Shown here one piece after another: positions 1 to 64,000 of a stretch of DNA of 64,000 nucleotides. Origin of the DNA: Gammaproteobacteria bacterium (lineage in GTDB: Bacteria > Pseudomonadota > Gammaproteobacteria > QZLD01); NCBI GenBank assembly GCA_033852155.1, contig JAWSVA010000006.1, positions 16,843 to 80,842 on the forward strand. Direction: 5' to 3'. Numbering within the stretch: the stretch's first letter is position 1; each line of letters opens with the position of its first letter. The notes beneath the pieces are model-generated. The model was not told where the DNA came from. It saw only the letters and a list, made by a program, of their open reading frames with translations, and searched no databases. The translations under genes and the position numbers were made by a program.

Positions 1-129
1 AGGCTTGATGATGGGAATGGGAATGGGAATGAGTTAAGTTAAGGTTAATTCGATCTATGCTGTTTTAAACAAATATAGATCAAATTCTATAAGAATTAAG
101 CCCAGTATTTTAACAGGGCTTAATTGTAT

Positions 130-2964
130 TTAGCTAACGCTCAACATTTGCTGTAAAAATTCACCAGTATATGACCCTTTGGTGGCAGCGACATCTTCAG
201 GTGTACCTTCAGCAATAATCATTCCTCCACCTGATCCACCCTCTGGGCCGAGGTCAATTATCCAATCGGCAGTTTTAATAACATCTAGGTTATGCTCAAT
301 GATGATAATAGTATTGCCGTGTTCTTTGAGGCGGTTCAATACATCTAACAAATGTTTGATGTCATGAAAATGAAGACCTGTTGTTGGCTCATCAAGAATG
401 TATAAAGTATTGCCAGTATCTCTTTTTGATAGCTCGCGAGAAAGCTTCACTCGTTGTGCTTCCCCTCCGGATAGGGTGGTAGCATTTTGACCAAGGGTTA
501 TGTAAGAAAGTCCTACATCCATAAGGGTTACGAGTTTTCTGGAGATTACAGGGATGTGTTGGAAGAATAAGTTGGCTTCTTCAACCGTCATCTCTAGTAC
601 CTCGTGAATGTTTTTCCCTTTGTAGCGTACCTCTAGGGTCTCACGATTATAGCGTTTACCTTTACATACGTCACAGGGAACGTATATGTCAGCAAGGAAA
701 TGCATCTCTACCTTTATTACGCCATCACCTTGGCAAGCTTCGCAGCGTCCACCCTTTACATTAAAACTGAACCGCCCAGGCTTGTATCCGCGCGATCTGG
801 ATTCTTGAGTGCCGGAGAACAGGTCTCGTATATGGGTGAATAGACCAGTATATGTGGCTGGATTTGAGCGTGGTGTTCTACCAATAGGGCTTTGATCAAT
901 ATCTACAATCTTGTCGAACTGTTCAAGGTTTTCAACTTGTTTACAGGGGGATGGTGTGTGTGATGCTTTGTTGAGAATATTGGCTGCATGTTTATATAAT
1001 GTGTCATTGATAAGTGTTGATTTGCCTGAGCCGGAGACTCCGGTTATACAGGTCATTATTCCGGCAGGGATCTTTACATCGACATTACGTAGATTGTTGC
1101 CGCTGGCGCACTTGATATTGATATGCTTTTCGGGGTCTGGTTTTACCCTTTCTGCTGGGATCTCTATGCGTTTACGGCCGGATATGTAATCGCCGGTTAT
1201 GGATTTTTTACAGTTTTTGATCTGCTCTGGTGTGCCATGTGAGATGATGTTGCCACCATGTACTCCAGCCCCTGGCCCTATGTCGATAACGAAGTCAGCT
1301 GATTCAATAGCCTCTTCATCGTGCTCTACTACGATTACAGTATTACCAATGTCGCGTAGGTGAAATAGGGTTTGTAGCAAGCGCTGGTTATCTCTTTGGT
1401 GCAATCCGATCGATGGTTCATCAAGAACATACATCACTCCAACAAGTCCTGCTCCAATCTGGCTGGCAAGGCGAATGCGTTGAGCTTCTCCTCCCGATAG
1501 GGTTTCAGCGCTGCGGCTTAGTGATAGATAATCTAGACCAACATTGACAAGGAATCCTAGCCTGCTGCTAATCTCTTTCAGGATCCTTTCTGCTATCTGC
1601 CCCCGCTTGCCATCAAGGTGCAAGGATTCAAATAAAGAAAGTGCATCACCGATCGATTTTGATGTTATTGATGGGAGGTTGTGCTCCCCTATAAAGACGT
1701 TTCTTGCTCCAAGGTTTAGACGATCACCGCTACAATCTGGGCAGATCTGTGTGCTCATCTGCTTTGCTAGTTCTTCCCGTACGGTATTTGATTCTGTTTC
1801 TCTAAAACGACGTTCCATGTTAGGGATGACACCTTCGAAACGGTGGGATTTGTTGTAGCGTAAACCTTTTTCATTGTTGTAGGTGAAGTCTATTTTATCG
1901 CTGCCACTGCCATAGAGGATGATATCTTGAAATCTTTGTGGCAGGTCACAAAATGGAGTTTCTAGGTCAAAATCGTAGTGCATGGCAATCGATTGCAACA
2001 TCTGGAAGTAGTAGCCATTCTTTTTGTCCCAACGTTTGATAGCGCCACCAGCTATGCTGATGCTTTTGCTGGTTATCACCATATTGGGGTCGAAGAATTG
2101 TTTTTGCCCTAGGCCATCACAGGTTGGGCAAGCACCTGCAGGATTGTTGAATGAGAATAGTCTTGGTTCCAGCTCATTTATGCTATAACCACATTCAGGG
2201 CAGGCGAATTTTGCAGAGAAGGTGATGTCATCAGCGTTATCATCATCCATGAAGGCAATACGAATCAATCCTTCACTGTGGTTAAGTCCGGTTTCAATAG
2301 ACTCTGCTAACCTAGTTTTTATATCGTCATCTTGGCGAATTTTTAGGCGGTCTATTACAATTTCGATGGTGTGCTTTTGGTGTAACTCTAAAGTTGGAGG
2401 AACATCTAATTCATAGATAACTCCGTCGATTCTGGCGCGAATGAAACCTTGTGCCTTAAAGTTGTCCATAAGCTGGATATGTTCACCCTTGCGCTCGTTG
2501 ACAACAGGAGCAAGGATCATGATTTTCGATCCTTCTTCCATATCCATTATCTTATCCACCATCTGGCTGATGGTCTGGGCATTTAGCTCATGGTTATGTA
2601 CGGGGCATCTTGGTATCCCGGTGCGAGCATAAAGCAGGCGCAGATAATCGTAGATTTCGGTAATCGTTCCTACAGTCGATCTTGGATTGTGGGATGTGGA
2701 TTTTTGTTCAATAGAGATGGCTGGGGATAACCCCTCTATATGGTCTACATCTGGTTTTTCCATCATTGAAAGAAATTGACGCGCATAAGCTGAAAGTGAT
2801 TCAACATAGCGACGTTGCCCTTCGGCATAGATGGTGTCAAATGCGAGAGAAGATTTTCCTGAGCCTGATAGTCCGGTGATAACTATTAATTTGTCTCGAG
2901 GGATGTCTATATCGATATTCTTAAGGTTATGGGTGCGAGCACCTCGTATTTTAATAGTATCCAT
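130..2964 (-). CDS. uvrA: Excinuclease ABC subunit A
   Basis: 944 aa; N-terminal GARTHNLKN, two Walker A motifs ([16 protein letters not shown]), two LSGGEAQR signatures and zinc-finger CxxC pairs. Confidence 0.99.
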
Positions 2965-3067
2965 ATTACAACCATTTAGAATTTAGCAGGGCATGCTATG
3001 ATACCACCAGTCATGGCTGAAATTGATTTTTTTGTCGATATATTAGGTATTTCTTTGAGGTGATATA

Positions 3068-3541
3068 GTGAATAAACCAAGAGTTTGGAGTGATCCTATC
3101 CATTTTTTGGCATTTGGATTTGGTAGTGGGTTGGCTCCTAAGGCGCCAGGGACATTTGGAACTGTTGCTGCTATTCCGGTTTATTTGCTATTAAGCCTGC
3201 TAGCATCATTACCGGTTTATCTTGTAGTAACTGCGCTGTTTTCTGTTGTTGGAATTTGGATTTGTGGTAAGGCATCTAAAGACTTAGGTGTACATGACCA
3301 CTCTGGTATTGTGTGGGATGAGATTGTTGGATACCTTATCACCATGATACTGGTGCCAGTGACTTGGTATTGGATTTTAGTTGGATTTGTCTTGTTTCGT
3401 TTTTTTGACATCCTTAAACCTTGGCCCATATCAATCCTAGATAAAAAGGTCTCGGGAGGTTTTGGAATTATGGTTGATGATATTGTTGCGGGGTTATTTT
3501 CTCTTGGAGTAATGCACCTGTTGATTTACTATTTTGTATAG
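3068..3541 (+). CDS. pgpA: Phosphatidylglycerophosphatase A
   Basis: FGSGLAPKAPGTFGT, DHSGIVWDE, FRFFDILKPWPI and GIMVDD motifs. Confidence 0.97.
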   Translation: MNKPRVWSDPIHFLAFGFGSGLAPKAPGTFGTVAAIPVYLLLSLLASLPVYLVVTALFSVVGIWICGKASKDLGVHDHSGIVWDEIVGYLITMILVPVTWYWILVGFVLFRFFDILKPWPISILDKKVSGGFGIMVDDIVAGLFSLGVMHLLIYYFV

Positions 3542-3611
3542 TTTGTATAGTTTGTATAGTTTGTATAGTTTGTATAGTTTGTATAGTTTGTATAGTTTGT
3601 ATAGTTTGTAT
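3533..3611 (+). repeat. 9-bp tandem repeat (TTTGTATAG)x8 plus a partial copy
   Basis: Read directly; the first unit is the last two codons and the stop codon of pgpA. Confidence 0.97.
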
Positions 3612-3645
3612 TTGGTTATAGAGGAATTGATACCCCTATAACCAA
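3612..3645. terminator. Hairpin between convergent genes, probable bidirectional terminator
   Basis: TTGGTTATAG...CTATAACCAA inverted repeat. Confidence 0.6.
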
Positions 3646-3663
3646 TTTGCCAAGACATATTGA

Positions 3664-4494
3664 TTAATTGACGTGCTTTTCAAGATGGTTTTTTAGTATC
3701 TTATTTATTGTATCCGGGCTTTCATTTACAACGGCATGCCCGTATTTGGGTATTACTGTCATCTCAGAGCCCTTGATATTTTCAGCCAAAATCTTTGAGT
3801 ATTTTGTAGGATACAGGACATCATTTTCTGAAGAGATAATATGTGTTGGGCATTCAATTTTACTTAGGTCTGGAATAAGACCATCTCCATCTAAATCATT
3901 TAAACTTGCTGCATTAAGTAAATATTGTCCTTTGGAAAAATCAGGTGTTCTCTGTATTCCTACATTTAGGAACTCTTTGGATTTTATGATTAACTTTGAT
4001 TGTTCTTCAAAATATGATTCAGAAAAAACAGATGTTGCCATTACATCGAAATAGAGGTTTATCTCGTCCATTTCATTTAAGTCACACCAGTTCTGCACCA
4101 CATGTTTTGGCTTGCCTTGAATAATTGGGGTGGAATTTATCATCACCATAGATTTAACTCTTTCAGGAAACAGTGCAGCAAATTTTTGCATAATGAATCC
4201 GCCGTAGCTTATACCGAAAAAGTGAGCATTGTTAATCTCGCAATGATCCATTAGGGCTTCTAGGTCTTGTGCGAGAAGTTCTATGCTATATGGTCCAGGA
4301 GTTGTCTGGGAATCCCATTGCCCACGAAAATCATAGCGTAAAGTGTTGAACCCAAGTGATTTGGCAACTTTAGCTTGCTCGGTCCATGAGAATGAAGAGT
4401 TAAGGATTCCATTCATAAAGATAACGGTGTCTGTATCAGATTGATAAATACGGTGTATATGAAAGCAGTTATATCCGTTGATTTTGTGCATCAT
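3664..4494 (-). CDS. Alpha/beta hydrolase (3-oxoadipate enol-lactonase-like)
   Basis: RYDFRGQWDS, nucleophile elbow GISYGG, C-terminal GH catalytic His. Confidence 0.8.
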   Translation of the reverse strand: MMHKINGYNCFHIHRIYQSDTDTVIFMNGILNSSFSWTEQAKVAKSLGFNTLRYDFRGQWDSQTTPGPYSIELLAQDLEALMDHCEINNAHFFGISYGGFIMQKFAALFPERVKSMVMINSTPIIQGKPKHVVQNWCDLNEMDEINLYFDVMATSVFSESYFEEQSKLIIKSKEFLNVGIQRTPDFSKGQYLLNAASLNDLDGDGLIPDLSKIECPTHIISSENDVLYPTKYSKILAENIKGSEMTVIPKYGHAVVNESPDTINKILKNHLEKHVN

Positions 4495-4736
4495 TTATTC
4501 CTTGAATAATACCTGCTCCAGGCTATTAACGTTAATGGAATAATAGGGCGTTCTCTGATCTTAGTGGTAACAATTGGAGCGGGTTATTTGCTAGCGGTGG
4601 AAGTTATTTCAGTCAGATAATAGCAGATATTAGTTGGAGTCGGAACAAATTTTGTTCGAAACTGATGGAAGTGTAAAAATGCAAAAGATAGGGTAACACC
4701 CCATTGTCACAGGGTGCATGGATGAAAACATTTGAA

Positions 4737-5552
4737 TCATTGGCTGTTTAGCGACCAGTCGTAATAAAGGTGTTCAACGGTGTAGTAGCCAGCGTGTAAA
4801 AATTGCTTCTCTTTTTCGGGAAGGTGTTTGGAAATGTAGTTTGCAACCGCCCTATCTCTTTTAGATAAATCATCAAAACCAGTGGTTGGTGAGTATTTGG
4901 AAATAAAATCATCTCCATACCATTTAAAGATAGAGGACAAATAAACAGTTTTACTATTCAAATTAATTTTGAATTTTAGTAGGTTGCTGAGGAGTTCTTT
5001 GATTTGATCATCTAACTGAGCATCAAAACTTTCTGCTGTGTATGCTTCACTGCGAAGAGGGGGGCACCCTTTTGCTGCACACACCAAAGCCATATGAAGG
5101 CGTGGTTCATTATATTTTTTGCGTAATATTTTATGCTCTAGATGATCTAGAGTAATAATTTCCCCGAAGAGCTGCACAATATCTTGATCCCATGGACCTT
5201 TAAAAAATCCACCAATATCTTTTATGCTGTCTATAGGGTAGTTATTTACAATAAGTTTAATGGTTGCCCCATTGTAAATATTGAAGAGAAATGCAAGTTG
5301 CTGTTTTTCACTCCAGGAGTTAAATTCATCTTTGGTGATTGCCCCCCATTTTTTTAAAGTAGCGTTAAGATTTTTTGGAGTAGTTTTAATGCTTTGATAA
5401 TCTACCATCCCATCTTTAACATAGGTATGAAGAGTGGTATTGAATGCCGCGTAGTTATGATCGAATTCTATTGCTTGAGCCAAAGAGGTGCAGATAAATA
5501 GAGCCGGTATAATAAATAGTATTGTACGTAGCGTTTTTTCCATTATTGCCAC
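4737..5552 (-). CDS. Secreted DUF547-family protein
   Basis: Signal peptide; QLAFLFNIYN, LDHLEHKILR, EPRLHMALVCAAKGCPPL, LSSIFKWY and YDWSLN motifs. Confidence 0.9.
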   Translation of the reverse strand: MAIMEKTLRTILFIIPALFICTSLAQAIEFDHNYAAFNTTLHTYVKDGMVDYQSIKTTPKNLNATLKKWGAITKDEFNSWSEKQQLAFLFNIYNGATIKLIVNNYPIDSIKDIGGFFKGPWDQDIVQLFGEIITLDHLEHKILRKKYNEPRLHMALVCAAKGCPPLRSEAYTAESFDAQLDDQIKELLSNLLKFKINLNSKTVYLSSIFKWYGDDFISKYSPTTGFDDLSKRDRAVANYISKHLPEKEKQFLHAGYYTVEHLYYDWSLNSQ

Positions 5553-5603
5553 CTGTTTTCCATCCAGTATTTTTCCAATGTTCCGGTTTAACTTATAGAT
5601 TTT

Positions 5604-5960
5604 TTAGCTACTCTCTGACCAAACCGCATATTCATTTCCATTAGGATCGGTGAAATGAAATCTGTACCCCCCAGGGAATGAAAATATAGGTTTGATAATC
5701 TCCCCTCCATTTTTTTCAATTGTTTGTTGGGTGCTTTTTAGACTATCGCTATAAAGGACTATTAATGGAGATCCGTTTTCTGTGCGGCACTCTTTATCAG
5801 CTTTATAAAAACCACCGTTAATGCCTTGGTTGGTAAAAGAAGTATATTCAGCTCCAAAGTCAGTGAATGCCCATCCAAATACACTAGAGAAAAACTCTTT
5901 TGTTGCCTCAATGTTTTTTGAAGGTAGTTCTATGTAGTTAATATTATTTTGTCTGTCCAT
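5604..5960 (-). CDS. VOC/glyoxalase family protein
   Basis: INYIELP, FFSSVFGWAF and RFHFTDPNGNEYAVWS motifs. Confidence 0.9.
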   Translation of the reverse strand: MDRQNNINYIELPSKNIEATKEFFSSVFGWAFTDFGAEYTSFTNQGINGGFYKADKECRTENGSPLIVLYSDSLKSTQQTIEKNGGEIIKPIFSFPGGYRFHFTDPNGNEYAVWSESS

Positions 5961-6159
5961 ATCTTAAATCCTGTTGCTTAAATTATTTCAATCATTCTAA
6001 AAGTATAAGAAATGAGTGGTCAGTTTTCCATCGGGGGAGTGGCTTTTTCGTCCCAATAGGTTATAAAAACTATTATTACTTGCGATTGTTGCTTTTTAAA
6101 AATGGTATAGAATTTGAAAGATAACGGTATTTATTTTTAATGAAATTTGGAAATGGTTA

Positions 6160-7521
6160 ATGAAAAAGATTTTGTTGGGTTTGGGGTTATTCTTTTTGGT
6201 TCTTTCGTTTGCAGTTGTGCTTAGTTTGTATCTTTTTTTTCTAGATCCAGTTGATAAAGAGGCTGAAGCATTCTTCTTTGAAGATCAAAAAATAGTTGCT
6301 GATGAGGATAATGCATATTTTGCATTTTTAGGTTTTTTTGCGCCAGCTGAAGTAGATGATATACATGCGTATGGTCTAAAGCATTGGAATGATTTTGTTG
6401 TACGGCTTCAGGAAAGTGCTGGATCTAAAACTGAACTGAATCTATCTGATTTTTATATTGACTACAGCATAAGTATATCTGAAGAAGATAGTGATGCTGT
6501 CGGACACTTAGAGATAGATTATTATGATTGTAAGGAGAAAAATAAAACAGGTTGCATTAATGAGGAATTGGTCCAGCAGCTTGTAGATAGAAATTCAGTT
6601 TTTATAGGTAGGCTTAAGCAGCTGCATAATTATAAAGAGTACCACTCAAAAGTTCCTGGTTTTAAACTGCAAGAGATGATTAACCTTGCAAAACTGCAGG
6701 CAATGCAGGTGAGAATGTATTTAAGCCAAGGGAGGCCAGAAAAAGCATATAAGATACTATATGAAAATATTGAGTTTTTTCAGAATATGTTAACCAATGG
6801 GGTGACTATTATTGATTTAGCCATATTCAAAGTTGCACGTGCAATATATTGGCAGCAGATGGCAGGTTTGGTTCAGGATCATCCAGAGTTTGCTTTAAGT
6901 AAATATTCTGAGCTTGAAAAACTTTTTGATAGTAGTTTGCAGGTTCCTTTTGCAGAGGTTGCCAAAGCGGAGTTTTATCTTGTTAATAGTGCTTTTTGCC
7001 GAGGAGTGCAGGGTTATGGAGCTGCAGAGGTTAATTGTTTACGTAATATCAAATGGTGGTTTATTAAGCCAAATGCAATTTTAACGGGATATTATCGCTT
7101 CTCTAAAGAATTTATCGAACTTGCAAGTGTGCATCCAGCAATAATAGAGTTTGAAAGTAAGGAATTGAATGCTAAATATAATAGTGAAACAGGTACTCTT
7201 AGGGGGTGGGTTAAAAGAAAGACAACATTTGGCCGGCTTTTGAATCCAAGTTCATTAAATGCAGGTTCGTTGCTTTATATTATTGCTCTTGGTGGCTCAA
7301 GAGGAAAATCTCTATTGGCTTATTTGGAACTCTATAAAAACAAAGTGAAACCAGAGGATGTAAATGATTATATCGCTAATCACTTGGATGGATTTTATGA
7401 TCCGCTCTCACGTAAACACTTTGTTTATGATGAAGAAAAAGGGTTGCTGATGATGCATCAAGACGGATTTCCGCCTGAGATTTTGGGGGCTCAGATTCCA
7501 AATTCATTAAAGTATCATTAA
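6160..7521 (+). CDS. Hypothetical protein with an N-terminal membrane anchor
   Basis: 453-aa ORF with an N-terminal hydrophobic helix; no family recognised. Confidence 0.75.
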   Translation: MKKILLGLGLFFLVLSFAVVLSLYLFFLDPVDKEAEAFFFEDQKIVADEDNAYFAFLGFFAPAEVDDIHAYGLKHWNDFVVRLQESAGSKTELNLSDFYIDYSISISEEDSDAVGHLEIDYYDCKEKNKTGCINEELVQQLVDRNSVFIGRLKQLHNYKEYHSKVPGFKLQEMINLAKLQAMQVRMYLSQGRPEKAYKILYENIEFFQNMLTNGVTIIDLAIFKVARAIYWQQMAGLVQDHPEFALSKYSELEKLFDSSLQVPFAEVAKAEFYLVNSAFCRGVQGYGAAEVNCLRNIKWWFIKPNAILTGYYRFSKEFIELASVHPAIIEFESKELNAKYNSETGTLRGWVKRKTTFGRLLNPSSLNAGSLLYIIALGGSRGKSLLAYLELYKNKVKPEDVNDYIANHLDGFYDPLSRKHFVYDEEKGLLMMHQDGFPPEILGAQIPNSLKYH

Positions 7522-7526
7522 GCAGT

Positions 7527-7560
7527 TAGAGTAACACGGGCAAGTGCCCACGCTACTCTA
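7527..7560. repeat. Hairpin/GTAG-type REP-like element between convergent genes
   Basis: TAGAGTAACACGGGCAAGTGCCCACGCTACTCTA is an imperfect palindrome; the minus strand reads GTAGCGTGGGCACTTGCCCGTG. Confidence 0.5.
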
Positions 7561-7571
7561 GACCTGTAAAG

Positions 7572-9899
7572 CTACTCCAAATCAAACTTTGGTGGTTCAA
7601 CTTCGCCTAATACCCCAGGTTGTTCCTCACTAAAGTCCTCTTCTAGTTCAGCATCGGAGAAGGTGATTATATCAACCCGCTGGAATCCACGCGGTAGTTT
7701 TTTTCCGCGTTTTCCACGTTCACCTTTATACAATTCCACATCATTTGGTTTGATGGTTAGGTGGCGTTGTCCGCAGTGTAGGGTTATGGCTGATTCTTCT
7801 GGGAATACGGCGAAGGTGGTGACGACTTCTTCAGCGCTTTTTAGTTTTGCCGGTGGTACACCGATTATTTTATTTCCCTTGCCTTTGCTGAGGATTGGTA
7901 GTTCGGTTACTGGGAATATCAACAGATAGCCTGCGCTGGATATCGCGGCGATGTTGTAGCCTTCCAATTTTTGCACCCTTAATGGAGGCATTACCGCTGA
8001 ACCTGCAGGGAGTGAAAGCAATGTTTTGCCGGCCTTGTTTTTGGAATATAGGTTCTCTAGTTTGGTGATAAATCCATAACCAAAGCTGGAGGCAATTAGG
8101 TATTGGTCATCACTTTTACCGAGTAGGGTATTGCAGAAGTTTGCTCCTGACGGCGGAGTGAACTTGCCCGTTAGTGGCTCCCCTTGTCCGCGTGCAGAAG
8201 GAAGGGTGTGCGCGGAGGTGGAATACGACCTGCCCGAGCTGTCGATAAATACCGCCTGTTGGTTGCTGCGGCCGCGAGCGAAACCAAGGTAGTCATCACC
8301 GGATTTGTAGTTGAGCCCTTCTGGTTCTATATCATGCCCTTTGGCTACTCTTACCCAACCTTTTTCCGATATCACTATGGTTACCGCTTCACTAGGAACC
8401 AGGTCGGTTTGTTTTAGCGCTTGGGCTGCAGAACGTTCAACTATTTTAGAGCGGCGCTCGTCACCATAGTTTTCTGCATCCTCTTTAATCTCGTTTTTGA
8501 CCAGGGTTTTCAGACGCTGGTTTGATCCAAGAATCAGCTGCAGTTTATCTCTCTCTGCTGCCAGCTCTTCCTGTTCCGCCCTTATCTTGAACTCTTCCAG
8601 CTTTGCTAGGTTGCGTAGCTTAAGGTTGAGCACTGCTTCTGCCTGTATATCGGATAAAGCAAAGCGCTCCATCAATACTGGTTTTGGCTCATCCTCACTG
8701 CGGATGATGGCAATAACCTCATCGATGTTTAGAAATGCGGTGAGGAAACCTTCAAGGATGTGCAAACGATCGAGTACTTTATCTAGCCTCCATTGCAGAC
8801 GTTTTCTAACCGTTTCGATACGGAACATTAACCACTCAGAGATGATCTCCATCAGTGGTTTAACCTGCGGTTTGCCATTTAATCCAATCATGTTCAGGTT
8901 CACACGATAGGTGCGCTCCAGATCAGTGGTAGAGAACAAGTGGCTCATTAATAACGTTATATCGATGCGGTTTGATCTTGGGGTTATTATCAATCTTGTT
9001 GGACTTTCGTGGTCCGATTCATCGCGTAGATCAGAAACCATTGGCAGTTTCTTTGCCTGCATCTGCTGCGCGATCTGTTCCAGGATTTTATTGCCAGAAA
9101 CTTGATGTGGTAGGTCGGTAATAACGATGTCGCCATCTTCAATTTCGTAACGAGCACGCATCCTTATGGAACCATGTCCAGTGGCATACATGTTGATGAT
9201 CTCGTTACGCGGAGTGATTATCTCTGCATTGGTTGGGTAGTCTGGCCCTTGGATTATTTCACAGATCTCATCGAGCGATGTGCTTGGAGTTTCCAAAAGT
9301 TGTATACAGGCGTTGGCTACTTCACGCAGATTGTGCGGCGGGATATCTGTCGCCATACCTACTGCGATTCCGGTACTACCATTGAGTAGAATATTTGGAA
9401 GCCTTGCTGGGAGTAATATTGGTTCATTCATGGTTCCATCAAAGTTTGGAGCCCACTCTACAGTGCCTTGGCCTAGCTCGGCCAACAGGGTTTTTGCGTA
9501 TCCTGTTAGTCGGGATTCGGTGTAACGCATCGCGGCAAAAGATTTAGGGTCATCGGGTGATCCCCAGTTTCCTTGCCCATCTACTAATGTATAACGGTAG
9601 GAGAAGTTTTGCGCCATTAATACCATCGCTTCGTAACAAGCAGAGTCACCATGCGGATGGTATTTACCTAGTACGTCACCAACGGTACGTGCAGATTTTT
9701 TATGTTTGGATGATGCGCTTAGGCCGAGTTCTGACATTGCATAAATAATGCGCCGCTGTACCGGTTTAAGGCCGTCACCAATATTTGGTAGGGCTCGATC
9801 AAGGATTACATACATCGAATAGTCAAGGTATGCCTTTTCGGTAAATTCCTTTATCGCTGTGGTTTCGTGCTCTATGAAGGTTTGTTCAGTAGTTTCCAT
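7572..9899 (-). CDS. parC: DNA topoisomerase IV subunit A
   Basis: [26 protein letters not shown], catalytic AAMRYTE; directly downstream of parE. Confidence 0.98.
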
Positions 9900-9946
9900 G
9901 AATACCGTACTCTTTTAAATTTTTGAAAAAAACAAGTAGGTTGTGC

Positions 9947-10045
9947 GCCCTTCGACTACGCTCAGGACAAGGTAAACCATCTTTGTTTTTTATTATTTGC
10001 TTCATTTTCCTGCCCTTCGACTACGCTCAGGGGGCGGGAAAATGA
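9947..10045. repeat. Two direct copies of GCCCTTCGACTACGCTCAGG (9947-9966, 10012-10031), the second inside a 14-bp hairpin (10002-10045)
   Basis: Identical 20-mers read directly; they resemble widespread CTTCGAC/GTCGAAG REP-like elements. Confidence 0.75.
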
Positions 10046-10065
10046 TTTGCTAATCTTTTAAATAA

Positions 10066-11961
<1,896 letters not shown>

Positions 11962-12134
11962 CTAAAGCCTTTCATCCGTACTGAAATATGCGTGATCAGA
12001 GTGTAACTGAAGCTATTATAATACGCTAGCCCACAGATAATGGCGTATTGTGGTTATAATCAGGCTGTGATTGGGTTAGAATGGGCGCATATTTGTAAAT
12101 TAAGTTTAATTTAAGCAATTAATTCGGGTAAAAA

Positions 12135-12377
12135 ATGGCTGCTAAAACCACTAAAAACTTCGAAAAGTCACTGTCTGAACTTGAGCAGATAGTTAATAAG
12201 ATGGAAGACGGGGATCTATCCCTGGAAGAATCGATGAAACACTTTGAGAAAGGGGTAGCGCTGACTCGTTTATGTCAGTCAGCTTTAGAGCAGGCGGAAC
12301 AGAAGGTCGCACTATTATCAACGAAAAGCGGGGATGATAGCGAACAGCCTTTTGATATCGATGAAAAGGCCCTTTAG
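12135..12377 (+). CDS. xseB: Exodeoxyribonuclease VII small subunit
   Basis: FEKSLSELEQIV..LSLEESM..FEKGVAL; conserved xseB-ispA-dxs order. Confidence 0.96.
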   Translation: MAAKTTKNFEKSLSELEQIVNKMEDGDLSLEESMKHFEKGVALTRLCQSALEQAEQKVALLSTKSGDDSEQPFDIDEKAL

Positions 12378-12446
12378 TGTAAACAGTTAAGCTAGAATGA
12401 AACTTGAAGCTAATACCTGAAAAGCCAAGGAACAGAGAGTAAAAAA

Positions 12447-13340
12447 ATGGATGAACTGAAAAAGCTGATGAAAGAGTACAGAGGGCGTGTCGATAATGCT
12501 CTTGACTATTGGTTGCCAACGAAAAAGATAACCCCAGACACATTGCATCAAGCAATGCGATACTCAGTTTTTAATGGTGGTAAACGTATACGCCCACTAC
12601 TGGTCTATCTTGCTGGTGAGGCCTTAGGTAATGATCTTGAAAGCTTAGATGCTGCAGCTGCAGCCGTAGAATGTATCCATGCATATTCACTAGTTCATGA
12701 CGATCTGCCTGCAATGGACGATGATGACTTGCGCAGAGGCAAGCCAACGTGCCACAAAGCATATGATGAAGCAACGGCAATTCTTGCCGGAGATGCGTTG
12801 CAGACTCTTGCATTTCAGATTCTTGCTGCGGATAAAACTATGGATTTACCCGCTGAAACCAGGCTAGAGATGATAAGCCTTCTTGCTGTAGCCAGTGGTT
12901 CGCGCGGAATGGTCGGTGGTCAGGCGATTGATCTGGCAGCAGTAGGTAAGCAAATCGATATAGCTGAGCTGGAAAATATGCATATCCATAAGACCGGAGC
13001 ATTGATTCGTTCCAGCGTTCTTTTAGGAGCATTGTGTGCCAAAGAGATTACATCAGAGCAGAGAATGGCCTTAGATCATTACTCCAAATGTATTGGGTTG
13101 GCATTCCAGATTCAGGACGACATCCTTGATGTCGAAAGCACTACCGAAGAGTTAGGTAAACCACAGGGTTCAGACCAAGATGCTGAAAAACCTACTTACC
13201 CAGCTTTAATGGGAATGGACGATTCAAAACAATTGGCTGAAGAGCTTATTCAAGATGCGGTTGATAGTCTTAGTAGTTTTGATGAAAAAGCTGATCCATT
13301 GCGTTGGTTGGCTGAGTACATTATCTCTAGAAAGAATTAG
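12447..13340 (+). CDS. ispA: Farnesyl diphosphate synthase
   Basis: GGKRIRP, HDDLPAMDDDDLRRGKPT and FQIQDDILD motifs. Confidence 0.97.
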   Translation: MDELKKLMKEYRGRVDNALDYWLPTKKITPDTLHQAMRYSVFNGGKRIRPLLVYLAGEALGNDLESLDAAAAAVECIHAYSLVHDDLPAMDDDDLRRGKPTCHKAYDEATAILAGDALQTLAFQILAADKTMDLPAETRLEMISLLAVASGSRGMVGGQAIDLAAVGKQIDIAELENMHIHKTGALIRSSVLLGALCAKEITSEQRMALDHYSKCIGLAFQIQDDILDVESTTEELGKPQGSDQDAEKPTYPALMGMDDSKQLAEELIQDAVDSLSSFDEKADPLRWLAEYIISRKN

Positions 13341-13439
13341 TAGGCTTTCGAAAAAGCAGGCGCGAGAAAAACGGCATATTGAAAAGGGTTTTGTAAATAA
13401 ACCCGAGAAGAAAGCAGATATTAACCCAGAAGGTTATCG

Positions 13440-15341
13440 ATGAATCTAGAGAAAGAATATCCATTGTTGGCGAAGATTGACTCTCCGGTTGAATTACGGA
13501 AGTTAAATCCTGAGCAACTGCAGGAGTTAGCATCGCAGTTGCGTCAATATATGATTGAGTCGGTATCAAAAACTGGTGGGCATCTTGCTCCAAGTTTAGG
13601 AACAGTCGATCTGACGATAGCTCTGCATTATATATTTAACACCCCGGATGACAAGATTATTTGGGATGTTGGTCATCAGGCATATGCTCATAAAATCCTA
13701 ACTGGTCGTCGCGACCAAATGGACTCATTACGCCAAAAAGATGGAGTATCTGGTTTTCCTAAGCGGGGCGAAAGTGAATATGATGCCTTTGGTGTTGGTC
13801 ATTCTAGCACCTCGATTAGTGCTGCATTGGGAATGGCTGTTGCTGCTTCAATTCAAGATCAGGAGAGACAGTGTATTGCCGTTATTGGTGATGGTGCGAT
13901 GACTGCTGGTGAGGCTTTTGAAGCATTGGACCATGCTGGAGATCTGAAAGAGAACATGATTGTTGTACTCAATGATAACAATATGTCTATCTCAGAAAAT
14001 GTAGGAGCCATTGGGCGCTCCTTTGCCAAGATTATCTCCGGCAAATGGTACTCCACCGTGCGTGAAGGCAGTAAAAAAGTTTTTCAGAAGATGCCGAATA
14101 GTGTGATGGAATTGGCGCGCAAGGCAGAAGAACATGTAAAAGGGATGGTTGTCCCAGGTACCCTATTTGAAGAGATGGGGTTTAACTATATCGGCCCAGT
14201 TGACGGACATGATCTACCGCAACTGTTACAAGTGCTTAAAAATATCCAATTAGTTGATGGTCCCAAGCTTCTGCACGTGGTAACTAAAAAAGGTTTAGGT
14301 TACGAACCAGCGGAAAAGAATCCAACTCAATATCATGGCGTAACGCCATTTGATCCAATGAAAGGGATGGTTAAAGGTAGTGAAACCGACTTAACTTATA
14401 CCCAGGTATTTGGTAAGTGGGTTTGTGATGCTGCCGCTCGTGATGCAAAAGTAGTAGCGATAACTCCGGCGATGCGCGAAGGTTCAGGCTTGGTTGAATT
14501 CGCAAACAAGTTTCCTAAAAGATTTTTTGATGTAGCGATAGCCGAACAGCACGCAGTTACTTTTGCTGCTGGGCTTGCCTGTGAAGGGATAAAACCAGTA
14601 TTGGCTATATACTCTACTTTTTTGCAGCGTGGTTTTGACCAGTTGATGCATGATGTAGCACTGCAAAATCTCCCCGTGTTATTTGCAATTGATCGTGCTG
14701 GCATTGTTGGTGCTGATGGTCCGACGCACAACGGTTGTTTTGATATCTCTTTTATGCGCTGTTTGCCGAATATGGTGATTATGGCTCCATCAAGTTTGAA
14801 TGAATGCGCGCTGATGTTAAATACGGGACTTAGTCTAAATGCTCCGGTGGCTGTGCGTTATCCGCGTGAAAAGATAGCAGGTGAAAAGCTTGAAGTTACA
14901 ACTCAGACTATTCCATATGGTAAAGCTGAAGTGGTTAACACAGGTAGTGAAATAGCTATCCTCTCATTTGGTTCACTGTTAAAAGAGTGTGAGCAAGTGG
15001 CTCATGAGCAAGGCTATACCTTGGTGAATATGCGCTATGTTAAACCACTGGACGAGAAACGTTTATTGCAAATAGCAGAAGATCATCAAGTTATCGTAAC
15101 GGTTGAAGAAAATGCAATTGCTGGTGGTGCAGGCAGTGGAGTAAATGAATTCCTGTTGGCAACTGGTAAAAAATTATCGATCCTCAACTTAGGCATTCCA
15201 GATCGATATATTCCGCAAGGAACTAGAGAAGAGATGTTGGCTGAAATCGGGCTAAATGCTCAAGGAATTAAAAGTGCAATCAATAGCTTCCTTGAAAGCC
15301 AGGATTGTAAAAATTGGTTACATCGTATAATATCCCGCTGA
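13440..15341 (+). CDS. dxs: 1-deoxy-D-xylulose-5-phosphate synthase
   Basis: [16 protein letters not shown]...NDN TPP-binding motif, [19 protein letters not shown]. Confidence 0.98.
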
Positions 15342-15379
15342 TATTCGTAATAATATTCCAAAGATAGGTTTTATATTTA

Positions 15380-16228
15380 ATGAGTCAAATGACCCCAGCT
15401 GAGTTTCTGTCAGCGAAGACAGATGCAGCAAATACTAATGCTACCCAGATAGAGGATGTCCAAAGTAGCGCAGATACAAGACAAGTAGCAATCAATAGGG
15501 TTGGAATTAAGGATATAAAACACCCAATTAAGGTTCAGGATATTGATGGAACCGAAGTTGCCACCGTTGCAAATGTGAATATGTATGTGAATCTTCCTGC
15601 AGATGTGAAGGGAACTCATATGTCGCGTTTTGTAGAGATTCTTAATGATAATGATAAATCAATATCAGTGGGGTCATTGCGTAGTATTCTACAGAATGTA
15701 GCTTCCCGTCTAGAAGCTCAGGATGTAATGGTTGAATTTAATTTTCCATATTTCTTAAATAAAAAAGCTCCAGTTTCGATGGTTAATAGTCTTATGGACT
15801 ATGATGTAACCCTTTTAGGAACAATAGAGGATGGTGCTGAAAACGTATATGTGAAGATAGTGGTTCCGGTTACTAGCCTATGCCCTTGTTCGAAGAAGAT
15901 CTCAGCGTATGGTGCACATAATCAGCGCTCCCATGTGACAGTGACAGTGAAGGCGCATGATAATCTATCTGTTGATCAGCTGATTAAGATGGTTGAATCA
16001 GAAGCATCATGTGAACTATATGGCCTGCTTAAAAGGCCAGACGAAAAATATATTACTGAGTATGCCTACGATAATCCAAAGTTTGTAGAAGACCTAGTGC
16101 GAGATATCGCAGTCAAGCTTAATGGTGATGATCATGTTGATTCATATAAGATAGAGTCAGAAAATTTTGAATCAATTCATAATCATTCAGCGTATGCTTG
16201 TATTGAGTTCGATAAGTTAGCAGGTTGA
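15380..16228 (+). CDS. folE2: GTP cyclohydrolase FolE2
   Basis: [32 protein letters not shown] and [10 protein letters not shown] motifs. Confidence 0.96.
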
Positions 16229-16434
16229 TTGTTAACTGTTTTACTTGTCGAACAGCTTGAAATCTTTTGTTATTATTTGTAAATATAGCGTCCCGTAGCG
16301 GCTTTTCGAAATTTTATATTATAAATACAGCATAAAAAGAAAAATAAAAAAGCTAAACTAGTATTAATAAATTTACGTTTTTCTAGGGACGTCGAAAAAG
16401 TATAATTGGACTGAAAATATGATCTACGCAAAAG

Positions 16435-17265
16435 GTGATGGCCTTTGCAAAGGGTCAAGAGGTTAATATGTCACTTCTGGAAGAGTTAAAACAGGAAGCG
16501 AATCATAGAAGGCAAGAGGAACTTGCCCAGCTTCGTGGCGTGGAAAGAAAAGAGCAATTCTATAGGGAGCATACGCTGCCGCGGATGATTAAGGTATATA
16601 ACTATCTTGATGAATTAATTAAAGCGATAGTTTATCTTAAACGTGAAATTTACACTTCGTACAAAATTGACGGAGTTGGTGATATAGATGATCTGCTGCA
16701 GATTGATTATAAGGTAGCTACTGATAGCACGCAGAATATGAAGCGTGTTGCAGTTTCATTCCGCTGCTTTAAAAAAGATATCATTGAATTTAATGTAAAG
16801 GGTGAAAAAGCTGTTGAGCAGCAAATTAGTTATCTACTTAGCCATAAGCTTGATTTTGAACAGAAGCGTAAGCGTACATTAAATGCAAGTGTTACAGAGA
16901 GCAGGTTTAAACTAAAATCATCAATCCCTGTGACCATCGCACTTGAAGTAAGTATTGAAAAAGCTGAACTTTATCTGAAAATATATAATTTTGACGGGCT
17001 TGGATTAAATCAAAGAACCATTAAAACTGAAGATATTGATGATAAGTTTTTGGATAAGCTAGGGCGGTATGTACTGCGTGAAGATGATAAGTTTTTGCGT
17101 CAGGAGTTATCCAGAGATGAGTTAACTCGCATCAGAAGAAACCTAGTTAAAGAAGAGAAGCGTAGAGCAAAAGAGCTTGGGGTTAGAGCTCGCGAGTTTC
17201 ATATTCAAGAAGAGAAAGATAACGAGGGTTTGCTGAAACGCGTGCGGACCAAATTGTTTAAATAA
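16435..17265 (+). CDS. Hypothetical protein (start may be the ATG at 16468)
   Basis: 276-aa ORF; SD-like GAGG precedes the second Met (MSLLEELK); no family recognised. Confidence 0.75.
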   Translation: MMAFAKGQEVNMSLLEELKQEANHRRQEELAQLRGVERKEQFYREHTLPRMIKVYNYLDELIKAIVYLKREIYTSYKIDGVGDIDDLLQIDYKVATDSTQNMKRVAVSFRCFKKDIIEFNVKGEKAVEQQISYLLSHKLDFEQKRKRTLNASVTESRFKLKSSIPVTIALEVSIEKAELYLKIYNFDGLGLNQRTIKTEDIDDKFLDKLGRYVLREDDKFLRQELSRDELTRIRRNLVKEEKRRAKELGVRAREFHIQEEKDNEGLLKRVRTKLFK

Positions 17266-17349
17266 TCTTTTCGATGTGAATCCAAATTAATTAAAGGATT
17301 CCTGCGCAAGTGGGAATTTTTTATTGGGCTAAAATATTTATTTTTTAAA

Positions 17350-18120
17350 TTATTTTTGATTCAAAAGAACTTTTTCTGGGAAAATTTCTAGGCCATTATC
17401 TAAAGAATATCGAGCCTGTTTGAAGCCATTATCCTCAATAACAACGCTACCAGTTGTATCATTCCAGTCCTTTAATACAAAACGGTCAAAGCTACTGGCA
17501 TCAGACTCGTGACGCCTGAAACCTTCTCTATGGATATGACCATGGATAACAGTATCCGCGTTATGTTGTTCAGCTGTTGCGAATAGGGTGTCAAAAGTAA
17601 CTTCAGCAGCTTGGTCAGAGTTTTTGTAGCTCTCTATGCTTGCCGCGCGAGCTCGATTAACAAACTCGATTCTCTCTTCAAATGGTTTGGATAAAAAATC
17701 CTTCTGCCATTCAGGATTATGCACCATTGCATGAAACTGCAGATATTTTTTATCATCAGTGCACAAAGTGTCCCCATGCAATAACAAGGTTTTATTACCA
17801 TTGATAGAGCTGCTGAATGTGTCTGGAAGAATTTTACATTTGGCTGCATTGATAAAATCATCACTGAGCAAAAAGTCGCGATTACCTTTGATGATAAAAA
17901 TATCTGTCGTCAGGCTGAGCTTGGCAAAAGCATCAATGACTCTTGGATAGTTATGCAAAGTGTCATCCCCAATCCAGGCATCAAATAGATCGCCAAGGAT
18001 ATAAAGGGAGGAAGCTTTAGAAGCAGCCTTATCAAGGAATGATAAGAAAAGATCAGTTCTTTTATTGTTTCTGATATCCAAGTGGATATCAGAAACAAAT
18101 AGGGTAGAAGTCACTGGCAA
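17350..18120 (-). CDS. lpxH: UDP-2,3-diacylglucosamine diphosphatase
   Basis: SDIHL, GDLFDAWIGDD, GNRDFL, HGDTLCTDD and HGHIH motifs; adjacent to ppiB and cysS. Confidence 0.95.
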   Translation of the reverse strand: MPVTSTLFVSDIHLDIRNNKRTDLFLSFLDKAASKASSLYILGDLFDAWIGDDTLHNYPRVIDAFAKLSLTTDIFIIKGNRDFLLSDDFINAAKCKILPDTFSSSINGNKTLLLHGDTLCTDDKKYLQFHAMVHNPEWQKDFLSKPFEERIEFVNRARAASIESYKNSDQAAEVTFDTLFATAEQHNADTVIHGHIHREGFRRHESDASSFDRFVLKDWNDTTGSVVIEDNGFKQARYSLDNGLEIFPEKVLLNQK

Positions 18121-18125
18121 AAGAC

Positions 18126-18785
18126 TTATTCAGCTTCTGCTACGGTAACTTCTTCAATTAAAATGTCGTCAACAGGAACGTCTTGGTGACCGCCAGCTGA
18201 TCCAGTTCTAACTTTTTCGATAGACTCAATGATATCTAAACCTTCGGTAACTTTACCGAAAACAGCATAGCCCCAACCCTGAGGAGTTGGAGATGAGAAG
18301 TTTAGAAAACCGTTGTCTTTAGTGTTTATAAAGAACTGTGAAGAAGCTGAATGTGGGTCAGGAGTTCTCGCCATTGCGATAGTGCCATGATCATTTTTAA
18401 GACCGTTGTCAGCTTCATTTTTGATATTATCGTGAGTTTCTTTTTGACCCATTCCTGGCTCAAAACCGCCACCTTGAATCATAAAACTAGGGATAACTCG
18501 GTGAAAGATAGTGCCGTTATAGAAGCCCTCTTTTGCGTAGTTCACAAAGTTCTCAACTGTTACTGGTGCCTTTTCAGCATCAAGCTCAAGAACGATAGTT
18601 CCCATATTGGTTTTCATATTTACAATCACTTTGGAAGCTCCTTTTTTTTCTACAGCTTTATTCATAGTAGTTTTTGCAGTATCTGCAGCAGGTTTAATCT
18701 CGGCATTTTTTGCTGCATCAGCAATAGCCAAAGATGAAACAAGAGCGAATATTGCAAAGAATAGTGTCTTATATCTTAATAACAT
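18126..18785 (-). CDS. ppiB: Cyclophilin-type peptidyl-prolyl isomerase with a signal-peptide-like N-terminus
   Basis: [20 protein letters not shown] and GYAVFG motifs; sits at the ppiB syntenic position. Confidence 0.88.
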
Positions 18786-18923
18786 TTTAAACCTCTAATC
18801 ATCAGATTTAGAGCCAAATAATACTTTTATAAGGGGAGTTTTGCACGTACCATTTTCGTTTATTCTAGGATTTAGGTAATATTGCCCCTTACGGCATTAA
18901 AAATAGAGAAGCGGAAAGATAAT

Positions 18924-20300
18924 ATGTTGCACGTTTATAACAGCTTAACCAAGAAAAAAGAGCCATTCCAACCATTAGAAGAGGGAAAGGTAAAAATGTA
19001 TGTTTGCGGAATGACGGTCTATGACTACTGTCACCTGGGGCATGCGCGTGCAATGGTTGTATTTGATATGGTGGTGCGCTACTTGCGCTATCGTGATTAC
19101 GACGTTAACTATGTGCGGAATATTACCGATGTTGATGACAAGATCATCGCGCGTGCAATCGAGAACGGTGAAGAGATAAATGCACTGACAGAACGCTTTA
19201 TCGAGGCGATGTATGAAGATGCAGATGCACTAGGTGTGCTGCGCCCGAATGCCGAGCCAAAGGCAACAGAGTCTATCGATCTTATTGTCGGCATGATTCA
19301 AAAGCTAATCGATAAAGGTGCTGCTTATCAGGCGTCTAACGGAGATGTATATTCTCGCGTTGCGAGTTTTAAATCCTACGGTAAACTTTCGGGTAAGAAC
19401 ATTGATGAGCTGCGTGCCGGTGAACGTATCGCTGTAGACCAGGTGAAAGAATCTCCATTTGATTTTGTACTGTGGAAGATGGCAAAGCCGGGTGAGCCGC
19501 ATTGGGATTCTCCCTGGGGCGAAGGTCGTCCTGGCTGGCACATCGAATGTTCAGCAATGGCATTTGATGAGTTGGGTGAGAGCTTTGATATCCACGGTGG
19601 TGGTCTAGATCTGCAATTCCCGCATCACGAGAACGAGATCGCGATGTCCGAGACCGTGACCGAAAAACCATTTGCTAAATACTGGATGCATAATGGCCAC
19701 GTTCGCGTTGACCAGGAGAAGATGTCAAAATCACTGGGTAACTTCTTCACCATTCGTGAGATTCTGAAAAAATACAAGGCGGAAGAGATACGCTTCTTCC
19801 TGCTAACCAGCGGTTATCGCTCACCATTAAATTACACCGAAGAGAATCTGCAGCAAGCAAAGCAAACATTGTTAAAACTTTACACTTCTCTGCGTGGTAT
19901 TGAAGTTGGTAAGGCGCCGGGGCAGTCTGAATATAAAGATCGTTTCATTGCCGCTATGGATGATGATTTCAATACTCCAGCTGCCATAGCAGTGTTGCAT
20001 GAGTTATCGGTTGAGGTTAACAAGGCGAGGGATGCAGGTAGTGATTCGTTCGGTGAATTAGCTGCAACCTTGGTAGCGCTTGGAAATGTTCTGGGGTTGT
20101 TGGAACACGATGTTGATGAATTCTTTCAAGGTGATGCGGATGGATTAGCTGCCGCAGAGATCGATGCGCTTGTCGCGCAGCGTAATCAAGCGCGTGCAGA
20201 TAAAAACTGGGCTGAAGCTGACCGAGTTCGTGACGAATTAAAAGAGCAAGGCATAGTGATTGAAGATGGCGCTGGTGGAACCAGCTGGCGTAGAGAGTAG
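18924..20300 (+). CDS. cysS: Cysteine--tRNA ligase
   Basis: [28 protein letters not shown]; ATG 18924 preferred over the ORF-track start at 18882. Confidence 0.98.
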
Positions 20301-20393
20301 TTCCTGCTTTTCTCTGGGAGCGCCGGCATAATGCTCGTTCCTAAACATTTTCCACTTGAGTGGAAAATTCATCTTTAGCAATTCAGAAAATTC

Positions 20394-21428
20394 CTCGTTC
20401 CCGTGCTTCGCATGGGAGCGCATTGCTCCTTTCTTATGCGAAAATTTACGGTTTTTAAACATTGTCCACACGTGTGGACAATTTGCTGTTTTGGGTAACT
20501 GTTTGATAAATAGAGCAATCGTATTTTTCAAAACTAGCTAAAAAGATTGTGCATGCGCAATCTCTCGTTCCCATGCTCTGCGTGGGAATGCATACGTTGC
20601 TTCAAATATATCTAGACTCTCGGGAATTCTGCAAATCTCAGTTGTGTTGGAAGGATGAACCAAATTGTCGTGCTTTTTGTGTTTGTGATAATATTGATTG
20701 CGCTGTATCAAAGTTTTAATGGGTTGAATTGTTACGGTGTAATAGTTTGCATGCCATGTTTATATGAGTAAAAAATCATGAAGAAAATTTTATTAGCAGT
20801 TAGTTGGTTAAAAAATCACTGGGTTTTGCTCGGAGCACTATCCACATTTTATATTTATCTTGTGGCTTTTATATCAACATTAATTTTTTATGGCGCGTTT
20901 AGTTTGTCAATATCGCCGTATTTTGATATTGCTGATTACTTTAAAATTCTCTTAAGAGAATGGGAAGTTTTTGTCGTTCCATTTTTTGGTGTGATTGGAA
21001 TTTATATGGCGGTTATTCTGAGAAAAGCAGAGGCTGAATACAATGAAAATTGTAATGAGGAAAGTCCAAAAAGATTTTCATTAACTTACCCTTTTGTTGT
21101 AGTAATTCTTTGTCTATGCTCTATTTTTCCTCTTTTTGCAGTCAGCCAGCAAGCAGATAAGATTAAAAATGGGGCTTTTATTCTTTGTGATTTAGAATTG
21201 AGAAATGGGAAAATAAAAGGTGTTTCTGTAATTGGAGGTACAAAAAATGTACTTGCTATATACGATAAAAAGAAAGGCTATGCAACAATCATAAATATGA
21301 GCGAAGTGTTAAAGGTTGATTACAAAGGACCTAGCGAGCAACTTGTTAAGCTTAATGCCAAGCGTAGGCAGGAGCATAAAAAGAGGCTGTAGCTTTTACT
21401 CGTTCCCACGCTCTGCGTGGGAATGCAT
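20394..21428 (+). repeat. Three copies of a 30-bp REP-like palindrome CTCGTTCCCAyGCTCTGCGTGGGAATGCAT (20394-20423 degenerate, 20564-20593, 21399-21428)
   Basis: Copies 2 and 3 differ at one base; each forms a TTCCCA.GC/GCGTGGGAA hairpin. Confidence 0.85.
20778..21392 (+). CDS. Hypothetical membrane protein
   Basis: 204 aa, about three hydrophobic segments, AT-rich, lies between two REP-like copies. Confidence 0.75.
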   Translation: MKKILLAVSWLKNHWVLLGALSTFYIYLVAFISTLIFYGAFSLSISPYFDIADYFKILLREWEVFVVPFFGVIGIYMAVILRKAEAEYNENCNEESPKRFSLTYPFVVVILCLCSIFPLFAVSQQADKIKNGAFILCDLELRNGKIKGVSVIGGTKNVLAIYDKKKGYATIINMSEVLKVDYKGPSEQLVKLNAKRRQEHKKRL

Positions 21429-21490
21429 GCAAAATTAAAAAGTGATTTCCTGGTTACTGAGAGTAGTTGATGGATGCCTCAATCGACTTT

Positions 21491-22345
21491 TTATTTATCC
21501 CGCATCTTCGCTGATTCCAGCGTATTCTCCAGCAAAGTGGCAACAGTCATTGGACCTACGCCACCAGGAACAGGTGTTATCCAGGCCGCTTTCTCTTTAG
21601 CGGTTGCAAAGTCTACGTCGCCAACCAGTTTGCCAGTTTCTAGTCTGTTGATGCCAACGTCGATTACGATTGCACCCTCTTTAATCCATTCGCCAGGTAC
21701 GAAGTTCGGCACGCCAACTGCAGCGACTACGATGTCGGCGTTGCGTACTTTTCCTTCAAGGTCTTTAGTTTTACTATGGCATACGGTGATGGTGCAGCGT
21801 GCAGCTAGTAGCTCTAGTGCCATTGGTCTGCCGACAATGTTGGATTGGCCGATAATTACTGCATCTTGTCCCACTAGATCGATGCCGATTTTTGCCAGCA
21901 TAGTCATGATTCCCTTAGGGGTGCATGAGCGTAGTAGCGGCATTCTTAATGCTAGTCTGCCGACATTATATGGATGGAATCCATCTACGTCTTTCTCCGG
22001 TAGGATGCGTTCGATAACTTGGTCGCCATCTATATGGTCTGGTAGTGGCAGTTGAACCAGGATGCCGTCGATCTCGTCATCTGTATTTAATTCATCAATC
22101 AGTACAAATAGTTCATCTTGAGTCATGGATGCTGGTTTGATAAATGCTTTGGAGATAAAGCCTGCAGCTTCACATGATTTTCTTTTGCTGTTTACATAAA
22201 CCTCTGATGCTGGATCGTCCCCTACTAAGACTACTGCTAGCCCCGGTCTGCGTAATCCTTGCTCGACTCTAGAGTCAACCTCAAGTTTGATTGATTCTTT
22301 TAGATCTATTGCGATCTGTTTTCCGTCGATTATTGTTGCGCTCAT
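21491..22345 (-). CDS. folD: Bifunctional methylenetetrahydrofolate dehydrogenase/cyclohydrolase
   Basis: [23 protein letters not shown] and [11 protein letters not shown] motifs. Confidence 0.98.
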
Positions 22346-22536
22346 GGGGGTGTCCTCAGTGTTGGTTTTAAGAATATCAGAGGTTGATGGTCTTTATCTG
22401 TTGGGTGCAATTATAGCGAAAAATCATACTAAGTGGTGGATAATTTCGTAAAAACCATCTCTCAATAGAGGAGATAAGCTTTGATAGTGTGTATAATTCT
22501 TTGTATCTGGTATAGGTGGGAGGTCAAAGGGTATAG

Positions 22537-23958
22537 ATGCTAAATCTTATGGAGTGTACCCCGATTGCACAGTTTGCGATTGGTTTAGATCATAAGATCG
22601 TTTCTCTTAACCGCGCATGTGAGTTGTTGACTGGTTTCTCTGCAAAAGAGGTGGTTGATACTGATATGCAGTGGCGCTTGTTCTATGATAACCCACGTCC
22701 GGTTTTGGCTGACCTTATTCTCGAGCAGGATTTTATCGGTTTTCAGAAACTGTATGAAGGAAAGGATCCTGGTAAATCTCCAATCGTCCCCTTTGCTTGG
22801 GAGGCTACCGATTATTTTGAAGATATGGGTGGAAAGCCGCGCTATATCTATTTTTTAGCCGCACCTATCTTTGATAATAATAATATTATGACGGGCGCAG
22901 TAACTACTTTGCAGGACGTTACCGAGCAAAAGCTGCGTGAAGCATCTATGCAGCGCGAATCTAAACTGTTACAGCAAGAGAATACTAAGCTTAAGTCTTC
23001 AATCCAAGAGCGTTACCGTTTTAGTAATATCATCGGTAAGAGTTCTGCTATGCAGAATGTCTACGATATGATTGTCAAAGCATCTGCTAACCTTTCCGAG
23101 TCCGCTAGTGTGGTTATCTATGGTGAGTCAGGAACAGGTAAAGAGCTTGTTGCTAAAGCGGTGCATGATATGAGTTCTCGTCATGATAAGCCGTTTGTGG
23201 CGGTAAACTGCGGGGCAATCCCAGAGAATTTACTTGAGAGTGCATTTTTTGGTCATGCTAAAGGCGCTTTTACTGGTGCGTATCAAGCCAAGGCTGGCTT
23301 TTTAGATCAGGCTGATGGCGGCACATTGTTTCTGGATGAGATTGGTGAACTTGATATTAATCTGCAGGTAAAACTGCTGCGTGCTATTGAGGCTAAAGAG
23401 TACTCTCCTGTTGGGCAGGCTACGGTTAAAAAATCAGATTTTTGTATTGTCGCAGCTACAAATCGAGATTTGCTTGATGAAGTAAACAAAGGTGATTTCC
23501 GAGAAGACTTTTATTATCGAATCCATGTGATTCCTATTAATATTCCGCCGCTGCGAGATAGGAAGGAAGATATTCCTCTTTTGGTAGATCATTTTCTAAA
23601 AGGTGTGGGTCTTGATATGGGGGAGTCTCCTTTGCCGGGCAAGGTGATGGATGCTCTGTATAACTATCATTGGCCGGGAAATGTGCGGGAATTGCAAAAT
23701 AGCGTTAGTCGTTATGTAACTCTCAATACTCTTGAGTTTAGAGACCAGGTGGTTGTGGAATCAAGTGATGATGGTTCTAACAGCGGGGTAGCTATTGCGG
23801 ATGATGTTGGGTATGTCGACGCTATGGATAGCTTTGAACGCTCATATATTCTAAAAATGTTAAATGATGGGCGCTGGAATAGGCGGGCAGTTGCTGACGA
23901 GATAGGGATTTCGCGACGTACACTGTTTCGTAGGATGCAAAAACTTGGGATAGAATAG
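22537..23958 (+). CDS. Sigma54-dependent enhancer-binding protein (PAS-AAA+-Fis HTH)
   Basis: N-terminal PAS ([14 protein letters not shown]), GESGTGKE, intact [23 protein letters not shown]-terminal [14 protein letters not shown]. Confidence 0.96.
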
Positions 23959-23964
23959 TCTCTA

Positions 23965-24055
23965 TGTGGGACAGATTTGTCCCGCAATGTAAAATCTCTT
24001 TATTATTAGTAATCTACAGTATTAGCTCGCCATGATGTGAGACATAAGTGTCCCA
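23965..24055. promoter_or_regulatory. Two palindromic upstream activator-like sites: GGGACA-GATT-TGTCCC (23968-23983) and GAGACA-TAAG-TGTCCC (24039-24054)
   Basis: Both share TGTG(G/A)GACA-N4-TGTCCC; centres are 71 bp apart, about 125 and 195 bp upstream of the predicted sigma54 start. Confidence 0.7.
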
Positions 24056-24143
24056 TCTGCATATTGGCGCGCTTTTATCGTTAGAAAAGTTTAATGATGA
24101 ATTTCATCAGATATTTCAGCAGTATATGGCTTCTTATCTATTG

Positions 24144-24160
24144 TTGGCACGCATATTGAC
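24144..24160 (+). promoter_or_regulatory. Sigma54 -24/-12 promoter (TTGGCAC-GCATA-TTGAC)
   Basis: Perfect -24 element with N5 spacing; -12 reads TTGA instead of TTGC; lies next to the activator gene and its candidate sites. Confidence 0.7.
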
Positions 24161-24236
24161 TAGTTATTCGCTGAATGTTTTTTAAAATATTCGGGCTAGA
24201 CATCGCAACATCGTTGTGTAGGAGCGATAAGGGTCT

Positions 24237-24491
24237 GTGAAGAAAATGATAGACGAATGCATGGTTGAGTTACTTGCTGAGTTGGATGCAAAAACAGTTC
24301 AAGTAAGTGAAACAGAGATAATTGAAGAGTGTGCAAGAAGAATCGGAGAAGAAAAATTACTTAATTTGAGCAAGGAGGAGCTCAGGCGCGAGATTCTGGT
24401 AGCCCTGGAGGCATCACCTCTATTCAGGAAAACCTATCTCAGGCCGGAGCGAGATGATCAAAATCTAAGTAAGTGTTATCTGGTCGTATAG
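24237..24491 (+). CDS. Small hypothetical protein, first gene of the predicted sigma54 operon
   Basis: 84 aa; AGGAG upstream of the GTG start; ends 37 nt before satP. Confidence 0.65.
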   Translation: MKKMIDECMVELLAELDAKTVQVSETEIIEECARRIGEEKLLNLSKEELRREILVALEASPLFRKTYLRPERDDQNLSKCYLVV

Positions 24492-24528
24492 TTGCACAGA
24501 TTTTATATAAGAATAGGAGTAAACAATA

Positions 24529-25086
24529 ATGAACGAAAAAAATTACGCCAACCCTGGGCCGTTAGGTTTGATGGGGTTTGGTATGACAACAGTTTTGTTA
24601 AATATCCATAATGCTGGATTTTTCCCTATTAGTGCAATGATATTAGCAATGGGTATATTCTACGGTGGTATAGCGCAGATCATTGCAGGTGTGCTTGAAT
24701 TTAAAAAAGGTAATACCTTCGGTGTTACAGCATTTATCTCTTATGGTTTCTTTTGGATAACGCTTGTTGCTTTGATGTTGATGCCAAAACTTGGTTGGAC
24801 TGAGGCAACTCCTCATGGGTTCATGGCTTGGTTCCTATTTATGTGGGGTGTATTTACTCTATTTATGTTTGTTGGAACACTCAAGGCGAATAAGACATTA
24901 AGATTTATATTTGGCTCATTGGCGGTATTGTTCTTCTTGCTGGCGATAAGAGATTGGACGGGTTCTGAATTGATTGGGCGCATAGCTGGGTGGGAAGGTA
25001 TTGCATGTGGTTTAAGTGCTATCTACCTTGCAATGGCTGAGGTTATTAATGAGCAGTTTGATTCGGCTCTACTGCCTGTTGGCTAG
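24529..25086 (+). CDS. satP: Acetate/succinate channel SatP (GPR1/FUN34/YaaH family), copy 1
   Basis: ANPGPLGLMGFGMTT signature, YGG..Q, SYGFFW; SD AGGAG. Confidence 0.95.
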   Translation: MNEKNYANPGPLGLMGFGMTTVLLNIHNAGFFPISAMILAMGIFYGGIAQIIAGVLEFKKGNTFGVTAFISYGFFWITLVALMLMPKLGWTEATPHGFMAWFLFMWGVFTLFMFVGTLKANKTLRFIFGSLAVLFFLLAIRDWTGSELIGRIAGWEGIACGLSAIYLAMAEVINEQFDSALLPVG

Positions 25087-25135
25087 GTTGTAAGATATTT
25101 GTTTAAGTCGCTCTAATGATAGGGCGGTAGCTGTA

Positions 25136-25210
25136 AAGAGTACTAGACCCCTGTCGAAGTTCATTACGCTCATGCTAGACCTCCCTGTAATGCACTTCGA
25201 TAGGCCTATT
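25136..25210 (+). ncRNA. Structured non-coding repeat unit 1
   Basis: AAGAGTACTAGACCCCTGTCGAAGTTCATTAC-[GCTCATGCTAGACCTCCCT]-GTAATGCACTTCGATAGGCCTATT; long stem with a 19-nt loop. Confidence 0.75.
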
Positions 25211-25317
25211 AAATTTCAAAATGTAAAATTATTAGCACCTGATGATGGCTGATGCTACTTAGGTGATTAATGATGCGTGTAATACTTGATTAAGTGCAAA
25301 ATAGGAATTAAAGATAA

Positions 25318-25875
25318 ATGAGCGAAAACAATTACGCTAACCCAGGTCCATTAGGTTTAATGGGTTTTGGAATGACAACAGTTCTGCTAAATATACACAA
25401 TGCCGGATTCTTTCCAATTAGTGCGATGATTCTCGCAATGGGAATCTTTTACGGTGGATTGGCGCAGATAGTTGCTGGAGTGCTTGAGTTTAAAAAAGGC
25501 AATACCTTTGCGATGACAGCGTTTATTTCTTATGGTTTCTTTTGGATAACATTGGTTGCATTGATTCTTATGCCTAAAATGGGTTGGATTGAGGCAACTC
25601 CAAATGGCTTCATGGGGTGGTTTCTGACTCTATGGGGAATGTTTACCCTGTTTATGTTTATTGGAACATTTAAAGCAAATAAAGCATTGCGCTTGGTTTT
25701 CTTTTTGGCGACAGTATTGTTCTTCTTGTTAGCGGCAAAAGATTTTACTGGGTTAGAAATTCTTGGTCGAATTGCAGGCTGGGAGGGTATTTTATGTGGT
25801 CTTTCGGCATTCTACTTGGCAATGGCTGAAGTGATTAATGAGCAGTTTGATGCCGCTCTTCTGCCTGTAGGTTAA
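25318..25875 (+). CDS. satP: Acetate/succinate channel SatP, copy 2
   Basis: Same signatures and same 185-aa length as copy 1; close paralog. Confidence 0.95.
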   Translation: MSENNYANPGPLGLMGFGMTTVLLNIHNAGFFPISAMILAMGIFYGGLAQIVAGVLEFKKGNTFAMTAFISYGFFWITLVALILMPKMGWIEATPNGFMGWFLTLWGMFTLFMFIGTFKANKALRLVFFLATVLFFLLAAKDFTGLEILGRIAGWEGILCGLSAFYLAMAEVINEQFDAALLPVG

Positions 25876-25932
25876 TTGAATAGAAAAAGTTTAAAAGGCG
25901 CTATTTTAGTTTAAATTAATTGGCGCTGAGTT

Positions 25933-26007
25933 AAGAGTACTAGACCCCTGCTGAAGTTCATTGCAATTATGCTAGACCTCCTCGTAATGCTCTTCGGTAG
26001 GCCTACT
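25933..26007 (+). ncRNA. Structured non-coding repeat unit 2
   Basis: CCTGCTGAAG/CTTCGGTAGG stem with compensatory changes relative to unit 1; 19-nt loop AATTATGCTAGACCTCCTC. Confidence 0.75.
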
Positions 26008-26091
26008 CCAAAAAAGTTTGATCTGAATTAATTACTTTGGTCGCTTAGTTCAAGTATCGGTCATAACTAAGTGACCAAGGTAGTTAATATA

Positions 26092-26166
26092 AAGAGTACT
26101 AGACCCCTGTCGAAGTTCATTGCGCCCATGCTAAACCTCCTAGTGATGAGCTTCGATAGGCCTACT
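26092..26166 (+). ncRNA. Structured non-coding repeat unit 3
   Basis: Continuous 18-bp stem when G-U pairs are allowed; 19-nt loop GCCCATGCTAAACCTCCTA. Confidence 0.75.
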
Positions 26167-26259
26167 TTGAATAATTAAGAATGGATATCAAGAATAGAAT
26201 TAATGACCCTAGTCGCAGGCATTTGATGTATCAGGCCTAGCGATTAGAGTGATTAATAT

Positions 26260-26335
26260 AAGAGTACTAGGCCCCCTGCCAATTTACACTGCGCCTATAG
26301 CTAGACCTCCTGTGATGCAAATTGGCAGATCTCTC
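26260..26335 (+). ncRNA. Structured non-coding repeat unit 4 (most diverged)
   Basis: Stem rewritten to CTGCCAATTT/AAATTGGCAG and still perfectly paired; 19-nt loop GCCTATAGCTAGACCTCCT. Confidence 0.72.
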
Positions 26336-26536
26336 TAGGTTTGCACCTAAAGCTTTAGCTAGGTTAGATGCTAATCGCATCACAAAACATCCGGAAAACA
26401 CCTATCCTTTTGTAGGATATATCCCCCTTAAAAATCTTGTTTTAAATTTCACTTGTTAAATCATCTTGTTGCAGGCTGTGTAAATAAGCACCTTTCCTGT
26501 TAGGATTGCGTTTTGGTACATTTATGATGAAATTTT

Positions 26537-27097
26537 ATGCTGTATAGATATGAAGTATTGAATATTGCCGCCGGCGATATATTTGTGGTTTGTAGTGCTG
26601 AAAAGTTGATTTTTACTTGTTTTGTTTATGTTGATGACGCTGGAGGAAAATCAGATACCTACTGTGGAGCTACTGGTCGTATCAAAGAGGGATTGGAGGA
26701 GTTTGGTCGATTTGCCAAACGCAAAATATTGGGTGAAATAAAAATGGAACCTGATTACCTGTTTGTGAGAAATGTGTTTGATAGGGCTTTTGTCCTTAGT
26801 GAAACAGGTGAGCAAATGCAGTGCTTTGAATTGATTGGAACAGAATTTCAAAAAAAGGTTTGGAGGGCGCTATGTGATATTCCCGTTGGAGCGACAACAA
26901 CCTATAAGAAAGTTGCAGTAAGCATTGGAATGATATCGGCAGTAAGAGCGGTTGCTAATGCCATAGGTGCTAATAATATTGCACCATTGATACCTTGTCA
27001 TCGAGTTGTTCGCTCTGGTGGCGGTCTAGGTGGTTATCGTTGGGGGGGAGAGGTAAAGAAAGCATTGTTGGAAAGTGAGGTGAAATTGCAGGAATAA
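26537..27097 (+). CDS. ogt: Methylated-DNA--protein-cysteine methyltransferase
   Basis: GTEFQKKVW, RAVANA, active-site PCHRV, LGGYRWG. Confidence 0.9.
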   Translation: MLYRYEVLNIAAGDIFVVCSAEKLIFTCFVYVDDAGGKSDTYCGATGRIKEGLEEFGRFAKRKILGEIKMEPDYLFVRNVFDRAFVLSETGEQMQCFELIGTEFQKKVWRALCDIPVGATTTYKKVAVSIGMISAVRAVANAIGANNIAPLIPCHRVVRSGGGLGGYRWGGEVKKALLESEVKLQE

Positions 27098-27374
27098 AAC
27101 CTGTTTTTAAAAAACAATGTCCTATTTTTTCAAAAGAATTCATGGTTGAGGAGCATCAAAAAGTAATCAGTTTATTTAAAAAGTATCTCGTTAATAAAAT
27201 GCTTTGCATCATTTAAAGGGGGGGAGTTCTCATTACACACTATTAAAAGCAATGAAATGAGACAATGTTACTATTCATGGAGTAGTAATGCCTGATAATG
27301 TAACTTATCATTTTGGTATTGATGTAAAGAAAATCAAACTTGATGCAATTTTTAATACTTAAAAAGGAGTAAAC

Positions 27375-27686
27375 ATGAAGATTATTTTTATGGTAATTTT
27401 ATTAGCTGGGGTATCATCTAATTTGATGGCAGCAGATTATTATAATGCAAAATTTGCAACAACTAGTGATAGCTATAGTTCAGCTACTCAAGTTGCAACA
27501 AGTAGAGCGGTGTGTCATAGAGCTACTGGTAATCTTTCTAGCTGTACTAACAAAGTGAGTTGTGGAGGGGAAACTGTATGGCCTACTTCTTCGCAAATGA
27601 AGAAATTTAAAAAATGGATAAAAAGAAGTACATCAAATGTAATGTGGATAACAGACGGTTCAAACACTGTGTGTAAAATGCGTTAA
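27375..27686 (+). CDS. Small secreted protein with four Cys
   Basis: SD AGGAG, signal peptide ending LMA, 103 aa. Confidence 0.75.
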   Translation: MKIIFMVILLAGVSSNLMAADYYNAKFATTSDSYSSATQVATSRAVCHRATGNLSSCTNKVSCGGETVWPTSSQMKKFKKWIKRSTSNVMWITDGSNTVCKMR

Positions 27687-28024
27687 AAGCCTCAAATACT
27701 CTAAAGCTTGGTTTTAGAGTATTTTAATACCCTTTCAAAAAAAATAATTGCAGAAACAATAAAAGTACTTATTTTCGATGAAATTGATGGTTTTCATCTC
27801 CAGATGATCCTATGTCTCGGCATTTAATGCAGTCCCTACGGTTAATTTAACAAGATGCCTGGATAAGGCAGATAGATTTTTTCGGATTTCATGTCATTGG
27901 CAAGTTCTTTTGCCAATATTTCAAGATAGGCCTCAAAAATATTCCTGGCAGCCGCATTTTTTACAACGGTAAGAACACGTTCATATTTCCCCATGGCAAA
28001 GTATAAGGCTGCCTGATAAGCGAA

Positions 28025-28290
28025 GGTGAGCAGCTTCAAAGTATTGAGCTGTTTGGGCTCGTTTTCAAAAAAGGTTGGGGTGGAGCTATGTGCTATTCCA
28101 GCTGGAGCGACAACAACTTATAAGAAAATTGCATCAAGCATTGAAATGATATCGGCAGTAAGAGCTGTTGCTAAGCCAAAGATGCTAATAATGTTGCGCT
28201 ACTGATATATTGTCATTGTGTGGTTCGCTCTGATGGTGGTCTAGGTGGTTATCGCTAGGAAGTAGGGGGCAAGAAAACATTGTTGAAATA
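28025..28290 (+). pseudogene. ogt: Degraded duplicate of the 3' half of ogt
   Basis: Aligns by eye to about 26807-27075 (TGGAGCGACAACAAC, ATGATATCGGCAGTAAGAGC, GGTCTAGGTGGTTATCG); has a 1-nt deletion, PCHR changed to YCHC and TGG changed to TAG. Confidence 0.85.
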
Positions 28291-28377
28291 AGAGGGTAGT
28301 TGTATAGATTATTAAAAAAGCCCCTGCAAGGCAGGGGCTGGTTAAAAAGTGAGTGTTATTGTTTTATCATGGTTGGC

Positions 28378-31008
28378 TTAGAACCAGCTCCAGCTGCTCC
28401 ACATTGAAGTCCAATCAAATACTCCTCCTGTTGAGCCTGAGTCAGTATCAGTATCGGTATCGGTATCGGTATCGGTATCAGTATCAGTATCAGTATCAGT
28501 ATCAGTATCAGTATCAGTATCAGTATCAGTATCAGTATCAGTATCAGTATCAGTATCGGTATCTCTAACTACTCTGCGATTGTTCTCAAACATGAACTGA
28601 GTAACGAATGTAGGGTAGTCAACATGGTTGTGGTCGATATAGCTGCCACCTGAACCACCGTCACCTGCAGGCCACGCGTGGCTCATGCCTGAAACCATGA
28701 TTTTAGAAACACGTACACCTTCACTATCGCTATAGGTCGTTTCAGTTCCGCCACCTGCAATGCTCATGGTTCCAGAATCTTTGGCCGCACCGTAAATATT
28801 GGCCATCGCTTCAGCGCTAAGATCAGCGTAACCCGTTGCTACTGTGTAGTCAGATGTGCCGTGTACGATTGAGGTAATTTGAGTATCAAATGAATCCTTG
28901 GTTGATCCAGCAAAAGTGTTGCAAAGGCTTACAGTGGAGCTCTCATTAGTTCCAACAGAACCGATTTGGCCAGAAGATGTGCCAATAGTTGGCCCCGCAT
29001 TGATGCCGATACCCGCAAATACATCTGGAGCAAGACATCCCATTACATGAGTTTGGCCACCACCTGATGAAAGACCTGAGATGTAAACTTGAGCCGCATC
29101 GATATTTAGGCTTGAATCGGATTTAAGTGACTCAGCAAGATCCAGTAGGTTGTCATCATGTCTGCTAGGTCTGGTTCTGCTGTGGTTTGAGTCATAGTAG
29201 TCCCAGCATCCGGCGATTACACCGCCATTAGGAGCGTCGGGAGTAGCTACAACCATTCCATATGCATCAGCAACATCCTGCCAGTTCGCATAGTTTTTCA
29301 TGTCTTCATTTTTTTGAGCACAACCATGCATGTTAATCATCAGTGCACGCTTGCCAGCAAGAACAGGGGCAGATTTTGGTAGGTATATGTGAACTTGCAT
29401 GCCAGCTATAGTTTTTGTAGACCAGCTTCCTGCAGGGATGTCGCCAGAGTTTACATCAACGTCACCAGTAGATCCGCCGCCATTGTTAGTGTTATCGCTA
29501 GAATCGCCGTCTGATCCTGAATCACCAGTGTTGTTTGTGCCGCCAGGGTTAACATCACTCCATGATCCGTTTACTAGTTGGTATAGGGTGAATGGTGTGC
29601 TTCCATATTTTGCGTTGTAGTCCAGGTACTCGTTAAGAGATAGAGTTTTATCCACATAAAAATTAACCGCAGTATCTGTTTTAGATGGCGCAACATATGA
29701 AGGAGCAGTAGTTGAGAAGGTGATCTGATTTGAAGGTTGACTTTCGTTGCCGCAATAATCAACAGCTACTGCATAAATTGTGTAGCTGGACTGTGAAGAA
29801 AGTCCAGAAGCAGTAAGAGTAGTGCTGTTTACAACTCCAGAAATTGAAGAACCATCACTTCTATATAGCTTATAACCTTTTAGATCTGCTTCATTGTTAG
29901 TTGAAACAGTTAAAGTAGCGTAATTATCATATGTTTTAGAAAGTTTTAAATTTGAAGGTGCTGCTGGTGCAGTGTAATCAGCATCACATTCGGCAGAATT
30001 ATTTACAACTTCAGAGCCATCAAATGATTTGTCTTGGAAAAAGTTCCATAATGCTTGACTAGTGCTCGGGCCTTTATCGTATGCCCATTGCTCATAACCT
30101 GAATCATCGCCACCCCAGTAATGCCCTTTGCCATATTGTCCCTCTTTGGGGCCGTATGTAGCGCCATCAAAGAACATGGTCTGTACAATAACGTTACCGT
30201 TGGAGTCTTTGTATGAGGTTAAATCGCAGTTAATACCTTCAGCGTCACAGCTCTCAACACCATCAGCGCTCTTGTTTATGCCAAATGCATCAAGGTGTGA
30301 ATCACGAATTAGCTCACCTGCAGTAATTTGAACAATCTCATCTCTAGTTGAATTAACTACTAGCATAGGTATTGGGCGATCGTCATCTAGCTCGCTTTTT
30401 ACTGCATCAGTATGTTGTGAAAGGCTTTTGAACATGTCAGATAAAACAGAAGAAGACCAGTCTCCATACGCTAATCCGGCAACAGGAGCAGCTGCGGCCC
30501 AGTATTCGTTATAGGCAATAGCGGCTGCAACAGTCATTGCGCCGCCAGAAGATAGGCCAGTAATGTATCTACGGTTAGGGTCAATGCTATATTTTGTTTC
30601 AACTTCTTTACCTAAGCTGTATAGGTCGGTAACTTCTCCAGCGCCTTCGTGTATCTCAGCGTCAAACCAGTAACCCCAGCAATTGTCATTACGCATGCCG
30701 GTATAAGAGGTTATATGAGGGAAAACAATGATCACATTGTTTTGGTCTGCAATTAGATCAAGGTTCCAGTTGTTTAGTGCGTCGGTATTGTCCATGGCGC
30801 AGCCATGAAGAGCCATTATCATAGGAACTTTTTCGCTACCAGTGTACGACTTAGGAACATAAACCTTATAGTTTCTATCGCGTGAACCTGAATAGGATTT
30901 TGCTTTAAATGTGTGGTTGTCTATGTCGCCTGATCCAGTAAGTGAGCCTGCATATGCAGTACCAGCAAGCATTGATAGTGATAAAATCACTCCGCCTAGC
31001 ATTTTCAT
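28378..31008 (-). CDS. Secreted PHB depolymerase-family esterase with two catalytic domains, an Fn3 domain and a (DT)20 tail
   Basis: Signal peptide; two LpqC/PhaZ-type domains (LHGC..GLSSGG and MHGC..GLSSGG..HG..D..HAW); Fn3 (APAAPSNL..YAVAVD..GNES). Confidence 0.88.
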   Translation of the reverse strand: MKMLGGVILSLSMLAGTAYAGSLTGSGDIDNHTFKAKSYSGSRDRNYKVYVPKSYTGSEKVPMIMALHGCAMDNTDALNNWNLDLIADQNNVIIVFPHITSYTGMRNDNCWGYWFDAEIHEGAGEVTDLYSLGKEVETKYSIDPNRRYITGLSSGGAMTVAAAIAYNEYWAAAAPVAGLAYGDWSSSVLSDMFKSLSQHTDAVKSELDDDRPIPMLVVNSTRDEIVQITAGELIRDSHLDAFGINKSADGVESCDAEGINCDLTSYKDSNGNVIVQTMFFDGATYGPKEGQYGKGHYWGGDDSGYEQWAYDKGPSTSQALWNFFQDKSFDGSEVVNNSAECDADYTAPAAPSNLKLSKTYDNYATLTVSTNNEADLKGYKLYRSDGSSISGVVNSTTLTASGLSSQSSYTIYAVAVDYCGNESQPSNQITFSTTAPSYVAPSKTDTAVNFYVDKTLSLNEYLDYNAKYGSTPFTLYQLVNGSWSDVNPGGTNNTGDSGSDGDSSDNTNNGGGSTGDVDVNSGDIPAGSWSTKTIAGMQVHIYLPKSAPVLAGKRALMINMHGCAQKNEDMKNYANWQDVADAYGMVVATPDAPNGGVIAGCWDYYDSNHSRTRPSRHDDNLLDLAESLKSDSSLNIDAAQVYISGLSSGGGQTHVMGCLAPDVFAGIGINAGPTIGTSSGQIGSVGTNESSTVSLCNTFAGSTKDSFDTQITSIVHGTSDYTVATGYADLSAEAMANIYGAAKDSGTMSIAGGGTETTYSDSEGVRVSKIMVSGMSHAWPAGDGGSGGSYIDHNHVDYPTFVTQFMFENNRRVVRDTDTDTDTDTDTDTDTDTDTDTDTDTDTDTDTDTDTDTDTDSGSTGGVFDWTSMWSSWSWF
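28441..28563 (-). repeat. In-frame 6-bp tandem repeat encoding (DT)20-D
   Basis: GATACT/GATACC units, 41 codons. Confidence 0.97.
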
Positions 31009-31160
31009 AGAGATACTCCCGTAAACGTATAGTTATAATTTTTATTATTGTTATTCGCTGCAGTTGTTGTTTGTTGTGTCGACTTGTTCGCTTGTTAAAT
31101 GCCAACTGAAGCATGTTTTTATTTGTGTGTTCTATGATGCATAAAGCTGCTCGTGAATAA

Positions 31161-31176
31161 TGTGAACTGCGTCACA
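31161..31176. promoter_or_regulatory. CRP-family binding site TGTGA-ACTGCG-TCACA
   Basis: Perfect match to TGTGA-N6-TCACA, about 160 bp upstream of the depolymerase start. Confidence 0.7.
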
Positions 31177-31527
31177 AAGTTGGTGTGAATTTGGTTGCAA
31201 GTCATTGTATAATAAAGACTATGTATAAACTTACATATGGTGAAAAAACATGCGCTTGATTGGGCTGAAGCGGCGTGGTGACTGGGTTTTCTCGGGCTAA
31301 GGTGTTGTTGCGCGTGGTTTTTATTGGTTGCATTTCGGTAAGCATGGCTAGTCTTGCTGTAATGGAGCTATAAATTGAGCAAATAATTTTAAAAAAGTTA
31401 TCTTGAAGAGATAGGTCTGAGATATCGAATGCTTCTATCTATAAGAGCATAAAAGGTATTTGCAGAAAACTGAGTGCGGCAAGTAGATTGCTGGTGGAAA
31501 AAATAGATAAAAAGAATAAAACTTTTA

Positions 31528-31563
31528 TTGACGAAATGGAATTCCAAAAGTATTATTGCCGCC
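31528..31563 (+). promoter_or_regulatory. Sigma70 stable-RNA promoter of the tRNA cluster
   Basis: TTGACG-N17-TATTAT, A-rich upstream element and GC-rich discriminator TGCCGCC. Confidence 0.75.
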
Positions 31564-31605
31564 TCGTTGGAAGAGCTCTTGTTTAAAGAGTGAGACTGAC
31601 AGGTT

Positions 31606-31682
31606 CGGGGTGTAGCGCAGCCTGGTAGCGCAACTGCTTTGGGAGCAGTGGGTCGGGGGTTCGAATCCCTCCTCCCCGACCA
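31606..31682 (+). tRNA. tRNA-Pro(TGG)
   Basis: Cloverleaf, anticodon loop TTTGGGA, GGTTCGAATCC, encoded CCA. Confidence 0.97.
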
Positions 31683-31710
31683 AAAGCTGTCTCAGCAGCT
31701 TTCGAGACTT

Positions 31711-31787
31711 GCGCTCGTAGCTCAACTGGATAGAGCAACGGCCTTCTAAGCCGTAGGTTGCAGGTTCGAGTCCTGCCGAGCGCACCA
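31711..31787 (+). tRNA. tRNA-Arg(TCT)
   Basis: Anticodon loop CTTCTAA, T-arm, CCA. Confidence 0.97.
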
Positions 31788-31818
31788 TATCTCGGAAAGA
31801 GATAACTTGCAGAATTAT

Positions 31819-31895
31819 GGTGGGCGTAGCTCAGTTGGTAGAGCTCCGGATTGTGATTCCGGCGGTCGTGGGTTCAATCCCCATCGTCCACCCCA
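31819..31895 (+). tRNA. tRNA-His(GTG)
   Basis: G-1/C73, anticodon loop TTGTGAT, CCA. Confidence 0.97.
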
Positions 31896-32021
31896 GATTT
31901 TGTGTAAAATTTTATATCATGTAAAATTTAACATAAGAAAGGTAGAACACAAGGCAGAAAGCTGTCTGACCTGGATTAAGTTCCAAAAGTGTAAAAGAAA
32001 TAATAGATGAAAGAAAAACGT

Positions 32022-32106
<85 letters not shown>

Positions 32107-32320
32107 TCTTTCAAAGGCTAAATGTAAAAAAATATTTAGCTGAATCTATTAGAGTAGAGAATTCCTAATCCCGGACATAGTTGCTATGGCCCGGGATTAT
32201 TTTATTTGGGATGGCTTTATTGGATTTGCGCAATATAGATAGACTCACTGTGCCACCTTTGGTTTGGCTGCGTAAAAACAAAAGATAATCGACTAAATTT
32301 AATTTTTTGGAGATATATAG

Positions 32321-33604
32321 ATGCAAGTTTCAGTTGAAACAACAAGCGGTTTAGAAAGAAAAATGACTGTGCAGTTGCCTGCGGATAAGGTTAAAACTGC
32401 AGTAAATGAGAAACTGAACTCGATCAAAAATACCGCTAAATTAGACGGTTTTCGCCCTGGTAAGATCCCAATGGCAGTGATCAAAAAGAGATTTGGTGAG
32501 CATGCTCGTGCAGAAGTGATGAGTGAGTTACTTCAGTCGTCTTATGGTCAAGCTATTCAACAAGAAAAACTATACCCAGTAGGTATGCCACAGATTGAAC
32601 CAAAAGAGCTTGAAGAAACAGAAGGTATGGAATACACCGCAACCTTTGAAGTGTTTCCAGAATTTAAGGTTCAAGGCCTAGATAAGATCAAAGTTAAAAG
32701 ACCAAAAGTAGAGATTGCAGAATCAGATATTGATACGGTGATTGAAAACCTTAGAAAACATAAGGCTGATTGGAGCGATGTTGAAAGAGCAGCATCTGAA
32801 GATGACAAGTTAATAATAGACTTCGCTGGTACTATTGATGGTGTAGAATTTGAAGGTGGTTCAGCTGAAGATTTCGAGATGGTTATTGGTGCAAAATCAA
32901 TGCTTGAAGATTTCGAAAAAGGCCTTGCTGGAGCAAAAGCTGGTGATGAAAAAGTAATTGAAGTTAATTTCCCTGAAGATTACCCATCAAAAGAGACTGC
33001 AGGTAAAACAGCAAGCTTCAAAATTAATGTAAAAAAAGTAATGGAATCTGCTCTTCCTGAAGTTAACCAAGAGTTTATTGATGCTATTGGCCTGAAAGAT
33101 AAAACATTGGAAGATTTCCGAGTAGAAGTTAAATCAAATCTTGAGAGAGAGCGTGACCAAGCGATTTTGGCGCGTATTAAGGCCCAAGTTCTGAAAGGAC
33201 TTGAAGAGCAAAATGAGATTGATATACCTAAAGCTCTACTTGATCAAGAGATCACTCAGTTGCAGCAGCAGGCGCAACAAAATGGTCAAGAAGAAGTTGA
33301 CGGTGACAAGATCGAGAAAGAGTCTCGTTCAAGAGTTACTCTGAGCTTAGTAATTAGTGAGCTAGTAAAAGAGAATGAAATTAAACTAGACCAATCAAGA
33401 GTGCAAAAAATGTTGTTTAATGTTGCGTCTTCTTATGGTGACCCAGCGATGATTATGTCCTATTATGAAAAGAACCCTGAAATGATGAAAAATTTCGAGG
33501 CAGCGGTTCTTGAAGAGCAGGTTGTTGAGTGGGTAGCTGAAAAATCTGATGTTGAAGAGAATGAAATGAATTTTGAAGAGCTTGTAAAAGCTCCGATGGC
33601 ATAG
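32321..33604 (+). CDS. tig: Trigger factor
   Basis: GFRPGKIP ribosome-binding motif, FKBP domain, upstream of clpP. Confidence 0.98.
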
Positions 33605-33627
33605 TTAAAAGGGATAAGGAATATTCA

Positions 33628-34275
33628 ATGAGTGGAAGCGAGTTTGCCGGTGCAATGGATCCACAGATGTTAAATCTGATTCCAATGGTTGTAGAGCAGA
33701 CCTCTCGAGGTGAGAGATCTTATGATATTTATTCGCGACTTTTAAAAGAGAGAGTGATCTTTTTAGTCGGTCCAATAGATGATCACATAGCAAACGTAGT
33801 CGTAGCGCAGCTATTATTCCTGGAATCAGAAAACCCTGATAAAGATGTATATTTATATATCAATTCACCTGGTGGTTCAGTAACCGCAGGTATGGCGATA
33901 TATGACACCATGCAATTCATTAAGCCTGATGTGAGCACTATGTGCATAGGTCAGGCTGCAAGCATGGGTGCTCTGCTTTTATGCTCAGGTCAAGAAGGTA
34001 AAAGATACTGTTTGCCAAATTCACGTGTAATGATTCATCAGCCTCTTGGTGGATTCCAAGGGCAAGCATCTGATTTTGAGATCCATGCCAAAGAGATCCT
34101 TTCTCTAAAATCTAGGTTAAACGGGATTATGGCTAAGCACACAGGCCAAACTCTGAAAAAAGTCCAGTCAGATACAGACAGGGATAATTTTTTGAGTGCA
34201 GAAGAGGCGGTAAAATACGGCTTGATAGACAAGGTGCTCGAAAGTAGAGATACACTGTTCGAAGAAGAGAGTTAA
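33628..34275 (+). CDS. clpP: ATP-dependent Clp protease proteolytic subunit
   Basis: [28 protein letters not shown]. Confidence 0.99.
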
Positions 34276-34415
34276 TAACTTTAGCAACATATCTTGTATT
34301 ACTTGATGTGAACGCATAAATGGTTATGAAATGGCTATTCTTCTGAGTGGACTGGACAGAGTTATGCAACTTCCTCATAATGAGAGCAGGAAGATAGAAA
34401 TCACGAGGTTTAGTA

Positions 34416-35696
<1,281 letters not shown>

Positions 35697-35708
35697 CATC
35701 CATTTTAA

Positions 35709-35765
35709 AGTTAGTTACAAACAAAAATAGCGCCTTAATGGCGCTATTTTTGTTTGTAACTAACT
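35709..35765. terminator. Terminator hairpin extended to a perfect 26-bp inverted repeat
   Basis: AGTTAGTTACAAACAAAAATAGCGCC-TTAAT-GGCGCTATTTTTGTTTGTAACTAACT. Confidence 0.85.
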
Positions 35766-35915
35766 GTTTCTTTCCTGTTAGAGTAAAAAAGCGGTTTTTT
35801 TGCGGTTATTACTAGTTTTTTTTGCTAATCTTAACTCAATTAAGGCGTTTTTTATCGTTAATTACGTGTTAAATGTAGAAAAACCCACTTTTTAGGTGTT
35901 TATATGTAACACATA

Positions 35916-35942
35916 CTTGAAAAACTTGAAGAGAATCTCCAT
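35916..35942 (+). promoter_or_regulatory. Putative sigma32 heat-shock promoter of lon
   Basis: CTTGAAA-N14-CTCCAT; lon is a known sigma32 target in gammaproteobacteria. Confidence 0.55.
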
Positions 35943-36009
35943 TGTTTGTTGTAGCCCATATTTTTGTGGGTGTGTAAGTTAAGAAAGATAACGTTTGAGG
36001 AATATTGCT

Positions 36010-38373
36010 ATGGAGCAAGATGAGATCATGGTTAAAGAAGGGGAGATGATAATAAATGTTCCCGTATTGCCGTTGCGAGATGTGGTTGTTTATCCGCATA
36101 TGGTAATCCCCCTTTTTGTTGGTCGTGAAAAATCAATCAATGCACTTGAAGAAGCAATGAAGAAGGATAAAAAAGTACTTCTTATTGCGCAAAAAAGTGC
36201 AGAAGTGGATGATCCTGGCGCTGATGATATATTTAGTGTCGGAACAATTTCAAATATTTTACAATTATTGAAATTACCTGATGGTACGGTAAAGGTTTTA
36301 GTTGAAGGTGGGCAAAGAGCAAAAATAATACAGTTGATTGATGGAGAAGATTGTTTTTCAGCTGAGATTCATCTGATGAATCAAGATGAAGATCCCGCGC
36401 GTGAAACAGAGGTTTTAGTGCGCTCCGTTCTGGCGTTGTTCGATCAGTATGTAAAATTGAATAAAAAGGTACCATCCGAAATATTGTCATCTTTGTCTGG
36501 TATAGATGATCCAAGCCGATTGGCAGATACAATTGCTGCGCACATGTCGCTTAAATTAGAAGATAAGCAAGCAATTCTTGATGTTGAAGATGTTGGTAAG
36601 CGCCTAGAGCAATTGATGGGGCAGATTGAAGGTGAGATTGATGTTTTGCAGATCGAGAAGAGAATTCGTGGTCGTGTTAAACAACAGATGGAAAAAAGTC
36701 AGCGCGAATATTACCTGAATGAGCAAATGAAAGCCATTCAGAAAGAGCTAGGCGAGATGGATGATGTTCCCAATGAGGTTGAGGAGCTGGCAGAAAAGAT
36801 TGAACAGGCCGGAATGCCAAAAGAAGCAAAGAAAAAGGCAACAGCAGAGTTAAATAAGCTCAAGATGATGTCGCCAATGTCAGCAGAAGCTACTGTGCTG
36901 CGTAACTATATTGATTGGTTAGTTAACTCTCCGTGGAAAAAACGCAGCAAGATTAGGCATGATCTGCAGGCAGCTGAAGATGTATTAGAAGAAGATCACT
37001 ATGGTTTAGAAAAAGTAAAAGAGCGAATTTTAGAATATTTGGCGGTACAACAAAGAGTAAGAAAGCTAAAAGGTCCTATTCTTTGTCTTGTTGGTCCTCC
37101 TGGTGTTGGTAAGACATCTCTTGGTCGGTCAATTGCTCGAGCTACAAATAGAAAGTTTGTAAGAATGTCACTAGGTGGTGTGCGAGATGAAGCTGAAATA
37201 AGAGGGCATAGAAGAACTTATATTGGTTCAATGCCGGGTAAAATTATTCAGAATCTATCAAAAGTTGGCACTAAGAATCCCCTGTTCTTATTGGATGAAA
37301 TAGACAAGATGGCTTCTGATTTTAGGGGTGATCCTGCAGCTGCGCTATTGGAAGTATTGGACCCAGAACAAAATAATACTTTTAATGATCACTATATGGA
37401 ACTGGATTTTGATCTGTCTGATGTAATGTTTGTAGCAACAGCAAACAGTATGAATATTCCATCCGCGCTTCTTGATAGGATGGAGGTGATCCGTATCCCA
37501 GGTTATACAGAGGACGAAAAGATTAATATAGCGATGAAATATCTTGTCCCTAAAGCGGTTAAGGCCAATGGTTTAAAGGATGACGAGATCGAATTTGCTT
37601 CAAGTTCTATTCGCGATGCTGTGCGTTTTTACACCAGAGAGGCCGGTGTAAGAAATCTAGATAGAGAGATTTCAAAAATCTGCCGTAAGGTGGTAAAAGA
37701 TATTCAACTGGAAAAACTGGATAAGAAGATAAAAGTAAACTCGCGCAATGTTACTAAATATCTTGGTGTGAAGAAATTCAGGTACGGCATAGCTGAAGAA
37801 AATGATCAGGTTGGTCAAGTTACTGGGCTGGCTTGGACTGAGGTAGGTGGAGAGCTGTTAACTATTGAGGCGGCGGTTGTTCCAGGAAAAGGCAAGCTAA
37901 CCCATACCGGTAAGCTTGGCGAAGTTATGCAAGAATCTATTCAAGCAGCTATGACAGTTGTTCGAAGTAGAGTTAAATCGCTTGGAATAACTGATCCAGA
38001 CTTTCATCAAAACAGGGATATTCATATACATGTACCTGAAGGAGCTACCCCTAAGGATGGTCCGAGTGCTGGTATCGGTATGTGTACGGCACTAATTTCA
38101 GCGCTAACCGATATTCCCGTAAAATCTACTGTTGCTATGACCGGTGAAATTACGTTGCGTGGAGAGGTGCTGCCAATTGGTGGTTTAAAAGAGAAGCTAT
38201 TAGCTGCTCATCGGGGTGGAATTAAAACAGTAATTATCCCTGAGGAGAACCGCAAAGACTTGGTTGAGATTCCTGCAAATATAAAAAGCGCATTGGATAT
38301 TCAGCCGGTGAGATGGTTTGACCAGGTTGTTGAAATAGCTTTTGTAAGAAAACCAGGTGTGACAGTGCAATAA
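36010..38373 (+). CDS. lon: Lon protease
   Basis: [28 protein letters not shown]; ATG 36010 follows GAGG (ORF track starts at 35995). Confidence 0.99.
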
Positions 38374-38377
38374 AAGA

Positions 38378-38425
38378 CCAAAAAAGGCCAAAAAAGGCCA
38401 AAAAAGGCCAAAAAAGGCCAAAAAG
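38378..38425 (+). repeat. 10-bp tandem repeat (CCAAAAAAGG)x4 plus a partial copy
   Basis: Read directly, 4 nt after the lon stop. Confidence 0.95.
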
Positions 38426-38615
38426 TATACTGCAAAAGGTGACGCTGAAAATATAGTTTTCCTATGTTTTTAGCGTAAAAGCCTAACGTCACAAGACTCG
38501 AAGTGTTTGCTAATTGCCAGCCCTATCTTGTTGGTTTTTCAGTATAAGCTTAAGAGCCCAGTTTGCATGGGTAGTTTTTTTATAAAAAGTATGTAAAAAA
38601 ATGCAAAAAAGTTTG

Positions 38616-38645
38616 TTGACAGGTGTGAGGCAAGATTGGTATAAA
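38616..38645 (+). promoter_or_regulatory. Sigma70 promoter of hupB
   Basis: TTGACA-N18-TATAAA with a TGn extension. Confidence 0.6.
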
Positions 38646-38862
38646 TTCGCTCATGGCAACGCATTGAGGCGGTTTTAAGACCTAGTAATTAGGTTACAGT
38701 TTTAAACAGCTCATAGTCATAAAGAGGATCGTAGACATCCTGTTGGATAAAAGCAGGTGTGAAAGAAAAAGAGCCTAGGTTCTATTCACTACATGACTCC
38801 GTTACGTTATCATCGTAGATGATTATATTAGGAAGTATTTAGAACAGTAAGGAGGCGAGTCG

Positions 38863-39135
38863 ATGAATAAGTCAGAATTAGTAGAAGCAGTTGCTCAGGC
38901 AGCTGATATCTCAAAAGCTGCTGCAGCTAGAGCCGTTGATGGCTTTGTACAAGCAGTAAGTGATGAGTTGAAAGAAGGTGGTCAAGTTACACTAGTTGGT
39001 TTCGGTACATTTCTTGTTCGTGAGCGTGCAGCTCGCACAGGCCGTAATCCTCGCACTGGTGAAACTATTGAGATTGCAGCGTCAAAAGTTCCTTCATTTA
39101 AAGCTGGTAAAGCTCTAAAGGATGCTGTAAACTAG
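38863..39135 (+). CDS. hupB: DNA-binding protein HU
   Basis: MNKSELV, GFGTF, GRNPRTG; lon-hupB-ppiD synteny. Confidence 0.97.
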
Positions 39136-39146
39136 CCGAAATTATT

Positions 39147-39222
39147 GGGTGCTTAGCTCAGCTGGGAGAGCGTCGCCCTTACAAGGCGGATGTCGGGGGT
39201 TCGATCCCCTCAGCACCCACCA
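39147..39222 (+). tRNA. tRNA-Val(TAC)
   Basis: Anticodon loop CTTACAA, CCA. Confidence 0.97.
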
Positions 39223-39229
39223 AGAAAAC

Positions 39230-39306
39230 GGAGCGGTAGTTCAGTTGGTTAGAATACCGGCCTGTCACGCCGGGGGTCGCGGGTTCGAGTCCCGTCCGCT
39301 CCGCCA
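39230..39306 (+). tRNA. tRNA-Asp(GTC)
   Basis: Anticodon loop CTGTCAC, CCA. Confidence 0.97.
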
Positions 39307-39317
39307 CTGAAAAAAAG

Positions 39318-39348
39318 AAAGCGCCGTTTAAAACGGCGCTTTTTTTTT
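39318..39348 (+). terminator. Rho-independent terminator after the tRNAs
   Basis: AAAGCGCCGTTT/AAACGGCGCTTT stem followed by a T tract. Confidence 0.85.
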
Positions 39349-39434
39349 GCATGTTGAATTAAGTTATTTGCTTGTTGAATTTAAGTTAAGAATGCAAACT
39401 AGGAAGAACAATAAATTAAAGGGTGAGAAAACTT

Positions 39435-41363
39435 ATGGTACTTGAGAAAATTAGAGAAAAAGCCGTAGGCTGGGTGATGTGGGTTTTTGTCGGTGTAGTT
39501 TCTGTCCCTTTTGTTCTTTGGGGTATTAATCAATATGCATTTGGCGGAGGCGCAGTTAGCGCTGCTACAGTAAATGGTCAAGAAATTTCATTGCAAGAAT
39601 ATTCAGATGCGCTCCAAGGTGTTAAAAACCAGTGGAGAAATGATCTTGGTGATAAATATGATGAAGCCATGTTTGATAACGTAGAAACCAAGATAGGTGT
39701 TGTTAATAGCCTTGTAGATAAGGCGTTAGAGCAACAGTGGATGTCTGAAAATAATATGCAAATTTCACTTCCAAGAGTTGTCGGAGAGATTAAAAAAGCT
39801 CCTCAATTCTACGAAGATGGTAAGTATTCTGAAGCTATGTTAAATAGAATACTTCAGTCGCAGGGGCTTTCTAGGAATGAATTTGTTACAAGTATTGTTC
39901 CACTTTCTTTGAATAAAAATGACCTTATGAATGGGATCTCAAGATCAGCATTTACTACGCGTAAAGAAGCAGAGCAGTTATATAAGATTAAAAACCAGAA
40001 ACGCTCTTTTAATTACTTTATAGTAAGTAAAAATACATTTAGAAAAGATATTGGAATTACTGATGATGTAGTTGCCGAGTACTATAAAAACAATAATGAA
40101 AAATACCTTACTGATGAACAGGTGAAACTTGAATACATCGAACTTTCAGTTGAGACATTAGGTGATAAAGTTGCGGCAACAGATGAAGAGATCACAAAGA
40201 GATACGAATCTGATATCGAACGTTATCAACAGGATGAGCAGCGTAAGGCCAGTCATATTCTTCTTAATGTTAAGAAAGATGCGTCAAAAGAAGATGAAGC
40301 AGCGGTTAAAAAACAGATTGATGATATAGCCGCTAGAATCAATAAAGGTGAGTCATTTGCTGATTTAGCTAAAGAGTTTTCTGATGATCCAGGTTCAGCT
40401 AAGCATGGTGGTGATTTAGGTTTCTTTGGTCAAAAGGCCATGGTTCCTGAATTTGATGAAGCTGTATTCACTTTGAAAAAAGACGAAGTTAGTAAGCCAG
40501 TTAAAACTTCATTTGGTTATCATTTAATTAAATTGGTTGATATAAAAGATAAGCACACTAAACCTCTTGATGACAGTATTAAAGGTCAGATTAAGCAGAC
40601 CATTACTGCTGAAAAGGCTCGTGCTTATATAACCGAAAACGGTACTGAAATTGGCAACATCGCATATGATGATCCTACCTCGCTGGAGGAGATTGCTAAA
40701 TTTGCAGGTGTTGAGATAAAAGAGACTGATTTTGCATCAAGCCAATCAAGAAAAGATATCTTAAAGCATAAGAAAGTAGCTCAAACTGCATTTTCAGATG
40801 ACCTTCTAAAAGAGGGTAATAATAGTGATCTGATAAATATCGGAAGGAATATGGCATATGTTATTCGTGTTGTTGACCATAAATCCGCTACAGTTAAACC
40901 TCTTGAGCAAGTTAAATCGATTATCAAAAACTTTTTGAAGACAGAAAAAGCTAAGGTAATGGCTAAAGAAAAAGGTTCAGCGCTGGAAACGTTAATTGCA
41001 GAAGGTATGTCAGTAGCTGATGCTGCAGCACAAGTTGAAACAAAAGTGACAGAGGTTGAGCCTCTACCAAGAGATGCTACTAAATACTCAAGAGAAGTTG
41101 TACAAGCTGCTTTTGAGATGGTTAAAGGGCAAGAAAAGGCCGTTACTGTTTCAGGTGTCGAATTACAATATGGTGATTACGCAGTTATTGTATTGAAAGA
41201 AGTTATTAATGCAGAGATTATCGCTGATAGTGATGTTGTGAAGAAAGGTGTTGAGCAAGCTGCTTTCTCTAGAACTGGAGAGCTTAGTCAATACTCATTT
41301 GTAAACTTCATGAAGAGTTTGCGTGATGCAAGCCAAGTTCATATCTTTGAAGATAGGTTGTAA
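39435..41363 (+). CDS. ppiD: Periplasmic chaperone/PPIase D
   Basis: N-terminal TM, SurA-like domain, parvulin domain (ASHIL..SDDPGS..GGDLG..FGYHLI); ATG 39435 (ORF track starts at 39423). Confidence 0.93.
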   Translation: MVLEKIREKAVGWVMWVFVGVVSVPFVLWGINQYAFGGGAVSAATVNGQEISLQEYSDALQGVKNQWRNDLGDKYDEAMFDNVETKIGVVNSLVDKALEQQWMSENNMQISLPRVVGEIKKAPQFYEDGKYSEAMLNRILQSQGLSRNEFVTSIVPLSLNKNDLMNGISRSAFTTRKEAEQLYKIKNQKRSFNYFIVSKNTFRKDIGITDDVVAEYYKNNNEKYLTDEQVKLEYIELSVETLGDKVAATDEEITKRYESDIERYQQDEQRKASHILLNVKKDASKEDEAAVKKQIDDIAARINKGESFADLAKEFSDDPGSAKHGGDLGFFGQKAMVPEFDEAVFTLKKDEVSKPVKTSFGYHLIKLVDIKDKHTKPLDDSIKGQIKQTITAEKARAYITENGTEIGNIAYDDPTSLEEIAKFAGVEIKETDFASSQSRKDILKHKKVAQTAFSDDLLKEGNNSDLINIGRNMAYVIRVVDHKSATVKPLEQVKSIIKNFLKTEKAKVMAKEKGSALETLIAEGMSVADAAAQVETKVTEVEPLPRDATKYSREVVQAAFEMVKGQEKAVTVSGVELQYGDYAVIVLKEVINAEIIADSDVVKKGVEQAAFSRTGELSQYSFVNFMKSLRDASQVHIFEDRL

Positions 41364-41378
41364 ATATTATTGAGTTTT

Positions 41379-41408
41379 AAAAAAGGGGCTTTTAAGCCCC
41401 TTTTTTAA
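41379..41408 (+). terminator. Rho-independent terminator
   Basis: AAAAAAGGGGCTT/AAGCCCCTTTTTTT. Confidence 0.8.
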
Positions 41409-41501
41409 TGCCTATGAGAATATGTGTGCAGTATTTGTTTTTAGATTGACCATGCATTTATTGGTTTGATAAATTTAAGAAAAAGATAAGAAATAGTAGC
41501 T

Positions 41502-42185
41502 ATGGATAGAAAAGTTTGCATAAGAAGAGCGCAAGAATCGGATATACCCTTTATTGTATGGGTTATGCTTGAAGCTGCGCATTCAGGCCATGAAATTGGT
41601 TTGTGGGAAGTTATGATTCCTGATAACGAAAAAGAAAAGCTGCAATTTATTCAGGAATTGGCTCAAGCAAGCAGTAGGAGCTTGTGTCACTATTCAAATT
41701 TTCTTTTGGCTGAAGTTGAAGGTGAGCCAGTAGCTGCTTTGGCTGGTTATGATTCATCAAAAATAACGCGACAACAGTTTGCTGTTGCCTTGCATGATGT
41801 TCAATCGAAGCTGCATTGGAGCTTTAAAAAGGTTGAAGAGGCGCGTTCTCGCACATCTGTTTTCCTGGAATGTTTTCCTGACTTTACCAATAACTCATGG
41901 GTTATTGAGTGGGTAGCTACAAAAAAAGAGTTTCGCCGTATGGGGGTTATGGAGATGCTGCTACACCGTATAATTAGGATTGGTTATGAGACAACTGGCT
42001 GTGAAGTTTTCCAAATATCTTATGCACTAGGAAATCATCCGGCTACTAACGCATATAAAAAGTTCGGATTTGAACTCGTTGATGAAAAACGTATACCTGA
42101 ATTTGCGCATAAATTTGGCTACCCAGGAATAGGTAGAATGCAGATGTCTAGAGAAGATATAAGAAAGGATTTCATTGATGTCTAA
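41502..42185 (+). CDS. GNAT family acetyltransferase
   Basis: IRRAQESD, VAT..EFRRMGV motif A, N..A...YKKFGF. Confidence 0.85.
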   Translation: MDRKVCIRRAQESDIPFIVWVMLEAAHSGHEIGLWEVMIPDNEKEKLQFIQELAQASSRSLCHYSNFLLAEVEGEPVAALAGYDSSKITRQQFAVALHDVQSKLHWSFKKVEEARSRTSVFLECFPDFTNNSWVIEWVATKKEFRRMGVMEMLLHRIIRIGYETTGCEVFQISYALGNHPATNAYKKFGFELVDEKRIPEFAHKFGYPGIGRMQMSREDIRKDFIDV

Positions 42186-42927
42186 AGAGAAGGCTGGATT
42201 CTTTCAGAGAATTGAGCATGTTTTTCCTGCAAATGTAGAGGCCATAGTTACCAATAGAAACGGTGGTTTCAGTAGCTCCCTTTTTGATTCTATGAATTTA
42301 GCAACTCACGTTGGCGATGATCCTCATGCTGTTGCGAAAAATCGTGCCCTATTATTACAGCAAGCCTTACTTCCATCTGAGCCTCTTTGGTTAGAGCAGA
42401 TACATAGTGGTCGAGTTGTCTATAATGATGGAAAAAATGACAATCCTCCTATAGCTGATGCAAGTTGGACTGATAAGAAAGGATTGGTTTGTACTGTTTT
42501 AACTGCAGACTGTATCCCAATTTTGATAGCAAACAAAACTGGAACAAAAGTTGCTGCGGTACATGCTGGTTGGCGTGGATTGGCAACTGGTGTTGTTGAA
42601 AATGCCATTGTTGCAATGGAGGACGATCCCGTTAATTTAATCGTATGGATTGGTCCTAGCATTGGTCGTTGTGCTTTTGAAGTTGGTGATGGTGTCAGAG
42701 ATGAATTTCTATCTGGCGGTTTTGATGTGGAATCTTCTTTTTGTAAAACGGGCAATGGTAAACTATTGGCGGACCTGATTGGCTTAGCTGTCGCTAATTT
42801 AAAAGGTATTGGTGTTGAAATTATATCTATAAATGGCACATGCTGTTACGAAGATTCTAAAAATTATTTTTCATATCGAAGAGATGGGGATACTGGTAGG
42901 TTTGCTAGCTTGATATATATTAAATAA
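42175..42927 (+). CDS. pgeF: Peptidoglycan editing factor / purine nucleoside phosphorylase PgeF (YfiH)
   Basis: NLATHVGDD, WLEQIHS, TADCIP, HAGWRG, FSYRRDG.TGR. Confidence 0.95.
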   Translation: MMSKEKAGFFQRIEHVFPANVEAIVTNRNGGFSSSLFDSMNLATHVGDDPHAVAKNRALLLQQALLPSEPLWLEQIHSGRVVYNDGKNDNPPIADASWTDKKGLVCTVLTADCIPILIANKTGTKVAAVHAGWRGLATGVVENAIVAMEDDPVNLIVWIGPSIGRCAFEVGDGVRDEFLSGGFDVESSFCKTGNGKLLADLIGLAVANLKGIGVEIISINGTCCYEDSKNYFSYRRDGDTGRFASLIYIK

Positions 42928-43068
42928 TTATTAACCCCTCCCGTTTTTATAAATCACCAAACTGCTTAAATTATAACCGCAGGTATTATTCATTATATCA
43001 TTAAGGAAAACTTATGGTTTATGCCCTAAAATAGAAGTATCTAATGCCGCAAATTATAAAAGCTATTC

Positions 43069-45090
43069 TTGGCTGCAAATATAAACTGGAGATCTTGTTT
43101 GGGAAGTTTTGCTGATATAGTTATATTGCTTTTCTCTTCTGTTGTCATCGTTGGTTTGTTTCGACGCATGAATCTTCCACCTATTCTAGCTTACTTATAT
43201 GTTGGTTTATTGATTGGACCATATGGTTTGGGATTGGTTGAAGATGATAAAAGTGTACACATCTTAGCTGAATTTGGTGTTGTATTTCTCCTGTTTACCA
43301 TAGGTTTAGAGTTTTCATTGCCGCAAATTATTTCGATGAAATGGATAGTGTTTGGTCTTGGAGGGGCTCAGGTTTTAATCGCTACTGGACTTACTATGAT
43401 CATTGGCTATTTTGTTGGCTTAGATGTGGTTAGTTCATTTATTGTAGGCGGAGCTGTAGCTATGTCATCTACGGCTCTGGTGGTGAAACAACTTGATGAA
43501 CAAGGGGAACAGGTCGAAAATCATGGAAAGACTTCAGTTGGAGTCCTTGTTTTTCAGGATATGGCGGTTGTCCCCTTCTTAATTTTAATCCCGATATTTG
43601 CAAGTGGTGCTGAAGGCTCAATGGCAGCGCCTTTAATTACGGCCTTACTAAAAGGCGCCCTTGTATTTGTGGTTATGTTATTGGCTGGCAGGTTAATTAT
43701 TCGTCCCCTTTTTCATGAGATAGCTTTGGCCCGCTCTACGGAATTATTTACCCTAACCGTATTGTTGGTGATTATAGTTGCGGCTTGGGCGACACACTTT
43801 GCTGAACTTTCACTTACGATGGGGGCATTTTTAGCAGGGATGGTGTTGGGAGAGACAGAGTATCGGCATCAGATTGAATCAGATATTCGGCCATTCAGAG
43901 ACGTGTTACTAGGATTGTTTTTTATAACTATCGGTATGCTCTTAGATATCGAGAAAATTAAGGATTATTGGTACTTTGTCATTCCAGTATTCATTGCAAT
44001 TATGTTGGTAAAGACTCTGCTCGTTTTCGGAATTATGCGAATTATGGGTGGGGAGAAGAGGAATTGTTTGCGTAGTGGTTTGATATTATCTCAAGGGGGA
44101 GAGTTTGGTTTTGCTTTAATATCTATCGCTCTGGTATCGAACCTAATAAGCGAGGAGGTCAGCCAGATTGTATTAGCAGCTGTTTTTCTTTCAATGGTTT
44201 TTGCTCCATTTCTTATCCGCTTTAATGGAAGAATAGCAACATGGATAATTAACGTACTAACATTCTCTGGTAATAAGCTTGATGCTGTAAGTGAAGTAGA
44301 TATGATCGAGTCGGTTTCAAAAACCCTTGATGGACACGCGATAATTGTTGGTTATGGGCGGCATGGACAGAACGTTTCTCGATTTTTTGATGTTGAAAAC
44401 ATTAGGTATTTAGCGCTTGATCTTGACCCAGAAAGGATTAAACATGCGCGTTCTGCAGGTGAGTCGGTAACTTATGGTGATGCGACAAGAGATGAAATTT
44501 TAGAAGCCGCTGGGCTTGAAAAGGCAAAATTAGTGGTAATTACCATTGAGAATCCATCGTATACGATTAAAGTGATTCGTAATATACGCAAGCACAGAAT
44601 GGATATCCCAATATGCGTGTTGGCATATGATGATACTTATATGGATAAGTATAAGCGGGAAGGAGCAAATGATGTTGTGCCGCAGATATTTGAAGCTAGT
44701 TTAATGTTGGCATCACATAGTTTGCCTCTGTTGGGTGTCCCGATGTCTAGAGTTTTGCGGCATACAAGGGAATTTCGCAAGAATGGTTATAGTCAGTTGC
44801 GAGGTTTTTTTCATGGTCAGCGTTCACAGAATATCGAAGGTAGTGCGAGGAGTCGTGAGCAATTGCGCACCATAGCCTTAGGAGCTACTGCCTATGCTAT
44901 TGGGAAGCAGCTTAGTGATCTGGAACTGGGGGATGTAGGTGTAACTATAACAAGTATCAGGCGCAGAAATATTCGTGTTCCAGATCCAACCGGTGATGTG
45001 CAGTTGATAGGTGGGGATATATTGGTGGTTTATGGTGCACCGGAAGAGTTGGAAAAGGCGGAGGCAATACTTCTTAGTGGCAGCATCTGA
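43069..45090 (+). CDS. CPA2-family cation:proton antiporter (Kef-like) with TrkA-N and TrkA-C domains
   Basis: AEFGVVFLLFTIGLE, LVFQD, PFRDVLLGLFF, QGGEFGF, IVGYGRHG; exact start uncertain. Confidence 0.92.
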   Translation: MAANINWRSCLGSFADIVILLFSSVVIVGLFRRMNLPPILAYLYVGLLIGPYGLGLVEDDKSVHILAEFGVVFLLFTIGLEFSLPQIISMKWIVFGLGGAQVLIATGLTMIIGYFVGLDVVSSFIVGGAVAMSSTALVVKQLDEQGEQVENHGKTSVGVLVFQDMAVVPFLILIPIFASGAEGSMAAPLITALLKGALVFVVMLLAGRLIIRPLFHEIALARSTELFTLTVLLVIIVAAWATHFAELSLTMGAFLAGMVLGETEYRHQIESDIRPFRDVLLGLFFITIGMLLDIEKIKDYWYFVIPVFIAIMLVKTLLVFGIMRIMGGEKRNCLRSGLILSQGGEFGFALISIALVSNLISEEVSQIVLAAVFLSMVFAPFLIRFNGRIATWIINVLTFSGNKLDAVSEVDMIESVSKTLDGHAIIVGYGRHGQNVSRFFDVENIRYLALDLDPERIKHARSAGESVTYGDATRDEILEAAGLEKAKLVVITIENPSYTIKVIRNIRKHRMDIPICVLAYDDTYMDKYKREGANDVVPQIFEASLMLASHSLPLLGVPMSRVLRHTREFRKNGYSQLRGFFHGQRSQNIEGSARSREQLRTIALGATAYAIGKQLSDLELGDVGVTITSIRRRNIRVPDPTGDVQLIGGDILVVYGAPEELEKAEAILLSGSI

Positions 45091-45346
45091 TTCTTGCCTT
45101 TAAAAATAGATTAACCTTGTGGTGCTTGCTATTCCAAAAATATAAGAACATAAATTAGCTTGGTTTATGTGAGCTAGTTCCCAAATGTTGTAATTTAGAG
45201 TTCCTGTGTGGCTATAATCTTTTGATCTGTAGAGCAATTTGCTTCGTTACTTTATTTATTTGTTTTGAGACCTAGTGGTCTGAAAAAATATTTAAACTGA
45301 TTAATATTAATGTATGGTGCAAGGATGCATGTTTATGTGATTTACC

Positions 45347-45495
45347 TTCGAGTTAATTACCTGTTCGAGTTAAATGCCTGTTCGAGTTAAATGCCTGTTC
45401 GAGTTAAATGCCTGTTCGAGTTAAATGCCTGTTCGAGTTAAATGCTTGTTCGAGTTAAATGCTTGTTCGAGTTAAATGCTTGTTCGAGTTAAATG
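45347..45495 (+). repeat. 17-bp tandem repeat TTCGAGTTAAATGCyTG, nine copies
   Basis: TTCGAGTTAA recurs every 17 bp from 45347 to 45483. Confidence 0.97.
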
Positions 45496-45540
45496 TTTTT
45501 AGAATTGAATGATGAAAGTTATAGTTTGGAATAGGCTTTC

Positions 45541-48500
45541 ATGGAGACACAAATGAAAAAGTTACTTATTGGATTAATAAAAGTTTTTGTATTGTCAGTT
45601 GGTTTTGTGGCAACAGCATCAGCTGCTGAAAATGTAGCTCTGTTTTTTAATACGTCTTATGTTGATTCTTCAGGAACAAGTTCTAGTTCAGAACCTTACA
45701 ACCTAAAATTATCACTTGAAAGCTTTGGGCATACAGTAACAACTTTTACCGGGATAACAGCAGCTGAAGTTACTACAGCTTTAATTGGTAAATCAATTTT
45801 AGCTATGCCAGAAATGGAATCTGGTGATCTCAATGCAGCCATGGCAGCAGATGCCAAGCAGGTGATCAATGACTGGGTAACTGCTGGTGGGATATTGCTT
45901 GTAAATAATGATGGCAGTAATCAAGGTGGGAGTGTAATAAACGGCATATTTGGGGGGTGGTCTTTGCAGGGAGGGCAATCTTTATCGGATGGAACCCTCT
46001 TTCCTAAACAATCAGATACAACTGGTACCTTGTTTGAAAGTGGTCCAGCATCAATTCCAGGGTATAGTTTGACGTTGCCTTTATTGGTTAGCTCTCTTCC
46101 TAGTGGAGCGTTAAACCTCTATGGTGATGGAGCTAATGAAACAGTACTCTTCTATAAAAGCGAAGGGTATGGAGCGGTTTATTTCTTTGCTTGGGATTGG
46201 TATAACGCAGCCCCAAATGGAGCAGAAAATGGTGGTTGGTTAAATGTTCTTGAAGTAGCGACAACTCCTCCAGTTGTAAAGATTAGTGAAATATCAGGTG
46301 ATGTTACTGAGTCAGGTGGTGCAGCAACTTTTACTGCTGTTTTATTAGAGGCGCCTACTGCAAATGTAATCTTTTCACTAACCTCTTCTGATACAACAGA
46401 AGGAACCATATCTGCAAGCTCAGCTACATTCACTGCAGCAAACTGGAATGTGCCACAAACATTTACAGTTACTGGTGTGGATGATGCGCTAGATGATGAT
46501 GATATCCAGTTTCAGATAATAACAGGTAGTACAACAAGTGCTGATGCTGATTTTAATAATCAATTGCCCAGAAATATTGTTGTTACTTGCATCGATAATG
46601 AAACTCCGCCAACGATTACTTCAAATGGTGGTGGAGCAACAGCTGCAATAGATGTTGCAGAAAATCAAACTGCTGTTACGACAGTAACGGCTATAGATCC
46701 TGAGCAAACGCCTACTTTTTCAATAACTGGCGGAGCTGATTTAGCTTCATTCTCTATAGATGAGAACAGTGGTGTTTTAACTTTCGATAGTGCGCCAGAT
46801 TATGAGACAAAAACAAGTTATGTGGTTGAGATAACAGCTAGCGATGGGAATTTAACTGATACACAAACCATTACGGTTACGGTTACGGATGTAGATGATA
46901 ATAACCCAGTTATAACATCAAATGGTGGTGGTGCAACAGCGGTAATAAACGCTGCAGAAAATCAAACTGCGGTAACCACCGTTACTTCTACTGATGCTGA
47001 TGCAATAAGTACAGTAACATACAGTTTAACTGGTGGTGCAGACCAGGCATCATTTAGTATAGTTGGTGCTACAGGGGTGTTAACATTCCAGAGTGCCCCA
47101 GATAGAGAGGCGCAATCAACGTATGTTGTTGAAGTGACGGCTAGTGATACCACAAATACAGATGTTCAAGCTATTACGGTAACAATAACCGATGTTAATG
47201 ATAATATCCCTGTTATTACTTCTAATGGCGGTGGTGCTACAGCAGCAATAAATGCAGCAGAAAATCAAACAGCGGTTACAACCGTAGTTGCTATAGATGC
47301 AGATGCAACCAGTACAGTAACCTACTCAATTAGTGGTGGAGCAGATCAAGCTTCCTTCGGCATCATCGGTGCCACAGGAGTATTAACCTTTAATAGTGCC
47401 CCAGACAGAGAAGTTAAATCAAGTTACGTAGTTGAAGTAACCGCAAGTGATACCACAAATACAGATGTTCAAACTATTACGGTAACAATAACAGATGTTA
47501 ATGATAATACCCCTGTTATTACCTCTAATGGCGGTGGAGCGACAGCCGCAATAGATGCTGCAGAAAATCAAACAACGGTAACCACGGTTACTGCTACTGA
47601 TGCCGATTCAACTAGTACAGTAACTTATAGTATTTCAGGCGGGGCAGATCAGGCTTCATTTGGCATAGTTGGCGCTACTGGAGTATTAACTTTTAATAGT
47701 GCACCAGACCGGGAAGTTAAATCAAGCTACGTGGTTGAAGTAGCCGCAAGTGATACTACAAATACAGATGTTCAAACTATTACGGTAACAATAACAGATG
47801 TTAATGATAATACCCCGGTAATTACCAGTGCCGCGATAACTTCTGCTGTGGAAGAAGTGGCATATAGTTATACGATTACTGCAACTGATGTAGATCAAGC
47901 AACCACGCTAACCTTTAGCGCTATAACTAAACCGACATGGTTGTCTGTTAATAGTGTATCGGGTGAGGTTTCAGGGACTCCTCCAGCCTCTGCCGTTGAT
48001 GATCATGCTATTGTTGTACGAGTAAGCGATAGCATTAATCAAATTGATCATAGCTATACATTAACTGTATTGGCAGATTTGGATGGTGACGGCACCCCAG
48101 ATACAACAGATACAGATATTGATGGGGATGGAATGCCTAATGACTTTGAAAATACACATGGTCTAGATCCAAGAGATGATTCTGATGCTGCTACAGATCT
48201 TGATGGTGACGGATTAAGTAATCTTGATGAATATACGGCAAGTAAAAATCCAACTCAGGATGATGTTGTTCCTGTAGTAACAGCCCCTGCAGATCTTGAA
48301 ATAAATTCAGAAGAACTGTTTACCCAGGTTGATCTTGGTACAGCTACTGCTATTGATGCTCTTGATGGGAATCTTGTACCAACAGCTAGCCAAACAGGTA
48401 GATTTGAGCCGGGAACACATACAGTAACCTGGAGTGCTACTGATGCTGCTGGTAATACCGGGCAGGCTACTCAAACAGTAAAGGTAAAGCCTTTAGTTGA

Positions 48501-50511
48501 TTTTAGTAAAGATCAGATTGTTGGAGAAGATGGAGGACCAACTGTAGTTATCGGCGTATATCTAAATGGCATAGCTGCTGATTATCCTGTACAAATACCT
48601 TATACGATAAGTGGAACAGCGACTAATCCAGAAGATCATGATCTTTCATCTGGTACAGTAACAATTGCCAGTGGTACCTCAGCTACAATTAGCTTTGATG
48701 TAATTGATGATGGTCTTGGTGATAATGGTGAAACAGTAATTTTAACTATGGGTAGCATTACAAATGGTGTGGCCGGTGTAAGGAATACACATACAGTAAT
48801 CATTACTGAGGTTAATGTGGCACCGGTTGTAAGCTTAGGTGCTGTGCAAGATAGTGAGGCTGTAACTTCGGTTGTTGAAGGAAATGGCAACGTTGCTGTT
48901 ACAGCAACGGTGACTGATCCAAATCAGCAGGATTCTCATACTTATGATTGGTCAGCTACTAATAGTTCGCTGGTAGATTCTGATTCAGCAGATGCCACAT
49001 TTACATTTGACCCTTCAGGGCTTGATGCTGGTGTTTACAATATTGTGCTTACTGTTTCTGATGATGCTCAGTCACCTCTGAATAATACGGTATCTATGAA
49101 AATTTTAGTGATGGATTCAGAACCAAATCTAAGTGGTTCTGTGGATACAGATGGTGATGGACAAAGTGATCTTGCTGAAGGTTATGATGATGCTGATGGT
49201 GACGGGGTGCCAGCATACTTAGATGCAAATGACGCGCCTAATGTGTTACCAGAACTATCAGCAACAGGAGATAGCTTCCTTATCGAAACCAATCCTGGAC
49301 TTAATATAGGGCTTGGTGAGGTTGCTTTGCAAACAGGTGATTTTGCTGCAGAGGTAGGTAACTCTGATATTGTAACATTTGCCGAAGTTCCAGAGGATGA
49401 GGTTGCAAACGTAGGTGGCTATTTTGATTTTGTTATTGAAGGGCTTCTTGTGGCAGGACAATCTGTACAGATAGTTATTCCTCAGCAAGCCCAAATTCCT
49501 CAGATGCCTGTTTACAGAAAATTGATTTCTGGAAGTTGGATTACCTTTGTAGAAGATGCGAATAACTCTATTGCATCTGCTCCAGGGGCAGAAGGGTTTT
49601 GCCCCCCTCCTGGTGACTCTGCATATGAGGCTGGATTGACGCCAGAATATTGGTGTGTTCAATTAACTATTGAAGATGGTGGACCAAATGATGCTGATGG
49701 AACTGTTAATCAGGTTGTTGAAGATCCTGGTGGCATAGCTGCATTGGAAAATCATGATGTAACCGTCGAAGGTGGTGGTGGGGGATCAGTCGACCCAAAA
49801 CTACTTGCCTTTGCTGTATTCCTGTTTGGATTGGTTGCTGTGCGTAGGTATGCAAAAAGCAAAAAGCTTTCTGGATATACCCCTGTATCAATGGTGTTTG
49901 TAGTTATTGTTGCGTTTGGATCATTTTCTCCAAGCGCTAATGCCGTTAGTCAAAACTTTGAAATTGGCTTTAACCTTGGAATAGCCGATGGCGATGAGTC
50001 AATGTCAAAATTTAATAATGAGTTGGAATCAAATGGTGTTAACGCAACGGTTGTTCAAAGCGATGACGGGGAAAGGACTGCATACAACTTTTATGTTGGA
50101 TATCAGTATTATCCAAAATTATGGGTCCAACTTGAATATCTTGATCTAGGGGATATATCAACCAAAATTAACGGCAATACCGCTGACTTAGATGTGTTTT
50201 TAACGTCTGTTGAAAGAGCGCATCCGAGTAGTGCAAAAGGGTTTCTAATAACACAGGCATTTAAATACCCAATAAATGATAGATTTACTGCTACAGCAGC
50301 GCTTGGGGTTTTTCAGTGGAGATCAAAATACAGTATATCTGGTGCAACAGTATCGAAAACATTTAAAGACTCAGGGACAGATTTTTCCTTTGCTGCTGGT
50401 ATCGAAGTAAATATTACCAATGATGTCTATTCAAGTTTCTTTCTAAAAAGAGTTAATTTAGATGGAGAAGGGATAAATACTTATAGTGCAGGGGTTGGTT
50501 ATCGATTTTAA
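45541..50511 (+). CDS. Large surface/adhesin-like protein: cadherin repeats, Calx-beta-like, Ig and HYR domains, DxDxDG Ca-binding repeats, internal GlyGly-CTERM and C-terminal OMP beta-barrel
   Basis: Signal peptide; four ~100-aa PVITSNGGG..AENQTAV..APDRE..DVND repeats; IEDGGPNDADG..VEDPGG; GGGGGS-TM-RR; ends in GVGYRF. Confidence 0.88.
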   Translation: METQMKKLLIGLIKVFVLSVGFVATASAAENVALFFNTSYVDSSGTSSSSEPYNLKLSLESFGHTVTTFTGITAAEVTTALIGKSILAMPEMESGDLNAAMAADAKQVINDWVTAGGILLVNNDGSNQGGSVINGIFGGWSLQGGQSLSDGTLFPKQSDTTGTLFESGPASIPGYSLTLPLLVSSLPSGALNLYGDGANETVLFYKSEGYGAVYFFAWDWYNAAPNGAENGGWLNVLEVATTPPVVKISEISGDVTESGGAATFTAVLLEAPTANVIFSLTSSDTTEGTISASSATFTAANWNVPQTFTVTGVDDALDDDDIQFQIITGSTTSADADFNNQLPRNIVVTCIDNETPPTITSNGGGATAAIDVAENQTAVTTVTAIDPEQTPTFSITGGADLASFSIDENSGVLTFDSAPDYETKTSYVVEITASDGNLTDTQTITVTVTDVDDNNPVITSNGGGATAVINAAENQTAVTTVTSTDADAISTVTYSLTGGADQASFSIVGATGVLTFQSAPDREAQSTYVVEVTASDTTNTDVQAITVTITDVNDNIPVITSNGGGATAAINAAENQTAVTTVVAIDADATSTVTYSISGGADQASFGIIGATGVLTFNSAPDREVKSSYVVEVTASDTTNTDVQTITVTITDVNDNTPVITSNGGGATAAIDAAENQTTVTTVTATDADSTSTVTYSISGGADQASFGIVGATGVLTFNSAPDREVKSSYVVEVAASDTTNTDVQTITVTITDVNDNTPVITSAAITSAVEEVAYSYTITATDVDQATTLTFSAITKPTWLSVNSVSGEVSGTPPASAVDDHAIVVRVSDSINQIDHSYTLTVLADLDGDGTPDTTDTDIDGDGMPNDFENTHGLDPRDDSDAATDLDGDGLSNLDEYTASKNPTQDDVVPVVTAPADLEINSEELFTQVDLGTATAIDALDGNLVPTASQTGRFEPGTHTVTWSATDAAGNTGQATQTVKVKPLVDFSKDQIVGEDGGPTVVIGVYLNGIAADYPVQIPYTISGTATNPEDHDLSSGTVTIASGTSATISFDVIDDGLGDNGETVILTMGSITNGVAGVRNTHTVIITEVNVAPVVSLGAVQDSEAVTSVVEGNGNVAVTATVTDPNQQDSHTYDWSATNSSLVDSDSADATFTFDPSGLDAGVYNIVLTVSDDAQSPLNNTVSMKILVMDSEPNLSGSVDTDGDGQSDLAEGYDDADGDGVPAYLDANDAPNVLPELSATGDSFLIETNPGLNIGLGEVALQTGDFAAEVGNSDIVTFAEVPEDEVANVGGYFDFVIEGLLVAGQSVQIVIPQQAQIPQMPVYRKLISGSWITFVEDANNSIASAPGAEGFCPPPGDSAYEAGLTPEYWCVQLTIEDGGPNDADGTVNQVVEDPGGIAALENHDVTVEGGGGGSVDPKLLAFAVFLFGLVAVRRYAKSKKLSGYTPVSMVFVVIVAFGSFSPSANAVSQNFEIGFNLGIADGDESMSKFNNELESNGVNATVVQSDDGERTAYNFYVGYQYYPKLWVQLEYLDLGDISTKINGNTADLDVFLTSVERAHPSSAKGFLITQAFKYPINDRFTATAALGVFQWRSKYSISGATVSKTFKDSGTDFSFAAGIEVNITNDVYSSFFLKRVNLDGEGINTYSAGVGYRF

Positions 50512-50671
50512 CTGTAGTTAAAAAGTTTGTGCGCAAAAAGCCAATTATTAAATTGGCTTTTTGCGTTTATAATGCTGGTGTATATTTCACCCTTAAAATA
50601 TAAATATAGAGACTCAAGAATGTTTTCCATATACTTTAGACCCAATTTATTGATGCGGTGTAGGTAAAATC

Positions 50672-52672
50672 TTGAGAAAGCTAAATCCAAAACAGGCTGA
50701 GGCAGTTAAAAATATTAGCCATCCTCTGCTGGTATTGGCTGGTGCTGGAAGTGGTAAAACAAGTGTTATTACCGAGAAGATAGCCTATCTAATTCAAAAG
50801 TGTGAATACAAACCTGCCAATATTCTTGCTGTAACCTTTACTAATAAAGCTGCGCGTGAGATGCGGGAGCGAATAACCAAAACGCTTGGTGAAGATCAGG
50901 TGTCGGGGTTAAACGTATCGACATTTCACACTCTAGGGCTAAAAATAATTCACGCAGAATTAAAAAACTTACCTTATCAACGTGGTTTCACCATTTATGA
51001 TTCTGAAGACAGTATCAGCTTGATGAAAGAGGTGTTGCGTATTGAGAAGGTCTCTCCAGATTTTGCTGATCAGTTTCGCTGGCAGATATCCGCTTGGAAA
51101 AATGCTCTTATCTCACATGAAGATGCTGCTGAGAAAGCGCAAAATGATCTACAGTTTCAAGCAGCAAGAATCTACAAAGCATATGATGACTACCTAAAAG
51201 TTTATAATGCTGTTGATTTTGATGACTTGATAGTGGTTCCGGTAAATCTATTCAGGCAAAATCAAGAATCACTTGATCGTTGGCAAAATAAGACACGCTA
51301 TCTATTGGTGGATGAATATCAAGATACCAATGCCTGCCAGTATATGCTGGTTAAACAGTTGGTTGGTGTTAGAAATGCGTTTACCGTTGTTGGTGATGAT
51401 GATCAGTCAATCTATGCATGGAGGGGGGCTCAGCCAGAGAATTTACGTTTATTGGTTAGTGACTATCCGACTCTTGAGGTGGTTAAGCTTGAACAAAATT
51501 ATCGTTCATTAGGAAGAATCCTCAAGGTGGCTAACCATATTATTGCAAACAATGAGCATATTTTCGAGAAGAAACTGTGGAGCGATAAAGGGTTCGGAGA
51601 CCCGCTAAAAGTGATAGCTTGTGATGACCCTAATCAAGAAGCAGAGAGAGTTATCACGGAAATACTGCATAAGAAGTTTATTGAGAAGGCTAGCTTTAAT
51701 GATTTTGCTGTTCTATTTCGCGGAAATCATCAAGTAAGAACATTTGAAAAAGCTCTGCGAGCACACCGTATTCCATATAAGGTAAGTGGTAGTTTCTCTT
51801 TTTTTTCACTCGCCGAGGTTAAGGATCTGATGTGCTATATGCGTCTGGTAGTGAACCCAAATGATGATGCTGCATTTTTGCGTGTGATAAATACACCCAG
51901 GCGTGAGATTGGAGCCAAAACAGTTGGGATACTGCGTGATTTTGCCCAAGAAAATAAGTCTAGTTTGCATGGTGCAATTATTGATCATGATGTTAGTGAA
52001 GCTTTACCTGCTCGGTCAGCATTGCGAATTAAAGAGTTTGCACAGTGGCTCAAAGATATTAGTACCCGTTCTCAGGTTGAAAAAGGGGATAAAATACTGC
52101 GTGATATTATCCGTGACGTAGGTTATGAAAGTTATCTAACAGATAGTTGTAAAGATATTATTAGTGCCAGGAAACGGATGGGAAATATTAGCGATCTGAT
52201 TGAATGGGTTCAGAATATTGAAGGGGAGAATGGGGAGAAGACCTTAGATCATCAGATAGCCCGCTTGAGCCTATTAGATCTATTGGAAAGAAATGAGGAT
52301 GAAGATGATATTGAAAGTGTGCAGCTTATAACCCTGCATTCATCCAAAGGACTAGAGTTTCCTCATGTATATATGGTGGGAATGGAAGAGGATTTGCTGC
52401 CGCATAAGTCAAGCATGGACGATGATGGAATTGAAGAGGAGCGTCGTTTAGCCTATGTGGGTATAACGCGCGCGCAAAAAACACTTACCATGACATTTAG
52501 CCGCAGGCGCAGGGTTGGAGCTGAAATAGTGGAGAGGAAGCCCAGTAGGTTCCTGCTTGAAATGCCGCAGGATGAGTTGGAGTGGGAAGGGTATAATGAA
52601 GATAAAGACCCGCAAAAAACTCGTGATAGGGGGAAGGCACATTTGGCTAATCTGCGTGGAATGCTTGGTTAA
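50672..52672 (+). CDS. rep: ATP-dependent DNA helicase Rep
   Basis: LAGAGSGKT, AVTFTNKAAREM, LVDEYQDTN, LEQNYRS, EEERRLAYVGITRAQ; Rep-like length and C-terminus. Confidence 0.93.
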   Translation: MRKLNPKQAEAVKNISHPLLVLAGAGSGKTSVITEKIAYLIQKCEYKPANILAVTFTNKAAREMRERITKTLGEDQVSGLNVSTFHTLGLKIIHAELKNLPYQRGFTIYDSEDSISLMKEVLRIEKVSPDFADQFRWQISAWKNALISHEDAAEKAQNDLQFQAARIYKAYDDYLKVYNAVDFDDLIVVPVNLFRQNQESLDRWQNKTRYLLVDEYQDTNACQYMLVKQLVGVRNAFTVVGDDDQSIYAWRGAQPENLRLLVSDYPTLEVVKLEQNYRSLGRILKVANHIIANNEHIFEKKLWSDKGFGDPLKVIACDDPNQEAERVITEILHKKFIEKASFNDFAVLFRGNHQVRTFEKALRAHRIPYKVSGSFSFFSLAEVKDLMCYMRLVVNPNDDAAFLRVINTPRREIGAKTVGILRDFAQENKSSLHGAIIDHDVSEALPARSALRIKEFAQWLKDISTRSQVEKGDKILRDIIRDVGYESYLTDSCKDIISARKRMGNISDLIEWVQNIEGENGEKTLDHQIARLSLLDLLERNEDEDDIESVQLITLHSSKGLEFPHVYMVGMEEDLLPHKSSMDDDGIEEERRLAYVGITRAQKTLTMTFSRRRRVGAEIVERKPSRFLLEMPQDELEWEGYNEDKDPQKTRDRGKAHLANLRGMLG

Positions 52673-52746
52673 AATTAGATTGACATGCATTGGGAAAAAA
52701 GTATAAATTTAATTTTTTACAGGCTTCTTTTTGTGGGACTATAGCA

Positions 52747-53544
52747 TTGAAAGAAAAGATCAAACTCCATGGGTTTAACAACCTTACAAAAACTCTAAGT
52801 TTTAATATTTACGATGTTTGCTATGCAGATACTGCTGAGCAGAGACAGGCATATATTGAATATATCGATGAAGAGTATAATTCTGAGCGATTGAAACAGA
52901 TTTTGACTGAAGTTGCCAATATCATTGAGGCTAATATCCTCAGTGTATCACATCAAGATTACGATCCTCAGGGGGCAAGTGTTACAGTCCTTATTGCGGA
53001 AAATGAAGTTATTGATGGGACGTTAGAAGATATCTCTTCTGAAACGCCAGGGCCGCTTCCAGATACTGTTTTAGCTCATCTTGATAAAAGCCACTTAACA
53101 GTGCATACATACCCAGAAACTCATCCAGATAAAGGTGTAAGTACATTTAGAGTGGATATAGATGTTTCTACATGCGGAGTGATATCTCCTCTTAAAGCAC
53201 TTAATTATCTAATCCACTCTTTTGATTCTGATATCGTAACACTCGATTACAGAGTCAGGGGATTTACCCGTGATATATATGGAAAAAAGCACTTTAAAGA
53301 TCATGATATTACCTCGATTCAAAGCTACTTGAGTGATGATACAATTCAAGGATATCAGATGATTGATGTTAATGTTTATCAAGAAAATGTTTTTCATACC
53401 AAAATGATGCTGAAAGAATTAGACCTTCAGAATTATCTTTTTAATCAATCCCTGCAAAATATAACTGCAGAAAAGCAGCTTGAGATCAGACAGCAGATTG
53501 AGAATGAGATGTTGGAGATTTTCTATGGAAAGAACTTTAACTAG
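52747..53544 (+). CDS. speD: S-adenosylmethionine decarboxylase proenzyme
   Basis: [16 protein letters not shown] self-cleavage site, HTYPE, STCG; TTG 52747 preferred over the ORF-track start at 52690. Confidence 0.96.
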
Positions 53545-53709
53545 CATCCAAATAATATCGGCTACTATCGTTATAGAAAACTAAGCAAAATATAGGCTGC
53601 TTTTAAGCGTGGGCGAATAGGCGGTAATGTGAGTTTTTGGTTGAAGTGACTTAAGTGGATAACTTAACTATAGTTAAGTTAGTAAAATTATTATCTTTGA
53701 AGAGTTATT

Positions 53710-54048
53710 ATGAAGTATTTCGTCTCATTAATTATCCTGTTTGCGGCCATAATTTCAGTATTGGCTGCAATGATTAATTTTCCCCAGTCAGTGTCGGGTT
53801 TGCAGCGCCTTAAAAATGATATCAAAGCACTGCCTGAGCAGATATCTACAGATACAAAAGATGCCGGTAATGATTTAAAGAATAGCGTTAAAAAATGGGT
53901 GGATGAGTCAGGAGTGGTTAACTATACCGACCCTAAATATATACCTAGTGCCGTAAAAACAGAAAATGTAGATACAGCTGTTGCTGCAGAGATTCCAGGT
54001 AAGAATGTTGATTATGATACTGGAGTGACAAAACTAAAGGTTAAATAG
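53710..54048 (+). CDS. Small membrane-anchored DUF4124-like protein
   Basis: N-terminal TM; KWVDESGVVNYTD motif. Confidence 0.65.
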   Translation: MKYFVSLIILFAAIISVLAAMINFPQSVSGLQRLKNDIKALPEQISTDTKDAGNDLKNSVKKWVDESGVVNYTDPKYIPSAVKTENVDTAVAAEIPGKNVDYDTGVTKLKVK

Positions 54049-54496
54049 GCTCTTATTCTCATCCGTTCTACAGGTCTGTGTAATAAGAAAATTTCGTTCA
54101 CTATTGACCACCTTTTTTATAACTCTTTGTGACAAGCTGTGTTGTGAAATTTATAGCTGCTTTTGAAGCGCTGCTATTTAGTGGTTGTGTGTTTGCGTAA
54201 TGCGCTGATTTTTATGTTGAAAAGTCATTTTTAATCTTATAAATGTATTTGCTGATGGCTGGGTGTATTAGACTAAAGTCTAATTGTTAAGGTTTATTAA
54301 TATTGATAATCTTTAATGATCAACATCGATACTCTGATTCAAATCTGCATAACAGTAAAGTTTCAGAGTAAGTTGTTAAATATGGCTACATATTGACACA
54401 ACACTTTGACCAATCGTCAAAATATGCAATTGATTGGAACCCAGGCTAGCGGGGGTGTTTAGCCTGGGTAAATTTTCCTCACATTCTTTAATGTAT

Positions 54497-55759
54497 CTAA
54501 CTTTCTATATATTCAATCTGCTGTGCCAATATTTCTATTGGATGCTTTACTTTAATTGTAGATCCATGGCCAGCCAGTCCGGCCTGCATATGCAGTGCGC
54601 AGCCAATATTTGATGAAGCAACAATATTTGGCTGAATATTAGATATGTCATCAAGTTTTATCTGCAATAACTCAGATGCAATATCTGGGTGATTAAGCAT
54701 ATATGTTCCTGCAGCACCGCAACATGTGTCATTGCTTGGGATATCAATAATATCGAGTTCAGGAATCATTCCAAGAATCTCTTTGGTAGAATCAAGGTCT
54801 TTAAGAATATTTCTTTGTGAACACGGTATATGCAGGGCGACTTTTTCAGGTAGTGGGTTTATTCGAACATTATTTGGGAGTTTGCACTTGGTTAGAAATG
54901 CACATATCTCTTGTACTCTGGATGTGAATTTAGAAGTTGAGTTTGCATCCTCTTCATCTGGTAGATACTCCTGCAGGTGAGCTCCACACCCAGTGGCTAC
55001 GTATACAATTGGGGTGTCAGCTTCACCAAATGCATCGATGTTTTTGTATTTACACTTGTCTGCTCCATCAATATCTCCATTATGAGATGATATTGCTCCA
55101 CAGCACCCTTGTTGTTTGGATATATCTACCTGAAATCCGTAGGCGCTTAAAACATCGACAGTTGCTTGAAGCGTTGGAGTATCAACAACTTCAGCTATAC
55201 AGCCACTAAATAGAGATACTTTTGGTGGGCTGTCATGCTTTAAATTTGGGATAGACACAGCTTTTTGCTGAAATGAAGGGAGTATCTTTTCACTTTTATC
55301 TAAATTGAAAATATTAAGTATTTTTGTTTTTTGTGTGAGTTTACGTAGATAGCTAGATTGATAGATGTTTACTAGCTGTCTGGTTAGTGCCAGTGTGTAT
55401 TTTGGTCCGGTTAATAATCCTGTGCCGGCACGTTTAAGAATTCTTTGGAAGAACGGAGTTTTGCTGTCTTGGTTTAATAGAAATTTTGCAGTATCAATCA
55501 TCATACCGTATTCAACTTGCGCAGGGCATGCGGCTTCACAGGCGCGACAGCTAAGGCAATGCTCTAGGCGTTCTTCAAGTTTGTCGCTGAATTCAAGCAT
55601 ATCACCGCAGTAACCCTGCATTAGGGATATTCTCCCTCGTGGTGATTCTGGTTCGATATTAAAAAGCTTATAAGTTGGGCAGTGTGGCAGACATAATCCA
55701 CATTTGACACATTGTTTACTAGCTTTCTTAAGCTGAGTAGTTGCTTTTTCTGGAGTCAT
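54497..55759 (-). CDS. GlcF-like Fe-S oxidoreductase subunit
   Basis: Two CxxCxxCxxxCP motifs, ESPRGRI, two CCG domains. Confidence 0.88.
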   Translation of the reverse strand: MTPEKATTQLKKASKQCVKCGLCLPHCPTYKLFNIEPESPRGRISLMQGYCGDMLEFSDKLEERLEHCLSCRACEAACPAQVEYGMMIDTAKFLLNQDSKTPFFQRILKRAGTGLLTGPKYTLALTRQLVNIYQSSYLRKLTQKTKILNIFNLDKSEKILPSFQQKAVSIPNLKHDSPPKVSLFSGCIAEVVDTPTLQATVDVLSAYGFQVDISKQQGCCGAISSHNGDIDGADKCKYKNIDAFGEADTPIVYVATGCGAHLQEYLPDEEDANSTSKFTSRVQEICAFLTKCKLPNNVRINPLPEKVALHIPCSQRNILKDLDSTKEILGMIPELDIIDIPSNDTCCGAAGTYMLNHPDIASELLQIKLDDISNIQPNIVASSNIGCALHMQAGLAGHGSTIKVKHPIEILAQQIEYIES

Positions 55760-55844
55760 ATTTTGCCTAAATTGTATCTGCCTATTAGTTATTTTACTGA
55801 GTTTTTCAGGATAAACTACCCAGTAGTAATTGAAGCCGGATCTA

Positions 55845-56585
55845 TTATTGTTTAATGCTTCTGGCGCAGGCCCATATCTGTATTTTTTTTACCCCATTTT
55901 GACGGGCAATTTTGGCTAATTCATTTGCAGTTGCAGTTGTCGTGACTACATCATCTATAATCGCTATATGTTCATATCGAATCGGTTTGTTTATTATAAA
56001 TGCATTTTTAAGATTAGATTGGCGTTGGGTAAATTGAAGTTGTGATTGTCTTTTTGTGTTGCCTTTTTTAATGATTAGATCATTTTGTGTAATTATTCCC
56101 AGTTTCTTTCCAAGCTGTTTAGCAATCTCTGTGGCTTGATTAAACCCTCTTTGCCTTAGTTTTGCGGGATTGGTTGGAGTAGGGATTAAGCACTCAGGCA
56201 TTTCGACCTGGTGTAGTATTATCTGCTCATAGATTAGGTCTGCGATAAGAGAGCAGTTACTAATTTTCCTTGAGATCTTCATTTTATGAATCATCCCATC
56301 TAAAGGGGAGCAGAAGTGAAATGGAGCGATCACTTTATCATAATAACGTTTCTCCCTCTGGCATCTGCCACAGATAGACTCTGTAGATGTGATCCCTATA
56401 AGTTCTTCACCACATATTTGGCATGGGTTTAAAACTAGTTTCAGTTCGTTTCTACACTCTTTACAAAGCCTCATATCATTAGGAAGAGTTGGTGTGTTGC
56501 AGTTGTGGCAGATATCAGGATAGAAGGTTTTGCTAATGCTGCTTAAGGTGTGTTTCAGCAGCGCAGAGCTGGATAGCTTGGCCAT
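55845..56585 (-). CDS. comF: ComF/GntX family phosphoribosyltransferase
   Basis: Double zinc ribbon, RGFNQA, IIDDVVTT; divergent from bioB; ATG 56585 has an SD (ORF track starts at 56642). Confidence 0.88.
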   Translation of the reverse strand: MAKLSSSALLKHTLSSISKTFYPDICHNCNTPTLPNDMRLCKECRNELKLVLNPCQICGEELIGITSTESICGRCQREKRYYDKVIAPFHFCSPLDGMIHKMKISRKISNCSLIADLIYEQIILHQVEMPECLIPTPTNPAKLRQRGFNQATEIAKQLGKKLGIITQNDLIIKKGNTKRQSQLQFTQRQSNLKNAFIINKPIRYEHIAIIDDVVTTTATANELAKIARQNGVKKIQIWACARSIKQ

Positions 56586-56678
56586 ATTTTGATCCCCATA
56601 GTGTTTTGCATTTTTAGCTTTATATACAATATTTCCTCTCATTATTAAATAACTGCTGCGGATAGTAAAATTACTATC

Positions 56679-56731
56679 GTCAACTTTTGTTTGAGCGGAA
56701 AAGTTGACAATAGGATTTTTGTAGTTATCCT
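56679..56731 (+). promoter_or_regulatory. BirA biotin operator overlapping the bioB promoter
   Basis: GTCAACTTTT-N10-AAAAGTTGAC, the same GTxAAC-N18-GTTxAC spacing as E. coli bioO; right arm contains TTGACA, followed by N16-TATCCT. Confidence 0.8.
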
Positions 56732-56785
56732 GCTTGCATATGATTAACTTGCAAGGCTTTGCTTTGCATACGGCTTTATTAACTG

Positions 56786-57736
56786 GTGATAGATATGATT
56801 CGACACGACTGGGCTATGGATGAGGTTATCAAGCTATTTTCTCTTCCAATGAATGATCTTCTTTTTAAGTCTCATACCATTTATCGAGAAAACTTTAATC
56901 CGAATAAAATACAGGTTAGTACTCTTCTTAATATTAAAGAGGGTGGGTGTACTGAGAACTGTGGATACTGCTCACAGAATGTGCATAACAATAAAGAAAG
57001 TGCAAAGTCAGAGATGATGGAGCTGAAAAAGGTAATTGAATCAGCAAACAGAGCAAAAGATGCCGGCCTTACTCGCCTTTGTATGGGGGCTGCGTGGCGT
57101 AATCCAAAACAGAAGGATATGCCGCACATAATAGAGATCATAAAGGCAGTGAAAGAGATTGGGCTTGAGGCTTGTATGACACTGGGTATGGTGACTCAGG
57201 AGCAAGCGCACGAGCTGAAACAAGCAGGATTGGATTATTTTAATCACAACCTTGATACATCGCGTGAGCATTACCCTAACGTAGTTACCACCAGAACTTA
57301 TGATGATCGTTTACGTACGCTGGAGTATGTGAATAATGCTGATATCAATGTTTGCTGCGGTGGAATAGTTGGCCTCGGTGAAATACTAGATGATAGAGCT
57401 AGCATGCTTTGTACCTTAGCAAATCTACCTAAGCATCCTCATAGTGTGCCGATTAATATGTTGGTTAAACTGGATGGGGCGCAGATGAATGAAGTTGAAG
57501 ATGTTGATCACCTAGACTTTGTGCGGATGATTGCAGTTGCCAGAATTATGTTGCCAGAATCTCATGTTCGCCTTTCTGCAGGAAGAGGTGAAATGAGTGA
57601 ATCAACGCAGGCTATGTGTTTCTTTGCTGGCGCTAATAGTATCTTTTATGGTGATAAGTTATTAACCACCGATAATGTATCGCAGGCAGATGATATGGCT
57701 CTATTCGCAAAATTAGGCTTAGAGATAGAAAAATAG
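56786..57736 (+). CDS. bioB: Biotin synthase
   Basis: CTENCGYC radical SAM motif, NHNLDT, VPIN, RLSAGR, GANSIF. Confidence 0.98.
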   Translation: MIDMIRHDWAMDEVIKLFSLPMNDLLFKSHTIYRENFNPNKIQVSTLLNIKEGGCTENCGYCSQNVHNNKESAKSEMMELKKVIESANRAKDAGLTRLCMGAAWRNPKQKDMPHIIEIIKAVKEIGLEACMTLGMVTQEQAHELKQAGLDYFNHNLDTSREHYPNVVTTRTYDDRLRTLEYVNNADINVCCGGIVGLGEILDDRASMLCTLANLPKHPHSVPINMLVKLDGAQMNEVEDVDHLDFVRMIAVARIMLPESHVRLSAGRGEMSESTQAMCFFAGANSIFYGDKLLTTDNVSQADDMALFAKLGLEIEK

Positions 57737-58914
57737 TGTCTTCCGATTTTAATATCTATATCAAGCAGCAGTTGCAGCAGATAAAAGCAGACAACCTGTA
57801 CCGTACGCGCCAGATTGTTGAAGGGGCTTCATCTACGGAGCCTGTTGTCGCTGGTCAGCAGGTGCTCGCATTTTGCAGTAATGATTATCTTGGCCTTTCC
57901 GATCACCCTGAAGTTTGCTCTGCCTTTATTCAAGCGGTTAAAGATTATGGGGTTGGGAGTGGGTCTGCTCATTTGGTATTAGGGCATACTAAGGCGCACC
58001 ATCAGCTGGAAGAACGTCTGGCTGATTTTTGTAAAACAGAGCGCGCGTTGTTATTTTCCACCGGCTATATGGCAAATATGGGGGTTATATCGGCCCTAAC
58101 TGGCAAAGGTGACCTCATAGTTGAGGATAAGCTAAACCATGCATCGTTGATAGATGGTGCGCAATTATCTAATGCCAAGTTTGTGCGTTATAACCATCTA
58201 GATGTAAACCATCTGCAGAAAAGGGTTGAGAACAGTGAAGCTGGAAATATCCTAATCGCTACAGATGGTGTCTTTAGTATGGATGGTGATGTTGCGCCAC
58301 TAAAGTCAATTCTGGAAGTAGCAAAGGCGCATAACGCCATCACATTGGTTGATGATGCTCACGGTTTAGGGGTTACAGGTTTTACTGGTAGAGGAACTAT
58401 TGAAGAGCAAGGTATAGATTCCTGTGATGTTGATGTTCTGCTAGGAACATTGGGTAAGGGGTTTGGAACCGCTGGTGCATTTGTTGCTGCCAGTGAGGAT
58501 ATGATTGAGTTTTTGATTCAAAAGGCTAGAACCTATATCTATACCACGGCAATGCCAGCTGCAGTCGCGATGGCAACTATAAAGAGCATAGATCTGATTG
58601 AATCTGAATCATGGCGCCGAGATCACTTACATAACCTAATAACTAAATTCCGTACAAGAGCGCAGCAACTTGGCTTGAATCTAATGGATTCCCATACTCC
58701 TATCCAGCCAATATTGATTGGCGACACGGCAAAAGCTGTCGAGATTTCAAATAGCCTCAAACAGCAGGGGGTGATGGTTACTGCCATTAGACCGCCAACA
58801 GTGCCAAATGGTACTGCACGGCTGCGGGTGACCTTTAGCGCTAATCATACAGAGCAACAGCTGGATAAACTTTTGGATGCACTGGAGCGTTCAATAGAGC
58901 AGGTTGGTGTATGA
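57736..58914 (+). CDS. bioF: 8-amino-7-oxononanoate synthase
   Basis: SNDYLGL, NHAS, FSMDGD, DDAHG, TLGKG, IRPPTVP. Confidence 0.97.
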   Translation: MSSDFNIYIKQQLQQIKADNLYRTRQIVEGASSTEPVVAGQQVLAFCSNDYLGLSDHPEVCSAFIQAVKDYGVGSGSAHLVLGHTKAHHQLEERLADFCKTERALLFSTGYMANMGVISALTGKGDLIVEDKLNHASLIDGAQLSNAKFVRYNHLDVNHLQKRVENSEAGNILIATDGVFSMDGDVAPLKSILEVAKAHNAITLVDDAHGLGVTGFTGRGTIEEQGIDSCDVDVLLGTLGKGFGTAGAFVAASEDMIEFLIQKARTYIYTTAMPAAVAMATIKSIDLIESESWRRDHLHNLITKFRTRAQQLGLNLMDSHTPIQPILIGDTAKAVEISNSLKQQGVMVTAIRPPTVPNGTARLRVTFSANHTEQQLDKLLDALERSIEQVGV

Positions 58915-59663
58915 GTCGGCAAAAGCTAGTGTTGCTGCATGGTTGGGGTTTTTCCAGTGAAGTGTTTGCAAAAATAATACCGCCATTAAATGATGATTTT
59001 GATGTTCAGCTTATTGATCTACCTGGTTACGGAGTAAGGGAAAGCGAGCAGTTCCCAACTTCATTGCAAGATGTCGCCATGCATGTTGTTACAAAAATTA
59101 ATGGTGAAGATGGAGAAAAACTTAGCTTGCTAGGCTGGTCTTTGGGAGGGTTAGTTGCCCAGCAAATAGCAATCGACTTTCCACAACTAATAGATAAATT
59201 GATATTGGTGGCCGCAACTCCGTGTTTTCTTCAAAAAGATGATTGGAAGCAAGCTGTTGATCCAGATTTAGCAGGTCAATTTAATAAGCAGGTCGAACAA
59301 AATCATAGTGATGCTTTGAAAGGATTTTATTTGCAGTTAGCAGCTATGGAGCCAAAACCAAGGTCGATAGTTAAAGAGGTTATTAAGTTATTGCCTGGTG
59401 AAATATCCCGATCTAATTTAATCGATAGTCTTAAGGTCCTACACCAAACTGATTTGCGTAAGCAGATAGCGCAATCTGCAATAGATATTCTATGGATTTA
59501 TGGCGCAAATGATCAAATGATCCCTGGTGTATTGGAAAAAATATCAGCAAAATCTGCAATTAAGATTCTTGATAATGCTGCTCATTTGCCATTTCTATCA
59601 CAGCCGCAAGAGTTTATTCAAACTGTAAAACAATTCATAAGTAGTGCAAGAGAGTATATATAG
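58911..59663 (+). CDS. bioH: Pimeloyl-ACP methyl ester esterase
   Basis: LLHGWG, DLPGYG, GWSLGG, AAHLPFLS; operon context. Confidence 0.92.
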   Translation: MSRQKLVLLHGWGFSSEVFAKIIPPLNDDFDVQLIDLPGYGVRESEQFPTSLQDVAMHVVTKINGEDGEKLSLLGWSLGGLVAQQIAIDFPQLIDKLILVAATPCFLQKDDWKQAVDPDLAGQFNKQVEQNHSDALKGFYLQLAAMEPKPRSIVKEVIKLLPGEISRSNLIDSLKVLHQTDLRKQIAQSAIDILWIYGANDQMIPGVLEKISAKSAIKILDNAAHLPFLSQPQEFIQTVKQFISSAREYI

Positions 59664-60475
59664 TGGAAGATTTTGAGCGCATAGATAAACATCATGTTGA
59701 TGTAGAAAACACTAAAGATTCTTTTGATAGAGCTGCTGCTGAATATGATTCCGTAACCGCGTTGCAGCGTGATGTTGGAGATCGTCTATTAAGCAGATTA
59801 GATCATGTTAACTTTGATCCAGAGGTTCTAGTTGATGTAGGCGCTGGAACAGGGGTTCCAACTGGTAAGTTAATTAAAAGGTATCCACAAACACAAATTT
59901 TGGCAGTTGATATTGCTAATGGAATGTTGCAAGTAAATCGTAATAGAAATCGGCCAGGTTTGGCAGGATGCTCTGTTGCTGACATGCATAATATGCCAAT
60001 AAAGTCTGATTCTGTAGATATGATTTTTTCCAATCTAGCTATGCAGTGGAGCAATGATTTACCAGTGGTACTGGATGAATACCAAAGAATAATGCGTAAC
60101 GGAGGGATGCTCCATTTTGCTACTTTTGGCCCCTCAACGTTATTAGAGTTGAAGCATGCGTGGGAAGCTGTAGATGTTAATAACTCACACGTTAATAGTT
60201 TTTATTCTATCGGTGGTGTTGGTGATATGTTGCTGGAAGCAGGGTTTGTAGATGTTGTGGTCGATAGTGATAAGATAAAATTGCATTATCCAGATGTAAT
60301 GCCACTAATGCGTGAACTTAAAACTCTTGGGGCTAATAATAGGACTCATGGTAGATCGCGCGTTCTGACTGGCAAAACAAAAATGCAGCAGATGATATCT
60401 AAATATGAAGAGTTGCGTGAAGAAGACGGGATTCCGGTGACTTATGACATTATTTATGCGCATGCCTGGAAATAA
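59663..60475 (+). CDS. bioC: Malonyl-ACP O-methyltransferase
   Basis: FDRAAAEYD, DVGAGTG, SNLAMQW, TFGPSTLLEL. Confidence 0.94.
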   Translation: MEDFERIDKHHVDVENTKDSFDRAAAEYDSVTALQRDVGDRLLSRLDHVNFDPEVLVDVGAGTGVPTGKLIKRYPQTQILAVDIANGMLQVNRNRNRPGLAGCSVADMHNMPIKSDSVDMIFSNLAMQWSNDLPVVLDEYQRIMRNGGMLHFATFGPSTLLELKHAWEAVDVNNSHVNSFYSIGGVGDMLLEAGFVDVVVDSDKIKLHYPDVMPLMRELKTLGANNRTHGRSRVLTGKTKMQQMISKYEELREEDGIPVTYDIIYAHAWK

Positions 60476-60566
60476 AGCTATTGCGCTTACTTATGCTTTA
60501 TTAGATCTGGTTTAGATGATATCCGGCTTGACTGAGTGATCTAGTGATATAAATAGAAAAATGTAA

Positions 60567-61250
60567 TTGAAGGATTTGCAATTGAAAGGTTTTTTTATAA
60601 CCGGCACCGATACTGATGCAGGAAAAACAGAGATAGCAGCTGGGATAATCCATAAGATAGCCTCAATGGGTTATCAAGTTGTGGGGATGAAGCCAATAGC
60701 TTCTGGCTGTGATCAAACTGATTTTGGCCTGCGTAATAGCGATGCACTTAAATTGATTGCTGCGGCTAATACCGAAGTATCCTATGACCTGATCAATCCA
60801 TATACCTTTAAAGATCCGATTGCACCCCATATAGCCGCACAACAAAATGATATAGAGATCAAGATGGACGTGATTCTTGATTGTTATCGGCAGATTGCGG
60901 AAAAAGTAGAAGTGGTCGTGGTAGAAGGCGTTGGGGGCTGGGCAGTTCCAATAAGTAAAACCTCCAGAATGGATGATTTGGCACATGTTTTGGATCTACC
61001 AGTTGTTCTCGTGGTTGGAATTCACCTTGGTTGTATCAATCATGCATTGCTTACCTATGAGGCAATTAAAGCCAAGGGGCTGCGTGTTGCTGGATGGGTA
61101 GCAAACTATGTTAGTCCTAAAGATCTATGCATTGAAGAGCAAAAACAATCCATATCAGAAAGGATTTCAGCCCCACTTCTGGGGGAAATTCCATTCAATG
61201 CTACAATTAATGCAGAATTTGTTGCAAAGCATCTTGAGATAGATCTATAA
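60567..61250 (+). CDS. bioD: Dethiobiotin synthase
   Basis: TGTDTDAGKT, KPIASG, EGVGG, LGCINH. Confidence 0.97.
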   Translation: MKDLQLKGFFITGTDTDAGKTEIAAGIIHKIASMGYQVVGMKPIASGCDQTDFGLRNSDALKLIAAANTEVSYDLINPYTFKDPIAPHIAAQQNDIEIKMDVILDCYRQIAEKVEVVVVEGVGGWAVPISKTSRMDDLAHVLDLPVVLVVGIHLGCINHALLTYEAIKAKGLRVAGWVANYVSPKDLCIEEQKQSISERISAPLLGEIPFNATINAEFVAKHLEIDL

Positions 61251-61327
61251 AACTGATATCTCTAACACATGCATTGTGCGTATAAAAAAATTGCAGCACT
61301 AAATAAGTTGGGATAACAGAGGTTCCA

Positions 61328-62185
61328 TTGATGGAAAATATTTATCGATTAGTAGTTTCATGCCCTGATAAGGTGGGAATTGTGGCAATGGTTAGTAACC
61401 TGATTGCCAAGTATAGCGGTTCAATTCGTGAGGCAAGTCAGCATTCAGAGTTTATCGATAACTGGTTTTTTATGCGTTATGAAATTGGTTCCGGAATCAA
61501 TAAATTCGATGAAAATGGCTTTCGCAAAGAGTTTTCCAATTTGGCTGCAGGATTTGAGATGAGCTGGCGTCTGATTGATGGTAACGCTCCGAAAAAAGCT
61601 ATTCTTATGGCAAGTAAAGACCCGCATTGTCCGCTTGATATTTTGCATCGCTGGAAGAGTGGTGAGTTAAATTGCGATATTCAGTGCGTAATATCAAATC
61701 ACCGAGATTTGGAGGAGATGGCTGGTTGGTACGGTATCCCATATCATCATGTTCCTGTCGTTAAAAACAAAAAAGAAGAAGCTTTCGCAAGAGTAAATCA
61801 GCTTATTGAAGAGTATCAAAGCGACGTCGTCGTGCTTGCGCGTTATATGCAGATTATACCTCCAGAGTTATGTGCTAAATATGCAGGGAGGATTATCAAT
61901 ATCCATCACAGTTTCTTACCATCCTTTGTTGGTGCCAAGCCATATGAGCAGGCTTATGAAAGAGGGGTGAAACTTATTGGAGCTACAAGTCATTATGTGA
62001 CTGAAGAGTTAGATGCAGGGCCAATTATTGATCAAGATGTCGTGAGGGTTTCTCATAGTGTTTCTAAAGAGGATATGATCCGATTAGGCAAGGATGTAGA
62101 AAGGATGGTGCTTTCGCGTGGGTTAAGGTACCACTTGGAAGACAGGGTGTTGATTCACGGAAACAAAACAGTAGTTTTCGATTAA
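61328..62185 (+). CDS. purU: Formyltetrahydrofolate deformylase
   Basis: ACT domain CPDKVGIV, LARYMQI, INIHHSFLPSF, GVKLIGATSH. Confidence 0.97.
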   Translation: MMENIYRLVVSCPDKVGIVAMVSNLIAKYSGSIREASQHSEFIDNWFFMRYEIGSGINKFDENGFRKEFSNLAAGFEMSWRLIDGNAPKKAILMASKDPHCPLDILHRWKSGELNCDIQCVISNHRDLEEMAGWYGIPYHHVPVVKNKKEEAFARVNQLIEEYQSDVVVLARYMQIIPPELCAKYAGRIINIHHSFLPSFVGAKPYEQAYERGVKLIGATSHYVTEELDAGPIIDQDVVRVSHSVSKEDMIRLGKDVERMVLSRGLRYHLEDRVLIHGNKTVVFD

Positions 62186-62241
62186 AAAAGGTTTCTCATA
62201 TGCTCCGCATAATTGAAGAGCGCGTGATTAGCCTAACTTGG

Positions 62242-62871
62242 TTAGTTTGAATAGTTAAACAGGCTGGATAGTTTTTCAGCTTGCGCCTTGGGATCTGGGG
62301 CAGAAAATATAGATCCAGCCACAGCAATTGAGGATGCACCTGCCTTAATTAGTTTTGCAGCATTGTCTTTAGTTATCCCCCCAATAGCGACCGTAGGTAT
62401 CTCAAGCATTTTTCTGGCCTGCTCCAAAGTTGTAAGCTCTGCTGGTTGAGCATCAGGCTTAGTGCTTGATGGGAAGAAACGCCCAAATGCAACATAGTCT
62501 GCTCCAGCTTCTTGAGCATGAAGTGCAAGTTTGATTGAGTTATGGCAAGTTATGCCAATGATAGCATCTGACCCAAGGTGTTCTCTTGCCTCGGCAATAT
62601 CACAATCACTTTGTCCTAAATGTACCCCATCTGCGCCAACATCTGCACATAAACCAATATCATCATTAATGATCAATGGAACTGAATGCAGGTTGCATAT
62701 TTGTAGTAATGATTCAGCTTGAGCAACCCTAGCTTGATACGGGGTGTTTTTATTTCGATATTGAACAACGCTCGCGCCACCTATTATCGCTTGTTCTACG
62801 CAGTGATTTAGATCCGACTCCGTAATGAGTTTTTCATCAGTTAATACATAAAGCCCTTTTATGCTATTCAC
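62242..62871 (-). CDS. thiE: Thiamine-phosphate synthase
   Basis: VQYRNK, IINDD, GVHLGQSD, FFPSSTK, AIGGI. Confidence 0.96.
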   Translation of the reverse strand: MNSIKGLYVLTDEKLITESDLNHCVEQAIIGGASVVQYRNKNTPYQARVAQAESLLQICNLHSVPLIINDDIGLCADVGADGVHLGQSDCDIAEAREHLGSDAIIGITCHNSIKLALHAQEAGADYVAFGRFFPSSTKPDAQPAELTTLEQARKMLEIPTVAIGGITKDNAAKLIKAGASSIAVAGSIFSAPDPKAQAEKLSSLFNYSN

Positions 62872-62873
62872 GG

Positions 62874-63686
62874 CTAATTATTATCCTGGTTTCCTGATGT
62901 CCAAAAAAAGCGGTTTGGAATATATTGTCCCATTCCCATCCTCGTACCATGCTTTAGGGAGTTCCATGTGTATTTTTGGGCTTTCTTTACTGCAATCTCA
63001 ATTGGTTCGTCCAAGGCAATATAAGCCGCTATGCTCGCAGCCAGAGTGCAGCCAGAACCGTGATAATTATTTGGTAATCTGTCCCATTCAAATTTTATTA
63101 CATTTGCTGTGTCAGCAGAATATAGTGTGTTTACAACATTTGCTGTGCTGCTGTGAGTTCCAGTAATTAATACATGTTCACAACCGTAATCTAACATTGA
63201 ATTTGCGCATGCATCTAATGAGTCAGCACCAGGTGAAAGGGTATATGCTTCATTGCTATTTGGCGTGATAATGGTAGAAATAGGAAGTATCATGCCAATC
63301 ATGATTTCAGCAATTTCATCGTCAGCAAGCGGTGAACCGCCACCAGAAAATAGAATTGGGTCAAGAACTACAGGGATGTCAGGGTAATCAATTAATATAC
63401 TATGAATTGCTTCAGCGGCTTCGGCGCTGCCAATCATGCCAATATGGATGGCACTTACAGGAATGTCTTCTAAAACGGTGCGAGCCTGTTCAATTATTAT
63501 TTCGTGATCTAGAGGAGCATATCCGTGAACATCTTGTGTATCCTGCACGGTAATTGCGGTAATAACAGTTACTGGATGACACCCTGCACTTACAATTGAT
63601 TCTATAGCAGCTTGGGCTCCGGCTCCGCCAGTTGGATCTGAACCAGCAAAAACAAGAACAACAGGTGGCATTTTGGAATAAATCAT
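62874..63686 (-). CDS. thiD: Hydroxymethylpyrimidine/phosphomethylpyrimidine kinase
   Basis: AGSDPTGGAG, TAITVQDT, TPNSNEA, HGSGCTLA. Confidence 0.9.
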   Translation of the reverse strand: MIYSKMPPVVLVFAGSDPTGGAGAQAAIESIVSAGCHPVTVITAITVQDTQDVHGYAPLDHEIIIEQARTVLEDIPVSAIHIGMIGSAEAAEAIHSILIDYPDIPVVLDPILFSGGGSPLADDEIAEIMIGMILPISTIITPNSNEAYTLSPGADSLDACANSMLDYGCEHVLITGTHSSTANVVNTLYSADTANVIKFEWDRLPNNYHGSGCTLAASIAAYIALDEPIEIAVKKAQKYTWNSLKHGTRMGMGQYIPNRFFWTSGNQDNN

Positions 63687-63921
63687 TTAAGAATTCCATA
63701 TTTAGTTGTAGTTAATATAATCGAAATAGTAGCATAAAAACTTATGCAGTTAGATAAAAAATGGTTGTTATTGTATTAGCTGCTGATATTCTTTCTATTA
63801 AATCGAATAAAAGGGTTTTGTGTTTTATTTTAAGTAGGTACTAAACCATTATGCTTAATATTAATTAGCAAAGATAATGATGTTAAAAGAACATAATAGT
63901 ATCGTAATTAGAGGTGTTTAA

Positions 63922-64000
63922 GTGACTAGTATTATTAAAAATAAACTGGCCTTTGTTTTAGCAGTTTTGGTCTTCTTAAGTGGTGGAACGCAGGAGGTTA
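63922..64000 (+). CDS. Possible 5' end of a secreted protein running off the window
   Basis: GAGG then GTG; open frame MTSIIKNKLAFVLAVLVFLSGG.. resembles a signal peptide. Confidence 0.4.
   Translation, partial: MTSIIKNKLAFVLAVLVFLSGGTQEV

Follow-up and report, generated by a model that had tools for sequence, protein, structure and literature searches.

The window analysed here is a 64-kb (64,000-nucleotide) stretch of DNA from an uncultured marine gammaproteobacterium. Within it lies a set of co-oriented parts (Table 1): the gene of a sigma-54 enhancer-binding activator, two inverted repeats, a -24/-12 promoter, a small open reading frame (orf84), two paralogous carboxylate-channel genes (satP1 and satP2) and four copies of a repeat, R. 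These parts had all been listed in the original prediction, and all are present on the + strand at or near the places it assigned to them; the intact GAFTGA motif that it ascribed to the activator is readable in the translation.

Table 1. Positions of the genes, control elements and RNA elements of the locus, counted from the first nucleotide of the window
Feature	Position	Strand	Observations
Activator, sigma-54 enhancer-binding	22537-23958	+	N-terminal PAS, AAA+ with GAFTGA, C-terminal Fis-type HTH (Pfam)
Inverted repeat 1 (putative upstream activator site)	23968-23983	.	GGGACA-N4-TGTCCC, ~170 nt upstream of the -24 element; read from sequence
Inverted repeat 2 (putative upstream activator site)	24039-24054	.	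GAGACA-N4-TGTCCC, ~100 nt upstream of the -24 element; read from sequence
-24/-12 sigma-54 promoter	24145-24159	+	TGGCACGCATATTGA; exact TGGCAC-N5-TTGM match
orf84, orphan 84-aa small protein, first operon gene	24237-24491	+	Conserved in relatives
satP1, AceTr/SatP-family carboxylate channel	24529-25086	+	PF01184 131 bits; NF038013 AceTr_1 285 bits
R1	25134-25214	+	Tail, stem, CCUCC loop; 96% identical to G002 orthologue, flanking spacers 49-56%; under RNA-library contigs
satP2, satP1 paralogue	25318-25875	+	PF01184 137 bits; NF038013 AceTr_1 273 bits
R2	25931-26011	+	89% identical to G002 orthologue
Long near-perfect hairpin, R2-R3 spacer	26025-26090	+	Sub-threshold Rfam pre-miRNA matches reflect a long hairpin only
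R3	26090-26170	+	171-nt RNA-library contig covers hairpin and R3
R4, most diverged unit	26258-26339	+	CM 82 bits; 71% identical to decaying G002 copy

The operon and its control region

The activator matches Sigma54_activat (218 bits), AAA_lid_14, HTH_8 and PAS_9 in Pfam; among NCBIfam models, named enhancer-binding proteins (bEBPs) match it only below their cut-offs. Its orthologues (83-89% identical in G001-G003, 67% in G004, a genome of the sister genus) each adjoin the same operon, and GRGACA-N4-TGTCYC-like repeats recur at the equivalent position in G003, G004 and both modules of G002, a genome that carries a second full module with inverted repeats, -24/-12 promoter and R units of its own. 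The promoter is the only exact TGGCAC-N5-TTGM match in the window; matches with one mismatch number 8 against 8.6 expected over the same 64 kb, so that the motif alone is weak evidence. Upstream of orf84, TGGCACG...TG(A/T) is kept in five of five genomes and in both G002 modules, and rpoN is found in the host genome. Taken together, activator domains, promoter, inverted repeats and rpoN are what would be expected of a unit controlled by sigma-54 and a bEBP.

The first gene of the operon is an orphan. Orf84 matches no family of Pfam or NCBIfam, is kept, among 61 related genomes, in five that all belong to one family, and falls into six clusters among 5.8 billion proteins; a profile search of 1.84 billion representatives gives 13 matches at E<=1e-3, and the 12 of these that were scanned are without any Pfam family. 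The AF2 model is helical (pLDDT 73), a fold search returns weak winged-helix-like matches only (Z <= 5.3, below the tool's noise guidance), and the net charge, counted from the translation, is acidic. SatP1 and SatP2 are readily placed: both score far above the NF038013 cut-off (50 bits) and just under that of the E. coli-type model PRK10659 (284 and 273 bits; cut-off, 297 bits), and with a curated model exceeded over the full length they may be taken as members of the AceTr/SatP (GPR1/FUN34/YaaH) family. The spacing of the repeats (789-797 nt) indicates that satP2 arose by segmental duplication of a satP+R unit.

The R element and its transcription

R is a new structured RNA of ~80 nt inside this sigma-54-controlled carboxylate-channel operon, present in 3-7 copies at the locus across genomes. 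Each unit consists of a 5' tail, GAGUACUAGACCCCUG, a 17-bp stem and the loop GCUARACCUCC; CUAGACC(C/U)C is a core common to tail and loop, and the sequence 3' of the stem reads CCUAUUAAAU, CCUACUCCAA or CCUACUUUGA. In an alignment of 15 copies from four genomes, the stem forms in 95.2% of alignment cells (against 29-48% when the pairing partners are slid), compensatory changes are found at 11 of its 17 pairs, and the covariation score is reached by none of 500 shuffles. The stem sequences vary while tail and loop stay constant (the tail in strong copies). Of the four repeats, R1 (z -4.0; 0/200 shuffles as good), R2 (z -2.5; 4/200) and R3 (z -5.4; 0/200) fold better than shuffled sequences; R4 folds at shuffle level (z 0.08; 106/200), though its stem is maintained through compensatory changes. 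Many G-U pairs, together with covariance-model (CM) scores of ~100 bits on the + strand and at most 26 bits on the - strand, place R on the + strand. Between G000 and G002, R1-R3 are 84-96% identical, most spacers 49-62% and satP2 coding DNA 83%. That R is a real, selected RNA structure of the + strand is supported by these observations.

Whole-genome BLAST and CM searches find R solely at the syntenic activator-orf84-satP locus in all four genomes of the genus (G000-G003), always co-oriented with the operon; the repeat is tied to satP and the activator, as originally proposed, and does not have the genome-wide scatter named beforehand as a refutation. (R as a dispersed repeat of the REP/MITE kind is rejected: the G000-G003 copies are confined to one locus.) The CM has no match in 149 genomes of other families of the class; the exact R pattern occurs in three MAG records of genome_contigs, all titled "Gammaproteobacteria bacterium", and has no match in metagenome_contigs. 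The array itself varies in composition: DNA contigs skip and re-order R units, copy number and order vary among strains and species, and two of the seven G002 copies are decaying. In the sister genus, G004 has kept orf84 and lacks canonical R, with a different C-rich element 3' of satP. This carries CCUCCUCCCUCC in a single-stranded 5' tail rather than in a loop; the element is an anti-Shine-Dalgarno (anti-SD) tail, and cofolding pairs it with the genome's own DUF485 translation start.

Rfam 15 contains no family matching the R units (22000-28000, E <= 1); the sole matches in that interval are three sub-threshold miRNA models, on the R2-R3 hairpin. This hairpin has a counterpart of similar sequence at the equivalent position in G001, G002 and G003, and the spacer that holds it is 79% identical to that of G002, against 49-62% for the remaining R-flanking spacers. 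We regard it as a candidate processing site.

Evidence of transcription comes from contigs of two small metatranscriptomes, contributed by a relative ~91% identical; such contigs carry no information on ends, strand, level or single molecules. At a word depth of ~40, they span 24219-25212 plus 25312-25478, and 24321-25208 plus 25281-25379. (A depth of ~40 on a 3.1-Mb genome would require far more than the 12-14 million letters of a run, so that the signal is RNA rather than contaminating DNA.) Contigs of the close relative bridge orf84-satP1-R1-satP2 unbroken: RNA continues past the satP1 stop codon in that relative, into R1 and satP2 (an end at the satP stops had been named as a second refutation). 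For the proposed single transcript the contigs thus reach as far as satP2; beyond it, R3 lies under one low-depth contig. That contig, 171 nt long, of depth 4.3 and ending at 26164, comes from one run and is the sole RNA support for the R2-R4 region; nothing from this region was found in the other run, and no contig of either metatranscriptome bridges satP2 to R2. RNA contigs start at 24203 and 24219, 3' of the promoter, and a DNA contig extends further upstream, a weak hint of transcription from the -24/-12 promoter.

Scans of the + strand agree with the expectation that no U-tract hairpin would separate the parts: of the three terminator-like sites that the interval 23900-26600 holds, two fall within satP2 and one within ogt, and none was found in the intergenic parts or 3' of R4. 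(R as an intrinsic terminator is rejected, there being no terminator-like site at any R.) Consensus scans, which are weak tests, locate no sigma-70-like or second sigma-54 site upstream of any R on the + strand. Lying on the mRNA strand and, as far as such scans go, devoid of a promoter of its own, R is in these respects as an operon-embedded sRNA would be.

Candidate targets and competing readings

The original prediction held that R units act on other mRNAs. A conserved set of candidate targets that fits this claim emerged post hoc, once other candidates had failed. Stretches of 10 nt perfectly complementary to the tail stand in the 5' leaders (A and B) of two other transporter units on contig C20 of G000: a pair made up of a DUF485 gene and an ActP/MctC-like symporter gene, and a gene for a DUF3360 membrane protein. 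The two leaders are homologous and long, and their units are of sigma-70 type and lie on another contig than the satP operon. Over 10 nt or more, the reverse complement of the 16-nt tail is matched at only eight sites in the genome, and these leaders hold two of the eight. The sequence KGTCTAGTAC is kept at the orthologous position of leader A in G000, G001 and G002 (3 of 4 genomes; degenerate, GUUGUCUAGUUGU, in G003) and of leader B in G000, G002 and G003 (3 of 3). Outside R there are only 4-7 such sites per genome, and none in G004; set against its reversed control, the 10-mer shows no excess (8-11 vs 12-18 per genome). Cofolding uses exactly the tail-site helix in both leaders. The net gain for leader B, -14.1 kcal/mol, is matched by none of 330 control 5' regions; that for leader A, -8.7 kcal/mol, does not stand out, 15 of the 330 controls reaching it. 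The leader B site lies within a predicted basal stem and is, for that reason, not freely accessible. A conserved leader hairpin bears an AGGAGG loop. Pairing of R with the activator's own translation initiation region (TIR) is at Shine-Dalgarno level only and is not conserved. A conserved seed faces conserved complementary sites, and the link between them is a prediction.

On balance we lean towards reading the locus as an operon-embedded array of 3'-UTR-type sRNAs, CcsR1-4/NarS-like and distinct from the cuckoo family. The locus would be a single sigma-54-dependent transcription unit. Bound at the two inverted repeats, the PAS-type activator would, on a signal, open the -24/-12 promoter and direct synthesis of orf84-satP1-R1-satP2-R2-R3-R4, co-transcription of R2-R4 being presumed. 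Each R stem would present two single-stranded motifs, the tail and the anti-SD-like loop GCUARACCUCC, and the units would be freed, or would at least act, as trans base-pairing RNAs, in the manner of CcsR1-4, NarS and OppZ. The tail, through the stretch GUACUAGACC that we take to pair, would meet GGUCUAGUAC / GUGUCUAGUAC in the leaders of the symporter pair and DUF3360 units, and the partner of the CCUCC loop could be the AGGAGG leader hairpin loop or Shine-Dalgarno sequences. Switching the SatP operon on would then re-tune rival carboxylate uptake, most probably by repressing it.

A more specific proposal is possible, though we hold it to be rather doubtful: a sigma-54-gated "transporter switch", in which the induced RNA supplies passive SatP channels together with an sRNA array that silences or re-tunes a symporter operon of the ActP/MctC type, energy-coupled and under a constitutive promoter, as well as the DUF3360 transporter. 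The grip on the leader would be at two sites, with the tail invading the basal stem or a TIR-proximal site and the CCUCC loop kissing the AGGAGG hairpin loop. Were the predicted pairing of the G004 element with its DUF485 start real as well, the link from satP to the symporter would be older than either of its sequence solutions, R and the anti-SD element of G004.

What else might R be? The strongest alternative, unlikely as we judge it, makes the units cis elements only: intercistronic or 3' stem-loops that shield satP mRNA from 3' exonucleases or give the polycistronic RNA its differential decay and processing, with no targets in trans. R does always lie directly 3' of a coding gene (15-50 nt past satP, or past orf84' in G002), its stems are long and stable, it has neither promoter nor terminator of its own, and R1 is found inside RNA contigs of mRNA length. 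A stabiliser, however, needs the stem alone, and in R it is tail and loop that are fixed as the stems drift; three to four tandem copies at ~160-nt spacing exceed the needs of protection; and across the genus two other transporter leaders retain their complements of the tail.

Sponges such as CsrB/RsmZ and CrcZ are typically multi-copy arrays. R is such an array and displays CUAGACC(C/U)C twice per unit, in tail and loop. The array might accordingly be a decoy that titrates an RNA-binding protein or RNase recognising this core when the operon is on, and the factor could be Orf84 itself, which is co-conserved with the array and has those weak winged-helix-like fold matches. We think this distinctly improbable: no candidate binding protein was found, Orf84 is acidic and belongs to no known RNA-binding family, and G004 retains orf84 yet has a different C-rich element. 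A GGA-loop (CsrA) sponge would have to be read from the minus strand, and that strand is rejected by G-U pairs and CM scores alike.

Still less probable is that each R is an independent, Qrr-like sRNA gene with a weak promoter of its own, merely adjoining satP. Conservation begins sharply at the tail, and a TTAATAT box stands 2-4 nt upstream of R3 and R4 in G000 and G002; the box is missing upstream of R1 and R2, the promoter scans are negative for every R, RNA contigs run from the hairpin into R3 and from satP1 into R1, and the spacers are poorly conserved. That the repeats are non-functional or selfish, REP/MITE-like, as variable copy number and order and the two decaying units among G002's seven might suggest, is scarcely credible for a sequence held at a single locus in each of four genomes, always in the orientation of the operon, evolving by compensation and better conserved than neighbouring coding DNA.

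Relation to known regulatory RNAs

Several systems share parts of this design. In Vibrio every Qrr is a free-standing gene with a sigma-54 promoter and a terminator to itself; Qrr1-5, under LuxO, are several near-identical sRNAs, additive or redundant in action, made from sigma-54 promoters with an enhancer-binding activator. The likeness is that sigma-54 promoter and activator serve several similar RNAs; the difference is that here one promoter would serve an mRNA plus the array.

A likeness in architecture is to ccaF1-CcsR1-4 of Rhodobacter sphaeroides, in which CcsR1-4 are described as released by RNase E out of the 3' UTR of an mRNA with a small ORF (PMC8034643). At both loci a small ORF precedes, on one transcript as described there and as proposed here, a series of homologous structured RNAs whose single-stranded motifs are C-rich and anti-SD-like, and, to judge from the published descriptions, R shares with CcsR1-4 and CIN1 stems that vary by compensatory changes around a fixed motif, in clusters prone to duplication (PMC8034643, PMC4615179). 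The differences are nevertheless many: 1) the promoter is of the sigma-54/bEBP type rather than RpoHI/HII; 2) transporter genes sit between the ORF and the RNAs; 3) R is one long hairpin with a 5' tail, in place of two to four hairpins; 4) its loop is GCUARACCUCC in place of CCUCCUCCC; 5) the original analogy with CcaF1 is not supported for the 84-aa ORF, Orf84 being acidic, without DUF1127 and with weak winged-helix-like matches only; and 6) the host belongs to a gammaproteobacterial MAG lineage. Cuckoo RNAs are described as two to four adjacent hairpins, each with loop motif CCUCCUCCC (PMC4615179). Membership of R in the cuckoo/CcsR (ar14) family is rejected: it has one interrupted 17-bp stem and the loop GCUARACCUCC(Y), CCUCCUCCC occurs in none of the 15 copies, and there is neither an Rfam match nor an adjacent DUF1127 protein (the CIN1 context).

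NarS (from narK), OppZ and CarZ are reported as sRNAs derived from the 3' UTRs of transporter operons and cross-regulating other mRNAs (PMC7038943, PMC7398697). R resembles them in that it would come out of the 3' portion of a transporter message, shows no promoter of its own and has for its predicted partner the mRNA of a second transporter in the same physiological area. RNAs of the NarS/OppZ/CarZ type are single sRNAs that end at the operon terminator and require both Hfq and RNase E. The present locus has 3-7 paralogous units, some of them between cistrons, and no terminator was found. For the predicted target there is a parallel in E. coli, where OmrA/B are reported to base-pair through their 5' ends close to the yjcH TIR, with repression of yjcH-actP as the result (bioRxiv 10.64898/2026.06.26.734639). 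In sequence, origin and regulator these sRNAs are unrelated to R; what the two have in common is a conserved sRNA 5' end directed, in the case of R by prediction, to the vicinity of the translation start of a DUF485 gene at the head of a monocarboxylate symporter operon.

The operon and its repeated RNA element

All the parts that the original prediction had listed are found, and all lie on the + strand (see table). Its further claim, that no terminator hairpin separates them, is borne out by a scan of that strand, which places zero terminator-like sites between the genes. With one mismatch allowed, the TGGCAC-N5-TTGM promoter motif turns up 8 times in the 64-kb window for 8.6 expected, that is, without enrichment. 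Both rpoN and hfq are encoded in the genome. The RNA element R recurs in the window at a spacing of 789-797 nt, from which it follows that satP2 arose as a duplicate from a satP+R segment; this segmental duplication is why an R unit sits between satP1 and satP2.

Features of the satP operon (window coordinates) and the two leaders with candidate pairing sites (coordinates of locus L034, on contig C20 of the same genome)
Feature	Position	Strand	Description
Activator	22537-23958	+	473 aa; PAS_9, Sigma54_activat (218 bits), AAA_lid_14, HTH_8; GAFTGA in the translation
Inverted repeat 1	23968-23983		GGGACA-N4-TGTCCC; activator-orf84 intergenic region
Inverted repeat 2	24039-24054		GAGACA-N4-TGTCCC; activator-orf84 intergenic region
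-24/-12 promoter	24145-24159		TGGCACGCATATTGA; sole exact TGGCAC-N5-TTGM in the window
orf84	24237-24491	+	no Pfam or NCBIfam family
satP1	24529-25086	+	SatP/AceTr gene; NF038013, 285 bits (cut-off 50)
R1	25134-25214	+	
satP2	25318-25875	+	SatP/AceTr gene; NF038013, 273 bits (cut-off 50)
R2	25931-26011	+	
R3	26090-26170	+	
R4	26258-26339	+	
Leader A	2885-3104		homologous to leader B; conserved in G001-G003
Leader B	6156-6425		homologous to leader A; conserved in G001-G003

Three parts make up an R unit: a conserved 5' tail, AAGAGUACUAGACCCCUG (the tract AAGAGUAC belongs to each unit); a 17-bp interrupted stem; and a loop of ~19 nt containing (Y)AUGCUARACCUCC. R1, R2 and R3 fold better than shuffled sequences (z -4.0, -2.5 and -5.4, respectively); R4 does not (z 0.08). 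A covariance model made from the four window copies, applied with a cut-off of E <= 1e-4 to the window and to four related loci, matches 15 copies: 4 in the window, 5 in G002, 3 each in G001 and G003 (G001-G003 being the other genomes of the genus), and none in the sister-genus genome, G004. In the alignment of these 15, which is fitted to the model and so biased towards structure, standard pairs fill 95.2% of cells (29-48% with slid partners), 11 of the 17 stem pairs have changed on both sides, and the covariation score is reached by 0 of 500 shuffles. MAFFT followed by RNAalifold on the four window copies yields the identical stem, with 4 compensatory pairs. R is assigned to the + strand by its numerous G-U pairs and by model scores that are far lower on the minus strand. 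Tail and loop stay constant from copy to copy while the stems drift, a pattern that belongs to base-pairing or recognition RNAs, not to mere hairpins. An Rfam search of R gives no family matches, and R is a new RNA family. A small peptide read from the AUG of the loop (MLDLPVM...) was discarded: it has no Shine-Dalgarno (SD) sequence, the AUG is missing in at least 2 strong copies (R4 and L011:9041, the latter in G002), and changes in the 3' arm track pairing. The activator gene starts (22537-22560) with AUGCUAAAUCUUAUGG, whose same-sense likeness to the R loop AUGCUAAACCUCCUAGUG is probably due to chance.

R is not scattered: the window's own genome holds it at this locus alone, and the predicted association with activator and satP extends to 3 of 3 other genomes of the genus, in which the model finds R solely at the syntenic folD/activator/orf84/satP/R/ogt locus. 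In G001 and G003 three R units stand behind a single satP. G002 contains two complete modules, both of which have inverted repeats and a TGGCACG...TGA promoter of their own; the R units of the two modules number seven (two decaying) and the satP genes three, and one R lies between orf84' and satP. The model finds nothing in 149 genomes from other families of the class, and an exact two-motif R pattern selects three MAG records among 185,579 species genomes and 0 metagenome contigs. The orphan gene orf84 is just as confined: it forms 6 clusters among 5.8 billion proteins, and among 61 related genomes it is present in 5, which belong to a single family; a profile scan of metagenome contigs confirmed 0 of 489 pattern matches. 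Its product drew a best score of 0.88 in an Atlas search (under the lead threshold), no Foldseek match at E <= 1e-3, VIA-align Z values of at most 5.3 (mostly winged-helix domains, inside the noise range of the tool), and distant profile matches bearing neither names nor families. The activator's sensor domain has matches in 12 of 400 class genomes; those beyond the family were rejected as orthologues, being PAS domains in frames of other length, mostly 700-1230 aa.

The sister-genus genome (85% complete) keeps activator, orf84 and satP, and canonical R is absent from it. 3' of its satP, the fold (z -5.4) begins with a hairpin and continues with AACCUCCUCC as a single strand; after this come a stem of 17 bp, which has a CA-rich loop, and a final hairpin. 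In that stem the 5' arm, CCUGCCGGAUUCAUUGCG, looks like R stems, and the element is probably a diverged R homologue.

Two further sequences of the region may be recorded here. The stretch CATCCGGAAAACACCTATCCTTTTGTAGGATAT follows the last R in the window (26340-26536) and in G002 module 2, with a diverged copy after module 1 (the G002 stretches are L011 5026-5220 and 8100-8160); conservation is 77% overall, and the stretch might mark the true 3' end of the operon unit. A palindromic REP-like element, TTCCCACGCTCTGCGTGGGAATG, stands at 20568 and 21403, on both sides of a 204-aa ORF (20778-21392), and has 10 matches genome-wide (both strands, <=2 mismatches).

Operon RNA in plastic-associated libraries

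DNA of the lineage is present in four runs labelled plastisphere metagenome, and two small metatranscriptomes with plastic labels contain parts of the stretch; contigs were compared over 23900-26700. A relative of ~91% identity supplies two RNA contigs, one covering 24219-25212 and 25312-25478 (1261 nt, word depth 41.5), the other 24321-25208 and 25281-25379 (1061 nt, depth 39.9); its R1-satP2 spacer is diverged in letters and equal in length. Over 24203-24350 there are contigs of the exact strain, with depths as high as 159. These contigs represent abundant RNA: a 3.1-Mb genome at depth 40 would exceed the 12-14 million letters of the runs. Upstream of 24203 neither run has an RNA contig; that region is present in a DNA contig from the same relative. 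The data fit a transcript that starts past the -24/-12 promoter and, instead of ending at the satP1 stop, goes on into R1 and satP2. Of the predicted single transcript, then, the RNA contigs jointly span the part from orf84 by way of satP1 and R1 into satP2; contigs cannot establish single molecules, ends or strand. Its extension through R2-R4, which are little covered, would be read-through of the same RNA. No RNA cover was seen in the two runs over R2, R4 and the satP2-R2 junction, which does not imply its absence. A 171-nt RNA contig (depth 4.3) includes the hairpin between R2 and R3 and then R3 itself, and stops with the final base of the conserved unit, 26164. DNA contigs show R and satP units skipped or re-ordered between strains.

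In one exact-strain RNA contig (depth 122) Illumina adapter letters immediately precede 24203. This implies a frequent fragment end some 32 nt past the expected start of transcription from the -24/-12 promoter, possibly a processed 5' end in the orf84 leader.

Candidate targets and what R may do

Only 8 genomic sites share at least 10 nt with the 16-nt reverse complement of the tail, and 2 of these, 3.2 kb apart at L034, fall within 5' leaders that are homologous to each other. Behind leader A come a DUF485 gene and the gene of a 641-aa SSF symporter (closest to the MctC and ActP models, yet under their cut-offs). Its site, UAGGUGUCUAGUACU (L034 3070-3084), ends ~20 nt ahead of the ATG, and 14 of 15 positions pair with the tail in a duplex of -20.3 kcal/mol. 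Leader B precedes the gene of a 504-aa DUF3360 protein; its site, GGUCUAGUAC (L034 6273-6282), is predicted to pair with GUACUAGACC of R. The leaders have an identical TTGACA-17-TATAAT promoter, and this promoter-leader combination occurs just twice in the genome. They also have in common a hairpin with a covarying stem and a loop, GCGUCAGGAGG, complementary to CCUCC(UG) of the R loop. Rfam returns nothing relevant for either, and the element is by itself a candidate new cis-regulatory leader.

Cofolding each R with each leader forms the tail-site helix in 8 of 8 combinations; the net gain lies between -7.3 and -8.7 kcal/mol with leader A, and between -9.7 and -14.1 kcal/mol with leader B. Among 330 control 5' regions cofolded with R1 (mean -4.1, minimum -12.5), the leader B value is reached by 0 and that of leader A by 15. 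The complementarity is conserved: KGTCTAGTAC occupies the orthologous leader A position in G000 (the window's genome), G001 and G002 (degenerate in G003), and the orthologous leader B position in G000, G002 and G003; the leader B gene was not found in G001 and G004. Outside R units the motif has 4-7 sites per genome (0 in G004) and is not over-represented relative to a reversed control. When cofolded, the CCUCCUCCCUCC tail of G004 pairs with the SD and the start codon region of that genome's own DUF485 gene (-14.0 kcal/mol), which is suggestive only, because an anti-SD tail would bind many translation-initiation regions (TIRs).

Of the two target searches, the one with the tail as seed was the more telling; the other scored a crude set of 3939 TIRs against R loops and tails. 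The best loop duplex was at a nuoG-like TIR (-32 kcal/mol with R1, rank 1 of 3939 by the four-unit mean); it is specific to G000, with a 2-nt insertion in G001 and G002, and was dropped. So was feedback on the activator's own TIR (loop rank 8 of 3939), in which the SD GAGGUC alone pairs, and in G000 and G002 only. The orf84 TIR forms a -12.1 kcal/mol duplex with the tail (rank 360 of 3939); the unbroken run of complementary bases is 8 long in G001 and G003, and 6 long in G000, and tail-mediated autoregulation there is a weak possibility.

If R is copied into the operon RNA, what is it for? The activator, on some signal, would direct one sigma-54 transcript, whose coding parts would yield the orf84 product and SatP channels, and whose R units would be base-pairing RNAs acting in trans on the DUF485-symporter and DUF3360 leaders. 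Endonucleases would be expected to release R, the AU-rich spacers and the long 26025-26090 hairpin being candidate cut sites. This hairpin, with a stem of ~20 bp between R2 and R3, is a possible RNase III site; similar sequence stands at the same place in G001, G002 and G003 (one compensatory pair and two mismatches in G002), and Rfam offers sub-threshold pre-miRNA matches (mir-9, 29.5 bits for a gathering score of 58.6). Site A being immediately 5' of the SD, leader A is most simply read as repressed by occlusion; at leader B, opening of the basal stem could work in either direction. The scheme is a specific and testable prediction, towards which we lean.

Other explanations can be offered: 1) R may work purely in cis, on the stability or processing of its own mRNA; this is the chief rival, which we consider unlikely. 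2) R may be a protein sponge; this seems improbable. A CsrA-type sponge with GGA in the loop of the minus strand was rejected: there the G-U pairs become mismatches, the model scores <=26 bits (~100 on the plus strand), and the fold is weaker. 3) That R units are independent sRNA genes is more doubtful still; one RNA contig leads from the hairpin into R3, and those of the relative from satP1 into R1. 4) That they are junk repeats is very hard to credit: R is under purifying selection, with G000-G002 identities of 96% (R1), 89% (R2) and 84% (R3), satP2 coding DNA at 83%, and spacers beside R at 49-62% (the hairpin-bearing R2-R3 spacer, at 79%, excepted).

Polymer context and known systems

A gene on the - strand, at 28378-31008, encodes a secreted enzyme of 876 aa, which has a hydrophobic stretch at the N terminus, two Esterase_PHB (PHB depolymerase) stretches (107 bits), an fn3 domain and, at the C terminus, a long (TD)n repeat. 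In G001 and G002 too the gene stands, in synteny, beside ogt and the satP operon. This suggests that SatP may import polymer breakdown products, e.g., 3-hydroxybutyrate, instead of or besides acetate; taken together, the plastisphere runs, the abundant operon RNA in plastic runs and the nearby esterase may bear on such uptake.

If the proposed scheme is correct, it would add a new RNA family, a rare second multi-copy sRNA array cut from a protein-coding operon (beyond the alphaproteobacterial cuckoo RNAs), and the first such array tied to SatP channels and a sigma-54 activator. It would also link channel and ion-coupled symporter, the two classes of uptake for short-chain carboxylates, by a concrete wiring that can be tested.

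Among the papers that the literature searches listed, none treats a satP-linked sRNA array or a sigma-54 activator of satP; the only satP-linked RNA among them is the dnaK motif, upstream of satP in Enterobacteriaceae and unrelated. With Qrr, R shares only the sigma-54/bEBP input. R falls outside the cuckoo family: CCUCCUCCC loops, the layout of 2-4 hairpins, the DUF1127 neighbour and a model match are all missing. In its working, the nearest system is nevertheless ccaF1-CcsR1-4, where a small ORF shares its RNA with tandem anti-SD sRNAs that are cut out of it (PMC8034643, PMC4615179). The array also resembles NarS and OppZ, 3'-UTR sRNAs of transporter operons. For the predicted class of targets there is a precedent in E. 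coli, where OmrA/B pair near the start of yjcH and repress yjcH-actP (bioRxiv 10.64898/2026.06.26.734639).

Follow-up and report, generated by a model that had tools for sequence, protein, structure and literature searches.

An apparently new family of modular regulatory RNA in a sigma-54-type acetate-uptake operon

Introduction

Multi-copy base-pairing small RNAs such as LhrC1-5, the csRNAs, RsaE and sX13 are encoded by individual genes that have promoters and terminators of their own. Regulatory sequences may also be carried by an mRNA itself: in icaR a C-rich motif reportedly pairs with the Shine-Dalgarno sequence in the 5'UTR of its own mRNA, and GlnZ is said to be made from an NtrC-induced mRNA. 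The former is described as an anti-Shine-Dalgarno motif in the icaR 3'UTR of Staphylococcus aureus (PMC3868564), and GlnZ as a derivative of the glnA 3'UTR (PMC9731577). A different design is that of NrsZ of Pseudomonas, which consists of three conserved stem-loops with two spacer stem-loops between them, depends on RpoN, adjoins ntrC, is processed into modules that number 1-6 by species, and pairs with a 5'UTR through a conserved motif exposed in its loops (PMC4253122).

In this study, we have explored an array of structured units in a 64-kb stretch of DNA (the window, which is the whole stretch that was analysed) whose host is not a Pseudomonas but belongs to an uncultured gammaproteobacterial order. 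The two loci share several design features. Three terminal units and two spacer hairpins correspond to the three modules and two spacers of P. aeruginosa, a motif is exposed in the loop of each module, sigma-54 dependence has its counterpart in a sigma-54 promoter heading the operon, a cognate activator gene adjoins, and the number of modules varies (1-6 by species for NrsZ, 3-6 units per genome here). There are also clear differences. There is no sequence relationship between the two (the NrsZ loop is ACAGGCAG, the loop here CUA(G/A)ACCUCC, and nothing in Rfam matches the latter), and the modules measure ~78 nt here against ~40-60 nt. In addition, an invariant, unpaired tail of 16 nt provides each module of our locus with a second motif copy, these modules lie behind and between protein-coding genes, and no sigma-54 promoter directly precedes the array, the sole site being at 24145, ahead of the first gene of the operon. 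Processing and a target have been shown for NrsZ in the work cited, whereas here we infer them.

The remaining systems are related to the locus in other ways. As with the icaR 3'UTR and GlnZ, a regulatory element would lie behind a coding region in the same transcript, but those are single elements and here there are arrays. Several hairpin modules exposing a C-rich, ribosome-binding-site-pairing sequence are also found in LhrC1-5, the csRNAs, RsaE and sX13; unlike these, our units have no promoter or terminator of their own, and no Rfam model of such families matches them.

Results

The array comprises four units on the + strand, each 78-79 nt long (an initial annotation of the locus had put them at ~75 nt), the last three of which form a terminal array with 81-90 nt between units. 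Together with the hairpins around them, the features are:

25108..25127, + strand: small GC hairpin before unit 1, seen in the fold of the gap between satP copy 1 and unit 1
25135..25212, + strand: unit 1; covariance model 99.7 bits, fold -23.8 kcal/mol, z -4.0
25897..25927, + strand: small hairpin before unit 2, seen in the fold of the gap between satP copy 2 and unit 2
25932..26009, + strand: unit 2, first of the terminal three-unit array; 94.1 bits, fold z -2.5
26027..26088, + strand: spacer hairpin A, with a 24-bp stem and a conserved UCGGUCAU in its loop
26091..26168, + strand: unit 3; 97.9 bits, fold z -5.4
26199..26257, + strand: spacer hairpin B, paralogue of hairpin A, from folds and from alignment with hairpin A and its counterpart in the congener G002
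26259..26337, + strand: unit 4, the divergent third unit of the terminal array; 81.3 bits, fold z -0.8

The units are 77-89% alike, have the ends AGAGTACTAG... and ...GGCCTA, and carry the tails CCUAUUAA, CCUACUCC, CCUACUUU and UCUCUCUA. Their start motif AGAGTACTAGRCCCC occurs exactly four times in the window, on the + strand and with 0 mismatches, at 25137, 25934, 26093 and 26261; when <=3 mismatches were allowed, 100 shuffled sequences contained 1.04 matches on average, and four were reached in 1/100. The loop motif GCTARACCTCC is likewise present four times in the window, once per unit, a count reached in 2/100 shuffles (<=1 mismatch). Whole-genome searches found no further copy elsewhere in the 3.1-Mb genome, leaving four copies at one locus, all on the + strand. 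The initial annotation was thus right to describe four + strand units with a common start, and the dispersed copies in either orientation that would have spoken against its proposal did not appear.

All units share one architecture, in which a lower stem of 11 bp is separated by a 1-nt mismatch or pair from an upper stem of 6 bp that is capped by a loop of 19 nt, with hairpin energies of -19 to -28 kcal/mol. The z-scores listed above compare + strand folds with shuffles; because that of unit 4 is only -0.8, this unit alone is not exceptional by energy. When the array is folded as a whole (545 nt, z -6.4), units and spacers are retained in both the minimum-energy and the centroid structures. 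Across 13 aligned units from four genomes, 10 of the 17 stem pairs show double compensatory changes and 96.4% of 220 cells are paired, counts that are inflated by a model-fitted alignment of related sequences; 0/500 shuffles match either value, and slid controls are 29-46% paired. Within the window, the compensatory changes are mostly carried by unit 4. The cells divide into 184 Watson-Crick, 28 G.U, 2 C.A, 5 U.U and 1 U.C. Hairpin A, found in 4/4 genomes, behaves in the same manner (20 consensus pairs, 4 of them doubly changed; 17 G.U and 0 A.C cells). In the window genome (G000) and in its congener G002 the terminal three units are parted by two long spacer hairpins, and the GTCGC 5' arm of the small hairpin at 25108..25127 is common to hairpins A and B.

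These data support the view that the units are genuine structured elements of the + strand nucleic acid, with stems that covary. The stems quoted in the initial annotation pair as it stated, and its argument that a G-U bias places selection on the + strand agrees with the 28 G.U against 2 C.A cells. Its loop of "exactly 19 nt" holds for the 4/4 window units and fails more widely, applying to 8/13 aligned units in a range of 17-20. The short GAGUA/UACUC basal helix that it had drawn for unit 2 appears in the minimum-energy folds of just two units, 2 and 3; as the 5' side of this helix never varies, it is beyond covariation testing.

We then compare the paired and unpaired parts of the units. 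Between the two clades, identity is 68-71% in the stems, 72-95% in the unpaired motifs and 45-52% at satP third codon positions. The upper value belongs to the single-stranded 5' motif AGAGUACUAGACCCC (95%), which is invariant across all three codon positions and whose CUAG is retained in 13/13 aligned units; the aligned loops carry AUGCUA(G/A)ACCUCC. The unpaired motifs are under strong purifying selection. Computed probabilities of being unpaired are 0.88-0.97 for the loop motifs (0.63 in unit 4) and 0.55-0.75 for the 5'/tail copies, except that one composite third unit has an internal copy at 0.28; the background is 0.36-0.42. Each unit therefore displays the motif twice, as had been proposed from the sequence. 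The composite third units of two congeners carry it three times.

The array is embedded in the following context:

22537..23958, + strand: sigma-54-dependent activator, PAS - AAA+ - HTH_8 (Pfam Sigma54_activat 6.4e-65, PAS_9, HTH_8)
23968..23983, no strand: inverted repeat GGGACA-N4-TGTCCC, a likely upstream activator site 1
24039..24054, no strand: inverted repeat GAGACA-N4-TGTCCC, likely upstream activator site 2
24145..24158, + strand: sigma-54-type promoter TGGCACG-N4-TTG, the sole exact match in the 64-kb window
24237..24491, + strand: first operon gene, 84-aa protein, GTG start, no Pfam or NCBIfam match
24529..25086, + strand: SatP/YaaH acetate uptake transporter, copy 1 (Pfam Gpr1_Fun34_YaaH 5e-38; NCBIfam AceTr_1 285 bits against a cut-off of 50)
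25318..25875, + strand: SatP/YaaH acetate uptake transporter, copy 2, protein 83% identical to copy 1
26537..27097, + strand: Ogt/MGMT methyltransferase gene, the downstream bound of the array (Pfam DNA_binding_1 6.8e-31; NCBIfam ogt)

The activator gene lies directly upstream of the operon, and its product shares 82-89% identity with those of the three congeners and 67% with that of the family's other genus. Equivalent inverted repeats are found in the intergenic regions of the congeners, TTGGCACG-N4-(T/G)TG is retained in 5/5 operon copies from four genomes, and the genome encodes rpoN. The 84-aa protein is acidic, as read from its translation, and is 76-95% identical in the congeners and 40% in the other genus (best Atlas score 0.88, a lead only). 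More widely, the neighbourhood includes the core genes cysS, folD and tig-clpP-clpX-lon.

A unit stands behind every satP copy, starting 16-62 nt past the satP stop (in two congeners the first unit begins 16 and 25 nt past the stop codon), and one unit of G002 stands instead ahead of satP, after the small gene. There is no conserved sigma-54 or sigma-70 promoter in front of single units, and no + strand promoter-like or terminator-like site on or before them. Promoter-like sites number 12 against 11.4 expected, and two of these, on the - strand, overlap units 3 and 4. None of the four terminator-like sites in 23900-27400 falls on a unit, which bears out the statement that the units are not terminators, and no intrinsic terminator was found between satP and ogt. 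The units do not look like genes in their own right; their place is between and after the 1-3 satP genes of a sigma-54 operon. A reading of them as independent small RNA genes is therefore not supported, as no + strand promoter-like site stands ahead of them and they are embedded between and behind operon genes.

The element is found in one genus, represented by four species-level genomes, of an uncultured gammaproteobacterial order. With a covariance model, 3, 6 and 3 further units were identified in the remaining three genomes of this genus, always in the corresponding position and orientation. The genomes thus have 4, 3, 6 and 3 units, all syntenic, and a terminal run of three units in every case (4/4). 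The same four genomes have 1, 1, 2 or 3 satP copies. A search for the motif-pair pattern in 185,579 species genomes returned the three congeners only; neither this pattern in metagenome contigs nor a slightly shorter version in viral contigs gave a match, and blastn of the array against plasmids and phages gave none. The covariance model found no unit at the 80 metagenome loci whose satP homologues are closest; its single hit had 13.3 bits and E 0.73. The syntenic locus is present in a genome of the family's other genus (G004, only 85% complete), where no unit was detected. In Rfam, the units have no match at E <=10 and the congener loci match tRNAs only (E <=1), and the microRNA-precursor matches on hairpin A, with 29.5 bits where the gathering score is 58.6, were rejected as chance matches of a long hairpin. 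The absence of the units from known Rfam families, on which the initial annotation had made novelty depend, is in line with its proposal. In other strains, DNA contigs join the units differently (25875 to 26104; 26164 back to 25312).

The array is present in RNA-library contigs. Contigs of a ~91%-identical relative span the small gene, satP copy 1 and unit 1 into satP copy 2 (X7 record 7, X8 record 14), and a 171-nt contig (X8 record 15) contains half of hairpin A together with unit 3; these are assembled contigs from one study, silent on strand, ends and abundance, and DNA carry-over is possible. The regions 23900-24202, most of 25662-26048 and 26165-26700 are without such cover, which we do not count as evidence.

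Finally, we scanned the genome for complementary sites (ungapped, wobble-aware), which gave two notable sites. A 15-nt match on contig C18 was rejected as antisense to its gene, and a perfect 13-mer inside folP was rejected as it lies in a conserved GGLAL codon run, with ~0.09 such matches expected by chance. Among 3151 crude start regions there was no conserved outlier. For the loop of unit 1, the ribosome-binding site of the activator takes rank 7 of 3151, and its complementary GGGAGGUC is lost in 2/3 congeners; the best match genome-wide (-30 kcal/mol) is not conserved either. Unlike the pairing described for icaR with its own 5'UTR, the first ribosome-binding site of this operon matches only moderately, at rank 131 of 3151 for the 5' motif. 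A second CTA(G/A)ACC cluster, on contig C1, is in coding sequence, and ~0.5 such clusters are expected by chance. Since an anti-Shine-Dalgarno loop pairs somewhat with any good ribosome-binding site, complementarity alone says little, and as no conserved target was found the function of the units is one that we infer.

Discussion

The units appear to represent a modular regulatory RNA of a new family. As in 3'UTR-derived and mRNA-embedded regulatory RNAs, they lie on the sense strand behind coding regions, have no promoter of their own and are conserved beyond the neutral expectation. Based on our results, we tentatively favour, at somewhat short of an even chance, that the array is a 3'UTR and intercistronic set of base-pairing RNA modules in a sigma-54 acetate-uptake operon. 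The modules would be a + strand structured RNA within the operon transcript (small protein - SatP transporter(s) - array), filling its intercistronic and 3' untranslated parts, and the adjacent PAS-type activator would turn the operon on, with co-transcription from the sigma-54 promoter. Each module is a 17-18-bp hairpin showing CUA(G/A)ACC(U/C)CC single-stranded twice, in its 19-nt loop and in its invariant 5' tail. The two long perfect spacer hairpins might conceivably serve as cut sites for a double-strand RNase and so release the modules, in an NrsZ-like manner that is conjecture on our part. Released or tethered, the modules would pair through the exposed motif with G-rich, Shine-Dalgarno-like mRNA sequences, and this pairing would couple the translation of target mRNAs to induction of the acetate-uptake operon. 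It is possible, and we say so still more tentatively, that they form an undescribed, genus-specific class of modular riboregulator inside an mRNA, cut at the spacer hairpins, repressing or feeding back on mRNA translation, and convergent with NrsZ.

Against base pairing, no conserved target was found, and the strictly conserved 5' motif could be accounted for just as well by a protein partner. The array could be a protein-binding platform or sponge, in which a protein reads the single-stranded CUAGACC at 2 sites per module, or 6-12 per transcript, and is either titrated or recruited to the satP mRNA. Protein sites are often conserved near-invariantly, as is the 5' motif (95% between clades, CUAG in 13/13 aligned units), and the display of the motif in two structural contexts per unit, its three copies in the composite third units of two congeners and the failure to find an RNA target would all fit. 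However, neither the operon nor its neighbourhood holds a gene for an RNA-binding protein, the acidic character of the operon's 84-aa protein is unexpected for an RNA binder, and the CsrA/RsmA signature GGA is missing from 13/13 + strand loops (it occurs on the - strand only), which led us to reject a CsrB/RsmZ-type sponge; we consider a protein platform rather unlikely. A purely cis-acting role, in which the hairpins block 3' exonucleases and set satP half-lives, the spacers are RNase III sites and the C-rich runs load Rho before ogt, with no role in trans, would account for the unit 16-62 nt behind every satP copy, for the stability of the units and for the absence of an intrinsic terminator from satP to ogt; Rho binds C-rich, G-poor unpaired RNA. 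Yet a stability barrier needs a stem and neither a conserved loop nor a conserved tail of 16 nt, and here it is the stems that drift with compensation and the unpaired motifs that are held at 72-95% identity. Three consecutive units in 4/4 genomes also exceed the need of a barrier, and one unit of G002 lies between the small gene and satP, making such a role unlikely, a little more so than the protein platform.

Selection could also act on something other than a + strand RNA that pairs or binds. At the DNA level, the units might be single-stranded hairpins or protein sites for recombination, or repeats driving unequal crossing-over and satP copy number; satP number does vary (1, 1, 2, 3) with a unit behind each copy, the DNA contigs of other strains join the units differently, and folded DNA also tolerates G.T pairs. 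Nevertheless, no recombinase, integrase or transposase lies in this neighbourhood of core genes, no copy was found elsewhere in the genome or in phage, plasmid and viral collections, and recombination, which any repeat would bring about, leaves the conservation of the unpaired motifs unexplained. The attC sites of integrons have RYYYAAC ... GTTRRRY core sites at their ends; the units lack such end motifs, with no GTT core, and no integrase is annotated among the neighbours, so we rejected this identity and regard a DNA-level element as improbable. If the functional strand were instead the - strand, the loop complement GGAGGUCUAGCAUG would be a perfect ribosome-binding site and a start codon, for tiny hydrophobic peptides in a type I toxin-like array, or the units would be a GGA-loop RNA. 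In units 1 and 3 this complement does read as a Shine-Dalgarno sequence, 6 nt and AUG, peptides beginning MNFDRGLVLF are readable in several units, the two - strand promoter-like sites overlap units 3 and 4, and unit 4 folds better on that strand (-28.1 against -18.8 kcal/mol). But the 28 G.U cells of the + strand would become 28 A.C mismatches, with only 2 cells of the opposite kind, hairpin A tells the same (17 and 0), the 5' motif is invariant at three codon positions, and promoter-like sites are no more frequent than expected and missing at units 1 and 2. A survey of 16 units found 3 without an ATG-started frame and, in the others, frames of 2-41 residues that differ in frame and end; on this basis the peptides were rejected, and a - strand function is very improbable. 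Least probable of all is a tandem small self-cleaving ribozyme or ligand-binding RNA. Invariant unpaired nucleotides beside covarying stems and tandem units within one transcript would suit it, but the units are single hairpins for which no pseudoknot is supported, tail and loop carry similar motifs and not complementary ones, the sole shared pairing (CUAG-CUAG) is lost where the loop has CUAA, and no ribozyme or riboswitch model matches.

Other described repeat classes resemble the array in part. REP/BIME elements are also imperfect hairpins just past stop codons, possible mRNA stabilisers and recombination substrates, but they are dispersed in tens to hundreds of copies in both orientations; here there are four copies in one orientation at one locus, and the congeners too have their units at one locus in one orientation. 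CRISPR arrays consist of short (~23-50 nt), near-identical repeats with unique, unstructured spacers and cas genes close by; this identity was rejected on the length and likeness of the units (78-79 nt, 77-89%) and because hairpin A, which would be a spacer, is conserved and structured in four species; no cas gene is found among the neighbours (a Cas1 gene is on another contig, C1), as the initial annotation had argued in setting CRISPR aside. ToxI-like type III antitoxins are ~36-nt head-to-tail repeats directly upstream of an endoribonuclease toxin gene. We rejected this identity for units of 78 nt that are separated by 81-90 nt and followed by a gene of the Ogt-family methyltransferases.

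If base-pairing modules are the correct reading, the locus would be a second, unrelated case of the "modules + spacer hairpins" design of NrsZ, again tied to sigma-54, and this design would then look recurrent rather than a Pseudomonas curiosity. It would also be a further case of a transporter mRNA with a multi-copy regulator built into the stretches between and behind its coding regions; because satP and unit numbers co-vary between species and strains, the dose of the regulator would scale with gene copy number. The hosts are uncultured marine bacteria from surfaces of plastic (PHB), and there is a gene for a PHB depolymerase at a distance of 1.3 kb, so the element may bear on the tuning of short-chain acid uptake.

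Four units in a sigma-54-type operon

The four-copy structured array described in the initial annotation stands. The window carries four plus-strand units of 78-79 nt, each predicted to fold into an 11-bp lower stem, a 6-bp upper stem and, as had been claimed, an apical loop of 19 nt. The start motif AGAGTACTAGRCCCC has four exact copies in the window and no others at up to three mismatches, a count of four being reached by 1 of 100 shuffles, and the loop motif GCTARACCTCC also has four copies, one in every unit. Using pattern, BLAST and covariance-model searches of the whole genome (3.1 Mb, 26 contigs, 99.7% complete), we found only these four units; many dispersed copies had been named as the outcome that would speak against the array, and the copies found lie at one locus, all on the plus strand. 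The single additional pattern match, on another contig and with two mismatches, is within the control rate.

Features of the locus (coordinates of the window)
23968-23983: inverted repeat between activator and promoter
24039-24054: inverted repeat between activator and promoter
24145-24158: sigma-54-type promoter, TGGCACG-N4-TTG, sole exact match in the window
24237-24491: first gene of the sigma-54 operon, GTG start, 84-aa acidic protein of no known family
25135-25212, plus strand: unit 1, fold -23.8 kcal/mol, z -4.0
25932-26009, plus strand: unit 2, fold -22.7 kcal/mol, z -2.5
26027-26088: hairpin A, 24-bp hairpin between units 2 and 3
26091-26168, plus strand: unit 3, fold -27.7 kcal/mol, z -5.4
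26199-26257: spacer hairpin before unit 4, paralogue of hairpin A
26259-26337, plus strand: unit 4, fold -18.8 kcal/mol, z -0.8

The order of the locus is an activator gene upstream of the operon (473 aa, with PAS, sigma-54-interaction and HTH_8 domains), the two inverted repeats, the promoter, the 84-aa gene, one to three genes for a SatP/YaaH acetate-uptake transporter (satP), the units and an Ogt-family methyltransferase gene. The promoter is conserved in all five operon copies of four genomes, and rpoN was found in the window's genome. The 84-aa protein, which is probably helical, shows 76-95% identity in the congeners and 40% in the other genus of the order; it matched no Pfam or NCBIfam family, and its best Atlas score was 0.88, to unnamed clusters. 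Every satP copy is followed by a unit 16-62 nt away, and three units terminate the locus in every genome that has units; one congener (G002) has an extra unit after the small gene and ahead of satP. The surrounding genes are core ones (cysS, folD, a PHB depolymerase, tig-clpP-clpX-lon), with no mobile-element genes among them. Two tRNA gene clusters, at 31606-32103 (four genes) and 39147-39303 (two), flank the tig-clpP-clpX-lon block. Some 1.1 kb beyond the intact ogt, at 28156-28285, its 3' part is present a second time in degenerate form: identity to 26956-27080 is 82%, a gap and an in-frame stop interrupt the copy, and it reads as a pseudogene remnant.

Distribution of the units

The GTDB order of this genome comprises five species-level genomes in two genera. 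Covariance models built from four units (R1) and from 13 (R2) matched three units in the congener G001, six in G002 (one decayed, one weak) and three in G003, in every case on a single contig, at the syntenic locus and in the sense of the adjacent genes. The second genus is represented by a single genome (G004, 85% complete); the locus is present in it, and the model search gave no unit there. A search for the pair of motifs over 185,579 species, one genome each, returned the same three congeners only, whose record titles describe metagenome-assembled Gammaproteobacteria. No unit was found in the metagenome contigs, viral contigs, plasmids and phages searched, nor did any turn up at the 80 metagenome loci whose SatP homologues are most similar (61-80% identity). 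Neither the window (E <=10) nor the congener loci (E <=1) gave an Rfam 15 match to the units, for which the initial annotation could name no family. The element is new to Rfam and the searched collections, and confined to one uncultured genus.

Fold, strand and exposed motifs

We used a model-fitted alignment of 13 units; the weakest unit of G002 and the composite third units found in G001 and in G003 were excluded for low score or large insertions. Standard pairs fill 96.4% of 220 cells (88.1% in shuffles) and both partners have changed in 10 of the 17 pairs (4.1 in shuffles), neither value being reached by any of 500 shuffles, although these figures overstate independence since the sequences are related and the alignment was fitted to the structure. 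The compensatory changes are evident from the raw sequences too, and sliding the partner by 1-3 columns lowers pairing to 29-46%. The stem cells comprise 184 Watson-Crick, 28 G.U, 2 C.A, 5 U.U and 1 U.C; read from the opposite strand, the 28 G.U cells would turn into A.C mismatches, so it is the plus strand that folds. Both the covarying stems and the selection on a plus-strand RNA proposed from the sequence were borne out, and the units are a real, conserved, structured plus-strand element.

All four genomes retain hairpin A, whose consensus has 20 pairs (four with double changes), 17 G.U and no A.C cells, and a conserved loop segment, UCGGUCAU. Its paralogue also precedes the G002 counterpart of unit 4. 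Folded as a single RNA, 25876-26420 has a z of -6.4, and its MFE and centroid structures both retain all units and both spacers.

Between the two clades of the genus, identity is 95% for the 5' tail motif AGAGUACUAGACCCC, 72% for the loop core, 68-71% for the stem arms and 45-52% for third codon positions of the neighbouring satP genes, so that selection is strongest on the unpaired parts. Partition-function folds of the four arrays agree with the claim that the motif is displayed twice per unit: the probability of being unpaired is 0.88-0.97 for CUA(G/A)ACC in the loop (0.63 in unit 4) and 0.55-0.75 for the tail motif (0.28 for the internal copy in the G001 composite third unit), against a background of 0.36-0.42. 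The ACC part is almost always unpaired, and the UAG part partly pairs with the 3' CUA. The composite third units carry a third tail-motif copy within the hairpin, and in that of G003 both tail-type copies have changed from CUAG to CCAG in concert.

Transcription and possible function

The initial annotation proposed multi-copy base-pairing sRNAs or a protein sponge. The units coincide with no plus-strand promoter-like site and no terminator-like site, and this absence, together with the sense-strand fold, the selected unpaired motifs and the long perfect spacer hairpins, makes it most likely that they are modules of the operon's own transcript. Of the designs described so far, that of Pseudomonas NrsZ comes nearest (PMC4253122). 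NrsZ adjoins ntrC, depends on RpoN and NtrC, and has three conserved stem-loops with two spacer stem-loops between them (one to six modules by species); processing yields modules that share one identical loop motif, which pairs with the rhlA 5'UTR. Our array has an NrsZ-like design inside a sigma-54 operon mRNA but does not belong to the NrsZ family. By analogy, the array would be transcribed by read-through from the sigma-54 promoter and cleaved at the spacer hairpins, and CUA(G/A)ACC(U/C)CC may pair with G-rich, Shine-Dalgarno-like sequences. The reverse complement of the loop in units 1 and 3, GGAGGUCUAGCAUG, is by its sequence a textbook ribosome-binding site plus start codon.

Across 3151 crude start regions and ungapped genome-wide scans no conserved pairing partner was found, the whole-genome scans giving chance-level sites only. 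The operon's first gene ranks 131 of 3151 for the tail motif. The activator start region GGGAGGUC ranks seventh of 3151 for the unit 1 loop, a pairing that would create a feedback loop of the Qrr-LuxO type, but GGGAGGUC is not preserved in G001 and G003. Nor is the strongest match overall, a NuoG-like gene at -30 kcal/mol, a conserved one. A 364-aa gene on contig C15 of the window's genome (4689-5783), whose N-terminus resembles an IS91-type zinc-binding transposase, has a start region, GGAGGGTCTAGAATG, partly complementary to the unit motifs, which we treat as chance.

The main rival to base pairing is a protein-binding platform, which accounts for the invariant tail equally well; the loops, however, lack a CsrA-type signature (GGA in 0 of 13), and no gene for an RNA-binding protein lies nearby. 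A purely cis role, as exonuclease barrier, RNase III sites or Rho loading, fits the placement behind every satP but leaves the conservation of loops and tails above stems unexplained. Reading the minus strand as a tiny peptide starting at the loop ATG fails: the G.U count contradicts it, and an ATG frame is missing from 3 of 16 units, the others giving 2-41 residues in shifting frames with none conserved.

Assembled contigs from two metatranscriptome and two DNA runs of one study, from a relative about 91% identical, cover parts of the stretch. One RNA-library contig (X7 record 7; X8 record 14 is alike) runs from 24219 across the first satP and unit 1 into the second satP, and another, of 171 nt, spans 26049-26164, taking in unit 3 and the latter half of hairpin A. 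Such contigs give neither strand, ends nor level, and DNA may occur in RNA libraries; they show that these libraries contain unit-bearing sequence, with unit 1 bridged, and no more than that. DNA contigs of other strains (X5, X6) have altered joins, from 25875 to 26104 and from 26164 back to 25312, which leave one unit fewer or place a hairpin plus unit ahead of the second satP. The number of units and satP genes therefore varies within the genus, and inter-unit recombination reshuffles the locus. A DNA-level role of the units would match these copy-number changes but no other observation.

In G002 (locus L042, reverse strand, ~8300-4000) the promoter region, small gene, satP and units are segmentally duplicated; in the upstream copy one unit is decayed (42 bits, its tail and its loop motif both altered) and hairpin A survives as a degenerate remnant, as though selection on a redundant array had relaxed. 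On contig C1 of the window's genome (about 97.9-110.5 kb), a CRISPR-like short repeat with a CUGCC/GGCAG stem lies ~12 kb from a Cas1 gene (109744-110547, 57 bits); it is unrelated to the units, which are on a different contig. In G004, of the genus without units, a GC-rich hairpin and, beyond it, a C-rich run, AACCTCCTCCCTCC, come directly after satP (locus L045, reverse strand), in a 134-nt gap ahead of a convergent gene; this may be chance, or a 3' element of a simpler, anti-Shine-Dalgarno-like kind.

What the first reader, a model, noticed from the sequence alone, without database searches (positions are those of the whole stretch)
25168..26311. The conserved loop is the antisense of a full SD-plus-start-codon site
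The unit 1 loop CAUGCUAGACCUCCC is the reverse complement of GGGAGG-UCUAGC-AUG, an SD with a 6-nt spacer and AUG; unit 3 gives GGAGG-UUUAGC-AUG (seen). The differences among units 1-3 (CAU/UAU, CUAGA/CUAAA) can all still pair, through G-U, with one target GGAGGUUUAGCAUG. This predicts specific target mRNAs blocked at translation initiation (inference). Unit 4 has a shifted 5' loop and may have a different target.
Basis: partly seen in the sequence, partly recalled or inferred. Interest (0 to 1): 0.7.

Follow-up and report, generated by a model that had tools for sequence, protein, structure and literature searches.

The report
Anti-ribosome-site hairpin RNAs after satP
Four copies of a small hairpin RNA beside acetate-transporter genes display a loop that mirrors a ribosome binding site, so they probably silence other genes, but no gene with the predicted full matching site exists.

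Summary
Four ~76-nt units (25136-25212, 25933-26007, 26092-26168, 26260-26337, + strand) each form an 18-bp stem with a 19-nt loop. The loop core YAUGCUARACCUCC is the exact antisense of GGAGG, a 6-nt spacer and AUG in units 1 and 3. Unit 2 also fits through G-U pairs. Unit 4 is shifted by one base. Fourteen units from four genomes of one uncultured plastisphere gammaproteobacterial genus show strong stem covariation, and the G-U bias (31 versus 5) places the RNA on the + strand. The units sit inside and after an operon predicted to depend on sigma-54 (small ORF, satP, satP). Metatranscriptome contigs run through unit 1.

The predicted specific target was not found. GGAGGUYUAGCAUG occurs only as the units' own antisense in all four genomes, and near-matches at start codons are no commoner than for shuffled controls. 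The best single-genome hits (a nuoG-like gene and the operon's activator) are not conserved. Only the pgk start region keeps GAGGUUUAG in all four genomes, and the sister genus lacks it. That sister genus carries a different CCUCCUCCC element after satP.

My reading is a new, genus-restricted family of anti-Shine-Dalgarno hairpin sRNAs, analogous to the alphaproteobacterial CcsR/cuckoo RNAs. Their targets are unresolved. Interest is moderate.

The parts
25136..25212 (+). Unit 1: hairpin RNA between satP1 and satP2. Loop 25168-25186 holds CAUGCUAGACCUCCC.
   Evidence: CM R1 98.3 bits; fold -22.9 kcal/mol, z -5.55; covered by metatranscriptome contigs that continue from satP1 into satP2.
25933..26007 (+). 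Unit 2: hairpin RNA after satP2. Loop 25965-25983 holds UAUGCUAGACCUCC.
   Evidence: CM 88.8 bits; fold -20.7 kcal/mol, z -2.66, with the 19-nt loop fully open.
26027..26088 (+). Spacer hairpin A: 24 contiguous base pairs between units 2 and 3.
   Evidence: Fold -30.3 kcal/mol on + against -19.3 on -. Spurious sub-threshold Rfam mir-9 hit. Conserved in G002 with compensatory and G-U changes (by eye).
26092..26168 (+). Unit 3: hairpin RNA. Loop 26124-26142 holds CAUGCUAAACCUCC.
   Evidence: CM 95.5 bits; fold -26.6 kcal/mol on + against -19.1 on -. A low-depth RNA contig covers 26049-26164.
26199..26257 (+). Spacer hairpin B between units 3 and 4.
   Evidence: Fold -25.4 kcal/mol on + against -22.0 on -, z -5.5.
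26260..26337 (+). Unit 4: divergent unit. Loop 26293-26311 holds UAUAGCUAGACCUCC (one base inserted).
   Evidence: CM 79.4 bits; fold -18.8 kcal/mol on + (z -0.45) against -28.1 on -. Its G002 counterpart is degenerate, at 21.6 bits.
24145..24159 (+). Sigma-54-type promoter TGGCACGCATATTGA, with two upstream inverted repeats (23968-23983 and 24039-24054).
   Evidence: TGGCACG-N4-TTG is kept upstream of the small ORF in G001, G002, G003 and G004.
22537..23958 (+). PAS / sigma-54-interaction / HTH_8 activator (EBP).
   Evidence: Pfam PF00158 6.4e-65, PF13426, PF02954. Synteny is kept in 4 genomes.
24246..24491 (+). 81-aa ORF with no known family, first gene of the operon.
   Evidence: No Pfam hit. 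77-96% identity within the genus, 41% in the sister genus. No convincing match in 400 other genomes of the class.
24529..25086 (+). satP1 (GPR1/FUN34/YaaH acetate/succinate transporter).
   Evidence: PF01184 5.1e-38.
25318..25875 (+). satP2 (paralogue).
   Evidence: PF01184 1e-39.

Best explanation
The four units are copies of a genus-specific small structured RNA, made from the + strand as part of, or processed out of, the small ORF-satP-satP transcript that a PAS-domain activator is predicted to switch on through a sigma-54 promoter. Each unit is a rod: an invariant 5' box (AGAGUACUAGACCCCUG), an 18-bp stem free to change as long as it pairs, and a 19-nt open loop displaying A(A/G)ACCUCC, a copy of the 16S rRNA 3' tail, extended by AUGCUA. 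The most likely action is the classical one for anti-Shine-Dalgarno sRNAs. The loop pairs with the Shine-Dalgarno region, and up to the start codon, of target mRNAs and blocks 30S binding, so that induction of acetate/succinate uptake is coupled to repression of other genes. Shown here: the structure, the strand, loop conservation, operon context and presence in RNA libraries. Inferred: the sigma-54 dependence of the operon (from sequence motifs only), processing (the long spacer hairpins look like RNase III substrates, and no unit has its own conserved promoter or a U-tract terminator), the base-pairing mechanism, and the targets. The full 14-nt anti-RBS has no cognate in the genome. Real targets probably use 8-11 nt, and pgk is the only candidate conserved in all four genomes.
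For: Structure: 14 units, 92.8% of 290 pair cells paired, 11 of 18 main-stem pairs with changes on both sides, 0 of 500 shuffles as good, slid controls 44% paired or less. Strand: 31 G-U cells valid only on +, against 5 A-C cells. Spacer hairpin A is -30.3 kcal/mol on + against -19.3 on -. This is the same strand as satP. Loop constraint. The loop matches the genome's 16S 3' end, GGATCACCTCCTTT. Expression: RNA-library contigs start at 24203/24219, just downstream of the sigma-54 promoter, and run through satP1, unit 1 and into satP2. Those runs gave no cover of 23900-24181, which two DNA runs of the same study cover. No own promoter or terminator: the sequence upstream of the 5' box is not conserved among units, and no terminator-like site falls on a unit. 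Family-level support for the anti-SD core: the sister genus G004 has the same sigma-54 promoter, small ORF and satP, followed by a hairpin and a single-stranded AACCUCCUCCCUCCUG. Precedent: CcsR1-4 are four homologous anti-SD-loop sRNAs cut by RNase E from the 3' UTR of a small-protein mRNA, and NfeR1 silences ntrB with 8-nt anti-SD seeds (passages). Candidate target: the pgk start region holds GAGGTTTAG in 4 of 4 genomes, with predicted duplexes of -17 to -18.5 kcal/mol for at least one own unit in each genome, and this sequence is absent from pgk in G004. Hfq is encoded in the genome.
Against: No target with the full complement exists, and there is no enrichment of partial matches at start codons or genome-wide. 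This is odd for a 14-nt loop kept this strictly. The invariant 5' box has no complementary site of 10 nt or more elsewhere (89 nine-mers found against about 236 expected) and is unexplained by the pairing model. The units lack the U-rich 3' tail typical of Hfq-dependent sRNAs. Unit 4 folds better on the minus strand. RNA evidence comes from assembled contigs of one study, from a relative about 91% identical. Contigs cannot show strand, ends or processing, and units 2 and 4 were not covered. pgk ranks only 58 of 5,140 in G000, and its conserved 9-mer includes the Shine-Dalgarno itself.
Confidence: 0.5

Rival explanations
1. Protein-recognition or processing elements. The 5' box (UACUAGACCCC) and the loop (UGCUAGACCUCC) are two copies of one motif read by an RNA-binding protein or nuclease, perhaps the co-encoded 81-aa protein by analogy with CcaF1. 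The units would then control processing or stability of the satP mRNA, or titrate that protein. The resemblance to an anti-RBS would be incidental.
For: The box and the loop share CUAGACC(Y)CC. The box is the most conserved part (97%) yet has no complementary RNA site. No cognate mRNA exists for the full loop. Composite units in G001 and G003 carry an extra nested copy of the box motif. The small ORF always accompanies the locus, including in G004. CcaF1 binds CcsR RNAs and affects their maturation (passages).
Against: The 81-aa protein has no recognisable RNA-binding family or fold and is acidic. The G004 element keeps only the CCUCC-type core, not CUAGACC, so the anti-SD looks like the conserved function. 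Half of the loops have CUAAACC rather than CUAGACC.
Confidence: 0.2
2. Local feedback device. The loops pair with the start region of the operon's own sigma-54 activator (22512-22540), or with the operon leader, as Qrr sRNAs feed back on luxO and NfeR1 on ntrBC.
For: In G000 the activator's start region, GGGAGGTC..ATG, is the best local duplex for units 1 and 4 (-21.9 and -21.5 kcal/mol) and ranks 19 of 5,140. The conserved leader AGGGGUCUG partly matches the 5' box in G001 and G003 (by eye). Precedent.
Against: The pairing is not conserved: best duplex -14.9 kcal/mol in G002, -10.5 in G001 and -8.7 in G003. About one duplex of -20 kcal/mol is expected by chance in a 5-kb scan (my estimate from the energy distribution, not separately computed).
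Confidence: 0.1
3. The minus strand is the coding one. The GGAGG-N6-ATG is a real ribosome site for small, partly hydrophobic peptides, and the + strand RNA is their cis-antisense partner, as in a type I toxin-antitoxin array.
For: Ideal SD-to-ATG spacing on the minus strand in 6 of 12 units. Peptides such as MGAMNFDRGLVLFILTTLVT are predicted. Sigma-70-like minus-strand promoters score 10 of 12 inside units 3 and 4. Tandem copies are typical of type I systems (recalled).
Against: 6 of 12 units lack the ATG. The peptides are 9, 12, 20, 33, 34 and 41 aa, and the first-position units after satP in G001 and G003 differ (33 against 12 aa). Only the part encoded by the RNA-conserved box is shared. 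Stem substitutions are compensated on the arm outside the ORF, and the G-U bias favours +.
Confidence: 0.06
4. DNA-level or generic elements with no sequence-specific RNA role: REP/MITE-like palindromes, recombination sites or plain terminators. A minus-strand CsrA sponge using the GGA in the loop is a further variant.
For: The shape is palindromic. One unit appears nested inside another in G001 and G003. The minus-strand loops read A(N)GGAGG, and CsrA is encoded.
Against: Only 4 copies exist, all at one locus. G-U pairs show selection at the RNA level on +. Neither a U-tract terminator nor an Rfam CsrB/Rsm hit was found. The loop is conserved far beyond what a terminator needs.
Confidence: 0.04

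Closest known systems
CcsR1-4 / 'cuckoo' RNAs (RSs0680, alpha-r14 family including NfeR1) of Alphaproteobacteria
   Same: Hairpins whose only conserved sequence is an anti-Shine-Dalgarno loop, while the stems vary by compensatory change. They occur in clustered homologous copies (up to 9). CcsR1-4 are co-transcribed with a small-protein gene and released from its 3' UTR. They act on translation initiation regions with short seeds (passages read). The sister-genus element even contains CCUCCUCCC.
   Different: No sequence or covariance-model similarity (Rfam). The loop here is AUGCUARACCUCC, not CCUCCUCCC. Each repeat is one long hairpin plus an invariant 5' box, not 2-4 short hairpins. The host is a gammaproteobacterium. 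The neighbours are satP and an 81-aa protein that is not DUF1127. The promoter is sigma-54-type rather than RpoHI/HII.
Qrr1-5 sRNAs with LuxO (Vibrio)
   Same: Several sibling sRNAs are linked to a sigma-54 activator, with feedback on the activator's mRNA (abstract listing; reference list entry; the rest recalled).
   Different: Each qrr has its own sigma-54 promoter. No such promoter precedes any unit. No Rfam Qrr hit. The feedback pairing is not conserved here.
3'-UTR or operon-derived sRNAs of enterobacteria (SdhX, CpxQ, SroC; recalled, no paper read)
   Same: A regulatory RNA is made from the end of a metabolic or transport mRNA, coupling the operon's induction to repression of other genes. 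SdhX links the TCA operon to acetate metabolism.
   Different: Those are single copies ending in an Hfq-binding U-tract terminator, with linear seeds. Here there are four copies, the seed is presented in a loop, and there is no U-tract.
Staphylococcus aureus RNAIII hairpins and RsaE-type C-rich loop sRNAs (recalled; review listed, not read)
   Same: C-rich loops of stable hairpins pair with Shine-Dalgarno sequences.
   Different: Firmicute UCCC motifs, unrelated sequence, and not arranged as operon-internal repeats.

Membership tests
Cuckoo / CcsR / alpha-r14 sRNA family | Loop motif CCUCCUCCC in each hairpin | tested here: not met
   The loops read A(A/G)ACCUCC(C/U)(U/..). None of the 14 units contains CCUCCUCCC. 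Only the sister-genus element does.
Cuckoo / CcsR / alpha-r14 sRNA family | 2-4 adjacent short hairpins per RNA; detectable by family models | tested here: not met
   Each repeat is one 18-bp hairpin. No Rfam family reached E<=10 except spurious miRNA and snoRNA models.
Cuckoo / CcsR / alpha-r14 sRNA family | CIN1 context: adjacent small DUF1127 protein gene | tested here: not met
   The 81-aa ORF has no Pfam hit at E<=0.01. A small ORF is present but unrelated.
Cuckoo / CcsR / alpha-r14 sRNA family | Released from a precursor by RNase E; represses targets at the RBS | not testable with these tools
   Only assembled RNA contigs were available.
Qrr sRNAs | Own sigma-54 promoter and activator sites upstream of each sRNA; Qrr covariance model | tested here: not met
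   The only good TGGCAC-N5-TTG site of the locus is at 24145. Unit upstream regions are not conserved. No Rfam hit.
Type I toxin-antitoxin | Conserved small hydrophobic ORF opposite the antisense RNA | tested here: not met
   An ATG is present in 6 of 12 units. ORFs are 9-41 aa and are not conserved beyond the RNA box.
CsrB/RsmZ-type sponges | Many GGA motifs in loops of one transcript; family model | tested here: not met
   There is one GGA per unit, and only on the minus strand. The G-U bias favours +. No Rfam hit.
REP / MITE repeats | Many dispersed copies in the genome | tested here: not met
   nhmmer and CM searches find 4 copies, all at this locus.
Intrinsic terminators | G+C-rich stem followed by a U-tract | tested here: not met
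   None of the 4 terminator-like sites of the scan falls on a unit. The tails read CCUAUUAA or CCUACUUU.
Operon/3'UTR-derived trans-acting sRNA (functional class) | Co-transcription with the upstream mRNA | tested here: inconclusive
   RNA-library contigs are continuous from satP1 through unit 1 into satP2, and begin just after the sigma-54 promoter. Contigs cannot prove a single transcript.

The most novel reading that the evidence does not exclude
A family-specific regulatory module of an uncultured plastic-colonising gammaproteobacterial lineage. A sigma-54 operon would encode a novel small protein, acetate/succinate transporters and an array of RNase-released 'anti-RBS' hairpins. Their loops copy both RNA readers of an initiation site (the 16S tail ACCUCC and the initiator anticodon CAU). 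The array would throttle central carbon metabolism (pgk and others) when short-chain acids from polymer breakdown are imported. The small protein would play a CcaF1-like maturation role, arrived at independently of the alphaproteobacterial CcsR system.
Probability: 0.15. Interest if true: 0.6.

Novelty: new variant of a known kind. Interest (0 to 1): 0.4.

Why it matters
If the mechanism holds, this is an independent invention in Gammaproteobacteria of the 'small protein plus tandem anti-SD hairpin sRNAs' design known from Rhodobacter and Sinorhizobium. Here it is tied to uptake of acetate or succinate in bacteria that live on biodegradable plastics. It would give a compact natural example of a loop that is antisense to a whole ribosome binding site. 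It would also add a new RNA family for Rfam-type libraries. As it stands it is a well-supported new structured RNA with an unproven function in an uncultured organism.

Tried and rejected
**Known families and wider searches**
- Rfam, at gathering and permissive thresholds, gave only tRNAs and spurious miRNA/snoRNA hits.
- The exact-pattern scan of JGI metagenome contigs for box plus loop gave 0 loci.
- BLAST of the array against plasmid and phage collections matched only the satP coding sequence.

**Target candidates that did not hold up**
- GGAGGTTTATCATG recurs in several genomes, but at non-orthologous places inside coding regions.
- GGAGGTTTAGCATT is conserved between G000 and G002, but lies inside the folP coding sequence.
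- The clpX start region (GAGGTTTAGTAATG) and the gltB start region (GGAGGTCTACAATG) match in G000. clpX gave no match in any relative. gltB matched in G002 but not in G001 or G003 at 2 mismatches or fewer.
- The CUAGAC in the operon leader next to an RNA end at 24203 is not conserved in relatives.
- A 14-bp G-U-rich match inside satP1 (about 24573-24586) is at the level expected by chance.

**The 81-aa protein**
- The AlphaFold model (pLDDT 72.9, helical) has no PDB fold match at E<=0.001.
- The protein atlas gave nothing at 0.9 or above.
- A profile search of 400 genomes of the class gave only E>0.001 hits outside the family.

**RNA-library cover**
- No cover of units 2 and 4 was seen. This says nothing either way.
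- The RNA contig that ends at 26164 is low depth and from one study, so I do not count it as a 3' end.

**Tools and literature**
- Three literature searches and one follow-up (the dnaK motif near enterobacterial satP, unrelated) found no description of a satP-linked anti-SD RNA.
Full report
**1. What is there**

The window is part of a 3.1-Mb, 39% G+C assembly in 26 contigs. Its only close relatives among 185,579 species genomes are three metagenome-assembled 'Gammaproteobacteria bacterium' records. Public runs holding this DNA are labelled plastisphere or plastic metagenomes.

Between 25136 and 26337 lie four copies of a roughly 76-nt unit on the + strand. Unit 1 sits between two satP paralogues. 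Units 2 to 4 follow the second paralogue and are separated by two long spacer hairpins. Each unit has three parts:
- an invariant 5' box, AAGAGTACTAGACCCCTG;
- an 18-bp stem;
- a 19-nt loop, followed by GGCCTAY.

The coordinates 25168 and 26311 are the first base of loop 1 and the last base of loop 4. Against the single target GGAGGUUUAGCAUG, units 1 to 3 pair at 14 of 14 positions (1, 2 and 0 wobbles). Unit 4 pairs at 11 of 14 because of a one-base insertion.

**2. A real, conserved RNA structure on the + strand**

A profile and a covariance model find only these four copies in the own genome. Among 101 genomes searched, 4 have matches, and all 4 belong to one genus. A metagenome pattern scan found none, and Rfam has no matching family.

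Fourteen units from the four genomes were aligned. The counts on that alignment are as follows.

| Measure | Result |
|---|---|
| Pair cells forming standard pairs | 92.8% of 290 |
| Main-stem pairs with changes on both sides | 11 of 18 |
| Shuffles reaching the observed values | 0 of 500 |
| Slid controls, cells paired | 44% or less |
| Watson-Crick cells | 238 |
| G-U cells (pairs only on the + strand) | 31 |
| A-C cells (would pair only on the minus strand) | 5 |
| Other mismatches | 16 |

Spacer hairpin A gives the same answer on strand: -30.3 kcal/mol on + against -19.3 on -. Unit 4 is the exception and folds better on the minus strand.

In the 12 best units the 5' box is 97% conserved, while the stem arms are 83% and 81% conserved. 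Every position of YAUGCUARACCUCC is kept in 10 to 12 of 12 units. Across all 14 units:
- ACCTCC occurs in 12;
- ATGCTA[AG]ACCTCC occurs in 9;
- these 9 comprise 6 with a preceding C and 3 with a preceding T.

The 3' half of the loop equals the 16S rRNA tail of this genome, GGATCACCTCCTTT.

**3. Context and expression**

Synteny is the same in all four genomes:
- folD on the minus strand;
- a PAS / sigma-54 activator;
- an 81-aa ORF with no known family;
- satP, in one to three copies, each followed or preceded by units;
- an Ogt-like gene;
- a PHB-depolymerase-like gene on the minus strand.

A sigma-54-type promoter (TGGCACG-N4-TTG) with upstream inverted repeats precedes the small ORF in every genome. 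Nothing conserved precedes the individual units. No terminator-like site falls on a unit.

Contigs from two metatranscriptome runs of one study, from a strain about 91% identical, begin at 24203 and 24219. They run through the small ORF, satP1 and unit 1 into satP2. The same runs gave no cover of the activator's 3' end, which two DNA runs of that study do cover. One low-depth RNA contig covers spacer hairpin A and unit 3.

This fits co-transcription with later processing. However, contigs cannot show strand, ends or a single transcript.

**4.

- Exact GGAGGTYTAGCATG occurs twice in the genome, and both occurrences are the antisense of units 1 and 3. In the three relatives the exact matches are likewise only the units.
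- With up to 2 mismatches the counts are 23, 16 and 19, against 18, 16 and 6 for the reversed-pattern control. These counts include 1, 3 and 2 hits from the units themselves.
- At 46,350 candidate start codons, 22 sites pair at 12 or more of 14 positions. Thirty controls with a shuffled spacer gave 25.2 +/- 6.5. At 13 or more the figures are 1 against 2.7.
- Genome-wide runs of 11 or more pairs number 156 for loop 1 and 367 for loop 2. Shuffled loops gave 181.5 and 308.3.

Energy ranking used 5,140 candidate starts that have an SD-like motif.
- A nuoG-like gene comes first (GGAGGCGTAGCATGAGC, -30.0 kcal/mol with unit 1). G001 and G002 instead have GGAGGCGTAGATTATG at that site.
- The operon's own activator ranks 19th (-21.9 kcal/mol). 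Its best pairing falls to -14.9, -10.5 and -8.7 kcal/mol in G002, G001 and G003.

The one conserved lead is pgk.
- GAGGTYTAG followed within 6 nt by ATG occurs at a real start in all four genomes only at pgk. The flanks vary around an invariant GAGGTTTAG.
- Predicted duplexes with at least one own unit are -17 to -18.5 kcal/mol in every genome.
- In the sister genus G004, whose element lacks CUAAACC, the pgk start region reads AGAGGAAGCGAGATG.
- Total counts of this pattern equal the control, so this is a lead and not an enrichment.

**5. The sister genus**

G004 has the same sigma-54 promoter, a 41%-identical small ORF and satP. Downstream of satP is a hairpin followed by a single-stranded AACCUCCUCCCUCCUG. 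An anti-SD element after satP therefore seems older than the genus, while the AUGCUA extension and the 5' box are specific to the genus. This points to CCUCC as the functional core.

**6. Rivals**

*Minus-strand peptides.* Only 6 of 12 units keep the ATG. The ORFs are 9, 12, 20, 33, 34 and 41 aa. The first-position units after satP in G001 and G003 give 33 against 12 aa. Together with the G-U bias, I reject coding as the conserved function.

*Protein recognition.* This remains a serious rival. The box and the loop share CUAGACC(Y)CC. The box has no complementary site elsewhere. The full loop has no cognate mRNA. However, the 81-aa protein gives no hint of RNA binding.

*Other rivals.* Feedback on the activator is not conserved. 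REP/MITE repeats, plain terminators and Csr-sponge readings each fail their defining features.

**7. Comparison with known systems**

The closest analogue in function is the alphaproteobacterial CcsR / cuckoo / alpha-r14 group. I read passages of three papers for this.
- PMC4615179: the loop motif CCUCCUCCC is the only conserved sequence, the stems vary through compensatory changes, and clusters reach 9 copies.
- PMC10746234: NfeR1 silences ntrB at its start region with 8-nt anti-SD seeds, closing a feedback loop with NtrBC.

Membership of that family is not met. The loop motif, hairpin number, neighbouring protein family and covariance models all differ (see the membership table). Three literature searches found no satP-linked anti-SD RNA. 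I did not look at supplementary files.

**8. Verdict**

The general idea, an anti-SD loop acting on initiation sites, is the best-supported mechanism, and I give it about 0.5. The specific prediction of a cognate GGAGGUYUAGCAUG target fails in all four genomes. The start-codon complement on its own is within chance (about 8%).

This is a new, narrowly distributed RNA family that works like a known kind. Interest is moderate, limited by an uncultured host and unresolved targets.

Noticed in passing
window 22537-22548 versus loops at 26128-26139 and 25172-25183: The loop, read in sense (AUGCUAAACCUC, 'MLNL'), resembles the first codons of the sigma-54 activator gene (ATGCTAAATCTT, MLNL). There is an 8-nt exact run plus two transitions. 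The resemblance is weaker in G001 (ATGCTTAATCTA). This could be chance (about 1%) or a trace of origin or mimicry.
   Followed up: partly
window 24203: In one RNA run a high-depth contig (about 122) begins exactly at 24203 and is directly joined to sequencing-adapter letters. The position is about 30 nt downstream of the expected sigma-54 start, which suggests a discrete RNA 5' end or processing site in the operon leader.
   Followed up: partly
L017:4747-4835 (-) and L018:5810-5923 (+): The third unit in G001 and G003 is composite. An extra copy of the 5'-box motif and a second small hairpin are nested inside the loop of an outer unit, as if one unit had been inserted into another.
   Followed up: no
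L086 (G004), about 2075-2105 of the reverse-complemented locus: The sister genus carries AACCUCCUCCCUCCUG after satP. This contains the exact alphaproteobacterial 'cuckoo' motif CCUCCUCCC. It is followed by a hairpin with a CA-rich loop.
   Followed up: partly
window 28026-28205 (+): A 59-aa ORF repeats part of the Ogt-like DNA-binding domain of 26537-27097 (..IPAGATTTYKKIASSIEMISAVRAVA..). It looks like a truncated second copy.
   Followed up: no
window 28378-31008 (-): An 876-aa secreted esterase / PHB-depolymerase-like protein has a long Asp-Thr dipeptide repeat near its C-terminus. The repeat also opens a YQ/RY-repeat ORF on the other strand.
   Followed up: no
G000:C11 about 19434-19480 (+): A hairpin, GGTTTAGCATGAGTTGAAAATACGAAGTCTAAACC, has a 5' arm that gives the longest non-self complementary run to loop 1 (15 pairs including G-U) and a 3' arm that resembles the loop core. 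No ORF starts there.
   Followed up: no
window 31606-32103 and 39147-39303: Two tRNA gene clusters, of four and two genes.
   Followed up: no
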